Assembly: GCA_017536505.1 (NCBI GenBank)
Contig: JAFXHG010000027.1
Span: forward strand, 89,286 to 153,285
DNA from: Bacilli bacterium
GTDB lineage: Bacteria; Bacillota_I; Bacilli_A; RF39; UBA660
Length of the DNA stretch: 64,000 bases
Direction: 5' to 3'
Shown here: one piece after another, positions 1 through 64,000 of the stretch
How positions within the stretch are numbered: the stretch's first letter is position 1
Layout: every line of letters starts with the position of its first letter
Program-made: the position numbers and the translations under genes
Notes under the pieces: model-generated
What the model was told of the DNA's origin: nothing
Seen by the model: the letters and a program-made list of their open reading frames with translations, nothing else
Databases searched by the model: none

Positions 1-2
1 CA

Positions 3-785
3 CAACCTGCAATATCCCAATCAATAAAAAAACTTGAAGATCAATTGGGGGGTACATTATTCTTAAGAAGCAACAAAGGAATGGAGCTAACTGAAGAGGG
101 TAAAATGTTTTATGAATATGTCAAAGGAGCTTTAGAGCTTATTAATAATGCTGAAAATGAATTTACATCATTTAAAAATTTATCAAAGGGAGAAGTGAAA
201 ATTGGTTGTTCAACAACTTTAACAAAATTAATCTTAATAGATGTTTTGAAAAAATTTAATAAAGAATATCCAAATATAAGTATTAATATAACAAATGATT
301 TAACAAGTAATTTAATAAATGATTTAAAATTAGGCAAATTAGATTTTGTAATTTTCAATGAAAGTAATATAAAAGAAACTAATTTGCATTTAGAAAAAAT
401 AAAAGAATTAAAACAGGGTTTTGTTTATAACCCAGAATTTTATAATGATGAAATTAATTCTTTTGAGGATTTAAATAAATTTCCTCTTATATTACAAAAA
501 GAAGCATCAAATAGTAGAAAACTACTAGATTATATAGCTCTACAAAATAGTGTTAAATTAGTGCCTAAAATGGAAGTTGTGAGCCAAGAATTAATCACCG
601 AATTTGTTAATATAGGTTTAGGTATTGGATTTGCTATAATAGACTTAGCAACTAGAAATTATAAAAATATAAAAGAATTAAAAATTAATAAAAAAATACC
701 AAACATAAATATATATTTGGCAACTAACAAATCTGTTTCATTAACATTTGCAAGTAAAATGTTTATAAAATATTTAAGCCAGTAA
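3..785 (+). CDS. LysR-family transcriptional regulator (5' end outside window)
   Basis: Frame is open from base 3: QPAISQSIKKLEDQLGGTLFLRS (LysR HTH), followed by the substrate-binding domain (GEVKIGCS, GKLDF). Confidence 0.92.
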   Translation, partial: QPAISQSIKKLEDQLGGTLFLRSNKGMELTEEGKMFYEYVKGALELINNAENEFTSFKNLSKGEVKIGCSTTLTKLILIDVLKKFNKEYPNISINITNDLTSNLINDLKLGKLDFVIFNESNIKETNLHLEKIKELKQGFVYNPEFYNDEINSFEDLNKFPLILQKEASNSRKLLDYIALQNSVKLVPKMEVVSQELITEFVNIGLGIGFAIIDLATRNYKNIKELKINKKIPNINIYLATNKSVSLTFASKMFIKYLSQ

Positions 786-884
786 AAAATCTTTTTTGCT
801 ACTTTAGAATAAAAATTAGGAATATTCAATTTGAAAAGTGAATTTTTTCTTTAATAAATAGTGTTGGCATTCATCTAAGAGTGT

Positions 885-977
885 CTATTTTTTTATTGCT
901 AGCACCAGTAAGGTAGAAAGTAATTAAATGATAGCAATGAGGTTTAAAACTTTAACAATGAAAGTTTTAGTTTTCAT
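885..977 (-). pseudogene. Type I toxin-like small membrane peptide with in-frame TAA at codon 18 (MKTKTFIVKVLNLIAII*LLSTLLVLAIKK*)
   Basis: Strong SD (AGGGAGG) that can be sequestered in a hairpin; TTGTTT-17-TATAAT promoter upstream on the minus strand; hydrophobic helix with basic tail; not in ORF track. Confidence 0.5.
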
Positions 978-1184
978 TAATATCTACCTCCCTTCTTTTT
1001 CAAGATTGGAGGACGACACTCACATTAAATGTTCCTATATATAATTATACTATTTGTATATATTAAAAACAAGCCAACATTGATAAAATTTTTATTTTTG
1101 GTAATTAGGATTGTGTCGCATTTATATTTTGATAATTGTGTTAAAATAGCTAGAAAAGCAACTATAAACAGTTGCTTTTTTTAC

Positions 1185-1355
1185 TTAGTCACATCTTCTT
1201 GGACGATCAAAATAATTGTCTTTACCATTACAGAATATAAAGAATATTATAAATATTACAATTAAAATCCAAACCCAAGAAATACCACCATATCCATAAC
1301 CACATCCATAGCCATATCCACCAAAGGGATAACCACCATATACATAACCAAACAT
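1185..1355 (-). CDS. Small Gly/Tyr-rich membrane protein, YjcZ-like sporulation protein
   Basis: AAGGAG SD before ATG 1355; GYGYG repeats followed by one TM helix (WVWILIVIFIIFFIF). Confidence 0.6.
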   Translation of the reverse strand: MFGYVYGGYPFGGYGYGCGYGYGGISWVWILIVIFIIFFIFCNGKDNYFDRPRRCD

Positions 1356-1478
1356 ATTAATATCTCCTTTCATAATATTATATTTTAATAAAAAATGTGT
1401 AAATACATAGGATACCTAAAAATATTGTTTTTTTTGTATATTTATTAGAGAAATAAAAAAAGCACAATAAAGTACTTT

Positions 1479-1745
1479 TTATCTGCTTAAACTAAATATT
1501 TCAAACTGTTCAGCGAATTTTTCAAGATCATCAATAATAAATAAGTCACTACTCCAATTACCTGGCCATACAGCATATAAAGTAGTAATTTTTTTGTCAG
1601 CTCTTTTATATGCTTCGATTACTCCTTCAAAATCACATTTATTTTTATGTCTAATTCTATTTACTTTCCCATCTTTATAGACTTCAAAATAACAAACTGT
1701 ACTCATTCTATATGGAAAATTTTCTGTTTCTTTTGCACTTCTCAT
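1479..1745 (-). CDS. Hypothetical protein
   Basis: AAGGAG SD before ATG 1745; protein-like composition (LYAVWPGNWSSDLF). Confidence 0.65.
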   Translation of the reverse strand: MRSAKETENFPYRMSTVCYFEVYKDGKVNRIRHKNKCDFEGVIEAYKRADKKITTLYAVWPGNWSSDLFIIDDLEKFAEQFEIFSLSR

Positions 1746-1863
1746 AAAACACACTCCTTTTTTTCTTTATTATAGCACACAAAATTATATATTTTTAATT
1801 TTTTAAATTAAAAATTTCATTAAAAATACACATTATAATGTATAATAAAATTAGAGGTGTTTT

Positions 1864-2526
1864 ATGAAAATATTAATAGTAGACGATGAAAAAGGAATAA
1901 GAGAAGTTATAAAAGAATATTCAATAAACGAGGGATTTTCTACTTTGGAATCAGAAAATGGAATAGAAGCTTTAGCTATACTTGAGAAAAATACTGATAT
2001 AGATGTTATTATATTAGATATAATGATGCCTAAAATGGATGGATATACAACTTTAAAAGAAATAAGAAAAAATTATGATATACCTGTAATAATGTTATCA
2101 GCTAGGGCAGATGAGTTTGATAAACTACAAAGTTTTGATTTAGGAGTCGATGATTATGTTACTAAACCATTTAGTCCCAAGGAATTAATGGCTCGTATTA
2201 AAGTAGTAACAGGAAGAAATAAAAATAATCTAGATGAATATGTATATAAAAATTTAAAAATAAATTATTTAGGACATAATGTACTTATAAATAATAAAGA
2301 AATAAAACTTACTCCAAAAGAATATGAGATGTTAGTATATTTTGTACAAAATAAAGGAATTGCTTTATCAAGAGAGACATTATTAAGTAAAATATGGGGT
2401 TATGATTTTTATGGTGATGATAGAACAATAGATACTCATATAAAGATGTTAAGAAATAGTTTAGGCGAATATAGGAATTTAATAACTACTGTAAGAGGAA
2501 TGGGTTATAAATATGAAGAAAAGTAA
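1864..2526 (+). CDS. OmpR/PhoB-family response regulator
   Basis: ILIVDDE, LDIMMP, KPFS receiver motifs; winged-helix C-terminus (TIDTHIKMLR, RGMGY). Confidence 0.96.
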   Translation: MKILIVDDEKGIREVIKEYSINEGFSTLESENGIEALAILEKNTDIDVIILDIMMPKMDGYTTLKEIRKNYDIPVIMLSARADEFDKLQSFDLGVDDYVTKPFSPKELMARIKVVTGRNKNNLDEYVYKNLKINYLGHNVLINNKEIKLTPKEYEMLVYFVQNKGIALSRETLLSKIWGYDFYGDDRTIDTHIKMLRNSLGEYRNLITTVRGMGYKYEEK

Positions 2527-3898
2527 GTTAAAAAATAAAGTATGGTTTTATTTGCTTATATTTGCAATAGTAATTATATGTGGTATATGGTTTTTACAAA
2601 TTCTATCACTTGATTTATATTATGAAATAAGTAAAAAAGGTGAGATTAAAGATATAGCTACTATGGTATCTAAAAATTATACTAGTGGTGATTATGAGGA
2701 AAAATTAAATAGATTATCTTTTGAAAAAGATGTATGTATAGAAATAACTGAAAATAATAATATATCATATTCTACTGATAGCACTAGTAGGGGTTGTTTA
2801 ATAAACAGTAGAGAAATAAATCAATATAAATTAGAATTTATGTTAAGTAGTAAAAAATCGGTAACATACAGAGTAATTCATCCTAATTTTAAAAATAAAA
2901 CATTAATATATGGAGTAAAAATACAAGATGGAACTTATGCTTTTATAAGTACATCTTTAGAACCTGTTAGTTCTACAGTATCAGTATTAAAAAAACAATT
3001 ATTACAAGTTATGATAATAGTTTTAATACTTGCATTCATAATAGGTAATATAATATCGAAAAAAATATCTAAACCTATAGAAAAAATAAACAAAACTAGT
3101 AAAGAAATAAGTAAAGGGAATTATGATGTAGTATTTGATACTAAAACAGATATTATGGAATTAAAAGAATTAGAAGGAACTTTAAATGACATGGCTATAG
3201 AGCTTTCTAAAACAGAAGAACTTAGAAGAGATTTAATGGCTAATGTATCTCATGATTTAAAAACTCCATTAACTTTAATTAAAGCTAATGCGGAAATGGT
3301 TAAGGATTTAACATATAAAAATAAAGAAAAAAGAGAAAAAAATTTAAACACAATCATAGAAGAAGTAGATAGATTAAATTTACTTGTCGAAGATATATTA
3401 GATTTATCTAAGATACAATCTAAGTCTGTTGAGTTAAATTTAGAAAGATTTAATATAAATGAGTTAATTATAGATATAATAAATAAATTTGAAATATTGT
3501 GTGAAAAAGATGGGTATATAATTGAGTATGAGGGTTTTGATATAGATATTACAGCAGATAAAAATAAACTAAAACAAACTATTTATAATTTAATAAATAA
3601 TGCGATTAATTATACTGGAGAAGATAAAAAAGTTTATGTAAAATTATTTAAAATTAATGATATAGTAAGAATAGAAATTATTGATACAGGTAAAGGTATC
3701 GATAAAAAAGATATTAAATATATTTGGGACAAATATTATAAAGTAGATAAAAAATATAAACGAGTTACTTATGGTACTGGATTAGGTCTTTCTATAGTTA
3801 AAAATATTTTAAATTTACATGGATTTAACTATGGAGTGGAGAGTAAAAAAGGTATTGGAACTAAATTCTATTTTGATATAAAAAATCCCAAAAAATAA
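2513..3898 (+). CDS. Sensor histidine kinase (HAMP, HisKA, HATPase)
   Basis: Two TM helices; SHDLKTPL H-box, NLINNA, DTGKGI, GTGLGL; overlaps the regulator gene. Confidence 0.96.
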   Translation: MKKSKLKNKVWFYLLIFAIVIICGIWFLQILSLDLYYEISKKGEIKDIATMVSKNYTSGDYEEKLNRLSFEKDVCIEITENNNISYSTDSTSRGCLINSREINQYKLEFMLSSKKSVTYRVIHPNFKNKTLIYGVKIQDGTYAFISTSLEPVSSTVSVLKKQLLQVMIIVLILAFIIGNIISKKISKPIEKINKTSKEISKGNYDVVFDTKTDIMELKELEGTLNDMAIELSKTEELRRDLMANVSHDLKTPLTLIKANAEMVKDLTYKNKEKREKNLNTIIEEVDRLNLLVEDILDLSKIQSKSVELNLERFNINELIIDIINKFEILCEKDGYIIEYEGFDIDITADKNKLKQTIYNLINNAINYTGEDKKVYVKLFKINDIVRIEIIDTGKGIDKKDIKYIWDKYYKVDKKYKRVTYGTGLGLSIVKNILNLHGFNYGVESKKGIGTKFYFDIKNPKK

Positions 3899-4055
3899 AA
3901 AATGTAAAAAAGTGTTTTTTTCAAAAAATACTTTTTTTATTTTTTTAAAAAGATAAAGTTATTGAAAATAAAGGGTTCTTTGCAATTTAAAAAAACAAAA
4001 AAATAAAAAATCAAAAAAACAGAAAAAATAATTTTTAAATTTTATTAAAAATCTA

Positions 4056-4084
4056 TTGACTATAAAATAGGTCGATGATATACT
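4056..4084 (+). promoter_or_regulatory. SigA promoter of the nrdD operon
   Basis: TTGACT-17 bp-TATACT with extended TG. Confidence 0.7.
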
Positions 4085-4108
4085 TGAATTGTAAAAAAGA
4101 ATAGGAGT

Positions 4109-6415
4109 ATGTTTATGACAGAAGTAGAAGAAAAATTAGAACTAGTAGTAGTTAAGAGAAACGGAAAAAAAGTAGATTTTAATGGTACTAAAATAGCTTT
4201 AGCTATCAAAAAAGGATTTGATAGTGTAAATGAACAAGATGAAGAAACAGGTAAATATAAATATGATGATAAAGATATTACTAAAGTATATAATGAAGTA
4301 ATTAAATCAATAGAAAAAAATTATACTGATAAAATAAAAATAGAAGAAATTCAAGATTTAATAGAAGTATCTTTGAAGAAAAAAGGATATGAAGAAGTTT
4401 ATGTATCTTTTGCTGAATATAGAGATAGAAGAGCTCAATCAAGAGAAATGTTTGTTGATGATAAAAGAATGCATAAATTTTTAAAAACTATTGAAGGTTT
4501 AGGATTGAAATCTGCTTCAGAAGATGATACAAAAAGAGAAAATGCAAATGTAGATGGTGATACTGCAATGGGAACTATGCTTCAATATGGTTCTACTGTA
4601 TCAAAAGAGTTTGCTAAAGCATATTTAGTTAAGAAGAAATTCTCAGATGCACATGATAATGGAGAAATCCATATTCATGATATGGATTTCCTTGCAATGG
4701 GAACTACAACTTGTATGCAAATTGAACTTGATAGATTATTTAAAAAAGGTTTTTCAACAGGACATGGTTATTTAAGACCACCAAAAGATATTGCATCTTT
4801 TAGTGCACTTGCAGCTATAGCTGTTCAAGCAAATCAAAATGATCAACATGGTGGACAAAGTATTCCAGCTTTCGATTATTTTATGGCTCCTGGTGTACTT
4901 ATGACATTTAAAAAACAATTAAAACAACAAATAAGTGATTATCTTGATTTAGAAGGATTACTTTCTCATATAAGTATGGATAGAGTAGCTCGTGAAATAG
5001 ATAAGTTAGAAAGTATTAATTTTAGTATAGAGATATTTAAACCTATATATAAAGAATCAGAACAAATAGAAAGATTATTTACTAAAGCTTATGAAAAAGC
5101 ATTAGCTAAAACAGATAGATTAACTTATCAAGCTATGGAAGCATTTATTCATAATTTAAATACAATGCATTCTAGAGCAGGTGCTCAAGTGCCATTCTCA
5201 TCAATTAACTTTGGAACTGACATAAGCCCAGAAGGAAGAATGGTATCACTTAATTTCTTAAAAGCTACAGATGCAGGATTAGGAAGAGGTGAAACTCCAA
5301 TATTCCCAGTATCAATATTTAAGGTAAAAGAAGGAGTTAACTATAATCCAGAAGATCCAAACTATGATATATTTAGAAAATCATGTGAAGTATCTGCGAA
5401 AAGATTATTCCCTAACTTCTCATTCTTAGATGCTCCATTTAATCTTTCATTCTATAAACCAGGTGATTATAGAACTGAAGTAGGTTATATGGGATGTAGA
5501 ACAAGAGTTATGAGTGATATAACAGACTTAAATAATCAAACAACAGGTGGTAGAGGTAACTTATCATTTACTTCAATAAATCTACCTAGAATAGCTATAA
5601 AACATGGTATTTGCTTAAAAGAAAGAGATAAAGCTGATATGGAAGGTTTCTACAAAGAACTTGGAGAAACTATGGAACTTGTTAGAGATCAATTGTTAGA
5701 AAGATTTGAAATTCAATGTAATAAGAGATGCTATAACTTCCCATTCTTAATTGAACAAGGGGTATGGACAGATGGAGATAAATTAAAACCAACTGATAGA
5801 ATGAGAAAAATATTAAAACATGGTAGTTTAACTTTAGGTTTTATAGGACTTGCTGAAACTTTAAAAGCTTTAATAGGGGAACACCATGGTGAATCAGAAA
5901 AAGCTCAAAAATTAGGATTAGAAATAATCGGATTTATGAGAAAAAAATCAGATGAATTCTCAAAAGATTATAATTTAAATTTCGCACTTATAGCTACACC
6001 AGCAGAAGGACTTTCTGGAAGATTTGTTAATATAGATAGAGCAATCTATGGAAAAATTAAAGGTGTAACTGATAGAAGTTACTATACAAATTCATTCCAT
6101 GTTCCAGTTTATTATAATACATCAATTAAACATAAACTTGAAACAGAAGCTCCATATCATAATTTAACAAATGGTGGACATATTTCTTATATTGAATTTG
6201 ATGGAAATACTGCTATGAATGTTGATGCATTTGAAAGTGTAATTAGAATGATGAAAGAAATGGGAATTGGTTATGGTGCTATTAACCATCCAGTAGATAG
6301 AGATCCAGTATGTGGATATGTAGGGGTAATTGGAGATGTGTGTCCAGGATGTGGACGTAAAGAATTTGATTCAGTACCACTTGAAGAAGTAAAACATTAT
6401 CAATGTGGTTGTTAA
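4109..6415 (+). CDS. nrdD: Anaerobic class III ribonucleotide reductase, large chain lacking the glycyl-radical loop
   Basis: ATP cone (VVKRNG), HIHDMD, GYMGCRT finger-loop Cys, ATPAEG, YYTNS, DPVC..CPGC Zn site; no RxxGY motif. Confidence 0.95.
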   Translation: MFMTEVEEKLELVVVKRNGKKVDFNGTKIALAIKKGFDSVNEQDEETGKYKYDDKDITKVYNEVIKSIEKNYTDKIKIEEIQDLIEVSLKKKGYEEVYVSFAEYRDRRAQSREMFVDDKRMHKFLKTIEGLGLKSASEDDTKRENANVDGDTAMGTMLQYGSTVSKEFAKAYLVKKKFSDAHDNGEIHIHDMDFLAMGTTTCMQIELDRLFKKGFSTGHGYLRPPKDIASFSALAAIAVQANQNDQHGGQSIPAFDYFMAPGVLMTFKKQLKQQISDYLDLEGLLSHISMDRVAREIDKLESINFSIEIFKPIYKESEQIERLFTKAYEKALAKTDRLTYQAMEAFIHNLNTMHSRAGAQVPFSSINFGTDISPEGRMVSLNFLKATDAGLGRGETPIFPVSIFKVKEGVNYNPEDPNYDIFRKSCEVSAKRLFPNFSFLDAPFNLSFYKPGDYRTEVGYMGCRTRVMSDITDLNNQTTGGRGNLSFTSINLPRIAIKHGICLKERDKADMEGFYKELGETMELVRDQLLERFEIQCNKRCYNFPFLIEQGVWTDGDKLKPTDRMRKILKHGSLTLGFIGLAETLKALIGEHHGESEKAQKLGLEIIGFMRKKSDEFSKDYNLNFALIATPAEGLSGRFVNIDRAIYGKIKGVTDRSYYTNSFHVPVYYNTSIKHKLETEAPYHNLTNGGHISYIEFDGNTAMNVDAFESVIRMMKEMGIGYGAINHPVDRDPVCGYVGVIGDVCPGCGRKEFDSVPLEEVKHYQCGC

Positions 6416-6426
6416 GGAGGTAAATT

Positions 6427-6597
6427 ATGGAAAAATTAGTTGGTGAAGGTGTAGGATTCGAAAGAATTAGAAGAGTTACGGGATACTTAAGTGGAGATGT
6501 AAAACGTTTTAATAATGGTAAACGTGCTGAAGAAAAGGATCGTGTAAAACACACTGGTATCAAAGAAGTAATGGCTCAAGAAAAGTGTGCTAAATAA
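6427..6597 (+). CDS. Stand-alone 56-aa NrdD glycyl-radical domain
   Basis: MEKLVGEGVGFERIRRVTGYLSGDVKRFNNGKRAEEKDRVKH...; own GGAGG SD; different frame from nrdD; its TAA overlaps the nrdG ATG; missing from ORF track. Confidence 0.92.
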   Translation: MEKLVGEGVGFERIRRVTGYLSGDVKRFNNGKRAEEKDRVKHTGIKEVMAQEKCAK

Positions 6598-7139
6598 TGA
6601 AAATTAGACTAGCTGCTGATTTACAAACAGATAGTATAGTTGATGGTTTAGGGATAAGGACTGTTATTTGGACACAAGGTTGTTCTCATAACTGTCCTAA
6701 TTGCCATAATCCAGGAACTCATGATTTTAATGGTGGAGATTTAGTTGAACTTGATGATGTAATAGAAGAAATAGAAAATCTATCTGGTCAAGATGGAGTT
6801 ACTTTTTCTGGAGGAGACCCTATGTTTCAACCTAAACAATGTAGTGTACTTGCTCAAAAAGTACATGAATTAGGTATGAATGTATGGACTTATACAGGAT
6901 TTACATATGAAGAATTAATTGAAAAAGGAAGTAAAGATATATTAGATTTTTTAAGTAACATAGATGTTCTTATAGATGGTAAATTTGATCCTTCTTTAAA
7001 AAGTTTGGACTGTGAATTTAGAGGTTCTACAAATCAAAGACTTATAGATGTATGTAAATCATTAGAAAATCATGAAGTAGTACTATATGATTTAAATAAA
7101 AAACAAAATAATAAAAAGAAAGAAACTTTGTATATATGA
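6597..7139 (+). CDS. nrdG: Anaerobic RNR activating enzyme (radical SAM)
   Basis: SIVDGLGIR, CSHNCPNC radical-SAM motif, GGDP, FRGSTNQR. Confidence 0.96.
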   Translation: MKIRLAADLQTDSIVDGLGIRTVIWTQGCSHNCPNCHNPGTHDFNGGDLVELDDVIEEIENLSGQDGVTFSGGDPMFQPKQCSVLAQKVHELGMNVWTYTGFTYEELIEKGSKDILDFLSNIDVLIDGKFDPSLKSLDCEFRGSTNQRLIDVCKSLENHEVVLYDLNKKQNNKKKETLYI

Positions 7140-7203
7140 GTTTCTTTTAATTTGCTTTTTTTTAAAATTCATGTATAATATAACAGGTCAAAGGGATGAT
7201 ATT

Positions 7204-7596
7204 ATGTTTGGAGAAAAACCAATGTTTGGACAAAATGAAATTAAAGTTGATGAAAAGGGACGTATTTTTATTCCAGCTTATACAAAAAGAGAACCTGGAG
7301 AAGAATTAGTTTTGATGTATAATGAAAACTTGAAATTACATGAAATTTATAGTGTGCAAAAACTAGATGATAGATTTAAAAAATTAAGTGATTTAATAGA
7401 TAAATCAATAACAAAAAAAGAAAAAAATTTCTATGAAAAAATGTTGTTAGAACTTAGTAAATCTATATTAAGAAGTGAAACTATTGATTGTCAAGGAAGA
7501 TTTTTAACTGGTAAAGTATTTGAAGGACAAGAAAAAGTACTATGTACAGGAGCTCATGATCACTTAATAATAGAACCTGTAAAAAGTAAGAAGTAA
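7204..7596 (+). CDS. Divergent MraZ-like (SpoVT/AbrB fold) regulator
   Basis: Two repeats, VDEKGRIFIP and IDCQGRFL, match MraZ DxKGR/DxQGR motifs; not in a dcw cluster. Confidence 0.7.
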   Translation: MFGEKPMFGQNEIKVDEKGRIFIPAYTKREPGEELVLMYNENLKLHEIYSVQKLDDRFKKLSDLIDKSITKKEKNFYEKMLLELSKSILRSETIDCQGRFLTGKVFEGQEKVLCTGAHDHLIIEPVKSKK

Positions 7597-7642
7597 TCTT
7601 CTTTTTTTTACGTTACTATGTTATAATTAAAAAGGTGATAAA

Positions 7643-8110
7643 ATGAAAAAGAATGCTAAAAACATTTTACTTTTTGGATTAATATTTGTAATAATAGATC
7701 AAATAGTAAAAGTAGTATTAAGTAGTAAAATGATTGTTAATCAATCTTTTGTAATTATAAAAGATTTTTTTTCAATTACTCTTGCACATAATACAGGTGC
7801 AGCATTTAGTATATTAACAGGAAATAGATATTTACTTATAGTTATTGGTATACTCGCACTAATTGGGTTATTTATATATATAAAAAAGTTAGAAGTATTT
7901 GATGATATTGATACTTTTACTTATTCACTTTTAATAGGTGGTATAGTAGGTAATTTAATAGATAGAATAGTGCATGGATATGTAATAGATTATTTAAGTT
8001 TTAGTTTTGGAAATTTTTATTTTCCAATATTTAACTTTGCAGATATTTGTATAGTAATATCTATTATAATCATTTTATTTAGAATGATTAAGGAGGATTT
8101 ATGGAAATAG
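7643..8110 (+). CDS. lspA: Lipoprotein signal peptidase II
   Basis: DQIVK, NTGAAFS, GNLIDR, VIDY, FNFAD. Confidence 0.95.
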   Translation: MKKNAKNILLFGLIFVIIDQIVKVVLSSKMIVNQSFVIIKDFFSITLAHNTGAAFSILTGNRYLLIVIGILALIGLFIYIKKLEVFDDIDTFTYSLLIGGIVGNLIDRIVHGYVIDYLSFSFGNFYFPIFNFADICIVISIIIILFRMIKEDLWK

Positions 8111-9003
8111 TTATAGAGGAAGATTTAGGTGTTAGAATAGATTCTTATTTAAGTAACCAATTAGATTACAGTAGAAGCAAAATTGTTAAAATGATAAATG
8201 ATGGAACAATTTTGGTAAATGGTAAGAGTATTAAAAATAGTTATTCATTAAAAAAAGATGATGTTATAACAATTGGTGAATATATAGAAGAAGAAATGAA
8301 TATAGAACCTGAAAATATACCTTTAGATATTGTTTATGAAGATGAAGATGTAATAGTAGTAAATAAACCTAATGGTATGGTAGTTCATCCAGCTATAGGA
8401 AATAATCATGGTACTTTGGTAAATGCACTTCTTTATTACTCAAAAAAATTAAGTAATATAAATGGTGAATTTAGACCTGGTATAGTACATAGAATAGATG
8501 CTTATACAACAGGACTTTTAATGGTAGCCAAAACTAATAAGTCTCATGAAATATTAGCTGAACAACTTAGTAAAAAAGAAACTACTAGAAGGTATATCGC
8601 ACTTGTTTGGGGAGTTATAAAAGAAGATACTGCTACTATAGATGCTCCAATAGGAAGAGATAGTAACGATAGAAAGAAAATGGCAGTAACTAGTATAAAT
8701 AGTAAAGATGCAGTAACTCATTTAAAGGTATTAAAAAGATTTAAAGATGCAACTTTAATAGAATTACAACTAGAAACAGGGAGAACTCATCAAATAAGGG
8801 TTCATATGAATTATATAAATCATCCTGTAGTTAATGATCCTGTATATGGAAGAAGAAAATTAATAGATGAAACAGGACAATGTTTACACGCTTATCAAAT
8901 AGGCTTTAATCATCCAACAACGAATAAATATATGGAATTTAAATGTGAATTACCTGAATGTTTTAAAAATATATTAGATATGTTTGAAGAAGAAAGTATA
9001 TAA
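8101..9003 (+). CDS. rluD: RluA/RluD-family pseudouridine synthase with S4 domain
   Basis: HRID catalytic motif, GRTHQIR, VNKP; follows lspA as in many Firmicutes. Confidence 0.9.
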   Translation: MEIVIEEDLGVRIDSYLSNQLDYSRSKIVKMINDGTILVNGKSIKNSYSLKKDDVITIGEYIEEEMNIEPENIPLDIVYEDEDVIVVNKPNGMVVHPAIGNNHGTLVNALLYYSKKLSNINGEFRPGIVHRIDAYTTGLLMVAKTNKSHEILAEQLSKKETTRRYIALVWGVIKEDTATIDAPIGRDSNDRKKMAVTSINSKDAVTHLKVLKRFKDATLIELQLETGRTHQIRVHMNYINHPVVNDPVYGRRKLIDETGQCLHAYQIGFNHPTTNKYMEFKCELPECFKNILDMFEEESI

Positions 9004-9026
9004 TTATACTTTCTTTGTTTAAAATA

Positions 9027-9049
9027 AAAAAACAGTTAAACTGTTTTTT
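9027..9049. terminator. Bidirectional intrinsic terminator
   Basis: AAAAAACAGT-TAA-ACTGTTTTTT between convergent genes. Confidence 0.7.
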
Positions 9050-9287
9050 AATATGGTCTATAAGGTGGGTAAGGTCTAGGTGGATATGGAGGGTAGTAAT
9101 AATAATTATTATAGTAAGGTCTAGGTCTATTATAAAATAATGGAGAAACTAAACCACCTGTTATACCACCAAGTAAAAATGGTCCAAAAAATCCACCACC
9201 AATAAGTCTGTTATCTGAATTACTATTCATTGGAGAGTTATTGTATGAATTATTAAAACTTCTTGGAATTTGATAAGAATTATACAT
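9048..9287 (-). CDS. Small Gly/Pro/Tyr-rich protein, spore-coat-like (CotT-type composition)
   Basis: AAAGGCGG SD; GGGFFGPFLLGG segment and YYYYPPYPPRPYPPY tail. Confidence 0.65.
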   Translation of the reverse strand: MYNSYQIPRSFNNSYNNSPMNSNSDNRLIGGGFFGPFLLGGITGGLVSPLFYNRPRPYYNNYYYYPPYPPRPYPPYRPY

Positions 9288-9338
9288 AAAAACCGCCTTT
9301 CATGGTATAATATGTTAGTAGAAAGAAATGGTGATAAT

Positions 9339-10436
9339 ATGGATAAAAGATTAGTTAATCTTAGTAATACTATAGTTAATTACTCAGTAAAAGTACAAGA
9401 GAATGATAGAGTATTAATTCAATATGAAAACATTGAGTGTAAACCGCTTATTAAATGTTTAATAAAAGATATTTATAAAAATAAAGGAATACCATTTGTA
9501 AAGTTAATAGATAACGAACTTGAAACTTTAATAAAAGAAAATGCGAATAGTAAAGTTATTGATGAAATGGTAAAACTGAAAGAATATGAAGTAGATAATT
9601 TTGATTGTTTTATAAGAATATGTTATACAGAAAATGAATTTGAGGATAAAGATGTATCTATTGATATAAGAAAAGAATTAGGAAGTAAATCACAAAAAAT
9701 AGATGATATTAGGATAAATGAAAGAAGATGGGTATTATTAAATTATCCATCACTAGTTGATGCTTATAAAGCTAAAATGAAATATGATGATTTTTATAAT
9801 TATTCAATGGATGTTATGAATGTTGATTATAAAAGTATGAATGAAAAAATAAAACCATTGAAAGATTTAATGGAAAAAACAGACAAGGTAAAAATAGTAG
9901 GGCCAAATACTGATATTGAATTTAGTATTAAAGGAATGAAAGCTATACCTTGTTGTGGAACAGCAAATATTCCAGATGGAGAACTTTATACTGCTCCTAT
10001 AAAAGAAAGTGTTAATGGAGTTATAACTTATAATACACCATCACCATATAGAGGAAATATATTCAATAATATAAGACTAGAATTCAAAGACGGCCAAATT
10101 GTAAACTGCAGTTCTAATGAACATCAAGAAGAGTTAAAAGAAATATTTGATACAGATGAAGGTGCTAGATATATAGGAGAGTTCTCATTAGGATTTAACC
10201 CTATGATAACAAAACCTATGGGTGATATTTTATATGATGAAAAAATAATGGGTAGTCTTCATTTTACTCCAGGAAGATGCTATGAAGATTGTGATAATGG
10301 TAATGTATCTAGTATACATTGGGATTTAGTACTTATACAAACTAAAGAATTTGGTGGAGGAGAAATATATTTTGATGATGTATTAATTCGTAAAGATGGT
10401 AAGTTTGTATTAAATGAATTAAAAGATTTAAATTAG
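9339..10436 (+). CDS. Aminopeptidase, M29 (AmpS/PepS) family
   Basis: NIPDGELYTAP, GEFSLG, YDEK, HWD metal ligands. Confidence 0.92.
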   Translation: MDKRLVNLSNTIVNYSVKVQENDRVLIQYENIECKPLIKCLIKDIYKNKGIPFVKLIDNELETLIKENANSKVIDEMVKLKEYEVDNFDCFIRICYTENEFEDKDVSIDIRKELGSKSQKIDDIRINERRWVLLNYPSLVDAYKAKMKYDDFYNYSMDVMNVDYKSMNEKIKPLKDLMEKTDKVKIVGPNTDIEFSIKGMKAIPCCGTANIPDGELYTAPIKESVNGVITYNTPSPYRGNIFNNIRLEFKDGQIVNCSSNEHQEELKEIFDTDEGARYIGEFSLGFNPMITKPMGDILYDEKIMGSLHFTPGRCYEDCDNGNVSSIHWDLVLIQTKEFGGGEIYFDDVLIRKDGKFVLNELKDLN

Positions 10437-10478
10437 TATACTTAAATAACTAAAACATATATTTAATTAGGTGACTTT

Positions 10479-11318
10479 ATGAAAAAAGCATTTCAAATGA
10501 TAGGCCTAATTAGTTTAACTTGTTTTAGTTTTTTTGTGACAGAACAAACAGTTACTGTTGTAAATGATATGGATGAAATTATGATAGAAATAAAAGCTAA
10601 AAAAAATGAATATAAAACTGATTCTATAGATGCAATAGTAAATGATAATACAATAATACCAGGTGTAAATGCTAAAAAAGTAAATATTAATAAAAGTTAT
10701 AAAAATATGAAGAATAATGGATATTTTAGTGATAAATTATTTATATATGACTATACTAAACCTAAAATTAGTTTAACTGACAATATAGATAAATATATAA
10801 TAAAAGGAAATCCAAGTAAAAGAATGGTTAGTTTGATATTTACTATAGAATTAGATGAAGATATAACAGATATATTAAACATAATAAATAATTATAATGT
10901 AAAAGCAACATTTTTTGTTAATTATAATTGGTTTAGCAATAATAATGGTCTAGTACAAGAATTAATAAATAAAGGGCATATAGTTTCTCCTTTGATAGAG
11001 GATTATAATAGTTCTGATTTTGAATGGATGGATATGGTATTAAAAAAAATAAATAAACAAAGCGTTGGATTTTGTTATAATGTTAATGACAATCAAAGCA
11101 ATTTAGATGCCTGTATATTAAAAAATAATTATACTATTAAACCCATAATTATTTCAGAAAATAAACCGTTAGTGGATATAAAAGAAAAATTGGAACCTGG
11201 TTCACTTTTATCATTGAAAGTAAATTCTCAAGTAAAAAAAGAATTATCTACAATAATAATTCATATAAAATCGAAAGGGTATAATTTAGTTAATTTAAAA
11301 GATAATGTTATAGAATAA
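10479..11318 (+). CDS. YlxY/SwsB-like polysaccharide deacetylase homolog (degenerate)
   Basis: N-terminal anchor; IPGVNAKKVNINKSY and IKGNPSKRMVSL resemble B. subtilis YlxY; KATFF; metal-ligand motifs eroded. Confidence 0.7.
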   Translation: MKKAFQMIGLISLTCFSFFVTEQTVTVVNDMDEIMIEIKAKKNEYKTDSIDAIVNDNTIIPGVNAKKVNINKSYKNMKNNGYFSDKLFIYDYTKPKISLTDNIDKYIIKGNPSKRMVSLIFTIELDEDITDILNIINNYNVKATFFVNYNWFSNNNGLVQELINKGHIVSPLIEDYNSSDFEWMDMVLKKINKQSVGFCYNVNDNQSNLDACILKNNYTIKPIIISENKPLVDIKEKLEPGSLLSLKVNSQVKKELSTIIIHIKSKGYNLVNLKDNVIE

Positions 11319-11321
11319 AAA

Positions 11322-11341
11322 AGAAGTGAATTTTCACTTCT
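11322..11341. terminator. Bidirectional intrinsic terminator
   Basis: AGAAGTGAA-TT-TTCACTTCT flanked by A and T tracts. Confidence 0.75.
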
Positions 11342-12038
11342 ATTTTACTAAAGTACCTATTTTTTCTCCTTTAGCAGCTTTTAATAAGTTGCCTTTTTTA
11401 TTTACATCAAATACAAGTATAGGAATATTATTATCCATACATAAAGATGTAGCAGTTGAATCCATAACATTTAATTTTTTATTCAATACCTCAATATAAG
11501 TTATTTGATCAAATTTAATTGCAGTTTTATCTTTTTTAGGATCTGTGTTATATATACCATCTACATTAGTTGCTTTAAATATTATATCTGCATTAATTTC
11601 TGCAGCTCTAAGTGCAGCTGCTGTATCAGTAGAGAAGTAAGGGTTACCTGTTCCACATCCAAAAATAACAATTCGATTTTTTTCTAGATGCCTTGTAGCT
11701 CTATTTTTTATATAGAATTCAGCAATTTGTCTCATTTCTATACTGGTTTGTACTCTAGATGTAACACCAATTTGAGTAAAACCATCTTGAAGAGCTAAAG
11801 CATTCATTGCAGTACCAAGCATACCAATATGGTCTGCAGTACAACTATCCATATTTTTATGTGTTCTACCTCTCCAAAAATTACCTCCGCCTACCACAAT
11901 AGCGATTTCACAACCAATATCGTAACAAGCTTTGATTTCTTTACATATGTCTAAAACAGAGTTGAAGTCTATCCCTTTTCCATCAGGGCCTGATAAAGTT
12001 TCACCACTTAACTTTATCAATATTCTATTATACATCAT
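11340..12038 (-). CDS. pyrH: Uridylate kinase
   Basis: [36 protein letters not shown]. Confidence 0.97.
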
Positions 12039-12092
12039 AGATACCTCCCAACTATATTATAACACGTTTCTATAAAAAAATATAAAAAAGTA

Positions 12093-12185
12093 TTGACAAA
12101 TTCACTTGTTATTAATATAATGTTAATAACAGATAAAAAATCTGTCTTCTATATAATTTTTGTTATTAATTATTTATTAAAAAGA
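12093..12185 (+). promoter_or_regulatory. SigA promoter of the NAD operon with two inverted-repeat operators (candidate NrtR sites)
   Basis: TTGACA(12093)-17-TATAAT(12116); TGTTATTAA-N7-TTAATAACA at 12107-12131 and a 7/9 second copy at 12161-12185. Confidence 0.7.
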
Positions 12186-12192
12186 AAGGGAG

Positions 12193-12792
12193 ATGAATAT
12201 GGAACAAATAAAAAATTTAGAAGTATATAAAAAATGTTTAATTGTTGTAGATATGGTTAATGGTTTTGTTAGGGAAGGTGTCCTTCATGATGAAAGAATT
12301 AGTAGAATAATTCCAAAACAAATTGAATTGATAAAAAAGAATCAAGAAGAAAATGAATTAACAATTTTTATTAAAGATACTCATGAAGTGGACGCAGTTG
12401 AATTTAAAAGATTTGGAAATACAAAACATTGTGTTAAGGGGAGTACAGAAGCAGAGTTAGTAGATGAATTAAAAGTATTTGAAAATAAAAATAATACAAT
12501 ATCTATAGAAAAAAATTCTACAAGTTATATGGAATCACCACAATTTAGAGAATTAATTAAAGAACTTAAAAATTTAAAAGAGATTGTAGTAGTTGGATGT
12601 TGTACAGATATATGTGATTTTAATGGAACAATGGCTCTTGCTAATTATTTAGATGAGTGGAATAGAGATGTAACGATTAAAGTATATCAAGATGCAGTTG
12701 CTACTTATTCAGAAGAAGAAAGACAAAAATATGTAGATGCTGCTTATCTATTAATGGAACAACAAGGAATACAATTAATAAAAAGCAAATAA
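12193..12792 (+). CDS. pncA: Nicotinamidase (isochorismatase/cysteine hydrolase family)
   Basis: VDMVNGF, DTH, HC, EKNS, GCCTDIC; first gene of the NAD salvage operon. Confidence 0.85.
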   Translation: MNMEQIKNLEVYKKCLIVVDMVNGFVREGVLHDERISRIIPKQIELIKKNQEENELTIFIKDTHEVDAVEFKRFGNTKHCVKGSTEAELVDELKVFENKNNTISIEKNSTSYMESPQFRELIKELKNLKEIVVVGCCTDICDFNGTMALANYLDEWNRDVTIKVYQDAVATYSEEERQKYVDAAYLLMEQQGIQLIKSK

Positions 12793-12809
12793 AGAAATGA
12801 GGTAATAAT

Positions 12810-14267
12810 ATGAAAAATAAAACAATGATGACTGATTTTTATGAATTAACAATGGCACAAACTTATTTTGATAAAGGTGAACAAAATAAAAAAGTATATT
12901 TTGACATATTCTTTAGAACTAATCCATTCAATGGAGGATATGCAATAATGGGTGGATTAGATAATATAGTAGACTATATTAATAATTTTAAAATAAGTGA
13001 AGAAGATATAAATTATTTAAGAAGTACTGGTAAGTTTAAAGAAGAATTTTTAGAATATTTAAAGAATTTAAAATTTACTGGAGATATATTTGCAATAGAA
13101 GATGGAACGCCTATATTCCCAAATGAACCAGTGCTTACAGTTAAAGCTAATGTAATAGAAGCTCAAATAATTGAAACAGCATTACTTGCTAATTTTAATC
13201 ATGGTACCTTAGTTACAACAGCAGCAAAAAGAATTACAAATGCTGCAGGAGATATTCCTGTTATGGAGTTTGGCGCTAGACGAGCACGTGGTATTGATTC
13301 TGCTGTAGAAGCAAGTAAATATGCATATGTTGGTGGATGTAGTGGAACAAGTAATGTACTTGCAGGAATGGAAAATGATATACCTGTATTAGGTACAATG
13401 GCACATAGTATGATTTGTGATGCAGATAGTGAATATGAAGCTTTCTTAGATTATGCTAAAAGTAATCCAGATAATTGTGTATTTTTAGTTGATACTTTTG
13501 ATACATTAAGAAGTGGAGTACCAAATGCTATAAAAGTCGCTCAAGATTATTTAATTCCAAATGGATATAAATTAAAAGGAATAAGAATAGATAGTGGAGA
13601 TTTAGCTTATCTATCTAAAAAGAGCAGAAGATTATTAGATGAAGCAGGATTTAATGATGCTACAATTTGCTTATCTAATGGTTTAGATGAAAATACTATT
13701 AAGTCTTTAAAAGATCAAGGTGCTTGTATAGATTCTATAGGAGCAGGAGATAATATTGCTGCATCTAAAGAAAGAGTAGGAGGAGTTTATAAATTAGTTG
13801 CCATAGAAAAAGATGGTAAATTAATTCCAAAAATAAAAGTTAGTAATGATGCTATTAAAACAATTAATCCAGGATATAAAAAAGTTTATAGATTTTATGA
13901 TAAGAATACTGGTTATGCACTTGGAGATGTAATCGCACTTGCTGATGAAAAAATACCTGAAGATAAATATACATTAATTTGTCCTACAGAAGAATGGAAA
14001 ACAACAACTATAGAAAATTATGAAGTAAAAGAATTACAAGTACAAATATTTGAAAATGGAAAACAAATTTATGAAGTACCAACTGTTAATCAAAGAAAAG
14101 AATATTGTAATGAGCAATTTAAAACAATATATCCTGAAATAAAAAGAATATCTAATCCACATGGTTACTATGTAGATTTAACTAAAAAATTATTAGAATT
14201 AAAGAAAGAATTGATTTTAGAAAGTAGAAAAATAGAAGTTCCAAAACAATATAGAAAACAAATATAA
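12810..14267 (+). CDS. pncB: Nicotinate phosphoribosyltransferase
   Basis: TDFYELTM, EFGARR, GTMAHS, LVDTFD, IRIDSGD, KVYR. Confidence 0.96.
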   Translation: MKNKTMMTDFYELTMAQTYFDKGEQNKKVYFDIFFRTNPFNGGYAIMGGLDNIVDYINNFKISEEDINYLRSTGKFKEEFLEYLKNLKFTGDIFAIEDGTPIFPNEPVLTVKANVIEAQIIETALLANFNHGTLVTTAAKRITNAAGDIPVMEFGARRARGIDSAVEASKYAYVGGCSGTSNVLAGMENDIPVLGTMAHSMICDADSEYEAFLDYAKSNPDNCVFLVDTFDTLRSGVPNAIKVAQDYLIPNGYKLKGIRIDSGDLAYLSKKSRRLLDEAGFNDATICLSNGLDENTIKSLKDQGACIDSIGAGDNIAASKERVGGVYKLVAIEKDGKLIPKIKVSNDAIKTINPGYKKVYRFYDKNTGYALGDVIALADEKIPEDKYTLICPTEEWKTTTIENYEVKELQVQIFENGKQIYEVPTVNQRKEYCNEQFKTIYPEIKRISNPHGYYVDLTKKLLELKKELILESRKIEVPKQYRKQI

Positions 14268-14302
14268 TATAATATGTTCATTGTAAAGGAAGGGAAGATA
14301 AT

Positions 14303-15061
14303 ATGAAAAAATTTGACGCTAAAATGGAGACAGAAAGAGTAATTGATTTTATAAGAGATTATTATAAAAAAAATAATTTAGGAGGAGTAATTCTAGGTAT
14401 AAGTGGTGGTAAAGATTCAGGTGTAGTTGCAGGACTTTTTACTAAAGCACTTGGAAAAGAAAATGTTATTGGGGTAACATTACCTTGTCATTCAAAAAAT
14501 GAAGATAGAATAGATGCAAAATTAGTTAGTGATTATTATGGAATTGAACTTATTAACTTTGATATTACAAGTATATTTGATGCATTTAAAGATGAACTAA
14601 AAAACTTAGAAGAATTTAATGAAGAACAAACTAAAAATAGTGATATAAATTTAAAACCAAGACTTAGAATGTCTACGTTGTATTATCTTGCTGCTCTTTA
14701 TTCAAATTTAAGAGGAAAAACATATTTAGTAGCTGGAACAAGTAATAAATGTGAATTATTTGTTGGTTATTTTACAAAAGGAGGAGATTCAGTACACGAT
14801 ATTTCAACAATAGCTGATTTTACAGTAGATGAAGTGATTGCTATTGGAAAGTATTTGAATGTTCCAGAAAAAGTATTATATAAAAAACCAAATGATGGAT
14901 TATCTAATCAAACAGATGAAGATAAATTAGGAGTTAAATATAAAGATATTGCATCTTTCATAGATGATCCTAATTCAGTAGATGAAGCTATTGGTGAAAA
15001 AATAAAAAAGCTCCATAATAATAATAAACACAAATTTAATATACCAACTTATAGAAGGTAA
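14303..15061 (+). CDS. nadE: NH3-dependent NAD+ synthetase
   Basis: SGGKDS, NLKPRLRM, GTSNKCE, GYFTKGGD, TDED; no glutaminase domain. Confidence 0.95.
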   Translation: MKKFDAKMETERVIDFIRDYYKKNNLGGVILGISGGKDSGVVAGLFTKALGKENVIGVTLPCHSKNEDRIDAKLVSDYYGIELINFDITSIFDAFKDELKNLEEFNEEQTKNSDINLKPRLRMSTLYYLAALYSNLRGKTYLVAGTSNKCELFVGYFTKGGDSVHDISTIADFTVDEVIAIGKYLNVPEKVLYKKPNDGLSNQTDEDKLGVKYKDIASFIDDPNSVDEAIGEKIKKLHNNNKHKFNIPTYRR

Positions 15062-15070
15062 GGTGATAGC

Positions 15071-15637
15071 ATGAAGATAGGTATCTATGTAGGTAGTTTT
15101 AATCCACCACATAAAGGACATATAAAAATAGTAAATCATTTAATAAGTAAATATTTAGATAAAGTTATAATTATTCCAACTGGTAACTATTGGGATAAGT
15201 TAGATTTAGTTAATATTGATCATAGAATAAATATGTTAAAGTTTTATGAGAATGAAAAAATTATTATAGATACTAAAAATAATCGTATTGAATATACATA
15301 TCAAATATTAAATAATTTAAAACTAGAAAATAAAGAAGATGAATTATATCTAATCTTAGGATCAGATAATATTATCGAGTTTAACAAGTGGAAGAACTAT
15401 GAAGAAATATTAAAATATAATTTAATATTACTTAATAGAAATAATATTGATATATTAGAATATTTAAAAAGGTTAAATAAAAAAGATAAATATGTAATAG
15501 TTAATGATTTACCTAACATAGATATTTCTTCTACATTAATAAGAGATAAAATAAAATATAATAATACTAAATTTATATTAGAATTGATAGATAAAGAAAT
15601 TTATGAATATATAGAAAAAAATAAATTATATAGGTGA
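15071..15637 (+). CDS. nadD: Nicotinate-nucleotide adenylyltransferase
   Basis: GSFNPPHKGH, LILGSD, ISSTLIR. Confidence 0.93.
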   Translation: MKIGIYVGSFNPPHKGHIKIVNHLISKYLDKVIIIPTGNYWDKLDLVNIDHRINMLKFYENEKIIIDTKNNRIEYTYQILNNLKLENKEDELYLILGSDNIIEFNKWKNYEEILKYNLILLNRNNIDILEYLKRLNKKDKYVIVNDLPNIDISSTLIRDKIKYNNTKFILELIDKEIYEYIEKNKLYR

Positions 15638-15640
15638 AAA

Positions 15641-16111
15641 ATGAAAAGAATAGTGGACAAATTAAAAAAACTAAATAAAACAATTAGTACAATGGAATCT
15701 TGTACTGGTGGTGGACTCGTTAACGAAATAACAAATATAGAAGGTGCTAGTGAAATTTTAAAATTTAGTGCGGTTACTTATTCAAATGAATATAAAATAA
15801 AAATGGGTGTTAGTAATGATATTATTGATAAATATAGTGTCTATAGTATTGAAACTGCCATGGAAATGAGCAAAAATATAAGTTATTTTACTAATTCTAA
15901 TTATGGAGTAGGTATTACAGGTAAATTAAATAGAGTAGATATAAATAATTTATATGGTAGTGATAATAAAGTGTTTATAAGTATATATGATAGAGATTTA
16001 GATAAATTTTATAATTATGACATAGAAGTTGATAAACAAAGTAGAGAAGAAAATAAAAAAGTGGTAATTAATTTTATAATAGAAAGATTGATAGAAATAA
16101 TAGGTGAATAA
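15641..16111 (+). CDS. pncC: CinA C-terminal / NMN deamidase family protein
   Basis: ESCTGG, VTYSNEYK, VYSIETAMEM, GITG. Confidence 0.85.
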   Translation: MKRIVDKLKKLNKTISTMESCTGGGLVNEITNIEGASEILKFSAVTYSNEYKIKMGVSNDIIDKYSVYSIETAMEMSKNISYFTNSNYGVGITGKLNRVDINNLYGSDNKVFISIYDRDLDKFYNYDIEVDKQSREENKKVVINFIIERLIEIIGE

Positions 16112-16664
16112 TATGTTAAAAAACTTAGTATTACATTTTAATTTGATTAATAAACATAGATTTAAAGTATTTAAATTATGCATTAAGGCAGGAATCCCTT
16201 TTAGAGGTTTAATACATGATTTATCAAAATATTCTCCCACAGAATTTTTTGAAAGTATTAAATATTATAAAGGAAGTTATAGTCCAATAAGTGCTTGCAA
16301 AAAAGAAAATGGTTATTCTAAAGCTTGGTTACATCATAAAGGTAGAAATAAACATCACCATGAATATTGGTATGATTATTCAGCCCCTAATACAACTGCT
16401 TTAATGCCATATAAATATACAGTTGAAATGATATGTGATACATTAGCAGCTGGAATGACATATCAAGGTAAAAATTGGACTAACGATTATCAATTAAACT
16501 ATTATTTAAAAGATAGAGAAAAAAAACATATTAATCCTATAATAGATGATATATTATTAGAAGTTTATAAGTTAATAAGTCAAAAAGGAATTAATGAAGT
16601 GATTAATTCAAAAACTTTAAAAAGAATATATTATAAACATATAGATAAAAAGGTGATAAAATGA
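16104..16664 (+). CDS. HD-like hypothetical protein (DUF5662-like)
   Basis: H...HDLSK...HHKGRNKHHHEYW...EMICD metal-binding pattern. Confidence 0.7.
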   Translation: MNNMLKNLVLHFNLINKHRFKVFKLCIKAGIPFRGLIHDLSKYSPTEFFESIKYYKGSYSPISACKKENGYSKAWLHHKGRNKHHHEYWYDYSAPNTTALMPYKYTVEMICDTLAAGMTYQGKNWTNDYQLNYYLKDREKKHINPIIDDILLEVYKLISQKGINEVINSKTLKRIYYKHIDKKVIK

Positions 16665-17239
16665 AAAAGATAGTTTTAGCTTCAAATAATAAACATAAAA
16701 TAAAAGAGTTTAAGGAAATCTTGGGTGTAGAAATATTAACTTTAAATGATATAGGGTATTTTGAAGAAATAGAAGAAACAGGTACTACATTTTTAGAAAA
16801 TGCATTAATAAAAGCCAGTACTATAAGTGAGTATTTAAAACAAAAAGGTTTAAATTATGATGTGCTTGCTGATGACAGTGGTATTTGTTGTGAAGCATTA
16901 AATGGAGAGCCTGGAATTTATAGTGCTAGGTATGCAGGAGAACATGGAAATAATAAAGCAAATCGAGATAAACTTATTAGTAATTTAAAAGATAAAGATA
17001 AAACATCGTATTTTATTTGTACAATAGTTTTATATAGCATAGATGGTTCTTATGAATATAAAGAAGGAAGAACATATGGAAAAATAATAGAAGAAGAATT
17101 AGGAGATACTTCTTTTGGATATGACTGCATTTTCTTATCTGATGAGTTGGGTAAAACATTTGGACAAGCTTCAAGTGAGGAAAAAAATAGTGTATCTCAT
17201 AGAGCTAGGGCTTTAAACGAAATAAAGAAAATAATATAG
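16661..17239 (+). CDS. rdgB: Non-canonical purine NTP pyrophosphatase (Ham1/RdgB)
   Basis: ASNNKHK, EETGTTFLENA, DDSG, PGIYSARY, FGYD, SHR. Confidence 0.95.
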   Translation: MKKIVLASNNKHKIKEFKEILGVEILTLNDIGYFEEIEETGTTFLENALIKASTISEYLKQKGLNYDVLADDSGICCEALNGEPGIYSARYAGEHGNNKANRDKLISNLKDKDKTSYFICTIVLYSIDGSYEYKEGRTYGKIIEEELGDTSFGYDCIFLSDELGKTFGQASSEEKNSVSHRARALNEIKKII

Positions 17240-17247
17240 GAGGTATT

Positions 17248-18072
17248 ATGGTAAAACGATATAATACTGAAGAGGAATTTTTAAAAGATTATGATTCATC
17301 AAAATATAAAAAACTATCTATGACTACTGATATATTAATTGTTAGTGTATCAAATGAAGAAGTGGATAATTATAGAAAAACGGACAAAAAGAAAATGAGC
17401 ATATTGCTTGTTAAAAGAGATAATTATCCATTTAAAGATAAATGGTGCTTACCTGGTGGATTTATAGATATTGATGAAGATTTAGATGAGTCACCTAAAA
17501 GAATATTAAAAAAAGAAACTAATGTAGATAATATATATTTAGAACAACTATATACTTTTGGAAGTATTAAAAGAGATCCGCGAATGAGAGTAGTTTCAAC
17601 ATCATATATTGCCTTAATAGATAAAAATAGATTAATTAATAATTTAAGTAATAATGCCTCTTGGTTTGATATAACTTTCTATGAAGAAAAGAATAATATA
17701 GTTGATATAGTTTTAGATAATGGGAATACTACTATTAGTTTTAAACTTGAGAAAGTGCTTAGAGAACAAACTACTGATAGATATTCATTTAAAATTTTAG
17801 AAAATAATTATTTGGCTTTTGACCATCCTTTAGTTATTTTGGCTGGTATAGAAAGATTAAAAAACAAAATAGAGTACACTGATATAGTATTTAATATGAT
17901 GCCAGAATATTTTACCTTAGGAGAATTACAACAAGTTTATGAAGTAATACTTGGTAAAAAATTATTAGATCCTGCTTTTAGAAGAATAATAGCTAACAAA
18001 GTAGTAAAAACTACTAAAATGAAAACAGGTGGAGGACATAGACCGTCATATTTGTTTAAATATAAAAAATAA
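17248..18072 (+). CDS. nrtR: NrtR-type Nudix-related transcriptional regulator
   Basis: LPGGF with degenerate Nudix box (RILKKE), RDPRMR, AFDH, C-terminal winged helix (FTLGELQQVYE...FRR...HRPSYLF). Confidence 0.88.
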   Translation: MVKRYNTEEEFLKDYDSSKYKKLSMTTDILIVSVSNEEVDNYRKTDKKKMSILLVKRDNYPFKDKWCLPGGFIDIDEDLDESPKRILKKETNVDNIYLEQLYTFGSIKRDPRMRVVSTSYIALIDKNRLINNLSNNASWFDITFYEEKNNIVDIVLDNGNTTISFKLEKVLREQTTDRYSFKILENNYLAFDHPLVILAGIERLKNKIEYTDIVFNMMPEYFTLGELQQVYEVILGKKLLDPAFRRIIANKVVKTTKMKTGGGHRPSYLFKYKK

Positions 18073-18133
18073 AAAAATTGTTACTATAAACAATTTTTTT
18101 GTTTTAATTTAATTGTATGATATAATTATCTAG

Positions 18134-20284
18134 GTGATGTTTATGCCAGAATTACTCGCTCCAGTAGGGAATATGGAATGTTTAAGTGCTGCTATAAATG
18201 CAGGTTGTGATGCAGTTTATTTGTCAGGTAGAAATTTTGGTGCTAGAAGTTTTGCTGGCAATTTTTCTAATGAAGAATTAGAAACTGCTATAAATTTATG
18301 CCATTTGTATGGTGTTAAAGTTTATATAACTGTAAATACAATAATATATGATTTAGAAGTAGATAGGTTCATGAATTATATAGAATATATACATAAACTT
18401 GGTGTAGATGCAGTTATAATGCAAGATATAGGTATGATAGATTTAGTTAGAAAAACTTATCCTAATTTAGAAATACATGCTTCAACACAAGCGAACATAC
18501 ATAATTTAGAAGGTGTTAAATTTTGTGAAGAACTTGGAATAAAAAGAGTAGTGCTTGCACGTGAAACTCCTATAGAATTAGTTAAAGAAATAAAAGAAAA
18601 TACAAATGCTGAAATAGAAATATTTATACATGGCGCACTTTGTATGAGCTATTCTGGTGAGTGTTTAATGAGTGCTTTAATAGGAAATAGAAGTGGTAAT
18701 AGAGGGACATGCGCACAAATATGTAGACAGCCTTATAGTTTAGAAATAGATGGTAAGATTGTAAGTAATAATGAATATTTATTAAGTACAAAAGATTTAA
18801 ATACATTAGAAAATATTGGAAAGTTAATTGAATGTGGAATAGATAGTTTAAAAATAGAAGGTAGAATGAAAAGACCTGAATATGTATATTTAGTTACTAG
18901 TATGTATCGTAAAGCAATTGACAACTATGTAAAGTATAAAGAAACTAAAATTACTGAAGAAGATATAAAAGAATTAAAGAAATTATTTAATAGAGAATTT
19001 ACTAAAGGATTTTTATTTAATGAAGAAACTGATAATTTTACTAATACATTTAGACCTAATCATATAGGAATAAAAATAGGTAAAGTTTTAGATTATAAAA
19101 AAGGACAAGTTATAATAAAATTGAATGATGATTTAAATATTAATGATGGGATTAGAATAATAGGAAATAATGATACAGGTAGCATTGTAACTTTAATGTA
19201 TAAAAAAGGTAGTAGGGTAAATAATGCATATAAAGGAGATATAGTTAGTATTCCTTTTAAAGAAAAAGTAAACAACGAAAATATAGTTTTAAAAACTACA
19301 GATTATAATCAAATAAAAGAAATACAAAACAAAATTAAAATAGATAAGAAAATTAAAATAAGTGGAAAATGCATATTGAAAGTAGGAGAACCTATAAAAT
19401 TAGTTATTAATGATTCTAAAAATGTAGTAGAAAAAATAAGTGACTATGTAGTAGAAAGTTCTCAAAAAACAGAAACTACTATTGATAGAATAAAAGAACA
19501 ATTAAATAAGTTAGGTGATACTGTATATGAATTTGATAATCTTGAAATAGAAAAAGACGATGATATATTTGTACCAATTAATAAATTAAATGAACTTAGA
19601 AGAGAAGTTATGCACACATTAAATAATTTAAGAATGTATAAAACCGAATACAAAAAAGAAAACTATGATATATATGTGGATAATTTTGAGAAAGAAAGTA
19701 ATAAAAATATATTAATAAGTACTTATGAACAATATTTGAAAGTTAAAGATGATTATGAAATTATTTATGTTGATAATATGGATGAATTTAATAAAATAAA
19801 TGATAAAAAATGTGTATTAAAATTACCTAGAATTAATGAACATTTGAAAGAGTATGATCAAAGATTATTAGTAAGTGATTTAGGTAGTATTTATAAATAT
19901 AAATATATAGATACAGATTTTTCTCTTAATGTAACTAATTCATATAGTGTTGCTTTTTTGCATAATATAGGTGTTAAAAAAGTGACTTTATCTCATGAAT
20001 TAAATTATAAACAAATTAAAACTTTAATAGATTGTTATAAAAAAAGATATAATAAATATCCAAATGTTGAAGTAATAGTAGATTCAAATATTGAAGCTAT
20101 GGTTTGTAAATATAATTTATTAAAAAAATATAATAAAGATAATGGTTATCTTATAGATAGATTTAATAACAAATATAAACTAAAAATAAAAAATAATTTA
20201 ATGTATATTTATGATTATAAAAGAAAAAAATTAAATGAAAATTATTTTGATATAGGTGTTAATAATATAAGAATAAATTTATAA
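18134..20284 (+). CDS. U32-family protein (RlhA-like RNA hydroxylation factor / collagenase-like)
   Basis: ELLAPVG, HASTQ, HGALCMSYSGECLMS, NRGTCAQICR, KIEGRMK; long C-terminal extension. Confidence 0.88.
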   Translation: MMFMPELLAPVGNMECLSAAINAGCDAVYLSGRNFGARSFAGNFSNEELETAINLCHLYGVKVYITVNTIIYDLEVDRFMNYIEYIHKLGVDAVIMQDIGMIDLVRKTYPNLEIHASTQANIHNLEGVKFCEELGIKRVVLARETPIELVKEIKENTNAEIEIFIHGALCMSYSGECLMSALIGNRSGNRGTCAQICRQPYSLEIDGKIVSNNEYLLSTKDLNTLENIGKLIECGIDSLKIEGRMKRPEYVYLVTSMYRKAIDNYVKYKETKITEEDIKELKKLFNREFTKGFLFNEETDNFTNTFRPNHIGIKIGKVLDYKKGQVIIKLNDDLNINDGIRIIGNNDTGSIVTLMYKKGSRVNNAYKGDIVSIPFKEKVNNENIVLKTTDYNQIKEIQNKIKIDKKIKISGKCILKVGEPIKLVINDSKNVVEKISDYVVESSQKTETTIDRIKEQLNKLGDTVYEFDNLEIEKDDDIFVPINKLNELRREVMHTLNNLRMYKTEYKKENYDIYVDNFEKESNKNILISTYEQYLKVKDDYEIIYVDNMDEFNKINDKKCVLKLPRINEHLKEYDQRLLVSDLGSIYKYKYIDTDFSLNVTNSYSVAFLHNIGVKKVTLSHELNYKQIKTLIDCYKKRYNKYPNVEVIVDSNIEAMVCKYNLLKKYNKDNGYLIDRFNNKYKLKIKNNLMYIYDYKRKKLNENYFDIGVNNIRINL

Positions 20285-20340
20285 TTTCTATAATTTACTT
20301 ATAAAAATATCTATGTTATAATAATAAAGAGGTAGATAGT

Positions 20341-20760
20341 GTGAGTATAGAAGTAGAAACTTTAAAGAAAAAAGATATAGATAGTTATATTAAATTTATA
20401 GATGAAATTTTTGGTTACGAATGTAATAAAGAAGCAATAGAAAAAATGATTAGAAAACATAAAGTTTTAGTAATAAAAAACGAAGAAGAGGTAGTAGCTA
20501 GTGTAACTTTAGAAGAAAGATTTGAATATATTAAAAATCAAAAATATTATTATATAAGTTATTTAGGTGTAAAAAAAGATTATAGAAGAAATCATTATGC
20601 ATCTAAATTATTTAATAAAATAGAAGAATTAGTAAAAGAGAATGATATTAAATATTTAGAATTAACTTCAGGTAATCAAAGAAGACAAGCTCATTATTTT
20701 TATAAATCAAAAGAATTTAAAATAAAGGATACTATGGTTTTTGTAAAATTCTATAATTAA
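20341..20760 (+). CDS. GNAT-family acetyltransferase
   Basis: LGVKKDYRRNHYAS motif A; RQAHYFY. Confidence 0.85.
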   Translation: MSIEVETLKKKDIDSYIKFIDEIFGYECNKEAIEKMIRKHKVLVIKNEEEVVASVTLEERFEYIKNQKYYYISYLGVKKDYRRNHYASKLFNKIEELVKENDIKYLELTSGNQRRQAHYFYKSKEFKIKDTMVFVKFYN

Positions 20761-20765
20761 AAAAG

Positions 20766-20817
20766 TGAATTTATGTTCGCTTTTTTTATTGACTAAAAAT
20801 AATATATTTAATATAAT
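20766..20817 (+). promoter_or_regulatory. dinB promoter with candidate LexA (Cheo) box
   Basis: tGAAt-ttat-GTTCg at 20766-20779; TTGACT(20789)-17-TATAAT(20812). Confidence 0.55.
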
Positions 20818-20833
20818 TAAAGTGGTGATAATT

Positions 20834-22021
20834 ATGGATAATATATTTATGCATATAGATGTAAACAATGCTTTTCTTTCATGGACAGCAGTAGATTTAT
20901 TAAACAAGGGATATAAGATAGATATAAGAAATATAGAGTCCATAATAGGTGGAGATGAAACACAAAGAAGAGGTATTGTACTTGCTAAAAGTATGGTAGC
21001 TAAAAGTAAAGGGGTTAAGACTGCAGAAACTATAAGGGATGCAAAAAGAAAATGTAATAATTTAAAAATATTTCCTCCTAATCATAAATTGTATGAAGAA
21101 ATGTCTAATAAATTATTTAATCTTATAAGTAACTATACTCCAGATATAGAAAAATTAAGTGTTGATGAATGCTTTATAGATTATACAAAGGTTAGAAATT
21201 TATATGGAGATCCTATAAAATTTGCTTACAAATTAAAAAATGAAATCAAAAATATTTTAGGATTTACAGTTAATATAGGTATAGCTAATAATAAATTATG
21301 TGCTAAAATGGCTAGTGATTTTTTAAAACCTGATAGAGTACATACATTATTTAAAGAAGAAGTGAAATTAAAAATGTATCCTCTTCCTATAGAAGAATTA
21401 TATGGAGTAGGTAGAAGTAGTAGTAAAAAATTAAGAGAACTTAATATAAACACAGTAGGTGATTTAGCAAATGCTAATCCTAAAATACTATATAAATATT
21501 TTAAGAATCAAACAGAAAAACTTATAAATAGTGCTAAAGGAATAGATGATAGTATAATAGTTTCAAAAAAACAAGAATGTGAATGTATAAGTAATTCTAC
21601 AACTACGAGTTATAATTTAAATAGTTTAGAAGAAATATATAAATTTTTATATCCTTTAGTAGAAAATGTTAGTATGACTTTGAGAAAAAATAATAAGTAT
21701 TCCTCTTTAGTTAGTGTAATGTTAAAAGACAAGAATTTTAAAACAAGTTCACATCAAAGAAAATTAAAAAATCCAACTAGCAATACAGATGCAATATATA
21801 ACATATCCAAGGAATTAGTTAAAGAATTATGGAACGAAGAAGGAATTAGATTAGTAGGTGTTTCTTTAGGGAAACTTTCTAATTTTCAAACACATCAAAT
21901 ATCTTTATTTGAGGATGTTAAAATAGTAGAAAATAATAATGAACTTGATAAAGTTGTAGATAAATTAAAAAATATTTATGGAAATAATATAATAAAAAAG
22001 GCATCACAGATAAAAAAATAA
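20834..22021 (+). CDS. dinB: DNA polymerase IV (Y family)
   Basis: HIDVNNAF, SVDECF, NKLCAKMASDF, LYGVG. Confidence 0.94.
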   Translation: MDNIFMHIDVNNAFLSWTAVDLLNKGYKIDIRNIESIIGGDETQRRGIVLAKSMVAKSKGVKTAETIRDAKRKCNNLKIFPPNHKLYEEMSNKLFNLISNYTPDIEKLSVDECFIDYTKVRNLYGDPIKFAYKLKNEIKNILGFTVNIGIANNKLCAKMASDFLKPDRVHTLFKEEVKLKMYPLPIEELYGVGRSSSKKLRELNINTVGDLANANPKILYKYFKNQTEKLINSAKGIDDSIIVSKKQECECISNSTTTSYNLNSLEEIYKFLYPLVENVSMTLRKNNKYSSLVSVMLKDKNFKTSSHQRKLKNPTSNTDAIYNISKELVKELWNEEGIRLVGVSLGKLSNFQTHQISLFEDVKIVENNNELDKVVDKLKNIYGNNIIKKASQIKK

Positions 22022-22077
22022 GAAAATTGTTGAATAAAGTCATAAAAACTAGTATAATTTAAGTAGGTGATGTATAT

Positions 22078-22497
22078 ATGGTATGGATATGGTTAGGAAT
22101 AGTTATTGTTTTAACCTTATTAGAACTTGCTACAGTTAATTTAGTTACTGTTTGGTTTATAGCAAGTGCGATAGTTTCTTTAATTTTATCTATTTTTGTT
22201 GATAGTTTCTTTATTCAATTTTTAGTGTTTGTAATTTTAGGGACAATTCTTTTAATTACTACTAGAGATTATTTATTAAAATGGCTTGGAAATAAAAAAG
22301 AAAAAACTAATTTAGATAGAGTAATTGGTATGGAAGCAATAGTTACAGAAGAAATAGGAAAAAATAAACCTGGAGAAGTAAAAGTAGATGGTAAAAGATG
22401 GACTGCAGTAGCAAATAAAAAAATTAAGGTCAATAGTACTGTAAAAGTGCTTGAGATAAATGGGGTAAAATTAAAAGTTGAGGAGGTAAAAGATTAA
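22078..22497 (+). CDS. NfeD-family membrane protein
   Basis: Hydrophobic N-terminus plus OB fold (GEVKVDGKRW); paired with an SPFH gene. Confidence 0.92.
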   Translation: MVWIWLGIVIVLTLLELATVNLVTVWFIASAIVSLILSIFVDSFFIQFLVFVILGTILLITTRDYLLKWLGNKKEKTNLDRVIGMEAIVTEEIGKNKPGEVKVDGKRWTAVANKKIKVNSTVKVLEINGVKLKVEEVKD

Positions 22498-23384
22498 TGA
22501 CAATTTTAATTATTATTCTTGTTATTATAGGAGTTTTAGTAATTCCAAATATTAAAATAGTGCCCCAAGCAAAGGCATATGTTGTAGAAAGAATTGGGTC
22601 TTATTTTGAAACTTGGGGAAATGGATTACACGTAAAAATACCATTTTTAGATCGTGTTGCCAATCAAGTTACATTGAAAGAAATTGTTAAAGATTTCGCA
22701 CCACAACCGGTAATTACAAAAGATAATGTTACTATGCAAATAGACACAGTTGTTTATTTTCAAATAACAGATCCTAAATTATATACTTATGGAGTGGAAA
22801 ATCCAATAAATGCAATTGAAAATTTAACTGCAACTACACTCCGTAATATAATTGGGGAACTTGAATTAGATCAAACTTTAACATCAAGAGATATTATAAA
22901 TGCAAAAATGAGATCAATTCTAGATGAAGCAACAGATCCTTGGGGTATTAAAGTTAATCGTGTTGAAGTTAAAAATATTATTCCACCAAGAGATATCCAA
23001 GATGCAATGGAAAAACAAATGCGTGCTGAACGTGAAAGACGTGAGTCTATTCTTAAAGCAGAGGGAGAAAAGAAATCTGCAATATTAATTGCAGAAGGAG
23101 AAAAAGAAAGTGCAATTTTAAGAGCAGAAGCTAAAAAAGAAGCTCAAATTAAAGAAGCAGAAGGTGAAGCTGAAGCATTATTGAAAATAAAAACAGCTGA
23201 AGCACAAGGTATTAGAATGATAATGTCAGTTAAGCCTGATGAAAAAATTATTACTATGAAAAGTTTAGATGCATTAGAAAAAGTAGCAAATGGTCAAGCA
23301 ACAAAAATCATTGTTCCATCAGATTTACAAAATATTGCAACTATTGGTACAACAATCAAAGAAATGATAAAAGATGAAAAATAG
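22497..23384 (+). CDS. SPFH/band 7 (paraslipin/QmcA-like) protein
   Basis: ITKDNV, LRNIIG, WGIKVNRVEVK, AERERR. Confidence 0.95.
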   Translation: MTILIIILVIIGVLVIPNIKIVPQAKAYVVERIGSYFETWGNGLHVKIPFLDRVANQVTLKEIVKDFAPQPVITKDNVTMQIDTVVYFQITDPKLYTYGVENPINAIENLTATTLRNIIGELELDQTLTSRDIINAKMRSILDEATDPWGIKVNRVEVKNIIPPRDIQDAMEKQMRAERERRESILKAEGEKKSAILIAEGEKESAILRAEAKKEAQIKEAEGEAEALLKIKTAEAQGIRMIMSVKPDEKIITMKSLDALEKVANGQATKIIVPSDLQNIATIGTTIKEMIKDEK

Positions 23385-24174
23385 TTTAAAATATATAAAA
23401 AATATATTTAAAGTATTAATTTGGCCTATTGTATTTACAATAGGCTCTTTTTTAATAAATTATATATTTGTCGCAATATTTAATTCTAAAGAAAAAGGAA
23501 CAATGAATGATACTGAGTTTATGAAATATATTAGTACAATAGAATATCAAGAAAAACTTAGTAATTATATAAACTCAAAAACAATTTTTATAGTTTTAAT
23601 AACTGCTTTAATATTTATACCAATTTTATATAAAGTTTTTAAAAAATATAGAACTAAAAGCAATTTTAAATTAAAGAATATAGCTATACCAATTGCTCTT
23701 GGTATATCAATATCACTCATTTATAATATTATTTTATTTCAATTAAATAATTTTTTAAATTTTACAAATATATTTGAAGTAAGTAGTATACCAATAATCA
23801 TACAAATAATATGTTCTGGTATATTAGGCCCTATACTTGAAGAGTTAGTGTTTAGAGGGATAGTTTATAATAAGTTAAAAAAATTTAACAAGAAAAAAGT
23901 TGCTATAATACTTACAAGCCTTATATTTGCTTTATTTCATAATAATATTATAAATGCAATATATGCATTTGGGGTTAGTTTAATACTTATATACCTATAT
24001 GAAAAATATAAAACTTTAAAAGCTCCAATATTAATGCATATAGCATTAAATACAACAATAATACTTATGCTAAATTTAATTACTAAAAATTTTATAATAT
24101 TTAATTTATATTTATTAATAGTTAGTATAATAATTTTGTTAGTTTTAAAAATTTATTTAAAAAAAGATGTATAA
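23374..24174 (+). CDS. CPBP/Abi-family intramembrane glutamic endopeptidase
   Basis: PILEELVFRG, FALFH, HIALN; multiple TM helices. Confidence 0.92.
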   Translation: MKNSLKYIKNIFKVLIWPIVFTIGSFLINYIFVAIFNSKEKGTMNDTEFMKYISTIEYQEKLSNYINSKTIFIVLITALIFIPILYKVFKKYRTKSNFKLKNIAIPIALGISISLIYNIILFQLNNFLNFTNIFEVSSIPIIIQIICSGILGPILEELVFRGIVYNKLKKFNKKKVAIILTSLIFALFHNNIINAIYAFGVSLILIYLYEKYKTLKAPILMHIALNTTIILMLNLITKNFIIFNLYLLIVSIIILLVLKIYLKKDV

Positions 24175-24225
24175 AGAAATTCAAATTACATAATATAATA
24201 ATGTAAGCAATACGCTTACGTTTCA

Positions 24226-24254
24226 AAGAACTAGATTTATTCTAGTTCTTTTTT
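24226..24254 (+). terminator. Intrinsic terminator
   Basis: AAGAACTAGA-TTTAT-TCTAGTTCTT followed by T tract. Confidence 0.75.
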
Positions 24255-24331
24255 GTAAACTGATACAAAAAAATTTTACTTAATGGCACAAGTAATATAT
24301 ATTTATGTTATAATACTTTTGGGGTGGTAAT

Positions 24332-25036
24332 ATGTCAAAACCTATAATAGGTATAGTAGGTAGATCAGATATATCAAGAGAAGAGTATAATACAATTTGT
24401 TGTTTTGAAAGTGTTAGAAGAAGTATAATAAAAAAAGGTGGTATACCTATACTTATATTACCTAATCAAGATTTAGAATATGAAATATCAAGACCTAAAG
24501 ATATTGATAGGTTAACACTTGAAGAAAAAAATGATTTAAGAAAAGTTATAGATATATGTGATGGAATTGTTATGCCCGGGACATATAAATTATTTGAATA
24601 TGATAGATTTATTTATGAATATGCATTAAATAAAGATATTCCAATTTTAGGTTTATGTGGAGGAATGCAGTTAATGGGTCTTGTAGATAATGATGATGTA
24701 GATTCAAAAGATATTTTAATAAAAAATAATACAGATATACTTCATTTTCAAAAAGGAATAAAATATGTTCATAAAATAAATATTATAGAGAATACTTTAT
24801 TAAGTAAAATACTAAATAAAAAAGAATTAAATATAAATAGTAGACATAATTTTCATTTAGATAAAGTAAAAAAATTAAAGGTATGTGCCTATTCTGAAGA
24901 TGGTATAATAGAAGCTGTAGAATTATCAGATAAAAAATTTGTATTAGGAGTACAATGGCATCCAGAATCTATGTTAGACTTTGATGAAAATGCTAATAAA
25001 ATATTTGAAACTTTTATATCATCTTGTAAAGTTTAA
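24332..25036 (+). CDS. Peptidase C26 / gamma-glutamyl-gamma-aminobutyrate hydrolase family
   Basis: KPIIGI, GLCGGMQ nucleophile elbow, VQWHPE. Confidence 0.92.
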   Translation: MSKPIIGIVGRSDISREEYNTICCFESVRRSIIKKGGIPILILPNQDLEYEISRPKDIDRLTLEEKNDLRKVIDICDGIVMPGTYKLFEYDRFIYEYALNKDIPILGLCGGMQLMGLVDNDDVDSKDILIKNNTDILHFQKGIKYVHKINIIENTLLSKILNKKELNINSRHNFHLDKVKKLKVCAYSEDGIIEAVELSDKKFVLGVQWHPESMLDFDENANKIFETFISSCKV

Positions 25037-25069
25037 TATAATAAATTTTATTAAAAGGGAAGGTTTTTT

Positions 25070-26383
25070 ATGGAAAGAGAAAGTAATATAAATTCAATAT
25101 TAGAAGAATTAATTAAGAGTGGTAGTGAAATAGATTATTTAAAAGACTTAAAGAAAAGAAGTTTAGAAATAGTAAAAAAAGATATTGATTTAAGTGAAGT
25201 TTTAAACGAAATTGCTAAAGAAATAAAAGAACAAACTGAAAGTTTTTTAAATCAAAAAAATCAATATGATATAAATTATATCTCAGGTATTTCAACTTGT
25301 ATATATTTACCAGATTTTAATAACAATGGAGAATATAAATTAAAGTTAATAGGTGGAACTACATCTAGAAATAAAGATTTAAAAGTAAATGAAAGAACTA
25401 TGTTTGATATTGCCTCAATAACAAAGTTATATACGCTTTTACTTTTATTTAAATTAGAAGAAAAAGGGATAATTAATCTTAATGATAAAATATGTGATAT
25501 AAATCCAGATTTTCAAAATTTAGAGGATTTTACACTTAATGATTTAGTGAGACTTCATGGAGATCTTAGAACTAATGGTAATATAACTCAAGCAACTTCT
25601 AAAGAAGAGGCTTATGAATTATTGAAAACATTATATTTAAATTCAAATACTAGAGAAGAAAATAAATATACGGATTTTGGTGCTATAGTAATAGGAGATA
25701 CTATTGAAAAAGTTGTGTCTAGATATTTAGGAAAAGAAATGACTTTTGAAGAAATTATGCATAAATATTTATTAGATCCAATATTTGCGATAAACACACA
25801 ATTTAATCCATACATATCAAATTTAAGTGGTAATGGAAATGATTTTGGTTTGGTACATGATCCTAAAGCTAGAATATTAGGTGGAGCAGTAGGACATGCT
25901 GGAATATTCACAACTAGTGATGATTTAGCTAGATTATCTAAAGAAATTTATAGTGTTAAGTATTATAGTAAATCATTAATAAGTAAGTCTCATCTTGATA
26001 GATTAGGGGAAATAACATTTCCAAATTCATCACAATCAAATAAAGGACATTTAGGATTATATGTTAAACATCCATTAGGTTATGCTAAAACATTCACTCC
26101 ACCAGAATTTTCTAAAGGTAGTTTTTCACATCAAGGATGGACAGGATCAGTTGCTACATTTGATCCAAATAATTTAATTCATAATAGTATATTAGTAAAT
26201 GCTATTTATGAAGATGATGAAAAAGAAAAAGTTAGAAATGATAAACCAATAGGATTTGGAACTGCTTTTGAAGAATATCAAAGACAGATTACAAAAAATA
26301 TTATGCTTATGTATATAGCAAAACAATATTTTAATAGATATTGTAATGTTAAAGAAAACATAAATATTACTAAATATATATAA
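25070..26383 (+). CDS. Cytoplasmic serine hydrolase, beta-lactamase/PBP-like family
   Basis: FDIASITK (SxxK), KYTD, GHAGIF, SHQGWTG; no signal peptide. Confidence 0.85.
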   Translation: MERESNINSILEELIKSGSEIDYLKDLKKRSLEIVKKDIDLSEVLNEIAKEIKEQTESFLNQKNQYDINYISGISTCIYLPDFNNNGEYKLKLIGGTTSRNKDLKVNERTMFDIASITKLYTLLLLFKLEEKGIINLNDKICDINPDFQNLEDFTLNDLVRLHGDLRTNGNITQATSKEEAYELLKTLYLNSNTREENKYTDFGAIVIGDTIEKVVSRYLGKEMTFEEIMHKYLLDPIFAINTQFNPYISNLSGNGNDFGLVHDPKARILGGAVGHAGIFTTSDDLARLSKEIYSVKYYSKSLISKSHLDRLGEITFPNSSQSNKGHLGLYVKHPLGYAKTFTPPEFSKGSFSHQGWTGSVATFDPNNLIHNSILVNAIYEDDEKEKVRNDKPIGFGTAFEEYQRQITKNIMLMYIAKQYFNRYCNVKENINITKYI

Positions 26384-26409
26384 AAAATATTTATTAGTTA
26401 GGTGATAAA

Positions 26410-27387
26410 ATGGTTGATGCTCATTATGATTTGCTATCTATTTGTTATGTATGTTATTTAAAAAATGATTATACTAAAATAGAAAAAATAGCAAAAGAAA
26501 TAAAAAGTAATAAAGAAGAAATAAAATGTATATTTGCCAATCTTTATTTTATGAGTGAAGATGAAATGAAAAATGAATTGCATCCATCTTATTATATTCA
26601 AAATGTATCAGTGTTAGATATGTTTAAAATAGCAAAAGAAATATTGGAAAGATATTTACCTGAAATAGATTTTTTGTATAGTATCGAGGGTTGTGATTAT
26701 ATAGAAATTGATGATCTTGAATTGTTATATAATGAGGGATTAAGATCAATTATACCAGTTTGGAATACAGAAAATAAATATGGTTCTGGTAATAGAACAA
26801 ATAAAGGATTAACTAAAGAAGGAATAAATCTTATTAATCAAGCAATAGATCTTGGAATAGGTATAGATTTATCTCATGCTAATTTAAATACGTTTTATGG
26901 TATCATAGAAGTTATAAAAGAAAAACAAAAATTAAATAAAGAAGTTATTTGCTATGCGAGTCATTCTAATGCTAGAATATTATGTGATAGAGAAAGAAAT
27001 CTTACTGATGTACAGTTAAAATTGATTAAAGAGGTAAGTGGTTTAGTAGGTATATTTTCTAATAGAAATTTTATAACACATAACTATAACTTAAATAAAG
27101 AAGAACAACAATTGGAATATTTAAAACATATAATATACATTTCAAATATAATAGGTATAGATAATGTTATGTTATCTACTGATGATATGCGTTTTTGTGG
27201 TGATATAGATCCTGAATATTATGAATTACCAATATACGATTATAGTAATATAGTACATGATACAAAACAAACTTTATTAAAATATTTCTCTTTAGAAGAT
27301 ACTAATAAAATATTATATGGTAATGCTTATAGTAAAATAATTGATAAATTGAATATAAAAAGTAATAGAAAGTGTAAAAAAGTATAA
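26410..27387 (+). CDS. Membrane dipeptidase family (M19) amidohydrolase
   Basis: DAHYD, IEG, DLSH, SHSN, STD. Confidence 0.88.
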   Translation: MVDAHYDLLSICYVCYLKNDYTKIEKIAKEIKSNKEEIKCIFANLYFMSEDEMKNELHPSYYIQNVSVLDMFKIAKEILERYLPEIDFLYSIEGCDYIEIDDLELLYNEGLRSIIPVWNTENKYGSGNRTNKGLTKEGINLINQAIDLGIGIDLSHANLNTFYGIIEVIKEKQKLNKEVICYASHSNARILCDRERNLTDVQLKLIKEVSGLVGIFSNRNFITHNYNLNKEEQQLEYLKHIIYISNIIGIDNVMLSTDDMRFCGDIDPEYYELPIYDYSNIVHDTKQTLLKYFSLEDTNKILYGNAYSKIIDKLNIKSNRKCKKV

Positions 27388-27447
27388 AAACTTTATACAT
27401 TTCTTTTTTTTTATATTTAAAAGTGTTATAATAATAATGGTGATAAA

Positions 27448-28182
27448 ATGATTAAACATATAAATAATGTTGATATCAATTATATAGATTATGGAGAAGG
27501 TAAAAATACAGTAGTATTACTTCATGGTTGGGGTCAAAATATAGAAATGATGAAACCTATAGGAGATAAACTTCAAAAATATAATAGAGTAATAATAGTT
27601 GATTTACCTGGATTTGGTAATTCAAAAGAACCAGATACTATATGGACTATGTATGATTATACAGAATGTATACATGAACTTTTAAAAAGTTTAAAAGTAA
27701 CTAATCCTATTATGATAGGTCATTCATTTGGTGGAAAAATAAGCTTAATATATGCAAGTAAGTATAAAACTAATAAATTAGTATTATTTGGCAGCCCTTT
27801 TAAAAAAGAGATTAAAAAACTTAGTACTAAAACTAAAATACTTAAAGCATTAAAGAAAGTACCTATACTAAATAAATTAGAAGGATTTGCTAAAAAACAT
27901 ATAGGATCTAGAGATTATAAACAAGCTAGTGAATTTATGAGAAAAATACTTGTAGAACATGTTAATCTTGATATAACAGAAGAAGTAAAAAAGATTAAAT
28001 GTCCTACATTAATAGTTTGGGGTACTATGGATCAAGAAGTACCAATTGAAAGAGCTTACGAACTTGAAAAATTAATTAGTGATGCAGCCGTTATACCTTA
28101 TGAAGGATGTAGTCACTATGCTTATTTAGAACGAATTAATCAAACAATAAATATTTTAAAGAACTTTATAGGAGGAGAATAA
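27448..28182 (+). CDS. Alpha/beta hydrolase
   Basis: LLHGWG, DLPGFG, GHSFGG, GTMD, SHY triad. Confidence 0.93.
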   Translation: MIKHINNVDINYIDYGEGKNTVVLLHGWGQNIEMMKPIGDKLQKYNRVIIVDLPGFGNSKEPDTIWTMYDYTECIHELLKSLKVTNPIMIGHSFGGKISLIYASKYKTNKLVLFGSPFKKEIKKLSTKTKILKALKKVPILNKLEGFAKKHIGSRDYKQASEFMRKILVEHVNLDITEEVKKIKCPTLIVWGTMDQEVPIERAYELEKLISDAAVIPYEGCSHYAYLERINQTINILKNFIGGE

Positions 28183-28183
28183 T

Positions 28184-29761
28184 ATGGCATTGTTTTTAAT
28201 ATCTCTTATACCTTATTTAATATTTACAATATTTAAAACAAAAAAATCATTTCATATGCTACAACAAAATTTCTATGATGATGATAGAAGATACTTTAAA
28301 TGGATATTAACTAATATATCTAAAATTGCCTATGAAAGTGATATATTATTTGTACTTATTATGTGTACACTTTTCTTTGAAATAGGTGTTACTATAGGAG
28401 CTTTCATAATTCTATATGGAATTATATTTATAAATTATAGAAAGAAAAAAGTAATAGCTAAAAAACCTTTAGTTATAACTGCTAGAATAAAAAGATTATC
28501 ATTCACAATGTTCTTAATATATTTTATAATGATAATACCTTTTATAGTTAATTTTAGTTATGACAATTTAGTTTATTGCTATTTATTGTTAGGTTTAATA
28601 ACATACCTTAACTACTTTGTAGTAATGACAGCTAATGTTATAAATAAACCTATTGAAAAATGTGTTTATTTACACTATAAACATCAAGCTTTAAGAAAAT
28701 TAAAACTTATGAATATTCCTGTAGTAGGAATAACTGGTAGTTATGGTAAAACAAGTAGTAAAAATATAATAAATGATATATTAAATATTAAATTAAATTC
28801 GTTTGCTACTCCTAAAAGTTTTAATACACCATATGGACTTATTAACTCAATAAATAATTATTTAGATAAATTTAATGATATATTTATTGCAGAAATGGGT
28901 GCTTTTAGAATAGGTGAGATTAAACAAAACTGTAAAATAGTTAAACCTAAGTATGGAATAATAACTAGTATAGGAGAAGCTCATTTAGAATCTTTTGGTT
29001 CTAGAGAAAATATAATGAAAGGTAAATTTGAACTTATTGAAAGTTTACCTAAAGATGGACTTGCTATACTAAATGGTGATGATGAATATCAATTAAAATA
29101 TAAAATTAAAAATACTTGTAATGTTTTATGGATAGGAATAGATAATAAAGATGTAGATTTATATGCTACAAATATAAAATTATCAGGTAATGGAACAACA
29201 TTTGATTGTGTATTTAAAGGTGATAAAAAGAAATATACATTTAATACTAAGTTACTTGGTAAACATAATGTATATAATATACTTGCAGGAATTCTTTTAG
29301 GTAAGGAGTTAGGCCTTAGTATAGAAGAATTAAAAAGAGGAGTAAGTAGTGTTAAAACTATAGAACATCGTTTAGAATTAAAAAAATATGGAAATATTAA
29401 CATAATAGATGATGCTTATAATTCAAATCCTGTAGGTTCAAAAATGGCAGTTGAAGTTTTAGGGCTTATGGATGGATTAAAAATAATAGTAACTCCAGGT
29501 ATGATAGAGTTAGGACCTAAGCAATATGAATTAAATCATAAATTTGGAGAATATATAAGCAAGGTTTGTGATTACGTAATATTAATAGGAGAAAAACAAA
29601 CTAAACCTATATATGATGGATTAATTGATAATAAATTTGATAATAAAAAAATATTTGTACTTAATGATGTTAGAGATGCTTTTCCACTTATGAATAGACT
29701 CTCTGATAAAAACACGTATGTACTTTTAGAAAATGATTTACCAGACTTATTTAATGAATAG
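28184..29761 (+). CDS. MurF-like Mur ligase with N-terminal transmembrane domain
   Basis: About 170-aa hydrophobic N-terminus (4-5 TM); GITGSYGKT, SFNT, EMGA, EHRL, DDAYNSNP, PGMIELG, END. Confidence 0.85.
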   Translation: MALFLISLIPYLIFTIFKTKKSFHMLQQNFYDDDRRYFKWILTNISKIAYESDILFVLIMCTLFFEIGVTIGAFIILYGIIFINYRKKKVIAKKPLVITARIKRLSFTMFLIYFIMIIPFIVNFSYDNLVYCYLLLGLITYLNYFVVMTANVINKPIEKCVYLHYKHQALRKLKLMNIPVVGITGSYGKTSSKNIINDILNIKLNSFATPKSFNTPYGLINSINNYLDKFNDIFIAEMGAFRIGEIKQNCKIVKPKYGIITSIGEAHLESFGSRENIMKGKFELIESLPKDGLAILNGDDEYQLKYKIKNTCNVLWIGIDNKDVDLYATNIKLSGNGTTFDCVFKGDKKKYTFNTKLLGKHNVYNILAGILLGKELGLSIEELKRGVSSVKTIEHRLELKKYGNINIIDDAYNSNPVGSKMAVEVLGLMDGLKIIVTPGMIELGPKQYELNHKFGEYISKVCDYVILIGEKQTKPIYDGLIDNKFDNKKIFVLNDVRDAFPLMNRLSDKNTYVLLENDLPDLFNE

Positions 29762-29772
29762 GAGAGATATAT

Positions 29773-30957
29773 ATGAAGATAAAAGTTGGAGTAATATTTG
29801 GTGGAGAAACAGTTGAACATGAGGTAAGTGTTATTACAGCTGTTCAAGCTATGGAACACATAAACAAAGATAAATATGATATAGTACCGATCTATATAAG
29901 TAAAGAAAGAATTTGGTATACAAGCCCAATGCTTATGGATATAGATGTGTATAAAGATTTTGATGATTTAAAAAGATATGCTAAACAAGTTGTGTTAACT
30001 AAAATAGGCGATAAATATTTTTTACAAAATACAAAAGGTTTATTTAAAAGAAATATAACTGATATAGATATTGCTTTTCCAATAGTTCATGGAAATAATG
30101 TAGAAGATGGATCACTACAAGGATATTTAGATAGTGTAGGCATTCCATATGTTGGAAGTAAAGTACTTGGAAGTGCACTTGGACAAGATAAAGTAGTAAT
30201 GAAACAAGTATTTAAAGATATGGGATTACCAATAGTAGAATATGTATGGTTTTTTGATAGTGAATATGCAGATGATTGTGAAAAAATATTTGCTGATGTT
30301 AAAAAACTAGGTTATCCAGTTATTGTTAAGCCAGCAACTTTAGGTAGTAGTGTAGGTATAACATATGTTAAAGAAGAAAGTGAACTTGCTAATGCTATAG
30401 AAGAAGCTATGAAATATGATGTTAAAGTAGTAGTAGAAAAAGCAGTTAAAAACTTAGTAGAAGTTAACTGTAGTGTACTTGGAAACTATTCTCATCAAGA
30501 AGCAAGTGTTATAGAAGAAGTTACTAGTGATGAAGAATTCTTAACTTATGCAGATAAATATATTGGTGGATCTAAAGGTAAATTAAAAGGTCCTTCTAAA
30601 GGAATGGCAAGTGCTTCAAGAATTATTCCAGCAAGAATTAGTAAAGAAATGGAAAATAATATAAAAGAAACTTCTAAAAAAGCTTTTAAAGCATTAAATT
30701 TAGGTGGAGTATGTAGAATAGATTATCTTATAGATAAGAAAACTAAAAAATATTATATAAATGAACCAAACACAATTCCAGGGTCTTTAGCATTCTATTT
30801 ATGGGAAAAGACTGGTAAAAAATATGAAGATTTACTAGATGAAATGATTACTTTATGTATTAAAGATTATAAAAATAGAAGTAAAAAGGTTTATTCTTTT
30901 GAAAGTAATATTTTAAGTAATTATGGAGTTAAAGGTTTAAAAGGAATGAAAAAATAA
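29773..30957 (+). CDS. ddl: D-alanine--D-alanine ligase family (ATP-grasp)
   Basis: GGETVEHEVS, HGNNVEDG, KPATLGSSVGI, TYADKY, RIDY, NEPNTIPG. Confidence 0.9.
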   Translation: MKIKVGVIFGGETVEHEVSVITAVQAMEHINKDKYDIVPIYISKERIWYTSPMLMDIDVYKDFDDLKRYAKQVVLTKIGDKYFLQNTKGLFKRNITDIDIAFPIVHGNNVEDGSLQGYLDSVGIPYVGSKVLGSALGQDKVVMKQVFKDMGLPIVEYVWFFDSEYADDCEKIFADVKKLGYPVIVKPATLGSSVGITYVKEESELANAIEEAMKYDVKVVVEKAVKNLVEVNCSVLGNYSHQEASVIEEVTSDEEFLTYADKYIGGSKGKLKGPSKGMASASRIIPARISKEMENNIKETSKKAFKALNLGGVCRIDYLIDKKTKKYYINEPNTIPGSLAFYLWEKTGKKYEDLLDEMITLCIKDYKNRSKKVYSFESNILSNYGVKGLKGMKK

Positions 30958-31291
30958 AAAGGATTTGATTATCCTTTTTATTTTTATATTAATCACCTTA
31001 TTATTTAAATAATAAAAACATCTGAAAACAACAATAGTTGATTTCAGATAATCCAAACAAGGATTACATCTGATTCTTGCAGTCAAATTTATCCTCTTTT
31101 TTATTGTATGCAAGTTTCCTTGACATATTTAATACACCATAAATAATTTATAAAATCAATGTTTTGGTAAATTTAATAAATAAGTAGATGTATTTTTCAA
31201 ATTCGTTTGTAAAAATTCTTGATTTATTTTCTTCTATACTTTATAATGAATATAGAGTGTGTTTCACTCAAGTAGAAAGTGGAGGAATAGT

Positions 31292-32845
31292 ATGGAAAAT
31301 ATTATGAGCTCCATGTTGCTAGTCCTAGTAGGACTTATTGTTGGAATAATTATTATGTTTATAGCTAATCTTATCAGAAAAAATTCTGCGACTGATAAAG
31401 CTGATAAGATTTTAGAAAGTGCTCGTATAGAAGGCGAAAAAATAAAAAAAGATTATATCGCTGAAGCTAAGAACGAAGCTAATGAATTAAGAATAAAAAA
31501 TGACGAGGAAATAAGAGAAAAAAAGGCTGAAATGAAAGAGTCTGAAAATAGACTTAATACTCGTGAAGAAAATATTGAAAGAAGAGATCAAAATCTTCAA
31601 AAAAGAGAAAATTTATTAGATGAAAAGGAAAAAAATATATTAGATAAACAAAAAGATATTCAAGAACAAGAAGCAAATGTGGAGAAATTAAAAGAAGAAC
31701 AACTAAAACTTTTAGAAAGTATTAGTGGTTATTCCAAAGAAAAAGCTAGAGAATTAGTAATGAAAAAAGTAGAAGATGCAATGACTCTAGAAATAGCTGC
31801 ATACATCAAAGAAAAAGAAGCTGAAGCTAAGTTAGAAGTAGATAAAAAATCTAAAAATATGTTAGTTGAAAGTATGCAAAAGTATGCTAGTGATGTTGTA
31901 GAAGAACAAACAGTTACTGTTGTAAATTTACCTAGTGATGATATGAAAGGTCGTATTATTGGTAGAGAGGGTAGAAATATTCGTACAATAGAATCTGTAA
32001 CAGGAGTAGATTTAATTATAGATGATACTCCAGAAGCAATAGTTTTATCATCATTTGATCCATTAAGAAGAGAAATAGCTAGAATTACTATTGAAACTTT
32101 AATTAAAGATGGAAGAATACATCCAGCACGTATTGAAGAAATTTATGATAAAACTTGTAAAGATATGAAAGAAAAAATAATAGAATATGGACAAAATGCA
32201 TTGTTTGAACTTGGTATAACTAAAGTAGAACCAGAACTTATAGAATTAATTGGTAAACTACAATTTAGAACAAGTTATGGACAAAATGCACTTAGACATT
32301 CTATAGAAGTCGCACAACTTGCTGGAATTATGGCAGGAGAACTTGGTGAAAATGAAATGCTTGCTAAAAGAGCAGGGTTACTTCACGATATTGGTAAAGC
32401 TATTGACCATGAAATAGAAGGAAGCCATGTTGAAATAGGAGCAAACCTAGCTAAAAAATATAAAGAAAATGAAATTGTAATAAATGCAATTGAATCTCAT
32501 CACGGGGATAGTGAATCAAAATATGTTATTTCTGAACTTGTAGCTATCGCAGATACATTATCAGCAACTCGTCCTGGTGCTAGAAATGATTCATTAGAAA
32601 ATTATGTACAAAGATTACATGACTTAGAAAATATAGCTAATGATCAAAAAGGTGTTGATACAGCATTCGCTATGCAAGCAGGAAGAGAGTTAAGAGTAAT
32701 TGTTAAACCTGAAGAAATAAATGACTTAGAAAGTCATAAAGTAGCTCGTGATATTAAAAATAGAATTGAAGAAGAGTTACAATATCCAGGAACAATTAAA
32801 GTTACTGTAATAAGAGAAACAAGAGCAATAGAAGAAGCTAAATAG
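31292..32845 (+). CDS. rny: Ribonuclease Y
   Basis: N-terminal TM, coiled coil, KH domain ([11 protein letters not shown]), HD domain (LLHDIGK); TTGATT-17-TATAAT promoter at 31219-31247. Confidence 0.97.
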
Positions 32846-32869
32846 CTTCTTTTATATTAGGGGGGAAGT

Positions 32870-33487
32870 ATGAAAGATTATATAAAAGATACTTTAAAAT
32901 ATTATGATAACAATATTGAATCTTATAAAGATTTATGGTTAAATGATTTTTCTAAAAATTATAATTTCGAAATACCTGATATATTTTTAAGTTATTTAAG
33001 CAATAATTCACATATACTAGATTTAGGTTGTGGAACAGGTAGAGATAGTAAATATTTTATTGATAAAGGTTATGAAGTTACAAGTATTGATGGATCAATT
33101 GAAATGTGTAAAGTTGCAGAAAATTTATTAAATAGGAAAGTAGATCAAATTAATTTTTTAGATATGAATTATAATAATGAGTTTGATGGAGTATTTGCCT
33201 GTGCTTCTTTGCTGCACTTATCTAATGAAGATTTAATACTAGTATTAAAAAAAATATCAAATGCATTAAAATCAAATGGAATATTATATACTTGTTTTAA
33301 ATATGGAGAAAGTACTAGAATAGATAATGGTAGATTTTATAATGATATGAACGAAGAAAAGTTTTTAGAATTAATAAAAAATATAGAAAATCTTAAAATT
33401 ATAAAAACTTGGATAACAGAACAATATAAAAGTGATACAAAATTCTTAAATTATATAATAAAAAACAATAAAAACATTGATTTTTAA
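32870..33487 (+). CDS. Class I SAM-dependent methyltransferase
   Basis: ILDLGCGTGRD, FACASLLH. Confidence 0.9.
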   Translation: MKDYIKDTLKYYDNNIESYKDLWLNDFSKNYNFEIPDIFLSYLSNNSHILDLGCGTGRDSKYFIDKGYEVTSIDGSIEMCKVAENLLNRKVDQINFLDMNYNNEFDGVFACASLLHLSNEDLILVLKKISNALKSNGILYTCFKYGESTRIDNGRFYNDMNEEKFLELIKNIENLKIIKTWITEQYKSDTKFLNYIIKNNKNIDF

Positions 33488-33512
33488 TAATAAATGTGTT
33501 ATTATTAATAAC

Positions 33513-33550
33513 GTGATCCGCTGATTGTATAGATTAATGTTCATGATCAT
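33513..33550 (+). ncRNA. Probable L19 leader (autoregulatory hairpin)
   Basis: TGATC-CGCTG...GATCA stem directly upstream of rplS; resembles the Firmicute L19 leader from memory. Confidence 0.55.
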
Positions 33551-33575
33551 AGATTAGATAAAGGAGAGTGACATT

Positions 33576-33929
33576 GTGAATTTAGTTGAAAAAATTACTA
33601 AAAAACAAATCAGAACTGATTTACCAGAATTCAGAGTTGGAGATACAGTTAGAGTTGATATTAAAATCGATGAAACTGATGCTTCAGGTAAAAAGAAATC
33701 AAGAATTCAAGCTTTCGAAGGTTTAGTTATGGCAATTCAAGGTTCTGGAATAAGTAAAACTTTTACAGTTAGAAAAGTTTCTGGAAATGTTGGAGTTGAA
33801 AAAACTTTACCAGTTAATTCACCAAGAATTGATATGATAACTGTAGTTAGAAAAGGTAAAGTAAGACAAGCTAAATTAGGTTATATTAGAAAGTCTTCTA
33901 AAACACCAAAGATTAAAGAAAGAGTATAA
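33576..33929 (+). CDS. rplS: 50S ribosomal protein L19
   Basis: FRVGDTVRV, RIQAFEG, TFTVRK, GVEK, VRQAKLGY. Confidence 0.98.
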   Translation: MNLVEKITKKQIRTDLPEFRVGDTVRVDIKIDETDASGKKKSRIQAFEGLVMAIQGSGISKTFTVRKVSGNVGVEKTLPVNSPRIDMITVVRKGKVRQAKLGYIRKSSKTPKIKERV

Positions 33930-33967
33930 GAATAGGGCTTTTAGCCTTATTTTTGTTAGGTGATAAA

Positions 33968-34498
33968 ATGAATAAAGAAAAAATAAAAAATATAATAAAA
34001 GAATTATATCCTTATGTAGTAATAGTCGTAGTAGTAGTTCTTTTTAGAACCTTTATAGCAACCCCAGTAAGAGTTGATGGTTCCTCTATGGATTCTACAT
34101 TAAAACATGGAGATATATTAATATTAAATAAATTAGATAAAAATTATGAAAGATTTGATGTGGTTGTTGTTAATATAACTATGGATGGAGAAACTTCTAA
34201 ATTAGTAAAAAGAATAATAGGATTACCTGGAGAATCTATTGAATATAAAGAAAATGACTTATATATAAATGGTAAAGTTATAGAAGATGTTTCTACTGAA
34301 AGAACAAACGATTTTTCATTAAAAGAATTATATAACATAGATAACATTCCTAAGAATTATTATTTTGTAATGGGTGATAATAGAAGTGATTCAAGAGATA
34401 GTAGGGATTATACAGTAGGTCTTATAAAAAAAGAAGATATAGTTGGAACGACTACAATAAGATTATTTCCTTTTAATAAAATAGGAAAATTTAACTAG
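33968..34498 (+). CDS. lepB: Signal peptidase I
   Basis: GSSMD (Ser), VKRIIG (Lys), GDNR.DSRDSR. Confidence 0.95.
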   Translation: MNKEKIKNIIKELYPYVVIVVVVVLFRTFIATPVRVDGSSMDSTLKHGDILILNKLDKNYERFDVVVVNITMDGETSKLVKRIIGLPGESIEYKENDLYINGKVIEDVSTERTNDFSLKELYNIDNIPKNYYFVMGDNRSDSRDSRDYTVGLIKKEDIVGTTTIRLFPFNKIGKFN

Positions 34499-34551
34499 TA
34501 CTAGCAATAGTACTTTTTATTATTTTATGATATAATTTATGTGGTGGTTTT

Positions 34552-35964
34552 ATGAATGGAAATAGAGGGGCTAAGGGGTCTATAAAAGATAGACTTATTA
34601 GTATGTTATATAGATTAAGATATAAGAAAAAACAATTAAAAGAAGAAAACTATACTGTTACTAATAAACAAAAACAAGAAAAATACCTTTATAATTTAAA
34701 GAACTTTGAAGAAAAAGAAAATATAGATATATTAGAAGATAAAGATAAAAAAGAATTAGATAAAGTTAATTATAAAGTTAACTTTAAGGTTCAAAGAAAA
34801 AAAGGTATAGGTGAATCAAATGAAACAAATAGCATAGAAGATTTAACACTTAAATTAGATAGTATAGAATATAAAACTGACGAATTAGATGAAAAGGTTG
34901 ATTTAAAAAAAGAAATAAGAAAGACAAAAGATGAGATAACTATAGTAAAAGAAGTTGATTCTTTTATAAAGAAAAGTTTAGTTAATATAAATGAAATTCA
35001 AAATGAGATAACTATAATAAAAAAAGAATCAAAAGAAAAAAATAAAGATACTAAAAAGTTAGAAGAAAGATATAATATTTTAAAACAAAAAATAGATAAA
35101 TTAAAATTACAATATGAAACTATTAAAGATAAATATGATTTAAGTGAATTTTCTATTATACAAAGTATTAAATTAATTGATACAATAGATGATTATAAAA
35201 GTATAGCTAAATTAAATGAAATGGAAATGATGGTTAAAGTTTGTAAAAAAGAAATAAGTGAGTTAGACAGTATAACTGTAATAGTAGAAGAAAGTAAAAA
35301 AATAGGTACTGATATAGATAATACAAAACAAGACCACAATATTATAAAAATAAAATTTAACAAGTCAAAACAAAAAATGAATGAAATAAATTCCTTAGAA
35401 GAGGAACTCGCTTATGAAATAAAGTATCAACAAGAGATAGTAGATGATATGTATGAAAAAGCTTCATATTTTGAAAAACAAATAAGTAAAAAAATAGAAG
35501 TTGTAGGACATAGAAATATATTAGGTTCTATGTTAAGAATAGCTGGTGGAATACTTACTTTACCTCTATCAGGAAGACAATTATTTGGTATAGCTTTAGG
35601 TTCTACTTTAATTAATAGAGGTTTAAGAGAAATGAATAGGGAGTTAGAAACTAAAGAAAAAATAGTTGTAGATTATAAATATGAAGATATATCAAATCAA
35701 ATAGAACAAGTTAAAGATAAAATAGAATATATTAATTTAGTTTTATCTGATTCATTAAATGAAATAAAAAAATTAAAGAATAATTTTAAAAATGAATATA
35801 GTAAATATAACAATATATTACCTGAGTATAATTCAACTTTAGAAAAGTTAACTAGCTTAGAAAATAAATTATTAATACAACAAACTAAATTATTAAATAT
35901 GGATAAAAAACTAGATCAAGAAAAAGAAATAAATAAACAAAAATTAAAAAGAATTGGTGAATAG
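34552..35964 (+). CDS. Hypothetical coiled-coil protein with Gly-rich hydrophobic hairpin
   Basis: Long ORF with SD; heptad-rich; ILGSMLRIAGGILTLPLSGRQLFGIALGSTLI segment. Confidence 0.7.
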   Translation: MNGNRGAKGSIKDRLISMLYRLRYKKKQLKEENYTVTNKQKQEKYLYNLKNFEEKENIDILEDKDKKELDKVNYKVNFKVQRKKGIGESNETNSIEDLTLKLDSIEYKTDELDEKVDLKKEIRKTKDEITIVKEVDSFIKKSLVNINEIQNEITIIKKESKEKNKDTKKLEERYNILKQKIDKLKLQYETIKDKYDLSEFSIIQSIKLIDTIDDYKSIAKLNEMEMMVKVCKKEISELDSITVIVEESKKIGTDIDNTKQDHNIIKIKFNKSKQKMNEINSLEEELAYEIKYQQEIVDDMYEKASYFEKQISKKIEVVGHRNILGSMLRIAGGILTLPLSGRQLFGIALGSTLINRGLREMNRELETKEKIVVDYKYEDISNQIEQVKDKIEYINLVLSDSLNEIKKLKNNFKNEYSKYNNILPEYNSTLEKLTSLENKLLIQQTKLLNMDKKLDQEKEINKQKLKRIGE

Positions 35965-35990
35965 AAAATAAAAGAATGGAAGTATGAATT

Positions 35991-36629
35991 ATGAATAAAG
36001 AATATAAAAATTATATAAACAAAAATCACACATTTGACAAAAAAACAATGTTTGGAATATTTTGTTTGGTAACTGTAATAGCCGGTATTTTTGGATTCGT
36101 TTATGAATTTATATTTTATTATTTTAATAGTGGAATGCAAACATTTTATTGGAGAGGTGGAAATTTTTTACCATGGATAAATATATATGCTATAGGATCA
36201 ATTATGATATATTTTTTAACCTATAAACATAGAAAAAATCCTTGGAAAGTTTTTCTAATTGCTTTAATAACTTGTGGAATACTAGAATATATTGCAGGAC
36301 TAGGAATGTATATTATAGGTGATGGTTTTAGATGCTGGGACTATAATACAGAAATACTAAGTTTTGGAAACATTCATGGTTTTGTTTGTTTAAGAAGTGT
36401 ATTATTTTTTGGATTATCAGGATTACTATTAATGTATGTAATTATACCTTTTTGCTTTTATTTAGCAAAAAAAATAAATAAGAAATTATTTTTAACGTTA
36501 GGTATTATTTTATGTTCTATAATATTATTAGATGAAATTTATAATTTATTAATAGCTAGAATATTTTCTTTACCTAGAGCTTCTGATATATATTCAAGCA
36601 TAGGATTTAATTATATGAAATTTAAATAG
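35991..36629 (+). CDS. Putative ABC-transporter permease-like membrane protein (CmpB/DUF1113-like)
   Basis: GFVYE, GNFLPWINIYAIG, LEYIAG, WDY, GFVCL. Confidence 0.8.
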   Translation: MNKEYKNYINKNHTFDKKTMFGIFCLVTVIAGIFGFVYEFIFYYFNSGMQTFYWRGGNFLPWINIYAIGSIMIYFLTYKHRKNPWKVFLIALITCGILEYIAGLGMYIIGDGFRCWDYNTEILSFGNIHGFVCLRSVLFFGLSGLLLMYVIIPFCFYLAKKINKKLFLTLGIILCSIILLDEIYNLLIARIFSLPRASDIYSSIGFNYMKFK

Positions 36630-36643
36630 TTAGCAGGTGTAAA

Positions 36644-37084
36644 ATGATAAAAATATGTTTTGTTTGTTTAGGAAATATTTGTAGATCTCCAATGGCAGAA
36701 TTTGTGTTAAAAGATAAAGTAAAAAAATTGAATTTAGAAAATAAATTTTTAATAGTATCACGAGCTACCTCATATGAAGAAGCTGGAAATTCTATGCATA
36801 GAGGTACAAAAGAAATGTTAAATAAAAAGAACATTCCACATACAGAACATATCGCAACAAGATTAGAAATAGATGATTATAACAAATATGATTATTTTAT
36901 TTGTATGGATGAATCAAATATAATAAACACTTTAAGAATATTTAAAACTGATCCTTATAACAAAATAATAAAATTAAATAAAGAAGATGTTAAAGATCCT
37001 TGGTATACAGGTAATTTTATAGAAACATACGAAGATATAGATGAAGGAACAGATAAGTTATTAGAAAATTTAAAAGTTAAGTAA
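36644..37084 (+). CDS. Low-molecular-weight protein-tyrosine phosphatase
   Basis: CLGNICRS P-loop, DPWY. Confidence 0.95.
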   Translation: MIKICFVCLGNICRSPMAEFVLKDKVKKLNLENKFLIVSRATSYEEAGNSMHRGTKEMLNKKNIPHTEHIATRLEIDDYNKYDYFICMDESNIINTLRIFKTDPYNKIIKLNKEDVKDPWYTGNFIETYEDIDEGTDKLLENLKVK

Positions 37085-37097
37085 TAAAATATAAGAG

Positions 37098-37676
37098 GTG
37101 AATAATATGGAGATTAATTTTTTGATAAATATTTTATTACAAGATAAACCTAGTGAATATATTAAAAAAAATGAACATCAAATATTTAAAATTATCCCTG
37201 AATTATCTATGTGCAAAAATTTTAATCAAAATAATGTTTGGCATATTTATGATGTATATGAACATATTCTTCATGTTGTAGACGGAGTTCCTAACAATAT
37301 TGTTATAAGGCTAGCAGCCTTATTTCATGATATAGGTAAACCATTTGTATATAAAGAAGATGAAAATGGAGTAGGGCATTTCTTTGGACATTGGGATAAA
37401 TCTAATGAAATTTTTTGTAAATTTGCTGAAAGATATAAATTAGATGAAACCACAAAATATAAAATTTTTAATTTAATTTTATATCATGATTTAAATATAG
37501 ATAAATTATCTGATAAAAAATTAGAAGAATTAATAAAAAAGTTTAATAAAGATGATATAATTATGTTGTTTCAATTGAAGAAAAGTGATCTTTTAGCGCA
37601 AAATCAAGAATTTCATTATTTGTTAAATAATATAGAAAAACAAAAAGAAAAGGTATTAAATTATAAGAAGGTGTAA
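37098..37676 (+). CDS. Stand-alone HD-domain protein (CCA-enzyme C-terminal type)
   Basis: WHIYDVYEH, AALFHDIGKP, GHFFGH, YHD, SD. Confidence 0.8.
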   Translation: MNNMEINFLINILLQDKPSEYIKKNEHQIFKIIPELSMCKNFNQNNVWHIYDVYEHILHVVDGVPNNIVIRLAALFHDIGKPFVYKEDENGVGHFFGHWDKSNEIFCKFAERYKLDETTKYKIFNLILYHDLNIDKLSDKKLEELIKKFNKDDIIMLFQLKKSDLLAQNQEFHYLLNNIEKQKEKVLNYKKV

Positions 37677-37678
37677 TC

Positions 37679-38182
37679 ATGAAAAAAATAATTGTAATAG
37701 GTTGTCCAGGTAGTGGGAAAAGTACATTTTCTCGTGAATTAAAAAAATTTTATAATATACCACTTTATCATTTAGATTTAATATGGAATAAACCAGATAA
37801 AACAACAATTACTAGAGAAGAATTTGATAATGAACTATCTAAAATATTTAATGAAGAAGAATGGATAATAGATGGTAATTATCAAAGAACATTAGAAAGG
37901 CGTATAAAAGAAGCTAATACAATATTTTTATTAGATTATCCATTAGAAGTTTGTATTAATGGAGCAACTAATAGAGTAGGCACAAAAAGAGAAGATATGC
38001 CTTGGGTAGAAGATGAATTAAATAAAGAATTTAAACAAAAAATATTAGATTTTTCTAAAGATAAATTACCTAAAATATACGAATTATTAAATACATATAA
38101 AGAAAATAAAAATATAATTATTTTTAAATCAAGAGAAGATGCTGATAAGTATTTAGATGGTTTGATTTTAAATGCAAAATAA
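37679..38182 (+). CDS. Adenylate-kinase-like P-loop protein (FlaR/topology modulation family)
   Basis: IGCPGSGKST, LDLIW, WIIDGNY. Confidence 0.88.
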   Translation: MKKIIVIGCPGSGKSTFSRELKKFYNIPLYHLDLIWNKPDKTTITREEFDNELSKIFNEEEWIIDGNYQRTLERRIKEANTIFLLDYPLEVCINGATNRVGTKREDMPWVEDELNKEFKQKILDFSKDKLPKIYELLNTYKENKNIIIFKSREDADKYLDGLILNAK

Positions 38183-38370
38183 TTTAATAATAAACATAAG
38201 TAATATTTTTGGGGAAAATAATCAAATGTAATCAATATTATATTCGAATAAAGATGGAAAAAGTAATTATATGATAAGAAATTTTTGAATTTAAATTATA
38301 TTTTATAGAGTAGATGAAAAACCTACTCTTTTATGATATAATATTGATGTTAAAAAAGGAGTTGATCCAA

Positions 38371-39141
38371 ATGAATGAAAATAAAACTAATATAAATTGG
38401 TATCCAGGACACATGGCTAAAACTAAAAGATTAATAAGCGAAAATATTAATTTAATAGATGTAGTGTATGAAGTGATAGATGCTAGAATGCCATACTCAT
38501 CTAAAATTAAAGATATAGATAATTATATAAAAAATAAAAAAAGAATACTTATTATGACTAAAATAGATTTATGTGATATGGATGAAACTAATAAATTAAT
38601 GGAAGAAGAAAATAATAAAAGAATTGATAAGGGTATGTCTAAAAGAAAGACAAGAGCTTTAGTAGTTGGTATACCTAACGTAGGAAAAAGTACTTTAATA
38701 AATAGATTAGTAGGTAAAAAAGTTGCAAGTGTAGGAAATAAACCTGGTGTGACTAAAAATCTTAATTGGATAAGAGTAAATAATGATATAGAGCTTATGG
38801 ATACTCCAGGTATATTATGGCCAAAACTTGATGAAGAGAGTGTTGCTTTAAATCTTGCTAGTTTAACTGCTATAAAAGAAGAGATACTTCCAATAGATAG
38901 AGTAGTAATTTATATATTAAATACTTTAGATAAGTATTATAATTCTATTTTAAAAGATAGATATGGTATAGATAAAGTTAATAATGAAGAAATAGAAGAA
39001 ACTTTAGAAGCAATAGGTAGAAAAAGAGGATGCTTAGTTCGTGGTGGAGTAGTTGATTATGATAAAGTTTATACTGTAGTTATAAATGATATTAAAACAG
39101 GTGCTTTAAAAGGGATTACATTCGATAGATATAATAAATAA
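38371..39141 (+). CDS. rbgA: Ribosome biogenesis GTPase RbgA (internal deletion)
   Basis: WYPGHMAK, DARMP, TKID, GIPNVGKSTL, KPGVT, DTPG; segment between G4 and G1 is short. Confidence 0.92.
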   Translation: MNENKTNINWYPGHMAKTKRLISENINLIDVVYEVIDARMPYSSKIKDIDNYIKNKKRILIMTKIDLCDMDETNKLMEEENNKRIDKGMSKRKTRALVVGIPNVGKSTLINRLVGKKVASVGNKPGVTKNLNWIRVNNDIELMDTPGILWPKLDEESVALNLASLTAIKEEILPIDRVVIYILNTLDKYYNSILKDRYGIDKVNNEEIEETLEAIGRKRGCLVRGGVVDYDKVYTVVINDIKTGALKGITFDRYNK

Positions 39142-39160
39142 TTAATTTTAAGGGGGTATT

Positions 39161-39808
39161 ATGAGAGAAAACAAAAAATATATCATAAATAAAACTGCAA
39201 AATATAAAATTCCTTGTTTAATCACACTCTCAGGACTTCCTGGAAGTGGAAAGACAGTATGTGCTAAAGTATTGTCAAAAAATTTAAAAGTGTTTATAGT
39301 AAGCAATGATTTTATAAGAAGTAGTTGTATTAATGATAATCAAAAAATTATTGATGAAAAAACAAGAGAAATACAAAATAAGAAAGTTTTATTAATGAAT
39401 GCTAAAAGGTTACTACAGTTATTTTCTAATAGAGTTAGTGTTGTTTTAGATAGTGATTCAAATGATATTGAAAAGTTTAAAAAAATAGAATTATTAACTA
39501 AATTTTTTAGATATCAAATTATAAAAATAAAAATTAATTCTGTTAGTGACTCTGTTAATTTATCTAGAATTAAAAAAAGAAAAGATGAGGATACTAGAAT
39601 TTTAGATTCTGGAATAATAGGTGATAAAATAAGTTCTTTTTGTCATAGTGAACAAACATATTATGATATAAAATCAAGAAAACCTCAATTACTAGATGAT
39701 AATTTTTTTGATTATGTTTTGAATAATGATGGAGACTTAGACAAATATATAAACGAAATAAATAATATTAGTGAAGAAATTATTTCAAAAAGATTAACTT
39801 TAAAATAG
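39161..39808 (+). CDS. P-loop kinase-like protein (AAA_33 type)
   Basis: LSGLPGSGKT, VSNDFIR, VVLDS. Confidence 0.7.
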   Translation: MRENKKYIINKTAKYKIPCLITLSGLPGSGKTVCAKVLSKNLKVFIVSNDFIRSSCINDNQKIIDEKTREIQNKKVLLMNAKRLLQLFSNRVSVVLDSDSNDIEKFKKIELLTKFFRYQIIKIKINSVSDSVNLSRIKKRKDEDTRILDSGIIGDKISSFCHSEQTYYDIKSRKPQLLDDNFFDYVLNNDGDLDKYINEINNISEEIISKRLTLK

Positions 39809-39816
39809 GTGATGTA

Positions 39817-40182
39817 ATGAATAAAAATATGTTGGTTTTAGCTTATTTAGGTGATAGTATATATGAAACATATATTAGAAAATATTTAATAGATAAAGGT
39901 TTATGTAAAGTAAAAGAATTACAAAGTGAATCTATAAAATATGTAAGCGCTAAAGGACAAGCTATGTATTTAAAAGAAATGATGGATAATAATTTCTTTG
40001 ATAATAAAGAACTAAATATAATTATGACAGCTCGAAATCATAAAAATAATCATAAACCTAAAAATTGTGATATAATTACTTATAAGTATGCAACAGGGTT
40101 TGAAGCTTTAATAGGATATCTATATTTAGAAGAAAAAATAGATAGAATAGAAGAAATAATAAATTATATATTAGGGAGGTAG
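39817..40182 (+). CDS. mrnC: Mini-ribonuclease III
   Basis: LAYLGDSIYE, VSAKGQA, ARN, YKYATGFEALIG. Confidence 0.95.
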   Translation: MNKNMLVLAYLGDSIYETYIRKYLIDKGLCKVKELQSESIKYVSAKGQAMYLKEMMDNNFFDNKELNIIMTARNHKNNHKPKNCDIITYKYATGFEALIGYLYLEEKIDRIEEIINYILGR

Positions 40183-40184
40183 TT

Positions 40185-40880
40185 ATGCTAGTATTTGGTA
40201 AGAATGTAGCTTTAGAATATTTAAATAGTGATAAAAAAATATATAAGGCATTTATACAAAATAACTTTAATGATTATGATTTAATGAATAAAATAAAACA
40301 TAAAAATATTAAAGTACAAACATTACAAAAAATAGATATGGATAAAAAAGTTAGTGGATTACACCAAGGAATAATACTTGATGTAGAAGATTATAAGTAT
40401 GCTGATATTTATGATATTATAAGTGATACTGATAGTTTACTTGTTATGTTAGATCACATAGAAGATCCACATAATTTTGGAGCTATCATTAGATCTTGTG
40501 AAGCTGCAGGTGTAGATGGTATAATTATACCTACTGATAGAAGTGTAGAAGTAAATTCTACTGTTATAAAAACTAGTGTAGGAACTACTGAAAAAATGAA
40601 AATTGCTAGAGTTACTAATTTAAATAGTACAATTAAACTTCTAAAAGATAAAGGTTATTGGATATTTGGTACCGATATGGATGGTACTGATTATACTAAG
40701 TTAGATTATAAAGGTAAAACTTGTATAATATGTGGTAATGAAGGATCTGGTATGTCTAAACTAGTAAGAGAAAATTGTGATTTTATAGCTAGTATACCAA
40801 TGATGGGAGAAGTTAATAGTTTAAATGCTTCAGTAGCTACAGCAATAATAGTATTTGAAGCAGTTAAACAAAGAATATAA
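40185..40880 (+). CDS. rlmB: 23S rRNA (G2251-2'-O)-methyltransferase
   Basis: HQG, DPHNFGAIIRS, GNEGSG, SLNASVA. Confidence 0.95.
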   Translation: MLVFGKNVALEYLNSDKKIYKAFIQNNFNDYDLMNKIKHKNIKVQTLQKIDMDKKVSGLHQGIILDVEDYKYADIYDIISDTDSLLVMLDHIEDPHNFGAIIRSCEAAGVDGIIIPTDRSVEVNSTVIKTSVGTTEKMKIARVTNLNSTIKLLKDKGYWIFGTDMDGTDYTKLDYKGKTCIICGNEGSGMSKLVRENCDFIASIPMMGEVNSLNASVATAIIVFEAVKQRI

Positions 40881-40895
40881 AAAGGTGAGTGATTC

Positions 40896-41495
40896 ATGGA
40901 ATATAAAGATTTTAATGACTATGAACTTTTAAATTATATAGCAGAAAATAATGAAGATGCTAATAATATAATTATTAAGAAGTATGAACCATTAATAAAT
41001 AAAATCGCTACAAAAATGCTTCCATATTGTAAAAATAATGGACTAGAAAAAAGTGATTTAGTTCAAGAAGGTATGATAGGTTTAAACCATGCAATAGAAA
41101 GATATCATGAACAAAAAGATGTATTATTTTATACATATGCTAAAAAATGTATAGAAAGAAAAATAATAAGTGTTGTAGTAGCATCTAATAGAAATAAAAA
41201 TAAAATATTAAACGAATCTATATCTTACGATGATGATGAAAATTTATTACTTAGATTTATAAAATCAGAAACACCTAGTCCAGAAGAAGAAATGTTAAAT
41301 ATAGAATTAGAAGAAGATTTGTTACAAAAAATAAAAGAAAAATTAACAGACTTAGAAGAACAAGTATTTAATCTTTTAATATCAGGATTTAAATATAAAG
41401 AAATAGCAGAAATATTAGATAAAGATGGTAAGTCTATAGATAATGCTATACAAAGAATTAAAGTAAAAATAAAAAACATGTTAAATGAAGATTGA
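40896..41495 (+). CDS. sigH: SigH-like alternative sigma factor
   Basis: DLVQEGMIGL, YKEIA, KSIDNAIQRIK; canonical position after mrnC-rlmB. Confidence 0.85.
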   Translation: MEYKDFNDYELLNYIAENNEDANNIIIKKYEPLINKIATKMLPYCKNNGLEKSDLVQEGMIGLNHAIERYHEQKDVLFYTYAKKCIERKIISVVVASNRNKNKILNESISYDDDENLLLRFIKSETPSPEEEMLNIELEEDLLQKIKEKLTDLEEQVFNLLISGFKYKEIAEILDKDGKSIDNAIQRIKVKIKNMLNED

Positions 41496-41554
41496 TTTTC
41501 AATCTTTTTATTTTAATATTTTTAAAAGTATAGTATAATAATATTGGTGATAGT

Positions 41555-42514
41555 ATGAATATTGAAGATATCGAAATAAAAAGAGATTTAAGAGTAGTAT
41601 TCATGGGTACTCCAGATTTTAGTGTACCTATACTTGATGCATTAATAAAAAATTATAAAGTTAAAGCAGTAGTAACACAACCTGATAAACAAGTAGGTAG
41701 AAGTGGTAAGATAGCTAAACCACCAGTAAAGATACTTGCAGAAGAAAATAGTATACTTGTTATTCAATTAGATAAAATAAAAGAACAATATCAAGAAATA
41801 ATAGATTTAGATCCAGATTTAATAGTAACTTGTGCTTATGGACAAATACTTCCTAAAGAACTTTTGGATTATCCAAGATTAGGATGTATTAATGTTCATG
41901 CTTCATTACTTCCAAAACTTAGAGGAGGAGCACCTATTCATAGAGCTATTATAGAAGGTCATTCTAAATCAGGAGTAACTATTATGTATATGGCTCCTGG
42001 TATGGATGATGGAGATATGATAAGCCAAAAAGAAGTAGAAATAACTGATATTGATACTGCTAGTACTTTACACGATAAATTAAGTAAATTAGGAAGTGAA
42101 TTATTAATAGAAACACTACCTAGTATAATAAATGGTACTAATGAAAGAATACCTCAAGATAGTAGTAAAGTAACTTTCGCACCTATAATAAAACCAGTAG
42201 ATGAAAAAATTGATTTTAGTAAAACAAGTAGGCAAGTATATAATCAAATAAGAGGATTAAATAGTTTTCCTGGTGCTTACTTTATGTTAGATGGAAAAAG
42301 ATTTAAAGTATGGGAATCAATCATAGTAGATGAATATTTTCCAACTAATTTAGATGGAGAAATAGTAAAAATATATAAAGAGGGTATTGGAGTTAAGACT
42401 CACAATGGTGTTATTGTTTTGACAGTTATACAACCAGAAGGCAAATCAAAAATGAAAACTAGAGATTATTTAAATGGATTAAAAGAATCTTTAGTTGGTA
42501 AAGTGATAGGGTAG
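41555..42514 (+). CDS. fmt: Methionyl-tRNA formyltransferase
   Basis: FMGTPDF, VTQPD, NVHASLLP, RGGAPI, DDG. Confidence 0.97.
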   Translation: MNIEDIEIKRDLRVVFMGTPDFSVPILDALIKNYKVKAVVTQPDKQVGRSGKIAKPPVKILAEENSILVIQLDKIKEQYQEIIDLDPDLIVTCAYGQILPKELLDYPRLGCINVHASLLPKLRGGAPIHRAIIEGHSKSGVTIMYMAPGMDDGDMISQKEVEITDIDTASTLHDKLSKLGSELLIETLPSIINGTNERIPQDSSKVTFAPIIKPVDEKIDFSKTSRQVYNQIRGLNSFPGAYFMLDGKRFKVWESIIVDEYFPTNLDGEIVKIYKEGIGVKTHNGVIVLTVIQPEGKSKMKTRDYLNGLKESLVGKVIG

Positions 42515-42521
42515 TGATATT

Positions 42522-43151
42522 ATGAATTTTTTTAAAAAAGTAAATGAAGATTTAAAAGATCCAAAAAAGAAAGCTTTAACTAAATTAGGAATATATGCAG
42601 TTTTCTTTATAATTGTATTTATATTTATAGGAATGGGAAGTAATTCTACAACTCCTCCTGTTTATACAGAAGAAGAAACTACTAATGATGTAACAAATTA
42701 TGAATATATTTATAAAATAAATAATAATGAAATATTAAATGAAATAACTGGAACACTAAATAATAATGAAGATTCATTTAATTATAATGGTCTTAATTAT
42801 ATAAAAAAAGAGGACATTATCTATTTAAATAATGCTCCTATAACTATTGATTTTGATGTAGATAGATATAAATATAATAAAATAGAATTATTAATAGAAA
42901 ATAGTGATTCTAAAACTACATATACTGATAATAATAAAGTAGTTTATAATATGTCAGCAAATGAGTATTTTGCTTTACTAAATGAAATGAATAATTGTAA
43001 TAATATTGATTGTACAATAATAAATATACCTATAACAGTAGAATCTGATACATATATTAATCATGTAATAATAGATTTAAGTAATTATTATGGTTATAAA
43101 TACATAATAGATATAAATTATAATAATATAAATAAAATAAGCGCAAATTAA
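42522..43151 (+). CDS. Hypothetical membrane-anchored protein
   Basis: One TM helix near the N-terminus; SD present. Confidence 0.65.
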   Translation: MNFFKKVNEDLKDPKKKALTKLGIYAVFFIIVFIFIGMGSNSTTPPVYTEEETTNDVTNYEYIYKINNNEILNEITGTLNNNEDSFNYNGLNYIKKEDIIYLNNAPITIDFDVDRYKYNKIELLIENSDSKTTYTDNNKVVYNMSANEYFALLNEMNNCNNIDCTIINIPITVESDTYINHVIIDLSNYYGYKYIIDINYNNINKISAN

Positions 43152-43156
43152 TGTGC

Positions 43157-44008
43157 TTATTTTATTATTTTGTTTAATATATTAAGTGCAAGGTCTTTAG
43201 TTTTGTTATCTATATCTAATGATGGATTTAATTCTACTAAATCAATAGATTTAACAAGTTCTTTATGTTTTAACATTTCATCAACAATTAAATACATATC
43301 AGAATCACTAATACCATTATCTTCTGGAATACTAACTCCAGGAGCAATATTAGGATCAATTACATCTAAATCTAAACTTACATGAACGCCATTAGCATTG
43401 TTAGTAGCTATATCAATAGCTTTTTTCATGATTTTATCTGCACCTTCATTTTTTACATCTTCTGTTGTAAATATAGTAACACCTGCATCAATCATATTAC
43501 CAATTTCCCAAGGATCAATACTTCTAGCGCCTACAACTACACAGTTTTTAGGGTTAATATAATTATTTGTTATAAAGTTTGTAAGTTCTTCACACTTATA
43601 ACCTGTAATAGCTGCTAATGGAAGCCCATGTATATTACCTGATTTAGTAGTCTCAAATGTATTATAGTCTCCATGTGCATCTACCCAAATAATACCTATA
43701 TTATCATAGTATTTTTGACTTGCTAAAGCACTCCCAATAACACAACTATGATCTCCTCCAATAAGTAGAGGAGTTTTATTATCTTCAAGTATATTTAAGG
43801 TAGTATTAAATACTTTCTTAGTAAAATTATTTATATACTTTTCATTTTTTCTTAAGTCTTCAGGATCTAAACTTTTTTTAATATTTTCTTTTTCAATAAT
43901 ATAATTTTCAATATCAAAATTATTAGTTAATAAAGTAGGTCCTTTTTCACTCCCACATACATGTACACCTAAATCACTACATGCACTTATAAAATTTATG
44001 TTTTTCAT
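43157..44008 (-). CDS. rocF: Arginase family ureohydrolase
   Basis: GGDHS, WVDAHGDYN, SGNIHGLP, SLDLDVIDP, VELNP. Confidence 0.88.
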   Translation of the reverse strand: MKNINFISACSDLGVHVCGSEKGPTLLTNNFDIENYIIEKENIKKSLDPEDLRKNEKYINNFTKKVFNTTLNILEDNKTPLLIGGDHSCVIGSALASQKYYDNIGIIWVDAHGDYNTFETTKSGNIHGLPLAAITGYKCEELTNFITNNYINPKNCVVVGARSIDPWEIGNMIDAGVTIFTTEDVKNEGADKIMKKAIDIATNNANGVHVSLDLDVIDPNIAPGVSIPEDNGISDSDMYLIVDEMLKHKELVKSIDLVELNPSLDIDNKTKDLALNILNKIIK

Positions 44009-44142
44009 TCTATCACCTTTAATATATTCATGATAAAGGAATTAAACTTTAATGTCAAGAAAATAAAGAAATTCATAATAAAATAAGTAAATTAATTGTA
44101 AAAGGGTTGAAGTTTGTTATATAATATAATTGTGGTGATAAT

Positions 44143-45579
44143 ATGAAAAAGTTAAATGAATTAATTAATTGTAATTATGATATAGAAATTAAAGGTATAA
44201 AAATTAATTCTAAAGAAATAGAAAATGGAGATTTATTTGTTTGTACAGATATGGGTACTTTAGATAGACATGATTTTATAGATGATGCGATTGAAAGGGG
44301 AGCGGTTGCTGTAATAGTAAAAAAAGAAGTAGGAGAAAAAAGTGTACCTATATTAAAAGTAGATAATCCTAATGAAGTTTTACCTATAATAGAATCTAAA
44401 TTTTATGATGCTCCAGAAAGTAAACTTACTATGATAGGTGTTACTGGAACAGATGGTAAAACTAGTGTAGCTACTATGGTTCAAACATTACTTGGTTTAG
44501 AAAACAGTGGATATATAGGAACTAATGGATATAGTTGTGCTAAATTTAACAAAGATACAAATAATACTACTCCAGATTCAGATAAACTTTATGGATATTT
44601 AAGAGAATTTGTAGATGCTGATTGTAAATACTGTTCTATGGAAGTTTGTAGTGAAGCACTTATGAGGGGTAGAGTTAAAAATATAGAATATGATGTATCT
44701 ATATTAACTAATATTACTAGTGAACATTTAAATATTCATGGTACTTTAGAAAACTATATTGCTGATAAGTGTAAATTATTTAGTCAAACTAAAAAAGATG
44801 GCTATTGTATTTTAAATAAAGATGATGAACATTTTCTTCAAGCTAAAGAAACAGCCAATGGGAAAATATTAACTTATGGAGAAGGTACAGATAATGATTT
44901 ATATTTTAAAAATATAAGATTATATCCAGGTAGAAATTTATTTACAATAGTTTATAAAGATAAGGAATATGAAATAGATAGTCCTATGGCAGGGTTATTT
45001 AATATATATAATCTAAGTGCAGCTATACTTACTTTATTTGCTCTTGGTTATGATTTTGATTATATAGAAAAAAGAATACCTTTACTTAAAGTAAGTGGAA
45101 GACTAGAAATGATTGATATGGGTCAAGATTTCTATGTAATGGTAGATTATGCTCATACACCAAATGGAATAACTAAACTACTTGAATACGTAAGATTACT
45201 CCCAATAAAAAGAAGTATAGTAGTAATTGGTCAAGCTGGAGAAAGAGATCCTTATAAAAGAAATACTGTAGGTGAAATAGTTTCTAAAAATTGTGATCTT
45301 GCCATATTTACTTATGAAGATCCAAGATCAGAAGATCCTAGAGATATAATAGAAATGATGATTGAAAATATAAAAGATAGAAACAATTATGAAATAATAA
45401 TTGATAGAAGTGAAGCAATTAAAAGAGCTATAGATGTAGCGAGACCAGGGGACATGGTTATGGTTCTTGGTAAAGGTAATGAAACTTATGAAAAATTAAA
45501 AGATAGAGTAATTTACTTTAACGATATCGAAGAATGTAAAAAACATTTAAGTGATAGATTAAAAGTAACTAATAGATAG
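44143..45579 (+). CDS. murE: MurE-family ligase, paralog 1 (EDPR motif, likely non-DAP/Lys type)
   Basis: GVTGTDGKT, TTPD, MEVCS, DYAHTP, GQAGERD, YEDPR, GKGNE. Confidence 0.88.
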   Translation: MKKLNELINCNYDIEIKGIKINSKEIENGDLFVCTDMGTLDRHDFIDDAIERGAVAVIVKKEVGEKSVPILKVDNPNEVLPIIESKFYDAPESKLTMIGVTGTDGKTSVATMVQTLLGLENSGYIGTNGYSCAKFNKDTNNTTPDSDKLYGYLREFVDADCKYCSMEVCSEALMRGRVKNIEYDVSILTNITSEHLNIHGTLENYIADKCKLFSQTKKDGYCILNKDDEHFLQAKETANGKILTYGEGTDNDLYFKNIRLYPGRNLFTIVYKDKEYEIDSPMAGLFNIYNLSAAILTLFALGYDFDYIEKRIPLLKVSGRLEMIDMGQDFYVMVDYAHTPNGITKLLEYVRLLPIKRSIVVIGQAGERDPYKRNTVGEIVSKNCDLAIFTYEDPRSEDPRDIIEMMIENIKDRNNYEIIIDRSEAIKRAIDVARPGDMVMVLGKGNETYEKLKDRVIYFNDIEECKKHLSDRLKVTNR

Positions 45580-45592
45580 TCAGGGTGGCAAA

Positions 45593-46180
45593 ATGAAAAA
45601 ATATAGTGTATTTAGACTTTATGTGGTAGAAAAAGATGGGCATAAATTTATATGCGAAAGAATTTATAGTTATGAGTATAGAGAAGTACTCACAAAAGAA
45701 AAATTAATATTAGAAGAAAATGATAAAGTTGAATCGTTAACAAACTGGTATGCATTAGCAGTTATCGGATTTTTTGATTTAGGCTATAATATAATAACAA
45801 ATCCATTGATGTTAACAAAGAAAGATGTTTTATATAAATATATTGAAATAAATGAAAGAGTAGTAAGTAAAAATATTGATATGGATGATTTGTTAAAAAG
45901 ACAACAAGAAGAATTAGAAGGATTAAAAGTTTTAGCAAAAGAATGTCCTGAACTTGCTAAAAAATATTCATTAGAAAAACTTCAAGGTACAGGAATACTT
46001 GATGAAAATGGGGATTTAAAAGAACCTTATAATGAAATATTTACTAAAAAAACTCCTGCAGAAATAATGTCAGATATGTGGCATGATTATGCAGAAACTG
46101 TTAAAGATGATATACCAGACATTCCTATAATGAGCGCTAAGGAATATTTTGAAGAGCAAAAAAAATTAGAAAAAAAATAA
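45593..46180 (+). CDS. Hypothetical protein
   Basis: ORF with SD; no recognised motif. Confidence 0.6.
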   Translation: MKKYSVFRLYVVEKDGHKFICERIYSYEYREVLTKEKLILEENDKVESLTNWYALAVIGFFDLGYNIITNPLMLTKKDVLYKYIEINERVVSKNIDMDDLLKRQQEELEGLKVLAKECPELAKKYSLEKLQGTGILDENGDLKEPYNEIFTKKTPAEIMSDMWHDYAETVKDDIPDIPIMSAKEYFEEQKKLEKK

Positions 46181-46193
46181 GAATAATTCATTC

Positions 46194-46805
46194 TTATTTT
46201 TTCTTTTTTACTTTAACATTTTCTCTGTTAACACTATCTACTATTTCATTATTTTCAAAAGCAACATTTAAAAAATTTCTTGATGCTATGTAATCACATA
46301 AATGAACTAAAAGTTCATCATCTAATGAGGGAACAGGAAGAATTACATTTCCGTTTTTATCTTTGTTCCAAGGCCCCATGTGAGATGCAATTAATCTAGC
46401 AACGCATTTGGCATCTTCTAATGAAATAGATAGCAAGTTTATATTTTCTACAATATAATTAGACATAAGTGTAGGGTGTTCACTACAAGTGTGTCCGCTA
46501 TAAGTAATACCAGATTTAAACCCATCATGTAGAATTATAGCCATTCTAATTAAATCTTTTTTGTGATCATCAAAATTACTGAAGACTTCATCTTTAAATA
46601 ATTCTTCACAAATTCTACTTGCGACTTTAACATGTCTAACTAATCCACCATCTCCTAAAGAAAATTCAGGGTGATATTTTCCAGAAGTAGAAGCAGGCAT
46701 GTTATAAAAATAATCAGGTAATAAGTTTAGAATTATTTCAGTACTTTGTCTTACATCTTCGTTTTTTATTTTTTCTAATTCAACATTAAAACAATCTTTT
46801 TTCAT
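46194..46805 (-). CDS. HD-domain phosphohydrolase
   Basis: PASTSGKYHP, GGLVRH, ILHDGFK, SHMGPW, HLCDY. Confidence 0.85.
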   Translation of the reverse strand: MKKDCFNVELEKIKNEDVRQSTEIILNLLPDYFYNMPASTSGKYHPEFSLGDGGLVRHVKVASRICEELFKDEVFSNFDDHKKDLIRMAIILHDGFKSGITYSGHTCSEHPTLMSNYIVENINLLSISLEDAKCVARLIASHMGPWNKDKNGNVILPVPSLDDELLVHLCDYIASRNFLNVAFENNEIVDSVNRENVKVKKKK

Positions 46806-46810
46806 TTTAT

Positions 46811-47542
46811 TTATTTCCTTTCCATTGATAATGTTTTTATATTTTTTTTATTATATGACCAAGATTTTATTATTGTATCAATTAAGTCATTATCATCAAA
46901 TTTAATTTCTTCTCGATTTAATAATACTAAAGGCTTATTTAATGCATATGCTACACCAAGGTCAAAAACACTACCAGTGCTTGTTTGATCATAATAAATA
47001 TCTATTTCTTCTGAAGTTGCAACAGCTAAAGCATTTTGTTTACATATAGCATACCCACCAAATAAATCACTTTGTACAGTATGAAGATGAGGTGCGTGTA
47101 TAGTATATCCATCACTATATTTTTCTTTAACAAAATTTTCGATCCATTGCCTCTGACTATCTGTAGCGTTTCTAACAGGACAGATTAAAAATATTTTATT
47201 ATCAATAGGATTATTATTTATTTTTTCTATTTTAACACCAAGTCTTTTAATATTTTCAATTCTTTTATCCATTTCTGTTATAACTTTAGAATTATCAAAT
47301 TCATAATCTCCAATTTTACTCCAAACATAAGGCATCATAGAAAAAGATTTATTAGTTTCTTTTAAATTTAATTTGTGTTCATTTAATAATTTTATTTTTA
47401 TTCCATTTACAAATAACATTCCTAAAATAAATAGACATTTTTTATTATTAGGTTCTAATATAATTTCTGCTTCCTTTGAATTTTGAATTTTTATAAGTTC
47501 TTCATCAATATTTATATTATCATAGTTTAAATATCTTAACAT
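46811..47542 (-). CDS. Protein with C-terminal nucleoside 2-deoxyribosyltransferase-like domain
   Basis: KIFLICPVR, STGSVFDLGVAYALNKP; strong AGGAGG SD. Confidence 0.6.
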   Translation of the reverse strand: MLRYLNYDNINIDEELIKIQNSKEAEIILEPNNKKCLFILGMLFVNGIKIKLLNEHKLNLKETNKSFSMMPYVWSKIGDYEFDNSKVITEMDKRIENIKRLGVKIEKINNNPIDNKIFLICPVRNATDSQRQWIENFVKEKYSDGYTIHAPHLHTVQSDLFGGYAICKQNALAVATSEEIDIYYDQTSTGSVFDLGVAYALNKPLVLLNREEIKFDDNDLIDTIIKSWSYNKKNIKTLSMERK

Positions 47543-47669
47543 CTTAAAACCCTCCTAAAAATATTATATCATAATTGATATTCACAGTTAAAAAAATATT
47601 CATTTTTATACAACTTTTTATAAAAACACCAACACACCTCTAATTCATAAAATATATTGAGGTGTTTTT

Positions 47670-49001
47670 ATGAATATAAAAATAGATTCTAGAAAAGTTA
47701 TAAAAGGAGATACCTTTATAGCTTTAAGAGGAATAAATAATGATGGTCATAAGTATGTTATGGATGCGATAGAAAATGGCGCTACGACTGTTATAGTAGA
47801 AGAAGGAGAATATAGTGTTAATACTATTGTAGTAAAAGATACTAAAGAATATTTAAAAGAATATCTTGAAAATAATTATTATGATGAAATAAAAAAATTA
47901 AAACTTATTGGGATGACAGGTACAAATGGTAAAACTACTACTTGTTATCTTATATATCAAGCTTTAAATAAAATAAATAAAAAGTGTGCTTATATTGGGA
48001 CTTTAGGTTTTTATTTAACTGATGAAAAAAGAATACTTTCTAATACAACACCAAATCTTTATGAAATATATGAAATGTTGTTAGAGTGTGTAAATAAAAA
48101 TTATGAATATGTAGTAATGGAAGTAAGTAGTCAAGGACTATCAATGGGTAGGGTAGATACTCTTGTTTTTGATTATGTAATATTTTCTAATTTGACTCAA
48201 GATCATTTAGATTATCATGGTACAATTGAAAATTATGTATTAGAAAAACAAAAACTATTTAAGATGACCAATAATAGTTTGGCATTTATAAATAGTGATG
48301 ATGAATATAAAGATTATTTTATTTTAGATAATAAAAATATAACTTATGGAAAAACTAGTAATGATTATAAAATAAGTAATATAAAATCTACTATAAAAGG
48401 ATCTAGTTTTAAATTAAATGATGAAAAGTACTTTACTAAATTAATTGGTGAATATAATGTTTATAATATAACTGTAGTAATTTTATTATTAAAACTATTA
48501 GATATAGAAAATATAGAAGAAATAATAAGTAATTTAGATTCACCTAATGGTAGAATGGATATAATAAATTATAAAGATAATGTAATAATTATAGATTATG
48601 CGCATACTCCTGATGCTGTAGAAAAAATAATAACTAATGTATCTAAATTAAATCATAATAGAATAATAACTTTAATAGGTTGTGGTGGTAATAGAGACAA
48701 AACTAAAAGAAGTATAATGGGTGACATAGCAACCAAATATTCAGATCGTGTAGTATTTACTAGTGACAACCCAAGATATGAAAAACCTAAAAAAATACTA
48801 AAAGACATAGTATGTAAACTTGACAAAAAAAACTATAAAATAATTGTAAATAGAGAAAAAGCTATAAAGAAAAGTATACAAATGCTATCAAAAAATGATA
48901 TACTATTATTGTTAGGAAAAGGACATGAAGATTATCAGATAATAAAAGATAAAAAAATTCCTTTTAGTGATAAAGAAAAAGTAATGAAATATTTGAGGTG
49001 A
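47670..49001 (+). CDS. murE: MurE-family ligase, paralog 2 (DNPR motif, meso-DAP type)
   Basis: GMTGTNGKT, NTTP, MEVSS, DHLDYH, DYAHTPD, GCGGNRD, SDNPR, GKGHE. Confidence 0.92.
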   Translation: MNIKIDSRKVIKGDTFIALRGINNDGHKYVMDAIENGATTVIVEEGEYSVNTIVVKDTKEYLKEYLENNYYDEIKKLKLIGMTGTNGKTTTCYLIYQALNKINKKCAYIGTLGFYLTDEKRILSNTTPNLYEIYEMLLECVNKNYEYVVMEVSSQGLSMGRVDTLVFDYVIFSNLTQDHLDYHGTIENYVLEKQKLFKMTNNSLAFINSDDEYKDYFILDNKNITYGKTSNDYKISNIKSTIKGSSFKLNDEKYFTKLIGEYNVYNITVVILLLKLLDIENIEEIISNLDSPNGRMDIINYKDNVIIIDYAHTPDAVEKIITNVSKLNHNRIITLIGCGGNRDKTKRSIMGDIATKYSDRVVFTSDNPRYEKPKKILKDIVCKLDKKNYKIIVNREKAIKKSIQMLSKNDILLLLGKGHEDYQIIKDKKIPFSDKEKVMKYLR

Positions 49002-49008
49002 TTATAAT

Positions 49009-50001
49009 ATGTATCAACTAACTAAAGGAGTACTTGCACTAATGATTGGATTTATGATTTCAATAGTATTCGGTGTAATTTTAGTACCTCTTTTAAAAAA
49101 ATTAAAAGCTAAACAATCTTTAAGTAGTTTTTTATTTAAAAAACATAAAGAAAAAGAAGGCACTCCAACTATGGGAGGTTTAATATTTATTATTCCTACT
49201 ATACTTGCGATTATAATATTACTCGTTTGGAATAAAATAGAGTTTTCAGCAAACCTGTTTATAGTAATGTTTGTATTCTTAAGTTATGCATTATTAGGAT
49301 TTATAGATGATTATTTAATAATTAAAAGAAAAAACAATGAAGGCCTTACTGTTGTACAAAAATTAATAGGTCAAATTCTAATTGCTATTATATTTTTCAT
49401 AATATATATGAAAAGTGGAGCAGAACCAGTTGTTGAGATTTATACACTAGGAATAGAAATTCCACTTGGATGGTTTTATGGATTCTTTATATTATTTATG
49501 TTAGTAGCAAGTTCTAATGCAGTTAATATTACAGATGGATTAGATGGATTAGCTGGCGGGCTTTCTATGATAGCATTTTTAACATTTGCTTTAATAAGTG
49601 CTAATTCACCGGCGATACAAGGTACTGGGGATATAGCAGTTTTCTGTTTTGTTCTTGTTGGATGCTTACTTGGATTTCTTGCATTTAATTCAAGACCTGC
49701 AAAAGTATTTATGGGTGATACAGGAAGTTTAGCTTTAGGAGCTACAATGGCAACAATAGCTATTATAACAAAACATGAATTTACTTTTATAATAGTAGCT
49801 GGAGTATTTATATTTGAAACTTTAGTTTGCTTAATACAAATTATAAGTATGGTATTCTTTCATAAAAAAGTATTCTTAATGACACCATTTCATCATCATT
49901 TAGAAAAACTTGGATGGAAAGAAAGAGACATAGTAATAACTTTTTGGTGTATAGGTCTATTACTTAGTATGGCAGCAATTTTATTTGGAGTATGGTATTA
50001 A
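49009..50001 (+). CDS. mraY: Phospho-MurNAc-pentapeptide transferase
   Basis: GTPTMGG, GFIDD, NAVNITDGLDGL, VFMGDTGS, PFHHH. Confidence 0.97.
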   Translation: MYQLTKGVLALMIGFMISIVFGVILVPLLKKLKAKQSLSSFLFKKHKEKEGTPTMGGLIFIIPTILAIIILLVWNKIEFSANLFIVMFVFLSYALLGFIDDYLIIKRKNNEGLTVVQKLIGQILIAIIFFIIYMKSGAEPVVEIYTLGIEIPLGWFYGFFILFMLVASSNAVNITDGLDGLAGGLSMIAFLTFALISANSPAIQGTGDIAVFCFVLVGCLLGFLAFNSRPAKVFMGDTGSLALGATMATIAIITKHEFTFIIVAGVFIFETLVCLIQIISMVFFHKKVFLMTPFHHHLEKLGWKERDIVITFWCIGLLLSMAAILFGVWY

Positions 50002-50069
50002 CCATACTTTTTTTCATAAAAATTACACATTTTCGACAATTTTAATACACATTTAAAATATATAATTTA

Positions 50070-50148
50070 AATGCAAGGTGAAAAACCTTGTTAAGGGAAA
50101 TCCCTAACAAACACTCCTTACTACTGTAAAAGCCTATATGGCTTTTAT
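50070..50148 (+). ncRNA. Candidate small RNA (two hairpins, CU-rich linker, terminator)
   Basis: TATAAT at 50061; CAAGG-TGAAAAA-CCTTG; AGGG-AAAT-CCCT; CACTCCTT; AAAAGCC-TATAT-GGCTTTT; TTCGACA (reverse 0A box) at 50032. Confidence 0.5.
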
Positions 50149-50150
50149 TT

Positions 50151-50540
50151 TTATATTACAGGATTTTCTACATCAGCTACATTTTCGGTATTAGATAGAC
50201 TAACAACATATAAAGCTATAATACCACTTACAATGATAAATAAAGAAGCAAGTATTTGTAGTTTATATGGTTTTAAATTTTCTCCTTCTTCTTTAGATAT
50301 TTTGAATAATATAAAGTTGACATATAAAAATACAAAAGAAAGTATTAATATTAATTTTCTATTAAATAAGGTTATTTTTAATGCTTCTTTAGGAGTAAAT
50401 AAAGTTTCTTTACCCTCTAACTCTAGTTTTTGATTATAGGTGATAATAATAGAAATTATAGCTGTGATAACAGTAAATACTAAAGCTATTAATTGTATAT
50501 CAATAGTATTTACTTCTTCTTTTTTATGGTATTTGGACAT
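50151..50540 (-). CDS. Hypothetical membrane protein (3 TM)
   Basis: Three hydrophobic helices; GGTGA SD. Confidence 0.65.
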   Translation of the reverse strand: MSKYHKKEEVNTIDIQLIALVFTVITAIISIIITYNQKLELEGKETLFTPKEALKITLFNRKLILILSFVFLYVNFILFKISKEEGENLKPYKLQILASLFIIVSGIIALYVVSLSNTENVADVENPVI

Positions 50541-50582
50541 ATTATCACCAATTAATTATATGTATAAAAAAATTAAGAAATA

Positions 50583-51443
50583 TTATTTATTTCTTAATCT
50601 ATAAAAGTTAATTGAAGGTTTATTAAATAATCTAAATTTATATTTAGTAGTACCAATACCACTAGAAATATATAGTTTCGTATTTTCTAATTTATAAAAT
50701 TCATCAGTATATATTTTTGAATACTTATCTTTTATAATACCTCCTATAAAAGGTATTTTTACTTGTCCACCATGTGAGTGACCTGCAAGTATTAAATTAA
50801 ATTTAGAATAATCTATGCTATTTATAATATCAGGTTCATGTACTATCAGTATTGAATATTTATATTTAGTATTTATTTCTTCATAAATAGAATTTAAAGT
50901 ATTTTTTATATGTTTCTTTTTGTAATTAGAATTAATTCCAACTAATAATATAGGTTCATTTCCGTTATTATAAATGAATTCATAGTTATCATTTAAATTT
51001 ATAAAATTACTATTATTAATAACTTCTTCCCAATTATCTATATTTAAGTCATCTTCTCCTTTAATCGCATATTTATCTATATTATAATCAATCTTTTTTA
51101 AAATCTTTTTTAAATCTTTAAAATCTTTTTTTGAATATTTTATATTACTGTCAAATAAATCACCAGTTAATATAACGATATCAGGTTTAAGTAAATTAAT
51201 TTCTTTAACTAACTTTTCTAAATCTTCTTTAGTAGTTGTCACTTTATAATGAATATCACTTAATTGAACTATTTTAAGTCCATAAAAGTTATTAGGTAAA
51301 TTAGAATCTACAACACCATATTCTTTAACAGTAAATCCCTTAGTACCAAAATACCTACTATATAAAGTTATAGAACTAATAATAAGTATTAAAAAAAATA
51401 AAACTTTTACCCATCTTCTTATTTTAATACGTTTGATATTCAT
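50583..51443 (-). CDS. Calcineurin-like metallophosphoesterase (YkuE/YkoQ-like)
   Basis: QLSDIH, LTGDL, HEPD, LAGHSHGGQ, GIG; N-terminal TM; ATG start inferred from the GGTGA SD. Confidence 0.88.
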   Translation of the reverse strand: MNIKRIKIRRWVKVLFFLILIISSITLYSRYFGTKGFTVKEYGVVDSNLPNNFYGLKIVQLSDIHYKVTTTKEDLEKLVKEINLLKPDIVILTGDLFDSNIKYSKKDFKDLKKILKKIDYNIDKYAIKGEDDLNIDNWEEVINNSNFINLNDNYEFIYNNGNEPILLVGINSNYKKKHIKNTLNSIYEEINTKYKYSILIVHEPDIINSIDYSKFNLILAGHSHGGQVKIPFIGGIIKDKYSKIYTDEFYKLENTKLYISSGIGTTKYKFRLFNKPSINFYRLRNK

Positions 51444-51553
51444 ATTATCACCATGACAATTATACAATAAAAACTAATTAAAAACAACACACCACTATTG
51501 AATTATTTTTGATATTAATATATAATTATTTTAGGATAATTGGTGGTGATTAT

Positions 51554-52324
51554 ATGAAACTTAATAATAAGGGATTTGCGATATCTACAATCATGTATAT
51601 GATATTAATTATGGCAGTATTATTGATAACAATAACACTTACTCTTTTAAGTAGTAGAAAACTTGTTTTAGATAAAACAAAGCAAGAAACACTAGAAAAT
51701 ATTTATTCAAAATTACCATCTCAATATCAAGAAGTAGAGCATATAGAAAGTACAGGAACACAATATATTGATACTGGTATAATACCTAATCAGTATACTG
51801 GATTTGATATAATTTTTTTAACTAAAAACAGCTTAATATCAACACCTTCTGGAACTATATCTGGATATGGTTCTGTAATGGGGGCAAGACAAGCTAGTTC
51901 CAATAAAGAATTTCAATTGACTACTTACTCAGCAACTGGGGGAAATTATTTTGGAACATTAAGATATAACAATACAAGTAATAATGCAGGAATAACACCA
52001 AATGTCAAGATGCACGTTACATTATTAAACAAGGTATACACAGATAATAATGGTGCTAAAACAACTTTAAGTGGAACATTTACTGCACCAGTAACATTAA
52101 CAGTGTTTGCTTTAAATAATAATGGAACAATAACACAACATGGTATCGTACAATTATATAGTTTAAAATTATATAATGAAAGTACTATGATAAGAAATTT
52201 TATTCCTTGTTATAGAAAATCAGATGGAGAAATAGGACTTTATGATACTATAGAAAATAAATTTTATAGTAATGAAGGTACAGAAAAATTCATGAAAGGT
52301 AATGATATTAAATATAATAAATAA
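51554..52324 (+). CDS. Type IV pilin-like protein with C-terminal beta-rich (LamG-like) domain
   Basis: MKLNNKG/FAISTIMYMIL class III signal without Glu+5; EHIESTGTQYIDTG ... RNFIPC ... GLYD domain. Confidence 0.7.
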   Translation: MKLNNKGFAISTIMYMILIMAVLLITITLTLLSSRKLVLDKTKQETLENIYSKLPSQYQEVEHIESTGTQYIDTGIIPNQYTGFDIIFLTKNSLISTPSGTISGYGSVMGARQASSNKEFQLTTYSATGGNYFGTLRYNNTSNNAGITPNVKMHVTLLNKVYTDNNGAKTTLSGTFTAPVTLTVFALNNNGTITQHGIVQLYSLKLYNESTMIRNFIPCYRKSDGEIGLYDTIENKFYSNEGTEKFMKGNDIKYNK

Positions 52325-52331
52325 AAAAATA

Positions 52332-52588
52332 TTTACAAATTTAATAAAATATTTTATAATATATAAAAACTTTGAACTTGAGGAGTAATTTATTTAGTAG
52401 TTACAAGAGAGGAAAAGTAATAGCTGAAAGCTTTTCTTAACGAAGAATAGATGAAGGTAGCAAGGGAGTTGAGTATCTAAGTAAATAGGATATTCCGGTT
52501 AAACCGTTATAATATAGAGGTATAGAAATATACAAATTAAGGTGGTACCACGTAAATCACGTCCTTATATTAGGATGTGATTTTTTTT
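52332..52588 (+). promoter_or_regulatory. Valine T-box riboswitch
   Basis: TTTACA-17-TATAAT promoter; AGAGA and GCTG boxes; GTA specifier at 52457; AAGGTGGTACCACG T-box at 52539; terminator ATCACGTCCT..AGGATGTGAT-T8. Confidence 0.92.
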
Positions 52589-52598
52589 GGAGGAATTT

Positions 52599-53333
52599 AT
52601 GGATATAGAAAGTTTGAAAGAAATATTTAAAAATTATGTTAAAAACTATGATATGAATGAACTTGCTATTATAAGGAAGTATTATCACTCATATAGAGTA
52701 ATGGATCTTTGTATATATATTGCTAATAAAAATAATTTTAGTGAAAAAGATACACAAATTTCTACGCTTGTTGGATTATTACATGATTATGCTAGATTCG
52801 AACAATGGACTAAGTATAAAACTTATAGTGATTTAAATTCTATTGATCATGGAGATTTGGCTGTTAAAAAGTTGTTTGATAATAATGAAATAAAAGATTA
52901 TTGTTTAAATAAAGAGTATTATGATGAAATATATGATGCTATAAAATATCATAATAAAATTAATTTTTCAGATGAAATAAGTGTTCATAATAAATTAATA
53001 TGTAAAGTTATAAGAGATGCTGATAAATTAGACATATTTTATCTATTAGGTGCTGAAAAAGATTTAATGAAACAAGATAATAAAAATATAAGTGAAAAAA
53101 TAAAAGAAGATTTTTATAATCATAAACAAATTAGTAGAAAAGAAATACAAACTGAAAATGATAATATTTTATTGGATTTATCGATGGTTTATGATTTGAA
53201 TTTTAAATGCTCATTTGAATACTTAAAAGAAAACAATTTAATAAATAAAATGTTTGAAAATATTGTAGATAAAGATAGATTTAAAGAATATTTTGACTAT
53301 ATAAATAAATACATAGAAGAAAGGATAAGATAA
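52599..53333 (+). CDS. HD-domain protein
   Basis: [26 protein letters not shown]. Confidence 0.88.
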
Positions 53334-53334
53334 C

Positions 53335-55857
53335 ATGTTAGAAAAAAAATATAATCATATTGAAGTAGAAAAAGATAAGTATAATAGCTGGAAAGAAAAA
53401 GGATATTTTGAATCAGGAGATTTAAGCAAAAAACCATATTGTATAGTAATCCCTCCACCAAATGTAACTGGTAAATTACACTTAGGACATGCTTGGGATA
53501 CAACTTTACAAGATATTATGATTCGTTATAAAAAGTTAGATGGATATGATGTTTTATGGTTGCCAGGTATGGATCATGCAGCTATAGCTACTGAAGCAAA
53601 AGTAGTTGCGCGTCTTAAAGATAATGGAATAAATAAATATGAACTAGGTAGAGAAGGATTCTTAGAAGAATGTTGGAAATGGACTAAAGAATATTCTGAA
53701 AATATAAGAATGCAATGGGCAAAACTTGGACTTGCTTTAGATTATAGAAAAGAGGCATTTACTCTTGATGAAAATTTATCATATGCAGTTAAATATGTAT
53801 TTAAAAAATTATATGATGAAGGATTAATATATAGAGGAGAAAAAATTATAAACTGGGATCCAGTTGCTAAAACAGCTTTAAGTAACGAAGAAGTTATTTA
53901 TAAAGATGATGAAGGTGCTTTCTATCATTTAAAATATTTTATTGAGGGTAGTGATGAATATTTAGAAGTTGCTACAACTCGTCCTGAAACTTTATTTGGG
54001 GATACAGCAGTTGCTGTTAATCCAGAAGATAAAAGATATAAACATTTAATAGGTAAAAATGTAGTACTTCCAGTACTTAATAAATTAATTCCAGTAGTAG
54101 GTGATGAACATGCTGATATGGAATTTGGTACAGGTGTTGTTAAAATAACTCCTGCCCATGATCCTAATGACTTTGAAGTAGGAAATCGTCATAATTTAGA
54201 TAGAGTAATAGTTATGAATGAAGATGCTACTATGAACGAAAATGCTGGTAAGTATTGTGGAATGACTAGAGAAGCTTGTAGAGATGCTCTTGTTAAAGAT
54301 TTAGAAGAATCAGGTATACTTATTAGTATAGAAAAAATGACACATAGTGTAGGTCATAGTGAAAGAACAGATGCAGTAGTTGAACCATATCTTTCTAAAC
54401 AATGGTTTGTTAAAATGAGACCACTTGCTGATAGAGTACTTGATAATCAAAAAAATAAAGATACTAAAGTAAACTTTGTTCCATCTCGTTTTGAAAAAAC
54501 AATGAATCACTGGATGGAAATAACTTATGACTGGTGTATATCTCGTCAACTTTGGTGGGGACATAGAATACCTGCTTGGTATAAAGATGATGAAATATAT
54601 GTAGGAATAGAAGCTCCTACTGAAGAAGGTTGGGTACAAGATAATGATGTACTAGATACTTGGTTTAGTAGTGCTCTTTGGCCTTTTGCTACAATGGGAT
54701 GGCCTAATGAGTCTGATGATTTAAAAAGATATTATCCAAATGATGTACTTGTAACTGGTTATGATATTATACCTTTCTGGGTAAATAGAATGACTTTCCA
54801 AGGATTAAAGTTTACTGATACTAGACCATTTAGAGATTGTCTAATACATGGACTTATTCGTGATAAGCAAGGTAGAAAAATGAGTAAATCTTTAGGTAAT
54901 GGTGTAGATCCTATGGATGTTATAGAAGAATCAGGATGTGATTCTCTAAGATATTTCCTTGCTACTAGTAGTGCTCCTGGTATGGATTTAAGATATGATG
55001 AAGAAAAAGTTAAAAGTACTTGGAACTTTATTAATAAACTTTGGAATGCATCTAGATTTGTACTTATGAACATAGAAGATTTAAATACTGATACTTATAC
55101 ACTAGAAAATTTAAATACTTCTGATAAATGGATATTAAATAAATTAAATAATTTAATTAAATTAGTTCGTAAACATATGGAAAAATATGAATTCAATGTA
55201 GTAGGTAGTGAATTATATTCATTTATTTGGGATAATTTCTGTGATTGGTATATAGAACTATCAAAACATAATATGAACAATACTACTAAGAGTGTACTTT
55301 TAAAAGTATTAACTGATATACTTAAACTATTACACCCATTCATGCCATTTGTTACAGAAGAAATATATTCTATGTTGCCAATTAAAGAAGCTGAATCTAT
55401 AATGTTAAGTAATTATCCTAAATATAGTAAAGATTTTAATTTTGATGTAGATTTAGATTATACACTTGATTTAATAACAAAAGTAAGAAAAACTAAATTA
55501 GAAAATAATATAAAAGAATATAATATTTATTACAAAGAATTAAATAATATAGAAATACTATCTAATATGTTAAAATTAGATACTAATAATTTTATAACAG
55601 AAAAGAATGAGTTAGATGAAATAGTAATAGATAAGAATGTTTCAATTTTATATGATGGCTCTGATAATAAAGAAAAAGAGTTAGAAAATCTATTAAAAGA
55701 AAAAGAAAGACTTGAAAATAGTATTTCAAGAAGAGAAAAATTGCTTTCTAATGAAAATTATGTAGCTAAAGCTCCACAAAATATAGTAGAACAAGAAAGA
55801 AAAAATTTAAGTATGGAAAAAGAAAATTTAGAAGCAATTTTAACTAAATTGAAATAA
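53335..55857 (+). CDS. valS: Valine--tRNA ligase
   Basis: [30 protein letters not shown]-terminal coiled coil. Confidence 0.98.
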
Positions 55858-55930
55858 TATTTTTACAAAAAAGAAAAGAAACACTTTTCTTTTTTTTAAA
55901 ATATGCTATAATAAATATTAGGGTGATGAT

Positions 55931-56473
55931 ATGAGCTTTTTAGAAGAAATAAAATTGAGTTTAAAAAGCAATCCTAATTTAACTGATGAAATAAGAAATA
56001 AACTGTTTGAATTAGTAGTTAACTTTAATAGAAAGTTACCAGAAATAGATCTATCAAAATTGAATAATAAATTAAAAACAGTTAAAATAGGAAAAATAAG
56101 TAAATTTGAAAGAAAAGGAACATATTATTACGACGTATTTAAAAATGCAATATTGTTTTCTAAAGATTTAGAAGAGGACTATGATGTAGATCATTTACTT
56201 ACAAAAGCTATACTTCAAATGAGTACTAGTACAGAAACATTTACAGGTTTCAATTCTGATGATAGGTTAAGAGCGCTTAATCTAGCTTATACAGAAATAC
56301 TTGCTAATTACATAATTGGGAATGAAGGGGATTCTGATTTAGAAGAAGAAATGTTAGTTACTAATCTTTTAAGTCATATTGTTGGCAAAGATACTATGTT
56401 TAATTCATATTTTACAAATAATGGAGAACCTATTATAAAAGCTATGCAAGATGCGGAGGTTGGATTAATATGA
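55931..56473 (+). CDS. Hypothetical protein, possibly a degenerate zincin fold
   Basis: HLLTKAILQM...ALNLAYTEILA resembles HExxH...LNEGxTE with ligands lost. Confidence 0.55.
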   Translation: MSFLEEIKLSLKSNPNLTDEIRNKLFELVVNFNRKLPEIDLSKLNNKLKTVKIGKISKFERKGTYYYDVFKNAILFSKDLEEDYDVDHLLTKAILQMSTSTETFTGFNSDDRLRALNLAYTEILANYIIGNEGDSDLEEEMLVTNLLSHIVGKDTMFNSYFTNNGEPIIKAMQDAEVGLI

Positions 56474-56856
56474 CAAGTATAGTAAATTTTGAAGAAAGAA
56501 TGAAAAGTGCTGGAACTCTAACAAATGAATTTTTTGATTCACTAAACAGATTACATGATGCAAAATTAACTGGAGCTTTAAAAAAAGATGAATATTCTAA
56601 ATTGTTAATTTTGGAAGATAAATTTTTTGCTAACTTAGTTAGAAAAGGTTTAAAAACAGAAGAAGATGTACAAACATATGAGACAGATATGGCAACAGGT
56701 AAAACTCCAATAGGTAATTATCCTCATGAAGATTTATCTTTAGCATTCAATACTGTTAAACAAACTAATACTGCCGCATTATTTGATGCAGAAACACTAA
56801 ATAGAAAAACTGAAATAGCAGATAGCTATTCAAAAGGTTTAAAAAAAGTAAGTTAA
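56470..56856 (+). CDS. Hypothetical protein
   Basis: Overlaps the upstream gene (ATGA coupling); GGAGG SD. Confidence 0.65.
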   Translation: MTSIVNFEERMKSAGTLTNEFFDSLNRLHDAKLTGALKKDEYSKLLILEDKFFANLVRKGLKTEEDVQTYETDMATGKTPIGNYPHEDLSLAFNTVKQTNTAALFDAETLNRKTEIADSYSKGLKKVS

Positions 56857-56952
56857 AGTTATGAAATTCATAACTTTTTTCTTGACTAAAAAAAATATAT
56901 ATACTACAATTAATTTGTAGAAAAGAAGATATAAATCGGATTGGAGGTTTAT

Positions 56953-57210
56953 ATGAAAAAAGATTTAGAGTTAGTTAAATTTAATCTAACTCCAAGTATG
57001 TCTTTAGAACTTATTAAATTTAATAAAATAAAAAAAGAAATAAATAAGTTAAAAGAACTTTACAATCTAGATAAAAACGAAGAACTGCTATTAAAAATAA
57101 ATGATTTAGAAAGAGAACTTATAAATTGTAGAAATACATTTATTAGAGAGTTTAGACTTAATAATCAAGATGAAATAACTACATATTTGCAAATAAAAGA
57201 TAAGTTTTAA
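56953..57210 (+). CDS. Hypothetical small coiled-coil protein
   Basis: GGAGG SD; TTGACT...TACAAT promoter upstream. Confidence 0.65.
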   Translation: MKKDLELVKFNLTPSMSLELIKFNKIKKEINKLKELYNLDKNEELLLKINDLERELINCRNTFIREFRLNNQDEITTYLQIKDKF

Positions 57211-57242
57211 ATTGACTTGAAAAAAAGATAGAAAATATATTT

Positions 57243-58622
57243 CTATCTTTTTTTTGTTAACATATATGCTTTCTCAGTCTTTGTTGGTCTAGTTAAATGA
57301 ATGTTAGAGTAATCACCTGCAAAAATTCTAAACATAGCACTACTAATAACATCATCAAAAATAGCTTTTAAACTTCTAGCTCCACTTTCTAATTCAATTG
57401 CTTTTTCTGCTATATAATCTATAAAATCATCATCATAGGTAAATTCAATTCCCATTACCTCAAATAAGTATTTATATGTATTTATTGGACTAAAGTTTGA
57501 TTCGAGTAATATTCTCTTTATGTCTTCTTTACTTAAGTTATTCATAGCAACTAATTTTGAAAATCTACCCATAAGTTCTCTCATAATACCATACTCAACA
57601 AAATCTTTTGTAGTTATATTAGTATAATCATCATTTTTTACCATTTCAGTAAAAGCACCTAGTGATACAATTGATAATTTAGACGTATTAAATGTTAATC
57701 CATCAAAATAATATTCTGTACCATCTAATAACTTCAAAAGAGATCTTTGAACTCCTTCTCTAGATACATGACTACGAGTAGTATCTTTTTCAGCTAATTT
57801 ATCAAATTCATCAATAACAAGAATACCTTTTTCAGCAGATTCCATATTTTTTCCAGAAGCTAAATATAAATTATTTAACATATCAGTAATTTTTCTACCA
57901 ATAAACCCTGATTCTGTTAAGGAAGTGGCATCCTCTATAACAATAGGAACTTTATATATTTTTGCTATTCTTTTTAATATCTCTGTTTTACCAGTTCCTG
58001 TTGAACCATAAACAATTATGTTTTCTTTTAATTTGTTAATCATATCAATATCAAAATTAGAATTAACTACTTTTTGATTTTTAAATAGTGTAGTTAGTAT
58101 TTTCATAATTTGTTCATCTTGAGAAATAATAGTTTTTTTAATCTCGTTATAAATTTGTGATATATCTGAATCTTTATTTAAAACATTTTCATCAAACTCT
58201 TTTTGCTTTTCTTTTGTACTTTCAATAATTTTTAGTATTTTTTCTTCTTTAATTAAGTCATATCGATCTTCAATTTCATTATAGAAATAAACAGTTCCTA
58301 TGATTTTTTTTCGTTGAGACATAAATTTATCTATATCCATTGTATTATTATTTTCTTCACATAATTTACTAAAAGTCTTAAAACCAGCGGCTAAAAATTT
58401 TTTATTAGGATCATATATTAAAGGAAGTTCGCTTCCAAGATTTTTAGATAATGAAGTAAAAAGAAAGGAGCCATCTTTGTATTCATATGCAAATCCACAC
58501 ACACAGTCAACAATTTCATAGTATGTTTTTACTTTATCATCTGTTTGGATTTGTTTTTTTTTCATTATACAAGCTATTCCTATATTTTTTAGATTATGTT
58601 TATCAACATTATCATATTTCAT
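57243..58622 (-). CDS. ClpX/HslU-like AAA+ ATPase with atypical N-terminus
   Basis: ISQDE, GSTGTGKT, DATSLTESGFIG, IDEFDK, GVQRSLLK, GRF, GARSL. Confidence 0.85.
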   Translation of the reverse strand: MKYDNVDKHNLKNIGIACIMKKKQIQTDDKVKTYYEIVDCVCGFAYEYKDGSFLFTSLSKNLGSELPLIYDPNKKFLAAGFKTFSKLCEENNNTMDIDKFMSQRKKIIGTVYFYNEIEDRYDLIKEEKILKIIESTKEKQKEFDENVLNKDSDISQIYNEIKKTIISQDEQIMKILTTLFKNQKVVNSNFDIDMINKLKENIIVYGSTGTGKTEILKRIAKIYKVPIVIEDATSLTESGFIGRKITDMLNNLYLASGKNMESAEKGILVIDEFDKLAEKDTTRSHVSREGVQRSLLKLLDGTEYYFDGLTFNTSKLSIVSLGAFTEMVKNDDYTNITTKDFVEYGIMRELMGRFSKLVAMNNLSKEDIKRILLESNFSPINTYKYLFEVMGIEFTYDDDFIDYIAEKAIELESGARSLKAIFDDVISSAMFRIFAGDYSNIHLTRPTKTEKAYMLTKKR

Positions 58623-58701
58623 TCTAATCACTCCAGTTGTCTTATATTATAGCACACTTCCCATTAAAATTAAGAAAAAACTTAATTTTTTTTCTTGAAA
58701 A

Positions 58702-58767
58702 AAAGGAAATAGAAAAGTTTTGTAGAATAATATATATGAGGGAAAAAGATATTCTACTTTTGTCGAA
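58702..58767 (+). promoter_or_regulatory. SigH-type promoter and Spo0A box upstream of spoIIAA
   Basis: AAAGGAAAT-11-GTAGAATAA matches the B. subtilis SigH consensus; TGTCGAA at 58761-58767. Confidence 0.7.
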
Positions 58768-58818
58768 AGTGTATAATTTGAGATTAATGTGTGCTAAATT
58801 AAATAGGAAGGTGAATAT

Positions 58819-59166
58819 ATGCTAAATGTAGGAACTGAATTCAGAAAAGGAATATTATTTGTAAGACTAAAAGGTCATTTAAATAAAGATACTATAAATA
58901 AACTAAATAAAAGAGTTACTAAAGTAGTTAAAGATAATGGGATAAGAAATATAGTATTTAACTTTACTAATTTAAAATCAATAGATATAAAAGGAATTAA
59001 TACTATATTTTATAATTATGAACTATGTAAAAACAATGAAGGTAGAAGTCTTATGTGTGGCAATAATGATAACATAAGGGGAAAACTTAAAAGAAGTAGG
59101 TTAGTTAATTATATATATGAAACAACAGATGAATTAAGTGCATTAAAAATACTAAATTTAAGGTGA
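58819..59166 (+). CDS. spoIIAA: SpoIIAA-like STAS anti-anti-sigma factor (phospho-Ser absent)
   Basis: LFVRLKGHL, NIVFNFTNLKSIDIKG STAS pattern; directly upstream of sigF. Confidence 0.75.
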   Translation: MLNVGTEFRKGILFVRLKGHLNKDTINKLNKRVTKVVKDNGIRNIVFNFTNLKSIDIKGINTIFYNYELCKNNEGRSLMCGNNDNIRGKLKRSRLVNYIYETTDELSALKILNLR

Positions 59167-59170
59167 TAAT

Positions 59171-59827
59171 ATGGATGAAATAACTAATTTAATAATAAAT
59201 AATGAAAGACTAATATATAGTATTGCTAATTATTTTAAAAATTATCAATCAAAAGAAGATTTATATCAAGCGGGATGCTTAGGGCTTGTTACTGCATATA
59301 AAAAGTATGATCCTAGTATAAACTGTAAATTTACAACATATGCATATCCATATATATTAGGTGAAATGAGAAAATTAGTTAGAGAAGATAAAGGATTAAA
59401 AATAAGTAGAGAAATAACTAAACTAAACTTAAAAATAGAAAAAGCTTATGTATTACTATCTCAAAAATTAATGAAGGAGCCAAGTGTAGAAGAAATTGCT
59501 CATTTTCTAGAAATACCTGAATTTTATGTATCAGAAGCAATACTTAGTTTAAATAAAATAAAAAGTATTGATGAACCAGTAAGTAATGAAGGTAGAGAAT
59601 TTACTTTACAAGATGTAATAGGTAAAAGTGAAAATATAGATGAACTTATTATGTTAAAAGAATTATTGCAAGGATTAAATAATGAGGAAAAAGAAATAAT
59701 TAAGAATAGATACATTAAAGATTATACTCAAAGTGAAACTTCTAAGATAATAGGAATAAGTCAAGTACAAGTATCTAGAAAAGAACAAAAAGTATTACAA
59801 AAACTTAAACAAAAAATGATAGTATAA
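59171..59827 (+). CDS. sigF: Sporulation sigma factor F-like
   Basis: DLYQAGCLGL, FTTYAYPYILGE, DKGLKISR (SigF-type), TQSE, ISQVQVSR. Confidence 0.8.
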   Translation: MDEITNLIINNERLIYSIANYFKNYQSKEDLYQAGCLGLVTAYKKYDPSINCKFTTYAYPYILGEMRKLVREDKGLKISREITKLNLKIEKAYVLLSQKLMKEPSVEEIAHFLEIPEFYVSEAILSLNKIKSIDEPVSNEGREFTLQDVIGKSENIDELIMLKELLQGLNNEEKEIIKNRYIKDYTQSETSKIIGISQVQVSRKEQKVLQKLKQKMIV

Positions 59828-59915
59828 TATTTTTTGTAAAATAATAATATTGTAAAAAATGTTAAATTAATATTGAAATGGAAAATGATTTATGCTATAA
59901 TCTATATATGGCGAT

Positions 59916-60006
59916 GGAGTAGTACTCAAGAGGCTGAAGAGGCGCCCCTGCTAAGGGTGTAGACCGGGCAACTGGTGCGAGGGTTCAAATCCCTCCTGCT
60001 CCGCCA
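59916..60006 (+). tRNA. tRNA-Ser(GCT)
   Basis: GGAGTAG/CTGCTCC acceptor stem, CGCCC-CTGCTAA-GGGTG anticodon arm, long variable arm, GGTTCAAATCC, encoded CCA. Confidence 0.97.
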
Positions 60007-60018
60007 GATGGATTTAAG

Positions 60019-60038
60019 AACCCTTTTAAGGGTTTTTT
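60019..60038 (+). terminator. Terminator after tRNA-Ser
   Basis: AACCCTT-TT-AAGGGTT followed by T tract. Confidence 0.75.
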
Positions 60039-60077
60039 ATTTATATAAATTATGATATAATTTAAGTAGGTGATGAT

Positions 60078-60773
60078 ATGAAAAACAAATTATATATTTT
60101 TTTATCAATTATTTGTTATGTAGTATCATTTTTTATTTTACTATTTTGCATAAAAATAAGATTAACTCCTAATATTAATTTAAATACAAGTAGTAGATTA
60201 ACATTACTTTTAATTGTATGTGTATTAATATATTTAGGTGGATTGATATTAATAAAAAAATTAGATTATAATAAAAAAATATTAAAAGTAAATTTAATAA
60301 TATATTTTTTGATATATACAGTAACAATATTTTCATTGACTCTTTTTGATGAGATATATGGAAGACAAGGTCTTATAATAATTGATTGGGATAAAGATTT
60401 ACTTAATCAATATTTAGAATCATCCTTTAATATAATTCCATTTAATACAATAAAATTATTCACGCAAGGTTATATGAATGGTATTGTAAATTATAAGAAT
60501 TTTAGTGTAAATATAATTGGTAATTTATTGGCTTTTATGCCATATGGGATTTTTTTGCCTCTTATATTTAAAAGTACAAATAAATATTATAGATTTTTAA
60601 TAACAATGATATTAATAGTTGTTATAATAGAACTATTACAGTTTGTAACTATGTCAGGTTCTTGTGATATTGATGATTTAATATTAAATGTTTTAGGAGC
60701 AACTATAATTTATTGGGTAAGCAGAATTAAGTTAATTAATTTATTAATTAAAAAAGTATTTTTATTTGAGTAG
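60078..60773 (+). CDS. VanZ-family membrane protein
   Basis: NIIPFNTI, GNLLAFMPYG, IELLQ, DIDDLILN. Confidence 0.92.
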   Translation: MKNKLYIFLSIICYVVSFFILLFCIKIRLTPNINLNTSSRLTLLLIVCVLIYLGGLILIKKLDYNKKILKVNLIIYFLIYTVTIFSLTLFDEIYGRQGLIIIDWDKDLLNQYLESSFNIIPFNTIKLFTQGYMNGIVNYKNFSVNIIGNLLAFMPYGIFLPLIFKSTNKYYRFLITMILIVVIIELLQFVTMSGSCDIDDLILNVLGATIIYWVSRIKLINLLIKKVFLFE

Positions 60774-60779
60774 GTGTTT

Positions 60780-61385
60780 ATGAAAAAGTATTTAAAATGG
60801 ATAATATGTTTTATATCAATATTAATTTTTATAATTTTAGGTACATTGGTACTAACAAAAAAAGATATATATTTAGATTCAATAATTTATAATTTTATAT
60901 CTAAATATATATCAAATGATTTAACATTTGTAATCAAAAATTTAACTCATTTAGCTAGTGCATTGATAGTTATTTTGATTACTATATTAGTTTTAGTTTT
61001 TCATAAAAATAAAAAATATGGTTTATTTATGGCTTTAGATTTAATAATAATAACTATACTTCAATATATATTAAAATTTACATTTATGAGAGTTAGACCA
61101 TTAAATATAAACTTAATAGAAGAAACTGGATATAGTTTTCCTTCTGGACATTCTTTAACTGCAATGGCTTTTTATGGATTAATTATTTATTATATTTACA
61201 CATCAAAATTATCTAAGAAAAGTAAATCAATATATATTACATTATTCTCTATTATAATATTAATCGTAGGTCTTAGTAGAATATACTTAGGTGTACATTT
61301 CTTTACTGATGTATTAGGCGCGTTTAGTTTTTCATTAGCTTTCTTAATAATATATACAAATATAATAAAAGGAAGGATAAGATAG
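60780..61385 (+). CDS. PAP2-family phosphatase
   Basis: K.TFMRVRP, SFPSGH, SRIYLGVHFFTDV. Confidence 0.93.
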   Translation: MKKYLKWIICFISILIFIILGTLVLTKKDIYLDSIIYNFISKYISNDLTFVIKNLTHLASALIVILITILVLVFHKNKKYGLFMALDLIIITILQYILKFTFMRVRPLNINLIEETGYSFPSGHSLTAMAFYGLIIYYIYTSKLSKKSKSIYITLFSIIILIVGLSRIYLGVHFFTDVLGAFSFSLAFLIIYTNIIKGRIR

Positions 61386-61386
61386 A

Positions 61387-61935
61387 ATGAAATGTAGTAG
61401 GTGTAATGGAAAAATAGTAGATTGTTGTTGCGTAAAATGTGGATATTTAGAAAATGGAAATAAAATTGAGAATAAAGAAATAGATAAAAATGAAGATTTA
61501 AAATTATTTAATAAAGATTTTGATATTATAAATAGAAATAAAAATTTATTATTAATATTTATATTAGGACCATTATATTTTTCTTATAGGGGCTATTTCT
61601 TTTTAGGAACTATATTAGGATTGATTGATTTATTTGCATTTTATTATTCTATGAATTTACTTTCTATAGCTATATTTATATTTGGAAGTACTTATGTTTC
61701 TTTATTTTATTTACTTATAAACCGATTAATATATATTATATTTGCTAATTACATTTGTGTTTTAATAGATAAATTAAAAGTAAAAAGAATTAAGAAAAAA
61801 TATAAAGAAGATTATAAAAATAAATTAAAAGAATATAAACATAATAAGTATTACCTGTTAATAACACTTATTATATATTTAATATTATTTATTATGTTTA
61901 TTATTAGTAAAGGTATAAAAAATGGATTATTTTAA
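61387..61935 (+). CDS. Hypothetical membrane protein with N-terminal zinc ribbon
   Basis: CSRC...CVKC; GPLYFSYRG; 3-4 TM helices. Confidence 0.65.
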   Translation: MKCSRCNGKIVDCCCVKCGYLENGNKIENKEIDKNEDLKLFNKDFDIINRNKNLLLIFILGPLYFSYRGYFFLGTILGLIDLFAFYYSMNLLSIAIFIFGSTYVSLFYLLINRLIYIIFANYICVLIDKLKVKRIKKKYKEDYKNKLKEYKHNKYYLLITLIIYLILFIMFIISKGIKNGLF

Positions 61936-62007
61936 GTAATCTTTTTTTTATAATTTGACATTATATTTAAAAAACAATATAATATAGATTATCAGAGGAG
62001 AATCAAC

Positions 62008-62991
62008 ATGGAAGTAATAAAAAACTTTAAAATAAATTTAGATCAAAAAATATTACAATCTGGAAATATAGTAATAGTACCTCATAATGGAATAGATTTT
62101 GATGCGATAGGGTCTGCTATAGGAATTTCTTTAGTAGTAAAAAAATTAAAAAAAGCACCTTTTATATTAATAGATGATCCTGTTTATAAAATAGACCATG
62201 GAGTACAATTAATAATAGATGAAATAAAAAATAATTTTCCAATTATAACTAAAGAAAAATATTCTCAGATAGCTACACCACAGGATTTATTTGTTTTAAC
62301 CGATGTAAATAAATCACATATGATATGTTTAAAAGATGAAGTTAAAAATAAAGATAATGTAGTTATAATAGATCATCATGATGAAGATGAATCTACTTTA
62401 GGATCTAATTGTAAATATATAAATTCTGATATTTCAAGTGCTTCAGAAATAGTAACTAAATTATTAAATTTATATAAAATAAAACCAAGTAGCGATGTTG
62501 CTAATTATTTGTTAGCGGGAATATATTTAGATACTAATAAGCTTACAAAAAATATATCATCTGAAACCATGAAAACAGTAGCAACTCTTTTAGATTGTGG
62601 AGCAAACATGAACGTTGTTACAGACTTATTCGCTGAAGATTTTAATAGTGATAGAAGAGTACAAGAATTAGTTAGTAAAGCAAAAATAATAACTTATAGT
62701 ATCGCACTTATTTTAGCTGATGAAGGAGTAGAATATACTAAAGAAGAATTAGCTAAAGCAGCAGATTATTTATTAAAATATAAAGTTGATGCAGCCTTTT
62801 CAATAGGTAATATTGGAGACAATACAATATCTATAAGTGCTAGATCAAAAGATAAAATAAATGTAGGATCTATTATGCAAGCGTTAAATGGTGGAGGAAA
62901 TCAACATTCAGCAGCTACCAAGTTAGAAAATACAACAGTAGAAGAAGCTAATAAAAAGTTACTTAAGATAATTAAACCAATTATTTTATAA
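62008..62991 (+). CDS. DHH/DHHA1 phosphoesterase, GdpP C-terminal-like
   Basis: H..IDFDAIGS, TD, IDHH, SSASEIV, GIYLDT, ISARS, GGGNQHSAA. Confidence 0.85.
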   Translation: MEVIKNFKINLDQKILQSGNIVIVPHNGIDFDAIGSAIGISLVVKKLKKAPFILIDDPVYKIDHGVQLIIDEIKNNFPIITKEKYSQIATPQDLFVLTDVNKSHMICLKDEVKNKDNVVIIDHHDEDESTLGSNCKYINSDISSASEIVTKLLNLYKIKPSSDVANYLLAGIYLDTNKLTKNISSETMKTVATLLDCGANMNVVTDLFAEDFNSDRRVQELVSKAKIITYSIALILADEGVEYTKEELAKAADYLLKYKVDAAFSIGNIGDNTISISARSKDKINVGSIMQALNGGGNQHSAATKLENTTVEEANKKLLKIIKPIIL

Positions 62992-63004
62992 ATAAAAAAA
63001 GAAT

Positions 63005-63679
63005 TTAATTCTTTTTTATTTTGACTAAAATTGGATTGTGATCACTAATGTCATTTAATTCTTTTGGTACTAAAATATCTAAAATTTCATAATTATTAGA
63101 AACAAAAATAAAGTCAATTATTTTATTTTTATGGGTAATTTCTTCATTATTTACTAAATTTATATTTAATTTTTTTAAATTATTAATAAAGTTTAAAAAA
63201 TCTTTTTGATTATAATCTGTGTTAAAGTCGCCAACTAAAATTATATCTTTATTATTTTTTGAACATATATATTTATATAAATTATTTAATTCCTTTTTTC
63301 TAAAATAATTACTCCAAAATTCTAAATGAACGTTAATAAATATGAAGTTATCTGTTTCTACTGTTGTCATTATTCTAGGAAAGAATAAAAATTTCGATAA
63401 ATAAACTGTAGAAGTGTTTTTTATAGGTTCTTTACTTATTATTTTAACACTTTCGTTTATGTTTTTTAATAATCTTAAATTTTTAAATCTATAGTTTCCA
63501 TAAACATTATAATTTCCTTTTATTAGATTATCCTCATACTCTTTTCTGACTTCTTGTAAACCAAGAAAATCAATATTGTATTTATTTATAAAATCAACAA
63601 TTTTCTCTGTTTTATTATTAACATCTTCTTTTATATTGTTTTGTATATTAAATGTTCCAATAATAATTTCTTTTTTCAT
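63005..63679 (-). CDS. Endonuclease/exonuclease/phosphatase family protein
   Basis: TFNIQ, LQEV, NVHL, GDFN, IDFIF, SDH; start chosen at MKKEII after the GGTGA SD. Confidence 0.88.
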   Translation of the reverse strand: MKKEIIIGTFNIQNNIKEDVNNKTEKIVDFINKYNIDFLGLQEVRKEYEDNLIKGNYNVYGNYRFKNLRLLKNINESVKIISKEPIKNTSTVYLSKFLFFPRIMTTVETDNFIFINVHLEFWSNYFRKKELNNLYKYICSKNNKDIILVGDFNTDYNQKDFLNFINNLKKLNINLVNNEEITHKNKIIDFIFVSNNYEILDILVPKELNDISDHNPILVKIKKN

Positions 63680-63799
63680 ACTATCACCATATTCATTATA
63701 CATTATATGATTAATTTTTTTAATATTTTAAATAAAATATTGATTTTTTTATAAATATATTGTATTATTGTATTAGATGAGTAACACAGTGAGGTAGAT

Positions 63800-64000
63800 A
63801 TGAATTTTAATAATGATAGACCAATATATATACAGCTTTTAGAACAGTTACAAGTTTTAATAGTATCTGGAAAAATTAATAGTGGAGAGAGAATATCTTC
63901 TGTTAGAGATTTAGCTTTAGAATACAAAGTTAATCCTAATACAGTTCAAAAAGCTTTACAAGAATTAGAAAATTTAGGATTAATTTATACTGAAAGAACT
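63800..64000 (+). CDS. GntR-family (YtrA-like) regulator, runs off the window end
   Basis: MNFNNDRPIYIQL...SVRDLA...VNPNTVQKALQELE; GAGG SD; not in ORF track. Confidence 0.92.
   Translation, partial: MNFNNDRPIYIQLLEQLQVLIVSGKINSGERISSVRDLALEYKVNPNTVQKALQELENLGLIYTERT

Follow-up and report, generated by a model that had tools for sequence, protein, structure and literature searches.

A class III ribonucleotide reductase locus of a gut Bacilli bacterium in which the predicted glycyl-radical loop is encoded by a separate 56-aa gene

Class III ribonucleotide reductases (RNRs) are usually described as having a single catalytic chain, NrdD, that carries the glycyl radical on its own C-terminus. 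In class I RNRs the catalytic alpha chain is paired with a radical-generating beta chain, an unrelated ferritin-like metalloprotein from which the radical is transferred over a long range. A catalytic chain that is itself divided into two genes near its C-terminus is found in the class II RNR NrdJa/NrdJb of Pseudomonas aeruginosa (Crona et al. 2015, cited in PMC9669993); this enzyme is B12-dependent and has no glycyl radical, and its C-terminal piece holds the Zn-finger/Cys region. Small stand-alone proteins that carry a glycyl-radical loop are represented by GrcA/YfiD of E. coli and Y06I of phage T4. GrcA is of the PFL type (Pfam Gly_radical), coexists with full-length PFL and replaces its O2-cleaved domain; spare parts of this kind are charged by the enzyme's own activase, and phage-encoded versions exist (PMC8683613; PMC13450708). 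Full-text literature searches turned up no paper that describes a class III RNR in split form and no biochemical study of one; an earlier reading of this locus from the DNA alone (hereafter the sequence-only reading) likewise named no such biochemical study.

The locus described here lies in a window of 64,000 nucleotides (the whole stretch of DNA that was analyzed) from a small-genome gut bacterium, whose metagenome-type assembly comprises 1.19 Mb in 38 contigs and is 90% complete. Three adjacent genes, nrdD, a small ORF and nrdG, make up the locus. Its features, in window positions, are as follows.

4056..4084, + strand: candidate operon promoter TTGACT-17 nt-TG-TATACT, 25 nt upstream of nrdD, the best promoter-like site
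4109..6415, + strand: nrdD, large chain of 768 aa with ATP-cone, catalytic barrel, metal site and Cys-pair tail, without a glycyl-radical loop
4712..4714, + strand: Cys202 codon (TTTCMQ), equivalent to phage T4 NrdD Cys79 by alignment to 1H78
5489..5497, + strand: Met461-Gly-Cys463 of the finger loop (YMGCRT); the thiyl radical is predicted on Cys463 (T4 Cys290, P. copri Cys416)
6302..6352, + strand: predicted metal-site ribbon D732-P-V-C735 ... C745-P-G-C748, with the first canonical Cys replaced by Asp
6353..6412, + strand: large-chain tail GRKEFDSVPLEEVKHYQCGC, with a Cys pair at its end, not found as such in fused relatives
6413..6426, + strand: junction, with the nrdD stop TAA (6413-6415), the SD AAGGAGG (6414-6420) and a TAA in the small-ORF frame (6421-6423)
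6427..6597, + strand: small chain of 56 aa, with a MEKxVGEG N-terminus, the loop FERIRRVTG19YL, the C-terminal helix segment RFNNGKRAEEKDRVKH and a variable tail
6481..6483, + strand: Gly19 codon GGA, the predicted glycyl-radical residue, by alignment of its motif with the QRITGYL loop of P. copri
6597..7139, + strand: nrdG, radical-SAM activase of 180 aa (TIGR02491), with Fer4_12 and Radical_SAM domains

In most of its parts the locus resembles the one-piece NrdD/NrdG systems of Prevotella copri (8P23), phage T4 (1H78/1H79) and E. coli: it encodes an ATP-cone (aa 13-109 of NrdD), a barrel, a finger-loop Cys with the M-G-C motif, a metal ribbon, and an RxxGY loop that runs on to ...RVKH, and nrdG is adjacent (149.6 bits against TIGR02491, cut-off 126.1). 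It differs in that the radical loop, which in an ordinary NrdD belongs to the last ~35 residues of one chain, sits on a separate 56-aa product. In addition, the large chain is extended by a tail of ~18 residues that includes a Cys pair, the small chain by ~10 residues at its N-terminus, and Asp takes the place of Cys as first metal ligand, as it also does in fused sisters of the same family.

The two chains together account for one NrdD. The large chain covers positions 1-533 of the 562 in Pfam NRDD (PF13597; E 5.6e-184, 613 bits, cut-off 26.2), scores 1001 bits against NF005497 (cut-off 764) and aligns to residues 8-710 of P. copri NrdD 8P23 (E 2.6e-172). By alignment to known structures, the catalytic residues Cys202, Met461, Cys463 and Asn484 are all present. 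The chain ends in ...DRDPVCGYVGVIGDVCPGCGRKEFDSVPLEEVKHYQCGC, and the RxxGY motif is absent; the sequence-only reading, in which nrdD stops after its metal site with a Cys-rich tail and no radical motif, is borne out by the profile match, which breaks off at position 533. The small ORF translates as MEKLVGEGVGFERIRRVTGYLSGDVKRFNNGKRAEEKDRVKHTGIKEVMAQEKCAK and supplies the rest, covering NRDD 533-562 of 562 (E 1.2e-7, above the gathering score) with the motif RRVTG19YL, in agreement with its earlier identification as the NrdD radical loop. Three NrdD NCBIfam models match it over their final ~30 positions, and Pfam and NCBIfam NrdD profiles alike show a clean break at position 533, with one part on each ORF. 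The small ORF aligns to P. copri 8P23 residues 707-740. The PFL-type model PF01228 (Gly_radical) leaves the small chain unmatched, and only NRDD models recognize it. Within the host genome the only significant PF01228 match is the fused PFL; a second match, inside nrdD, has an E of 0.003 and lies below the cut-off.

The promoter-like site at 4056..4084 agrees with 10 of 12 consensus positions and has an extended -10 TG; judged on this consensus match only, it is likely the operon promoter, and the total of promoter-like sites across the region is no higher than the shuffled expectation. The nrdD and small-ORF frames differ and are separated by an 11-nt spacer. The SD AAGGAGG starts within the nrdD stop and leaves 6 nt up to the small-ORF ATG, and the nrdG ATG in turn overlaps the small-ORF stop (TAATG, 6595-6599); the overlap of the SD with the nrdD stop and the TAATG coupling had both been noted from the DNA. 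Since the nrdD frame is stopped at 6413-6415 and the small-ORF frame at 6421-6423, no single indel can fuse the two ORFs.

We find the same layout, with a stop after nrdD, a separate small ORF and then nrdG, at 79 of 79 related species loci, so an assembly error at the junction is unlikely to explain the split: these other species were assembled independently. The mention of similar splits in other Firmicute genomes in the sequence-only reading is supported by these relatives, and in an order-wide sample a lone small ORF was present in 63 of 151 genomes and a fused NrdD in 14. Among 74 related small ORFs, all start with ATG and 73 have an SD 3-12 nt before it. The core of the small chain is under purifying selection (mean pN 0.07 and mean pS 0.56 across 3160 species pairs). 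A set of 5.8 billion proteins contained 2054 small-chain-like proteins, with candidates limited to roughly 31-98 aa.

The nrdD product has a predicted metal site just before its tail, as the sequence-only reading stated, but this is not the canonical four-Cys Zn ribbon (CxxC...CxxC): the site reads D732-x2-C735 ... C745-x2-C748, and Asp732 stands in place of the first Cys in all 80 split sequences as well as in the fused type-A sisters. The Cys pair in the tail is kept in 76 of 80 split large chains, and three of the 80 tails have no Cys at all. We considered whether this pair completes a four-Cys Zn site and conclude that it is not required to, as the fused sisters have the same Asp and three Cys with no tail and three split tails are Cys-free. 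A class I/II-like thioredoxin shuttle is an unlikely role for the pair, given that the M-G-C loop and the closest structure are of the formate type and that the genome has PFL. Nor does a Cys tether joining the ends of both chains, as proposed in the sequence-only reading, hold up: a Cys is missing beyond RVKH in 37 of 80 small chains, although the large-chain pair is retained.

From its sequence, the M-G-C motif of NrdD is the formate-type signature. A Met in the finger loop reportedly marks formate-type class III RNRs, a view attributed to Wei et al. in 2014. P. copri NrdD requires formate (PMC11226230), and the PFL encoded in the host genome is a formate source.

Based on these data, we propose, with a probability of roughly 0.85, that the locus encodes a functional formate-type class III RNR made of two polypeptides and their activase in one operon, and that the small chain is its obligate radical subunit. 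Neither a further NRDD large chain nor any class I/II catalytic domain was found in the host genome, which is 90% complete and may therefore have a second RNR on the missing DNA. The split enzyme is therefore most likely active, being the only RNR found in 1.19 Mb of sequence. In the proposed mechanism, the two chains would assemble and NrdG would take a hydrogen atom from Gly19 in the small chain; the small-chain loop would lie in the barrel beside Cys463 and hand the radical on to this residue at each turnover, as in a one-piece NrdD. An AlphaFold2 model of a read-through pseudo-fusion, made from a close relative with TAG read as Gly and a 27-row alignment, has a mean pLDDT of 78.8, falling below 50-60 across residues 751-800, a stretch that spans tail, junction and Gly loop. 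Because of these low values, docking of the small chain is not supported by the model.

The proposed enzyme shares features with each of the split or spare-part systems described above. Like GrcA/YfiD and Y06I, the 56-aa product is a small stand-alone glycyl-radical-loop protein. Unlike GrcA, it is of the NRDD type, and the host genome encodes no loop-bearing NrdD that it could restore; the small chain is thus a regular, constitutive subunit and not a spare. A more GrcA-like coexistence, of a fused NrdD with a lone ~90-aa protein, is seen in other Bacilli. As in NrdJa/NrdJb, a catalytic chain is divided into two genes near its C-terminus, but the piece split off here carries the predicted radical loop, whereas that of NrdJ carries the reducing Cys tail. 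As in class I RNRs, the stable radical would be stored off the catalytic-barrel chain; in contrast to the class I arrangement, the loop would insert into the barrel itself.

The split appears to have a single origin. In an NrdD tree built without the C-terminal trait columns, 74 of 75 large chains of the split type group in a single clade (SH-aLRT 97) that is nested among fused NrdDs of the same family, indicating that the split arose once within the family, from a fused NrdD. The fused sister sequences read CPGCGRTEEDGVHFERIRRITGYL at the linker, and the split can therefore be described as an insertion in the linker. This insertion after the metal site was probably a partial tandem duplication: aligned in register, the tail segment EFDSVPLEEV and the fused linker EEDGVHFERI score 24, where shuffled sequences average 15.7 (p = 0.02), although the alignments are short and the tests, with p about 0.01-0.02, are not independent of one another. 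Duplication of the linker would have left a degenerate linker copy with a Cys pair as the large-chain tail, and the insertion would have given the small chain its own SD, ATG and MEKxVGEG start.

Small-chain genes also occur apart from nrdD. The host genome has a second one in a prophage (contig 25, about 16195-16347), adjoining terminase genes; its product is 76% identical to the host chain and is missing the conserved MEKxVGEG start. Three complete genomes of low-GC phages likewise contain the small ORF only, with neither a large chain nor nrdG, and the lone prophage and phage copies are under purifying selection. For one phage (IMG/VR L085) the core protein is identical to the host chain, but a recent host-to-phage copy was rejected because synonymous differences are saturated. 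The lone phage copies show that the small chain can be supplied in trans, and since the radical chain works in trans, phages can carry it alone; these copies are no evidence of renewal after O2 damage. The lone small gene may be considered an unrecognized auxiliary gene in many gut phages.

Renewal of this kind is the basis of a further possibility, which we regard as unlikely. Along the lines of the cheap, exchangeable spare part suggested in the sequence-only reading, the 56-aa protein would be a diffusible, exchangeable radical cartridge: NrdG would charge the free peptide, which would plug reversibly into the radical-less large chain, be discarded after O2 cleavage at Gly19 or radical quenching, and be replaced by a fresh NrdG-charged chain. 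The 88-kDa large chain would be spared, selection for cheap repair would keep the split, and phages and prophages would carry their own chain to keep the host enzyme running. It is known that O2 cuts glycyl-radical enzymes at the radical Gly and that GrcA/YfiD rescues cleaved PFL (PMC8683613; PMC13450708), and the anatomy of the two-chain form implies that cleavage would be confined to the 6-kDa chain. In 61 of 74 species the small ORF has a strong SD (AGGAGG or AGGAG), the selected lone copies in the prophage and phages point to use in trans, and at least 12 other Bacilli genomes with a fused NrdD also hold a lone 72-123-aa protein with an NrdD-type loop. However, the large chain lacks a loop, which makes the small chain the regular part, and mutual dependence of the two chains would be enough to maintain the split. 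Few genomes with the split have an additional copy (a second small-chain copy in 1 of 63), the divergence of the prophage copy and its missing start speak against an interchangeable part, and the pseudo-fusion model, with its low pLDDT at the Gly loop, junction and tail, lends the idea no support.

Much less probable than an exchangeable chain is programmed recoding, by which a frameshift or read-through at the junction would yield an ordinary one-piece NrdD. The ORFs are merely 11 nt apart, and they are in the same frame at 25 related loci. However, in the window each frame is stopped within the spacer, and the 25 same-frame loci have one to four stops of mixed types between the ORFs. Relatives use all three relative frames, with spacers of about 10-51 nt, and this variety of frames, spacers and stops makes a conserved recoding signal impossible; what is kept instead is a canonical SD and an ATG. 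The contention that the split is no frameshift error is upheld by the same stops and by its presence at every related locus. Finally, although the assembly is of the metagenome type in 38 contigs, it is highly improbable that nrdD is a truncated, non-functional gene or an assembly artifact with the small ORF as a leftover, given the same split in 79 independently assembled species, purifying selection on the small ORF, an intact and translationally coupled nrdG, and the lack of any other RNR found in the genome.

The two-chain, obligate-subunit enzyme that we favor would be widespread and, as the sole RNR found in its host genome, offers a natural experimental system. With the radical on a 6-kDa peptide that could be separately labelled, mutated or synthesized, NrdG activation, loop docking and oxygen damage would become directly accessible. 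According to a 2026 review, whether glycyl-radical enzymes other than PFL have spare parts is "yet to be determined" (PMC13450708), and a two-chain RNR makes this question testable. If the exchangeable cartridge were real, it and the ~90-aa lone Bacilli proteins would for the first time extend spare-part systems to a glycyl-radical enzyme beyond PFL. In existing annotations the small gene is usually uncalled or labelled "hypothetical", and as a result automated annotation shows a truncated and apparently radical-less NrdD.

The class III ribonucleotide reductase (RNR) genes of this genome form a closely packed trio on the plus strand, in which the large chain and the glycyl-radical loop lie on separate open reading frames:

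4056-4084, best promoter-like site, just upstream of nrdD
4109-6415, + strand, nrdD, the large chain, 768 aa
6427-6597, + strand, small ORF, the radical-loop chain, 56 aa
6597-7139, + strand, nrdG, 180 aa

No outstanding promoter-like site was found within the operon. The large chain covers positions 1-533 of the 562 in Pfam NRDD (E = 5.6e-184) and has an ATP-cone besides, while the small-ORF product, MEKLVGEGVGFERIRRVTGYLSGDVKRFNNGKRAEEKDRVKH..., is a class III radical loop that covers positions 533-562 (31.2 bits; cut-off 26.2). The NCBIfam NrdD equivalogs are partitioned between the two chains in the same way, and nrdG scores above the cut-off for TIGR02491. Coordinates and domain partition thus agree with the sequence-only reading, which had placed the radical loop on a gene of its own. 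That reading also described a dedicated Shine-Dalgarno (SD) sequence and coupling to nrdG, and both are present: the first bases of AAGGAGG lie inside the nrdD stop codon and its last base is 6 nt 5' of the small-ORF ATG, and the nrdG start overlaps the small-ORF stop (TAATG). Directly 3' of the operon, a 141-aa ORF (7171-7596) has a weak N-terminal MraZ-like match (E = 0.0018, below the Pfam cut-off), followed by ORFs of 155 aa (7643-8110) and 300 aa (8101-9003), for which lspA and rluD are guesses from translation alone.

The split is not explained by a frameshift error. The nrdD frame has a stop at 6413-6415 and the small-ORF frame a TAA at 6421-6423, so a single indel cannot fuse the two. 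When relatives of the 56-mer were scanned in one genome per species, more than 438 species were positive; the best 80 of these are uncultured gut “Bacilli”, “Tenericutes” or “Mycoplasma sp. CAG:877” MAGs. The sequence-only reading had proposed a synteny survey and mentioned similar splits in other Firmicute genomes; we find that all 79 loci with an upstream nrdD have its own stop, a gap of ~10-51 nt, the small ORF and then nrdG directly. All three relative frames of nrdD and small ORF occur among related loci, and the same-frame loci (n = 25) have 1-4 intervening stops of mixed types. An SD sequence lies 3-12 nt upstream of the ATG in 73 of 74 small ORFs, and the small-chain core is under purifying selection (mean pN 0.07 versus pS 0.56; 3160 pairs). 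In a set of 5.8 billion proteins, with candidates restricted to roughly 31-98 aa, 2054 small proteins match, mostly unnamed or “hypothetical”. Gene anatomy and cross-species conservation confirm the overall observation of a two-gene class III RNR with a separate radical loop, and we propose with high confidence (0.85) that this is a real, functional enzyme whose obligate radical subunit is the small chain.

The genome (1.19 Mb, 90% complete) holds a single NRDD large chain, that of the window. No class I or II RNR catalytic domain was found in it by a search that was positive in 12 of 14 control genomes. A one-piece pyruvate formate-lyase (PFL) and its activase are present as a formate source, and no PFL-type GrcA was found in this genome. 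The PFL gene is a 748-aa frame on contig C20 (~10453-13100) adjoining an activase-like gene; RNR is split here and PFL unsplit.

NrdD occurs in 148 of 151 sampled genomes of the same order. The small ORF stands alone in 63 of the 151, and 14 have a fused “type A” NrdD (~780-808 aa) with a small-chain-like C-terminus; the remaining NrdD are a more distant fused “type B” (CxxC...CxxC, RRTCGY). Split and type-B copies occur together in at least 7 genomes, and several have two fused copies each. One bacterial family holds three forms: fused type A, its split derivative and the distant fused type B. In a large-chain tree that excluded the C-terminal trait columns, 74 of 75 split sequences group in a single clade (SH-aLRT 97) that lies within fused type A and has a fused sequence as its sister; the 75th is on a long branch of unresolved position, but its tail is of the same kind. 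The simplest reading of this tree would be a single fission event, retained since across dozens of genera.

Comparison with the fused sisters suggests how the fission may have arisen. Their C-terminus reads ...DRDPVCGFxGVIxDxCPGCGRTEEDGVHFERIRRITGYLVGTVDRFNNGKRAEERDRVKH, and the window counterpart ...DRDPVCGYVGVIGDVCPGCGRKEFDSVPLEEVKHYQCGC, stop, SD, MEKLVGEGVGFERIRRVTGYL....; the split is therefore an insertion between GRxE and (D/E)GVxFERIRR. The large-chain tail and the linker of fused NrdD are in register (EFEGVPMEKI versus EEDGVHFERI, for example), and tail-linker alignments score 24-27 against shuffle means of ~16 (p ~0.01-0.02), the five tails being related and the tests not independent. 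By HMMER, the tail aligns to residues 704-710 of the Prevotella copri enzyme and the small-chain start to 707 onward, the same stretch. These short alignments suggest that part of the linker was duplicated in tandem; the first copy would then have decayed to the tail, while the second would have retained the loop and acquired a start.

Among solved structures, the nearest is that of P. copri NrdD (8P23), a formate-requiring enzyme whose C-terminal glycyl-radical domain is very mobile and behaves as a rigid body (PMC11226230) and whose Gly711 adjoins Cys416 in the active state only (PMC11226230). Window residues Cys463 (YMGCRT), Cys202 and Asn484 are counterparts of the catalytic residues of phage T4 and P. 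copri NrdD. From these features and matches we propose an ordinary class III mechanism with the loop in trans: NrdG would generate the radical at Gly19 of the small chain, the loop would sit in the barrel and exchange the radical with Cys463, and formate would be the reductant. In an AlphaFold2 model of a read-through pseudo-fusion of a close relative, the barrel is confident and the tail, junction and loop are of low confidence. The predicted metal-binding ribbon before the chain end is not a four-Cys site: its candidate ligands are Asp732-x2-Cys735 and Cys745-x2-Cys748, and the fused sisters share the Asp with 80 of 80 split sequences. The earlier suggestion that Cys residues tie the two chain ends together is unsupported: the Cys pair that ends the large chain is kept in 76 of 80 sequences, but 37 of 80 small chains lack any Cys beyond RVKH. 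The small-chain start MEK[ILV][VI]GEG is near-invariant and always 10 residues before FERIRR.

The split might have been retained because a radical carrier damaged by O2 could be replaced at low cost. Such a spare-part role is chemically reasonable; however, with no loop on the large chain, the small chain serves as the regular subunit in its own genome, and extra copies occur in only 1 of 63 split genomes. We regard it as possible but improbable. The arrangement of GrcA, the E. coli PFL spare part, is matched elsewhere in the class, where at least 12 of ~400 sampled genomes with fused NrdD have a lone 72-123-aa frame with an NrdD-type loop; the window small chain differs. Six loci of the class (L186-L191; genomes G305, G197, G238, G497, G215 and G435) encode lone proteins of ~87-94 aa with a ~50-residue N-terminal domain without a model (..VEVKNGY.EE.EI.AYI.YLK.KFP..), followed by FERIRRITGYLVGT[LV]DRFNDAK.AEE.DRVKH. 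By Pfam, their neighbors in 4 of the 6 loci are housekeeping genes, with dapF in two genera. The same N-domain type is seen in IMG/VR loci L145, L146 and L159. A full-text literature search turned up neither a split class III RNR nor an autonomous radical protein of the NrdD type, in keeping with the sequence-only reading, which knew of no biochemical study; a split class II RNR, NrdJa/NrdJb, is already known. A June 2026 review states that, of the glycyl-radical enzymes, formate lyases alone have known spare-part proteins (PMC13450708) and that the existence of others “is yet to be determined” (PMC13450708).

A second small-chain gene lies outside the window on contig C25 (~16195-16347; locus L084:8196-8348). 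Its 50-aa product, MEEKGKGKGFERIRRVTGYLSGTVDRFNNAKRSEEKDRVKHSGIEEIKHK, shares 76% identity with the host chain and has no MEKxVGEG start. Immediately downstream of the gene come a small ORF (phrog_2412), a large terminase and a portal gene; typical phage ORFs surround it, and no nrdD or nrdG was found near this prophage-like copy. The 80 species loci include just one further orphan, L081, which likewise adjoins a terminase small subunit. In IMG/VR, the small ORF is alone on ~70 of the best 80 contigs (G+C 0.24-0.64), with neither nrdD nor nrdG inside 5 kb of it, and three complete low-G+C phage genomes (43-49 kb) have the small ORF only, with neither large chain nor nrdG. The phage copies show use of the small chain in trans, alongside parts from the host. 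The core of phage L085 encodes the same 42 residues as the host chain, yet with many synonymous differences, so the phage copies are old genes under selection. They have no PHROG family.

Other phage loci carry a large chain. The cultured Eggerthella phage EL753P1 (OP172808.1, locus L165, 626-4087) has a split nrdD whose large chain ends ...CPQCHRKEFEAVPEEYRD... and has an intein-like insert at the catalytic Cys (YMG/C...SHN/CRTRV). Its radical chain, ~370 nt downstream and unannotated, is split over two frames exactly between FERIRRI, followed by a stop, and TTGYLTG..., which could be a sequencing error, a pseudogene or recoding. IMG/VR loci L130, L132 and L150 (open frame 1641-5114) encode a fused phage NrdD of 1157 aa with a ~370-aa insertion, probably an intein, at the equivalent of window residue 463, the thiyl-radical Cys.

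Follow-up and report, generated by a model that had tools for sequence, protein, structure and literature searches.

A kinase-less spoIIA operon in the order RF39: possible control of sigma-F by Spo0A-dependent transcription and a phosphorylation-free STAS protein

Organization of the operon

In the window (the whole 64-kb stretch of RF39 DNA analyzed here), a gene for a SpoIIAA-derived STAS protein (58819-59166, forward strand; 115 aa, with Ile57 at the position of the phospho-serine) is followed by an orthologue of sigF (59171-59827, forward strand; 218 aa, containing sigma-70 regions 2, 3, and 4). Only 4 nt (TAAT) separate the two, so the proposal of an earlier sequence-only reading, that sigF follows the STAS gene immediately and leaves no room for spoIIAB, holds. 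The Shine-Dalgarno sequence of sigF, read from the sequence as AAGGTGA (59160-59166, forward strand), overlaps the STAS stop codon TGA, which implies that translation of the two genes is coupled; relatives also have junctions of 4-10 nt. By synteny, the STAS gene stands where SpoIIAA would be encoded: in relatives it is the first gene of the sigF operon, with dacF upstream (G030, G037) and spoVAC-spoVAD downstream (G031, G034, G035, G036, G037). In G027, metK lies between STAS and sigF, and across genera STAS and sigF are the only genes common to the locus.

In Bacillus and Clostridium, the operon is spoIIAA-spoIIAB-sigF, and forespore-specific activation of sigma-F depends on phosphorylation of Ser58 by SpoIIAB and its reversal by SpoIIE. 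This SpoIIE-SpoIIAA-SpoIIAB-sigma-F switch is the textbook account of how gene expression comes to differ between asymmetric daughter cells.

Promoter and leader

The SigH promoter and Spo0A box previously proposed from the sequence both lie within 120 nt 5′ of the STAS start and are conserved in relatives. The SigH-type promoter-like element, P1 (AAAGGAAAT-N11-GTAGAAT; 58702-58728, forward strand), is the single match in the window to the pattern RNAGGAWWW-N11-RNNGAAT, against 0.35 expected by chance; the SigH consensus behind this pattern is that of B. subtilis. The full P1 pattern is found in 13 of 23 same-genus operons, with an AAAGGA core in most of the remaining ones, and no conservation of P1 was found in other genera. 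The genome itself carries a SigH-like sigma gene (about 40896-41492).

The Spo0A box, TTTGTCGAA (58759-58767, forward strand; core TGTCGAA at 58761-58767), is likewise unique in the window, with 0.20 matches expected. An extended -10-like element, P2 (TGTGC-TAAATT; 58790-58800, forward strand), lies 27 nt 3′ of the box and 18 nt 5′ of the ATG. This arrangement, a TGTCGA(A/T) box followed by N26-27 and TRTGn-TAAATT, recurs across genera in 27 of 33 operons, one of which is the canonical AA-AB-sigF operon of the outgroup G042; five of the remaining six have an upstream TGTCGAA box, and the sixth (L098) has TTTTGTCGC. From this geometry, P2 is probably a Spo0A-activated promoter of the sigma-A type. 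We also considered TGTATAA (58770-58776) as the -35 element of a forespore-type autoregulatory promoter, for which the -10 candidate CTAAATT is a poor fit. The same TGTATAA -35 occurs upstream of spoIIR; the Spo0A box-N27-TRTGnTAAATT reading is preferred because it is kept across genera, whereas TGTATAA lacks conservation in other genera. Further downstream, the STAS Shine-Dalgarno region AGGAAGGTGA (58805-58814, forward strand) sits inside a near-invariant leader, whose block TGTGCTAAATTAAATAGGAAGGTGAATATATG shows almost no differences between any members of the genus, while synonymous sites in the coding sequence are near saturation (dS about 0.9).

Absence of SpoIIAB and SpoIIE across the order

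Family searches covered the genome containing the window (1.19 Mb, a MAG that is 90% complete) and 60 relatives; the order sample comprised this genome and 37 others, all MAGs. Within the genome itself, profiles for a SpoIIAB/RsbW-type kinase (TIGR01925, PF13581) found no matches except within histidine kinases (433-868 aa), and a SpoIIE-type phosphatase (PF07228) gave no match even at E≤10. Across the order, neither a small HATPase_c_2 protein (0/38) nor a SpoIIE domain (0/38) was detected. A tblastn search with the SpoIIAB of G042 returned one weak histidine-kinase match only. The genome carries a single STAS gene, a second copy occurs in none of the others, and STAS and sigF are present or absent together.

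The sister families, by contrast, have the full set. Six of their genomes (G041, G042, G045, G054, G056, and G059) encode both a small kinase (140-155 aa in these families) and a long SpoIIE-type protein (698-781 aa), and G050 likewise encodes the kinase, together with a PF07228 protein of 395 aa. In the outgroup G042, SpoIIAA (118 bits, above the cut-off, with the FMDSSG motif) is accompanied by SpoIIAB (191 bits) and SigF.

It might be supposed that a canonical spoIIAA-spoIIAB pair lies elsewhere in the genome, that spoIIAB was lost through misassembly, or that sigma-F is instead degraded by a neighboring ClpX-like ATPase; the MAG is 90% complete, and the ATPase is encoded on the opposite strand, 187 nt upstream of STAS. 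The kinase-less junction, however, recurs in independently assembled goat, deer, rabbit, mouse, and human samples, and the absence of kinase and SpoIIE from all 38 genomes, set against their presence in sister families, excludes both an assembly error and another AA/AB pair within the limits of MAGs. The earlier suggestion that this STAS gene is a duplicate of a true pair encoded elsewhere can be set aside within the same limits, each genome having a single STAS gene. Nor did the suggested proteolysis by the ATPase gain support, since its gene adjoins the operon in this genome only and in no relative examined. In the closest relatives (sigma-F 90-92% identical), the promoter directly follows an 89-aa gene; from these gene neighborhoods, the ATPase gene is a strain-specific insertion. 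It is 26.7% identical to a separate match at C36, taken as ordinary clpX, and gives only weak PADLOC matches (DolB and IetA); as a partner it was rejected, being syntenic in no relative. We regard this whole set of explanations as barely credible.

The dacF and spoVA flanks, together with the sigma factor tree described below, identify this as a true spoIIA operon from which spoIIAB was deleted once. A single deletion at the base of the order RF39 is the best explanation.

The sigma factor

The sigma protein scores 187 bits on the SigB/F/G profile, with Pfam regions r2, r3, and r4 all matched. Its best NCBIfam equivalog is spore_sigF (TIGR02885), at 171 bits against 141 for SigG and 128 for SigB. 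The spore_sigF cut-off is 321 bits, but the G042 sigma-F, which is encoded with SpoIIAB, also falls below it (197 bits); since this canonical protein fails too, the cut-off is set too high for this section of the class. Among PDB entries, sigma-F in 1L0O_C matches best (128 bits, the next match being 98). In the tree, the kinase-less sigma factors form one group (81/84), sister to the G042 sigma-F (87/86), and SigG stands apart as its own clade (99/99).

It had been noted from the sequence that SigF is short at its N-terminus. The protein is indeed short, its residue 7 falling opposite residue 33 in the Geobacillus sigma-F of 1L0O, but this is unrelated to kinase loss: sigma-F is 217-223 aa in G041 and G056, relatives that retain SpoIIAB, which rules out the short N-terminus as a result of that loss.

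The STAS protein

The STAS protein consists of a single domain (Pfam STAS, 52 bits). Its best NCBIfam match is spoIIAA (TIGR02886), although at 51 bits it lies far under the cut-off of 114.75, and its top PDB sequence matches are the SpoIIAA structures 1TID and 1TH8 (E about 5e-12). An AlphaFold2 model (pLDDT 95.7, pTM 0.88) has its closest fold in SpoIIAA 1THN_B (TM 0.93, rmsd 1.4 Å), and the SpoIIAA fold is therefore confidently predicted to be kept. Gap-free phmmer alignments to SpoIIAA 1TH8, 1TID, and 1AUZ place SIDIKG opposite FMDSSG, as the sequence-only reading had it, with Ile57 at the phospho-serine position and Lys58 at that of the second serine (D56-I57-K58-G59 versus DSSG). At the acceptor position, the genus and its closer relatives have I, V, L, M, or F, and the divergent genera G030, G034, G037, and G036 have M, K, E, or T; an acceptor serine was found in none of the STAS orthologues of the order. 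With no SpoIIAB, no SpoIIE, and no acceptor serine, phosphorylation-driven partner exchange cannot occur here. The prior proposal of phosphorylation-independent control of SigF is thereby supported by all three absences in 38 genomes.

Eleven positions are conserved within each group, the kinase-less STAS proteins on the one hand and SpoIIAA on the other, yet differ between them: D22N, F54S, M55I, S58K, G61N, G65Y, R66N, G94R, K97N, I98Y, and the change of S57 to a hydrophobic residue. These changes group around helix alpha-2, the P-loop, and the SGL segment. On the evidence of this alignment, the former kinase-binding face was first remodelled and has since stayed constant. Purifying selection on the STAS gene is stronger than that on sigF (dN/dS within the genus 0.12 versus 0.21).

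It is conceivable, if quite unlikely, that sigma-F has no post-translational regulator at all, that its activity simply follows Spo0A-dependent transcription, and that STAS is kept for some other role or for the ribosome-binding site of sigF. The conserved layout of Spo0A box and promoter would fit such an arrangement, as would the position of the sigF Shine-Dalgarno sequence across the STAS stop codon and the persistence of sigF despite the metK insertion in G027 and a degenerate STAS gene in G035. The latter encodes a 105-aa protein with no Pfam match, and the STAS protein of G034 is truncated to 95 aa; that both genomes keep sigF indicates that STAS may not be indispensable. Constraint of this strength over all 115 codons, however, exceeds that on sigF and is not something that a ribosome-binding site confined to the 3′ end can account for, and the confidently predicted fold also counts against the idea. 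So does the behavior of B. subtilis spoIIAB mutants, in which unrestrained sigma-F is toxic and sporulation is blocked.

Sporulation capacity of the lineage

Judged from its genes alone, the RF39 lineage still looks like a spore-former, although it is not known to have been seen sporulating, and a search of the literature for an RF39 isolate in culture found nothing. The genome encodes Spo0A (272 bits, above the cut-off), SpoIIGA, SigE, SigK, the SigH-like factor, YqfD, SpoIVA (696 bits), SpoVAC, and SspI (72 bits); SpoIIR is present in 35 of 37 family genomes, this one included. No sigG was found in this 90% complete MAG, and relatives have SigG. The core sporulation set (Galperin 2012/2022) is thus incomplete: spoIIAB and spoIIE are missing, and SigG is found in relatives only.

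Such gaps raise the question of whether the lineage is losing sporulation, leaving the STAS-sigF pair as a decaying relic without working regulation. The genomes are reduced to about 1.2 Mb, with many sporulation genes lost (PMC10868615); G033 lacks STAS, sigF, SpoIIR, and SpoIVA, and in four genomes of the genus neither STAS nor sigF is present. Those four, however, are 69-92% complete; SpoIVA is intact in nearly all genomes, at about 696 bits, and SpoIIR nearly as widespread in the family; STAS and sigF are both under purifying selection; and promoter and leader are conserved. We consider the relic explanation very improbable.

Candidate partners and a fusion protein

Three small genes upstream of the operon (180, 128, and 89 aa) were considered as a replacement anti-sigma factor. 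They have no Pfam or PADLOC match, and they were rejected because they are confined to the genus, whereas kinase loss is order-wide. A Rosetta-stone search of 5.8 billion proteins with a concatenated STAS and sigF query returned a single fusion (P0121) among 2737 matches. This protein is the product of a microhomology deletion of 85 nt, seen on one contig of 2.4x coverage that is otherwise 100% identical to G017, and a deletion on so thinly covered a contig provides no evidence for binding between STAS and sigma-F. AlphaFold2 on the P0121 fusion, with a block alignment, gave no defined inter-domain arrangement (pTM 0.48). Read-through fusion of the two genes in the window is impossible, their frames differing by +1.

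Discussion

The RF39 operon shares a good deal with the canonical spoIIA operon of Bacillus subtilis, Geobacillus stearothermophilus, and the Clostridia (1TH8, 1TID, 1L0O). The gene order and the dacF and spoVA neighbors match in relatives, Spo0A control appears likewise to apply, the STAS protein has a predicted SpoIIAA fold (TM 0.93), the sigma factor is nearest to sigma-F, and the downstream SpoIIR-SpoIIGA-SigE pathway is retained. It differs in having no SpoIIAB and no SpoIIE, an isoleucine in place of the acceptor serine, and what the alignment indicates is a remodelled kinase-binding face. Partner exchange driven by ADP/ATP and phosphorylation is therefore not available, and the textbook forespore switch cannot work as described in RF39.

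The reading toward which we lean, if only slightly, is that in the RF39 spoIIA operon sigma-F is timed by Spo0A and handled by phosphorylation-free STAS binding. Timing would come mainly from Spo0A~P-dependent transcription, to which the SigH-type promoter may add in this genus. After translation, the remodelled STAS protein would bind its target stoichiometrically and without phosphorylation; the likeliest target is sigma-F itself, on which STAS would act directly, as a minimal anti-sigma or holding factor. A partner switch of three or four proteins may thus have collapsed to a module of two. The fuller, order-wide form of this proposal, in which STAS is itself the sigma-F-binding regulator and forms, with sigma-F, a two-protein, phosphorylation-free switch under Spo0A and some other forespore cue, is more tentative, and we would sooner doubt than assert it. 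In place of dephosphorylation at the septum, the sources of forespore specificity could in that case include unequal stability of STAS, its dilution, or a fall in Spo0A~P within the forespore. Our literature search for a STAS protein that binds a sigma factor directly found nothing.

It is also possible, though in our estimation unlikely, that STAS remains an anti-anti-sigma factor whose partner is a non-kinase anti-sigma-F encoded elsewhere and controlled by ligand, redox state, or proteolysis. A face that was remodelled and then conserved would fit any new protein partner, not sigma-F alone, and structures of MlaB-MlaF, in which a STAS protein has a non-kinase partner, are among the fold matches of the STAS model. 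The Pseudomonas HsbA-FlgM pair is another case of a STAS protein with a non-kinase partner. Against this stand the conservation of STAS and sigF alone at the locus across genera, the gain and loss of STAS strictly with sigF, and the restriction of the three small upstream genes to the genus; no candidate anti-sigma was found. Direct binding of sigma-F by STAS has its own likeness to known systems: RsfA/RsfB-UsfX of M. tuberculosis (8IH8 is among the fold matches) and MlaB-MlaF also involve single-domain STAS proteins that act by protein binding and not by being phosphorylated themselves, RsfA being controlled by its redox state. These systems, however, have a separate anti-sigma or ATPase partner, whereas here none can be detected and STAS is encoded right next to the sigma factor.

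RF39 is an abundant order of the animal and human gut. Its sporulation cascade otherwise appears to be kept, and its STAS protein is strongly conserved without kinase, phosphatase, or phospho-site, so its spoIIA operon may serve as a natural experiment on the minimal machinery for forespore-specific sigma-F activity, and on what a STAS protein can do without a kinase. The partner-switch genes have been listed in every spore-former (PMC3533761; 10.1101/2022.02.25.481979), and their status in RF39 bears on the genome-based prediction of spore-transmitted gut bacteria. The loss of spoIIAB and spoIIE in the order was noted in 2024 (Field, Bowerman and Hugenholtz, Microb Genom; PMC10868615), and the absence itself is therefore already published. 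What is new here, relative to that presence/absence table, is the layout of the operon and its promoter together with the analysis of selection; the table does not extend to a serine-less STAS under selection, the junction, the promoter, or a mechanism. Although the organisms are uncultured, the question is open to recombinant proteins and B. subtilis hosts.

One further sequence element bears on whether sigma-F drives forespore genes such as spoIIR. GTATA-N17/18-CA(A/T)TAT, a pattern based on the B. subtilis consensus, matches 23 times genome-wide against 7-27 in shuffled sequences and so is not enriched; one match is kept before spoIIR in the genus, and the element also occurs before sspI.

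Gene anatomy and identity

The window belongs to contig C22 of the host genome (1.19 Mb, 25% G+C, 38 contigs, rated 90% complete). This genome carries a single STAS gene, a 115-aa ORF at 58819-59166 (+) that matches Pfam STAS at 52 bits. It is followed after 4 bases by sigF (59171-59827, +), which encodes a group-3 sigma factor of 218 aa that contains regions 2, 3 and 4. The Shine-Dalgarno sequence of sigF (AAGGTGA, 59160-59166, +) overlaps the STAS stop codon, so that the two genes are translationally coupled and no room is left for a gene between them; this bears out the sequence-only reading, which had placed a spoIIAA-like gene directly before sigF without an intervening spoIIAB. The top NCBIfam model for the STAS protein is spoIIAA, at 51 bits, below the cut-off of 114.75, and its closest PDB sequences are SpoIIAA from Geobacillus and Bacillus (1TID, 1TH8, 1AUZ). 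Among equivalogs, the sigma protein scores higher as sporulation SigF (171 bits) than as SigG (141) or SigB (128), and its closest PDB sequence is sigma-F in the SpoIIAB complex 1L0O.

The proposed replacement of FMDSSG by SIDIKG is likewise confirmed: S54-I55-D56-I57-K58-G59 aligns without gaps to F-M-D-S-S-G of deposited SpoIIAA, and Ile57 therefore occupies the position of the phosphorylated serine. AlphaFold2 predicts the STAS protein with very high confidence (pLDDT 95.7, pTM 0.88), and the model matches SpoIIAA from the SpoIIAB complex with a TM of 0.93 and an rmsd of 1.4 Å. As modeled, the protein keeps an intact SpoIIAA fold, but it has lost the switch chemistry.

Absence of the kinase and phosphatase

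It had also been suggested that a true AA/AB pair might lie elsewhere in the genome, or that a local misassembly had dropped spoIIAB. In the host genome, the SpoIIAB and HATPase_c_2 models match only within six histidine kinases (433-868 aa), tblastn with a relative's true SpoIIAB finds nothing better, and the SpoIIE PP2C model returns zero matches even at E<=10. The same searches for kinase, phosphatase and STAS genes were extended to 60 relatives. Neither a small SpoIIAB/RsbW-type kinase nor a SpoIIE domain was found in the order, for which 38 genomes were searched: 27 from the genus, 10 from other genera of the family and one from a second family. Each of these carries at most one STAS gene, always adjoining sigF. 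From four genomes of the genus (69-92% complete) sigF is missing, and these lack the STAS gene as well. In sister families of the same class, G041, G042, G045, G054, G056 and G059 have a small kinase together with a SpoIIE-type protein of 698-781 aa, and G050 has a kinase and a 395-aa PF07228 protein.

At the first 28 loci of the order to be examined, the sigma gene follows the STAS gene within a few bases, except in G027, representing one genus of the family, where metK (388 aa) is inserted between the two (locus L099, G027:C28:17600-21200); translational coupling is therefore not obligatory. In G035 the STAS ORF is degenerate. The junction recurs on independent assemblies from goat, roe deer, rabbit, mouse and human samples, and the outgroup G042 retains the canonical order of SpoIIAA (113 aa with FMDSSG; 118 bits, above cut-off), SpoIIAB (146 aa, 191 bits) and SigF (236 aa, 197 bits), followed by spoVAC-spoVAD. 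Given the order-wide negative searches, the independent assemblies and this outgroup, both a misassembly and a hidden canonical pair are excluded as far as MAGs allow.

Descent of the operon

The neighbors of Bacillus spoIIA are kept beside the operon in divergent members of the order, with dacF upstream in G030 and G037 and spoVAC-spoVAD downstream in G031, G034, G035, G036 and G037. Maximum-likelihood analysis groups the kinase-less sigmas together (81/84) and places canonical sigma-F of G042 as their sister (87/86), with SigG of the same genomes in a separate, well-supported clade (99/99). Gene order and phylogeny indicate that the STAS-sigF locus is the spoIIA operon by descent, and a single change of state accounts for the distribution of the kinase-less form. 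In the host, the position after sigF is taken by a tRNA-Ser (GCT; 59916-60006, +), followed by VanZ-like and PAP2 membrane protein genes, whereas spoVAC-spoVAD hold it in other genera.

Selection on and remodeling of the STAS protein

Pairwise dN/dS within the genus is 0.12 for the STAS gene and 0.21 for sigF, at a dS of about 0.9, values that argue against the STAS gene being a relic. When nine canonical SpoIIAA were compared with thirty kinase-less sequences, eleven positions proved to be conserved in each group and different between them. Ten are the changes D22N, F54S, M55I, S58K, G61N, G65Y, R66N, G94R, K97N and I98Y, from canonical to kinase-less, and the eleventh is the phospho-serine itself, replaced by a hydrophobic residue. 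These positions sit in three segments: the GELD loop; the P-loop and helix alpha-2, in which FMDSSGLGVILGRY becomes SIDIKGINTIFYNY; and the SGL segment, in which MSGLFKI becomes RSRLVNY. Together they form what we take to be the SpoIIAB-contacting face in the 1TH8 structure. That this face was rebuilt and has since stayed constant speaks for a new binding partner and against decay.

Promoter and leader

The SigH-type pattern (58702-58728) and the 0A box (TTTGTCGAA, 58759-58767) noticed upstream of the STAS gene both hold up, each occurring once in the 64-kb window. Alignment of 33 upstream regions of the operon reveals, in addition, an extended -10 element, TRTGn-TAAATT (58790-58800), at a fixed distance of 26-27 nt after the 0A box and 17-22 nt ahead of the start codon. 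This architecture is found in 27 of the 33 operons, among them operons from other genera and the canonical one of G042; the SigH-type element is limited to the genus. From this geometry, with the box at about -40, we infer an ancestral promoter predicted to depend on Spo0A~P, with a genus-specific SigH promoter upstream. TGTATAA (58770-58776) was also considered as a forespore-type -35 element, but this reading was rated lower because the -10 fits poorly, as judged against the GTATA-N17/18-CATTATA element preceding spoIIR and sspI, and because conservation of TGTATAA does not extend beyond the genus.

The leader TGTGCTAAATTAAATAGGAAGGTGAATATATG (58790-58821) is near-invariant across the genus, though synonymous sites of the adjacent genes are near saturation. 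Such conservation exceeds the apparent need of a -10 and a Shine-Dalgarno sequence, and it is therefore possible that the leader includes a translational or RNA-level control element.

Neighboring genes and possible mechanism

The phospho-switch is gone from this lineage, and the STAS protein and sigma-F persist as a pair that is conserved, inherited together and translationally coupled, with a Spo0A box upstream. In the mechanism we propose, Spo0A~P would time sigma-F synthesis and the remodeled STAS protein would act on sigma-F without phosphorylation; in the simplest form, it would bind sigma-F in a one-to-one complex, serving as a minimal anti-sigma or as a holding factor. In the main rival reading, the STAS protein may still antagonize an anti-sigma, unrecognized and not a kinase, although nothing besides STAS and sigF is conserved at the locus. 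The mechanism of the kinase-less operon is approachable by experiment.

A role for the neighboring ClpX-like ATPase in controlling SigF by proteolysis had been envisaged as well. This ClpX/HslU-like AAA+ protein (57243-58631, -; 462 aa) is encoded between an 89-aa gene and the STAS promoter. Its N-terminal domain, about 140 aa long, is novel; the protein reaches 189 bits on the ClpX model (cut-off 359), and its PADLOC matches, to DolB and IetA, are weak. All relatives examined lack the gene at this position, even where sigma-F is 90-92% identical; it is a strain-specific insertion, which speaks against the envisaged role. A separate ClpX match at C36:127153-128085 (26.7% identity to the ATPase) is taken to be the ordinary clpX. 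Three small genes of 180, 128 and 89 aa (55931-57210, +), without Pfam or PADLOC matches, lie directly upstream of the STAS promoter in most genus genomes, the 89-aa coiled-coil gene in nearly all. Other genera lack the three genes, which therefore do not constitute an order-wide replacement for SpoIIAB.

The N-terminus of sigma-F is indeed short, by about 26 residues relative to Geobacillus sigma-F. Similarly short sigma-F proteins (217-223 aa) occur in G041 and G056, which keep SpoIIAB; the shortening therefore does not belong to the rewiring.

One natural STAS-sigF fusion occurs in the protein collection (P0121, L123:1377-2300), on a single metagenome contig of 2.4x coverage. The 85-nt microhomology deletion that created the in-frame fusion lies between short GCTA repeats; the rest is 100% identical to G017, and the fusion is probably an assembly artifact or a rare variant. 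On these grounds it was set aside as a pointer to binding between the STAS protein and sigma-F. AlphaFold2 gave the fusion a pTM of 0.48, too low to define how the two domains are arranged.

Sporulation gene content

A published survey of order RF39 noted the loss of spoIIAB and spoIIE and predicted sporulation with markedly different regulation (Field, Bowerman and Hugenholtz, 2024; PMC10868615). The gene pattern in the host lineage agrees with the pattern reported there, and the lineage is probably RF39. In the portion consulted, the survey gives no account of the retained serine-less STAS gene, of the selection on it, or of the operon junction and promoter. The kinase-less operon is a genuine, lineage-wide departure from a textbook system; the bare outline of this variant had already been published.

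By gene content, the lineage still appears to be a spore-former. The host genome encodes Spo0A (272 bits, above cut-off), the SpoIIGA-SigE operon, SigK with a pro-sequence, a SigH-like sigma factor, YqfD, SpoIIR (135 bits; also in 34 of 36 other family genomes), full-length SpoIVA (696 bits), SpoVAC and SspI (72 bits, above cut-off). SigG was not found in the host assembly, where tblastn with a relative's SigG returns only SigF (38% identity); since sigG lies downstream of ftsA-ftsZ in nearly all other genus genomes, its absence probably reflects the missing 10% of the assembly. The SigH-like factor (199 aa, about 40896-41492, +) scores 115 bits, under all SigH cut-offs. Two SigA-like sigma factors, with open-frame lengths of about 343 and 372 aa, are encoded in the genome as well (C17:35495-36550).

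A forespore-type promoter-like element, GTATA-N17/18-CA(A/T)TAT(A/C), stands 14-19 nt before the start codons of four host genes: spoIIR, sspI, and genes for a 209-aa membrane protein and a 145-aa protein (C17:18582, C3 (-), C28 (-), C30 (-)). The membrane protein has no NCBIfam match and presumably resembles YetF/DUF421 proteins; the 145-aa protein has no family match. The pattern is not enriched genome-wide (23 matches vs 7-27 in shuffles). Before spoIIR it is conserved in the genus (relatives' loci L100-L114), and a similar element, TGTTTA-N17-CAnAAT, precedes sigG in four relatives.
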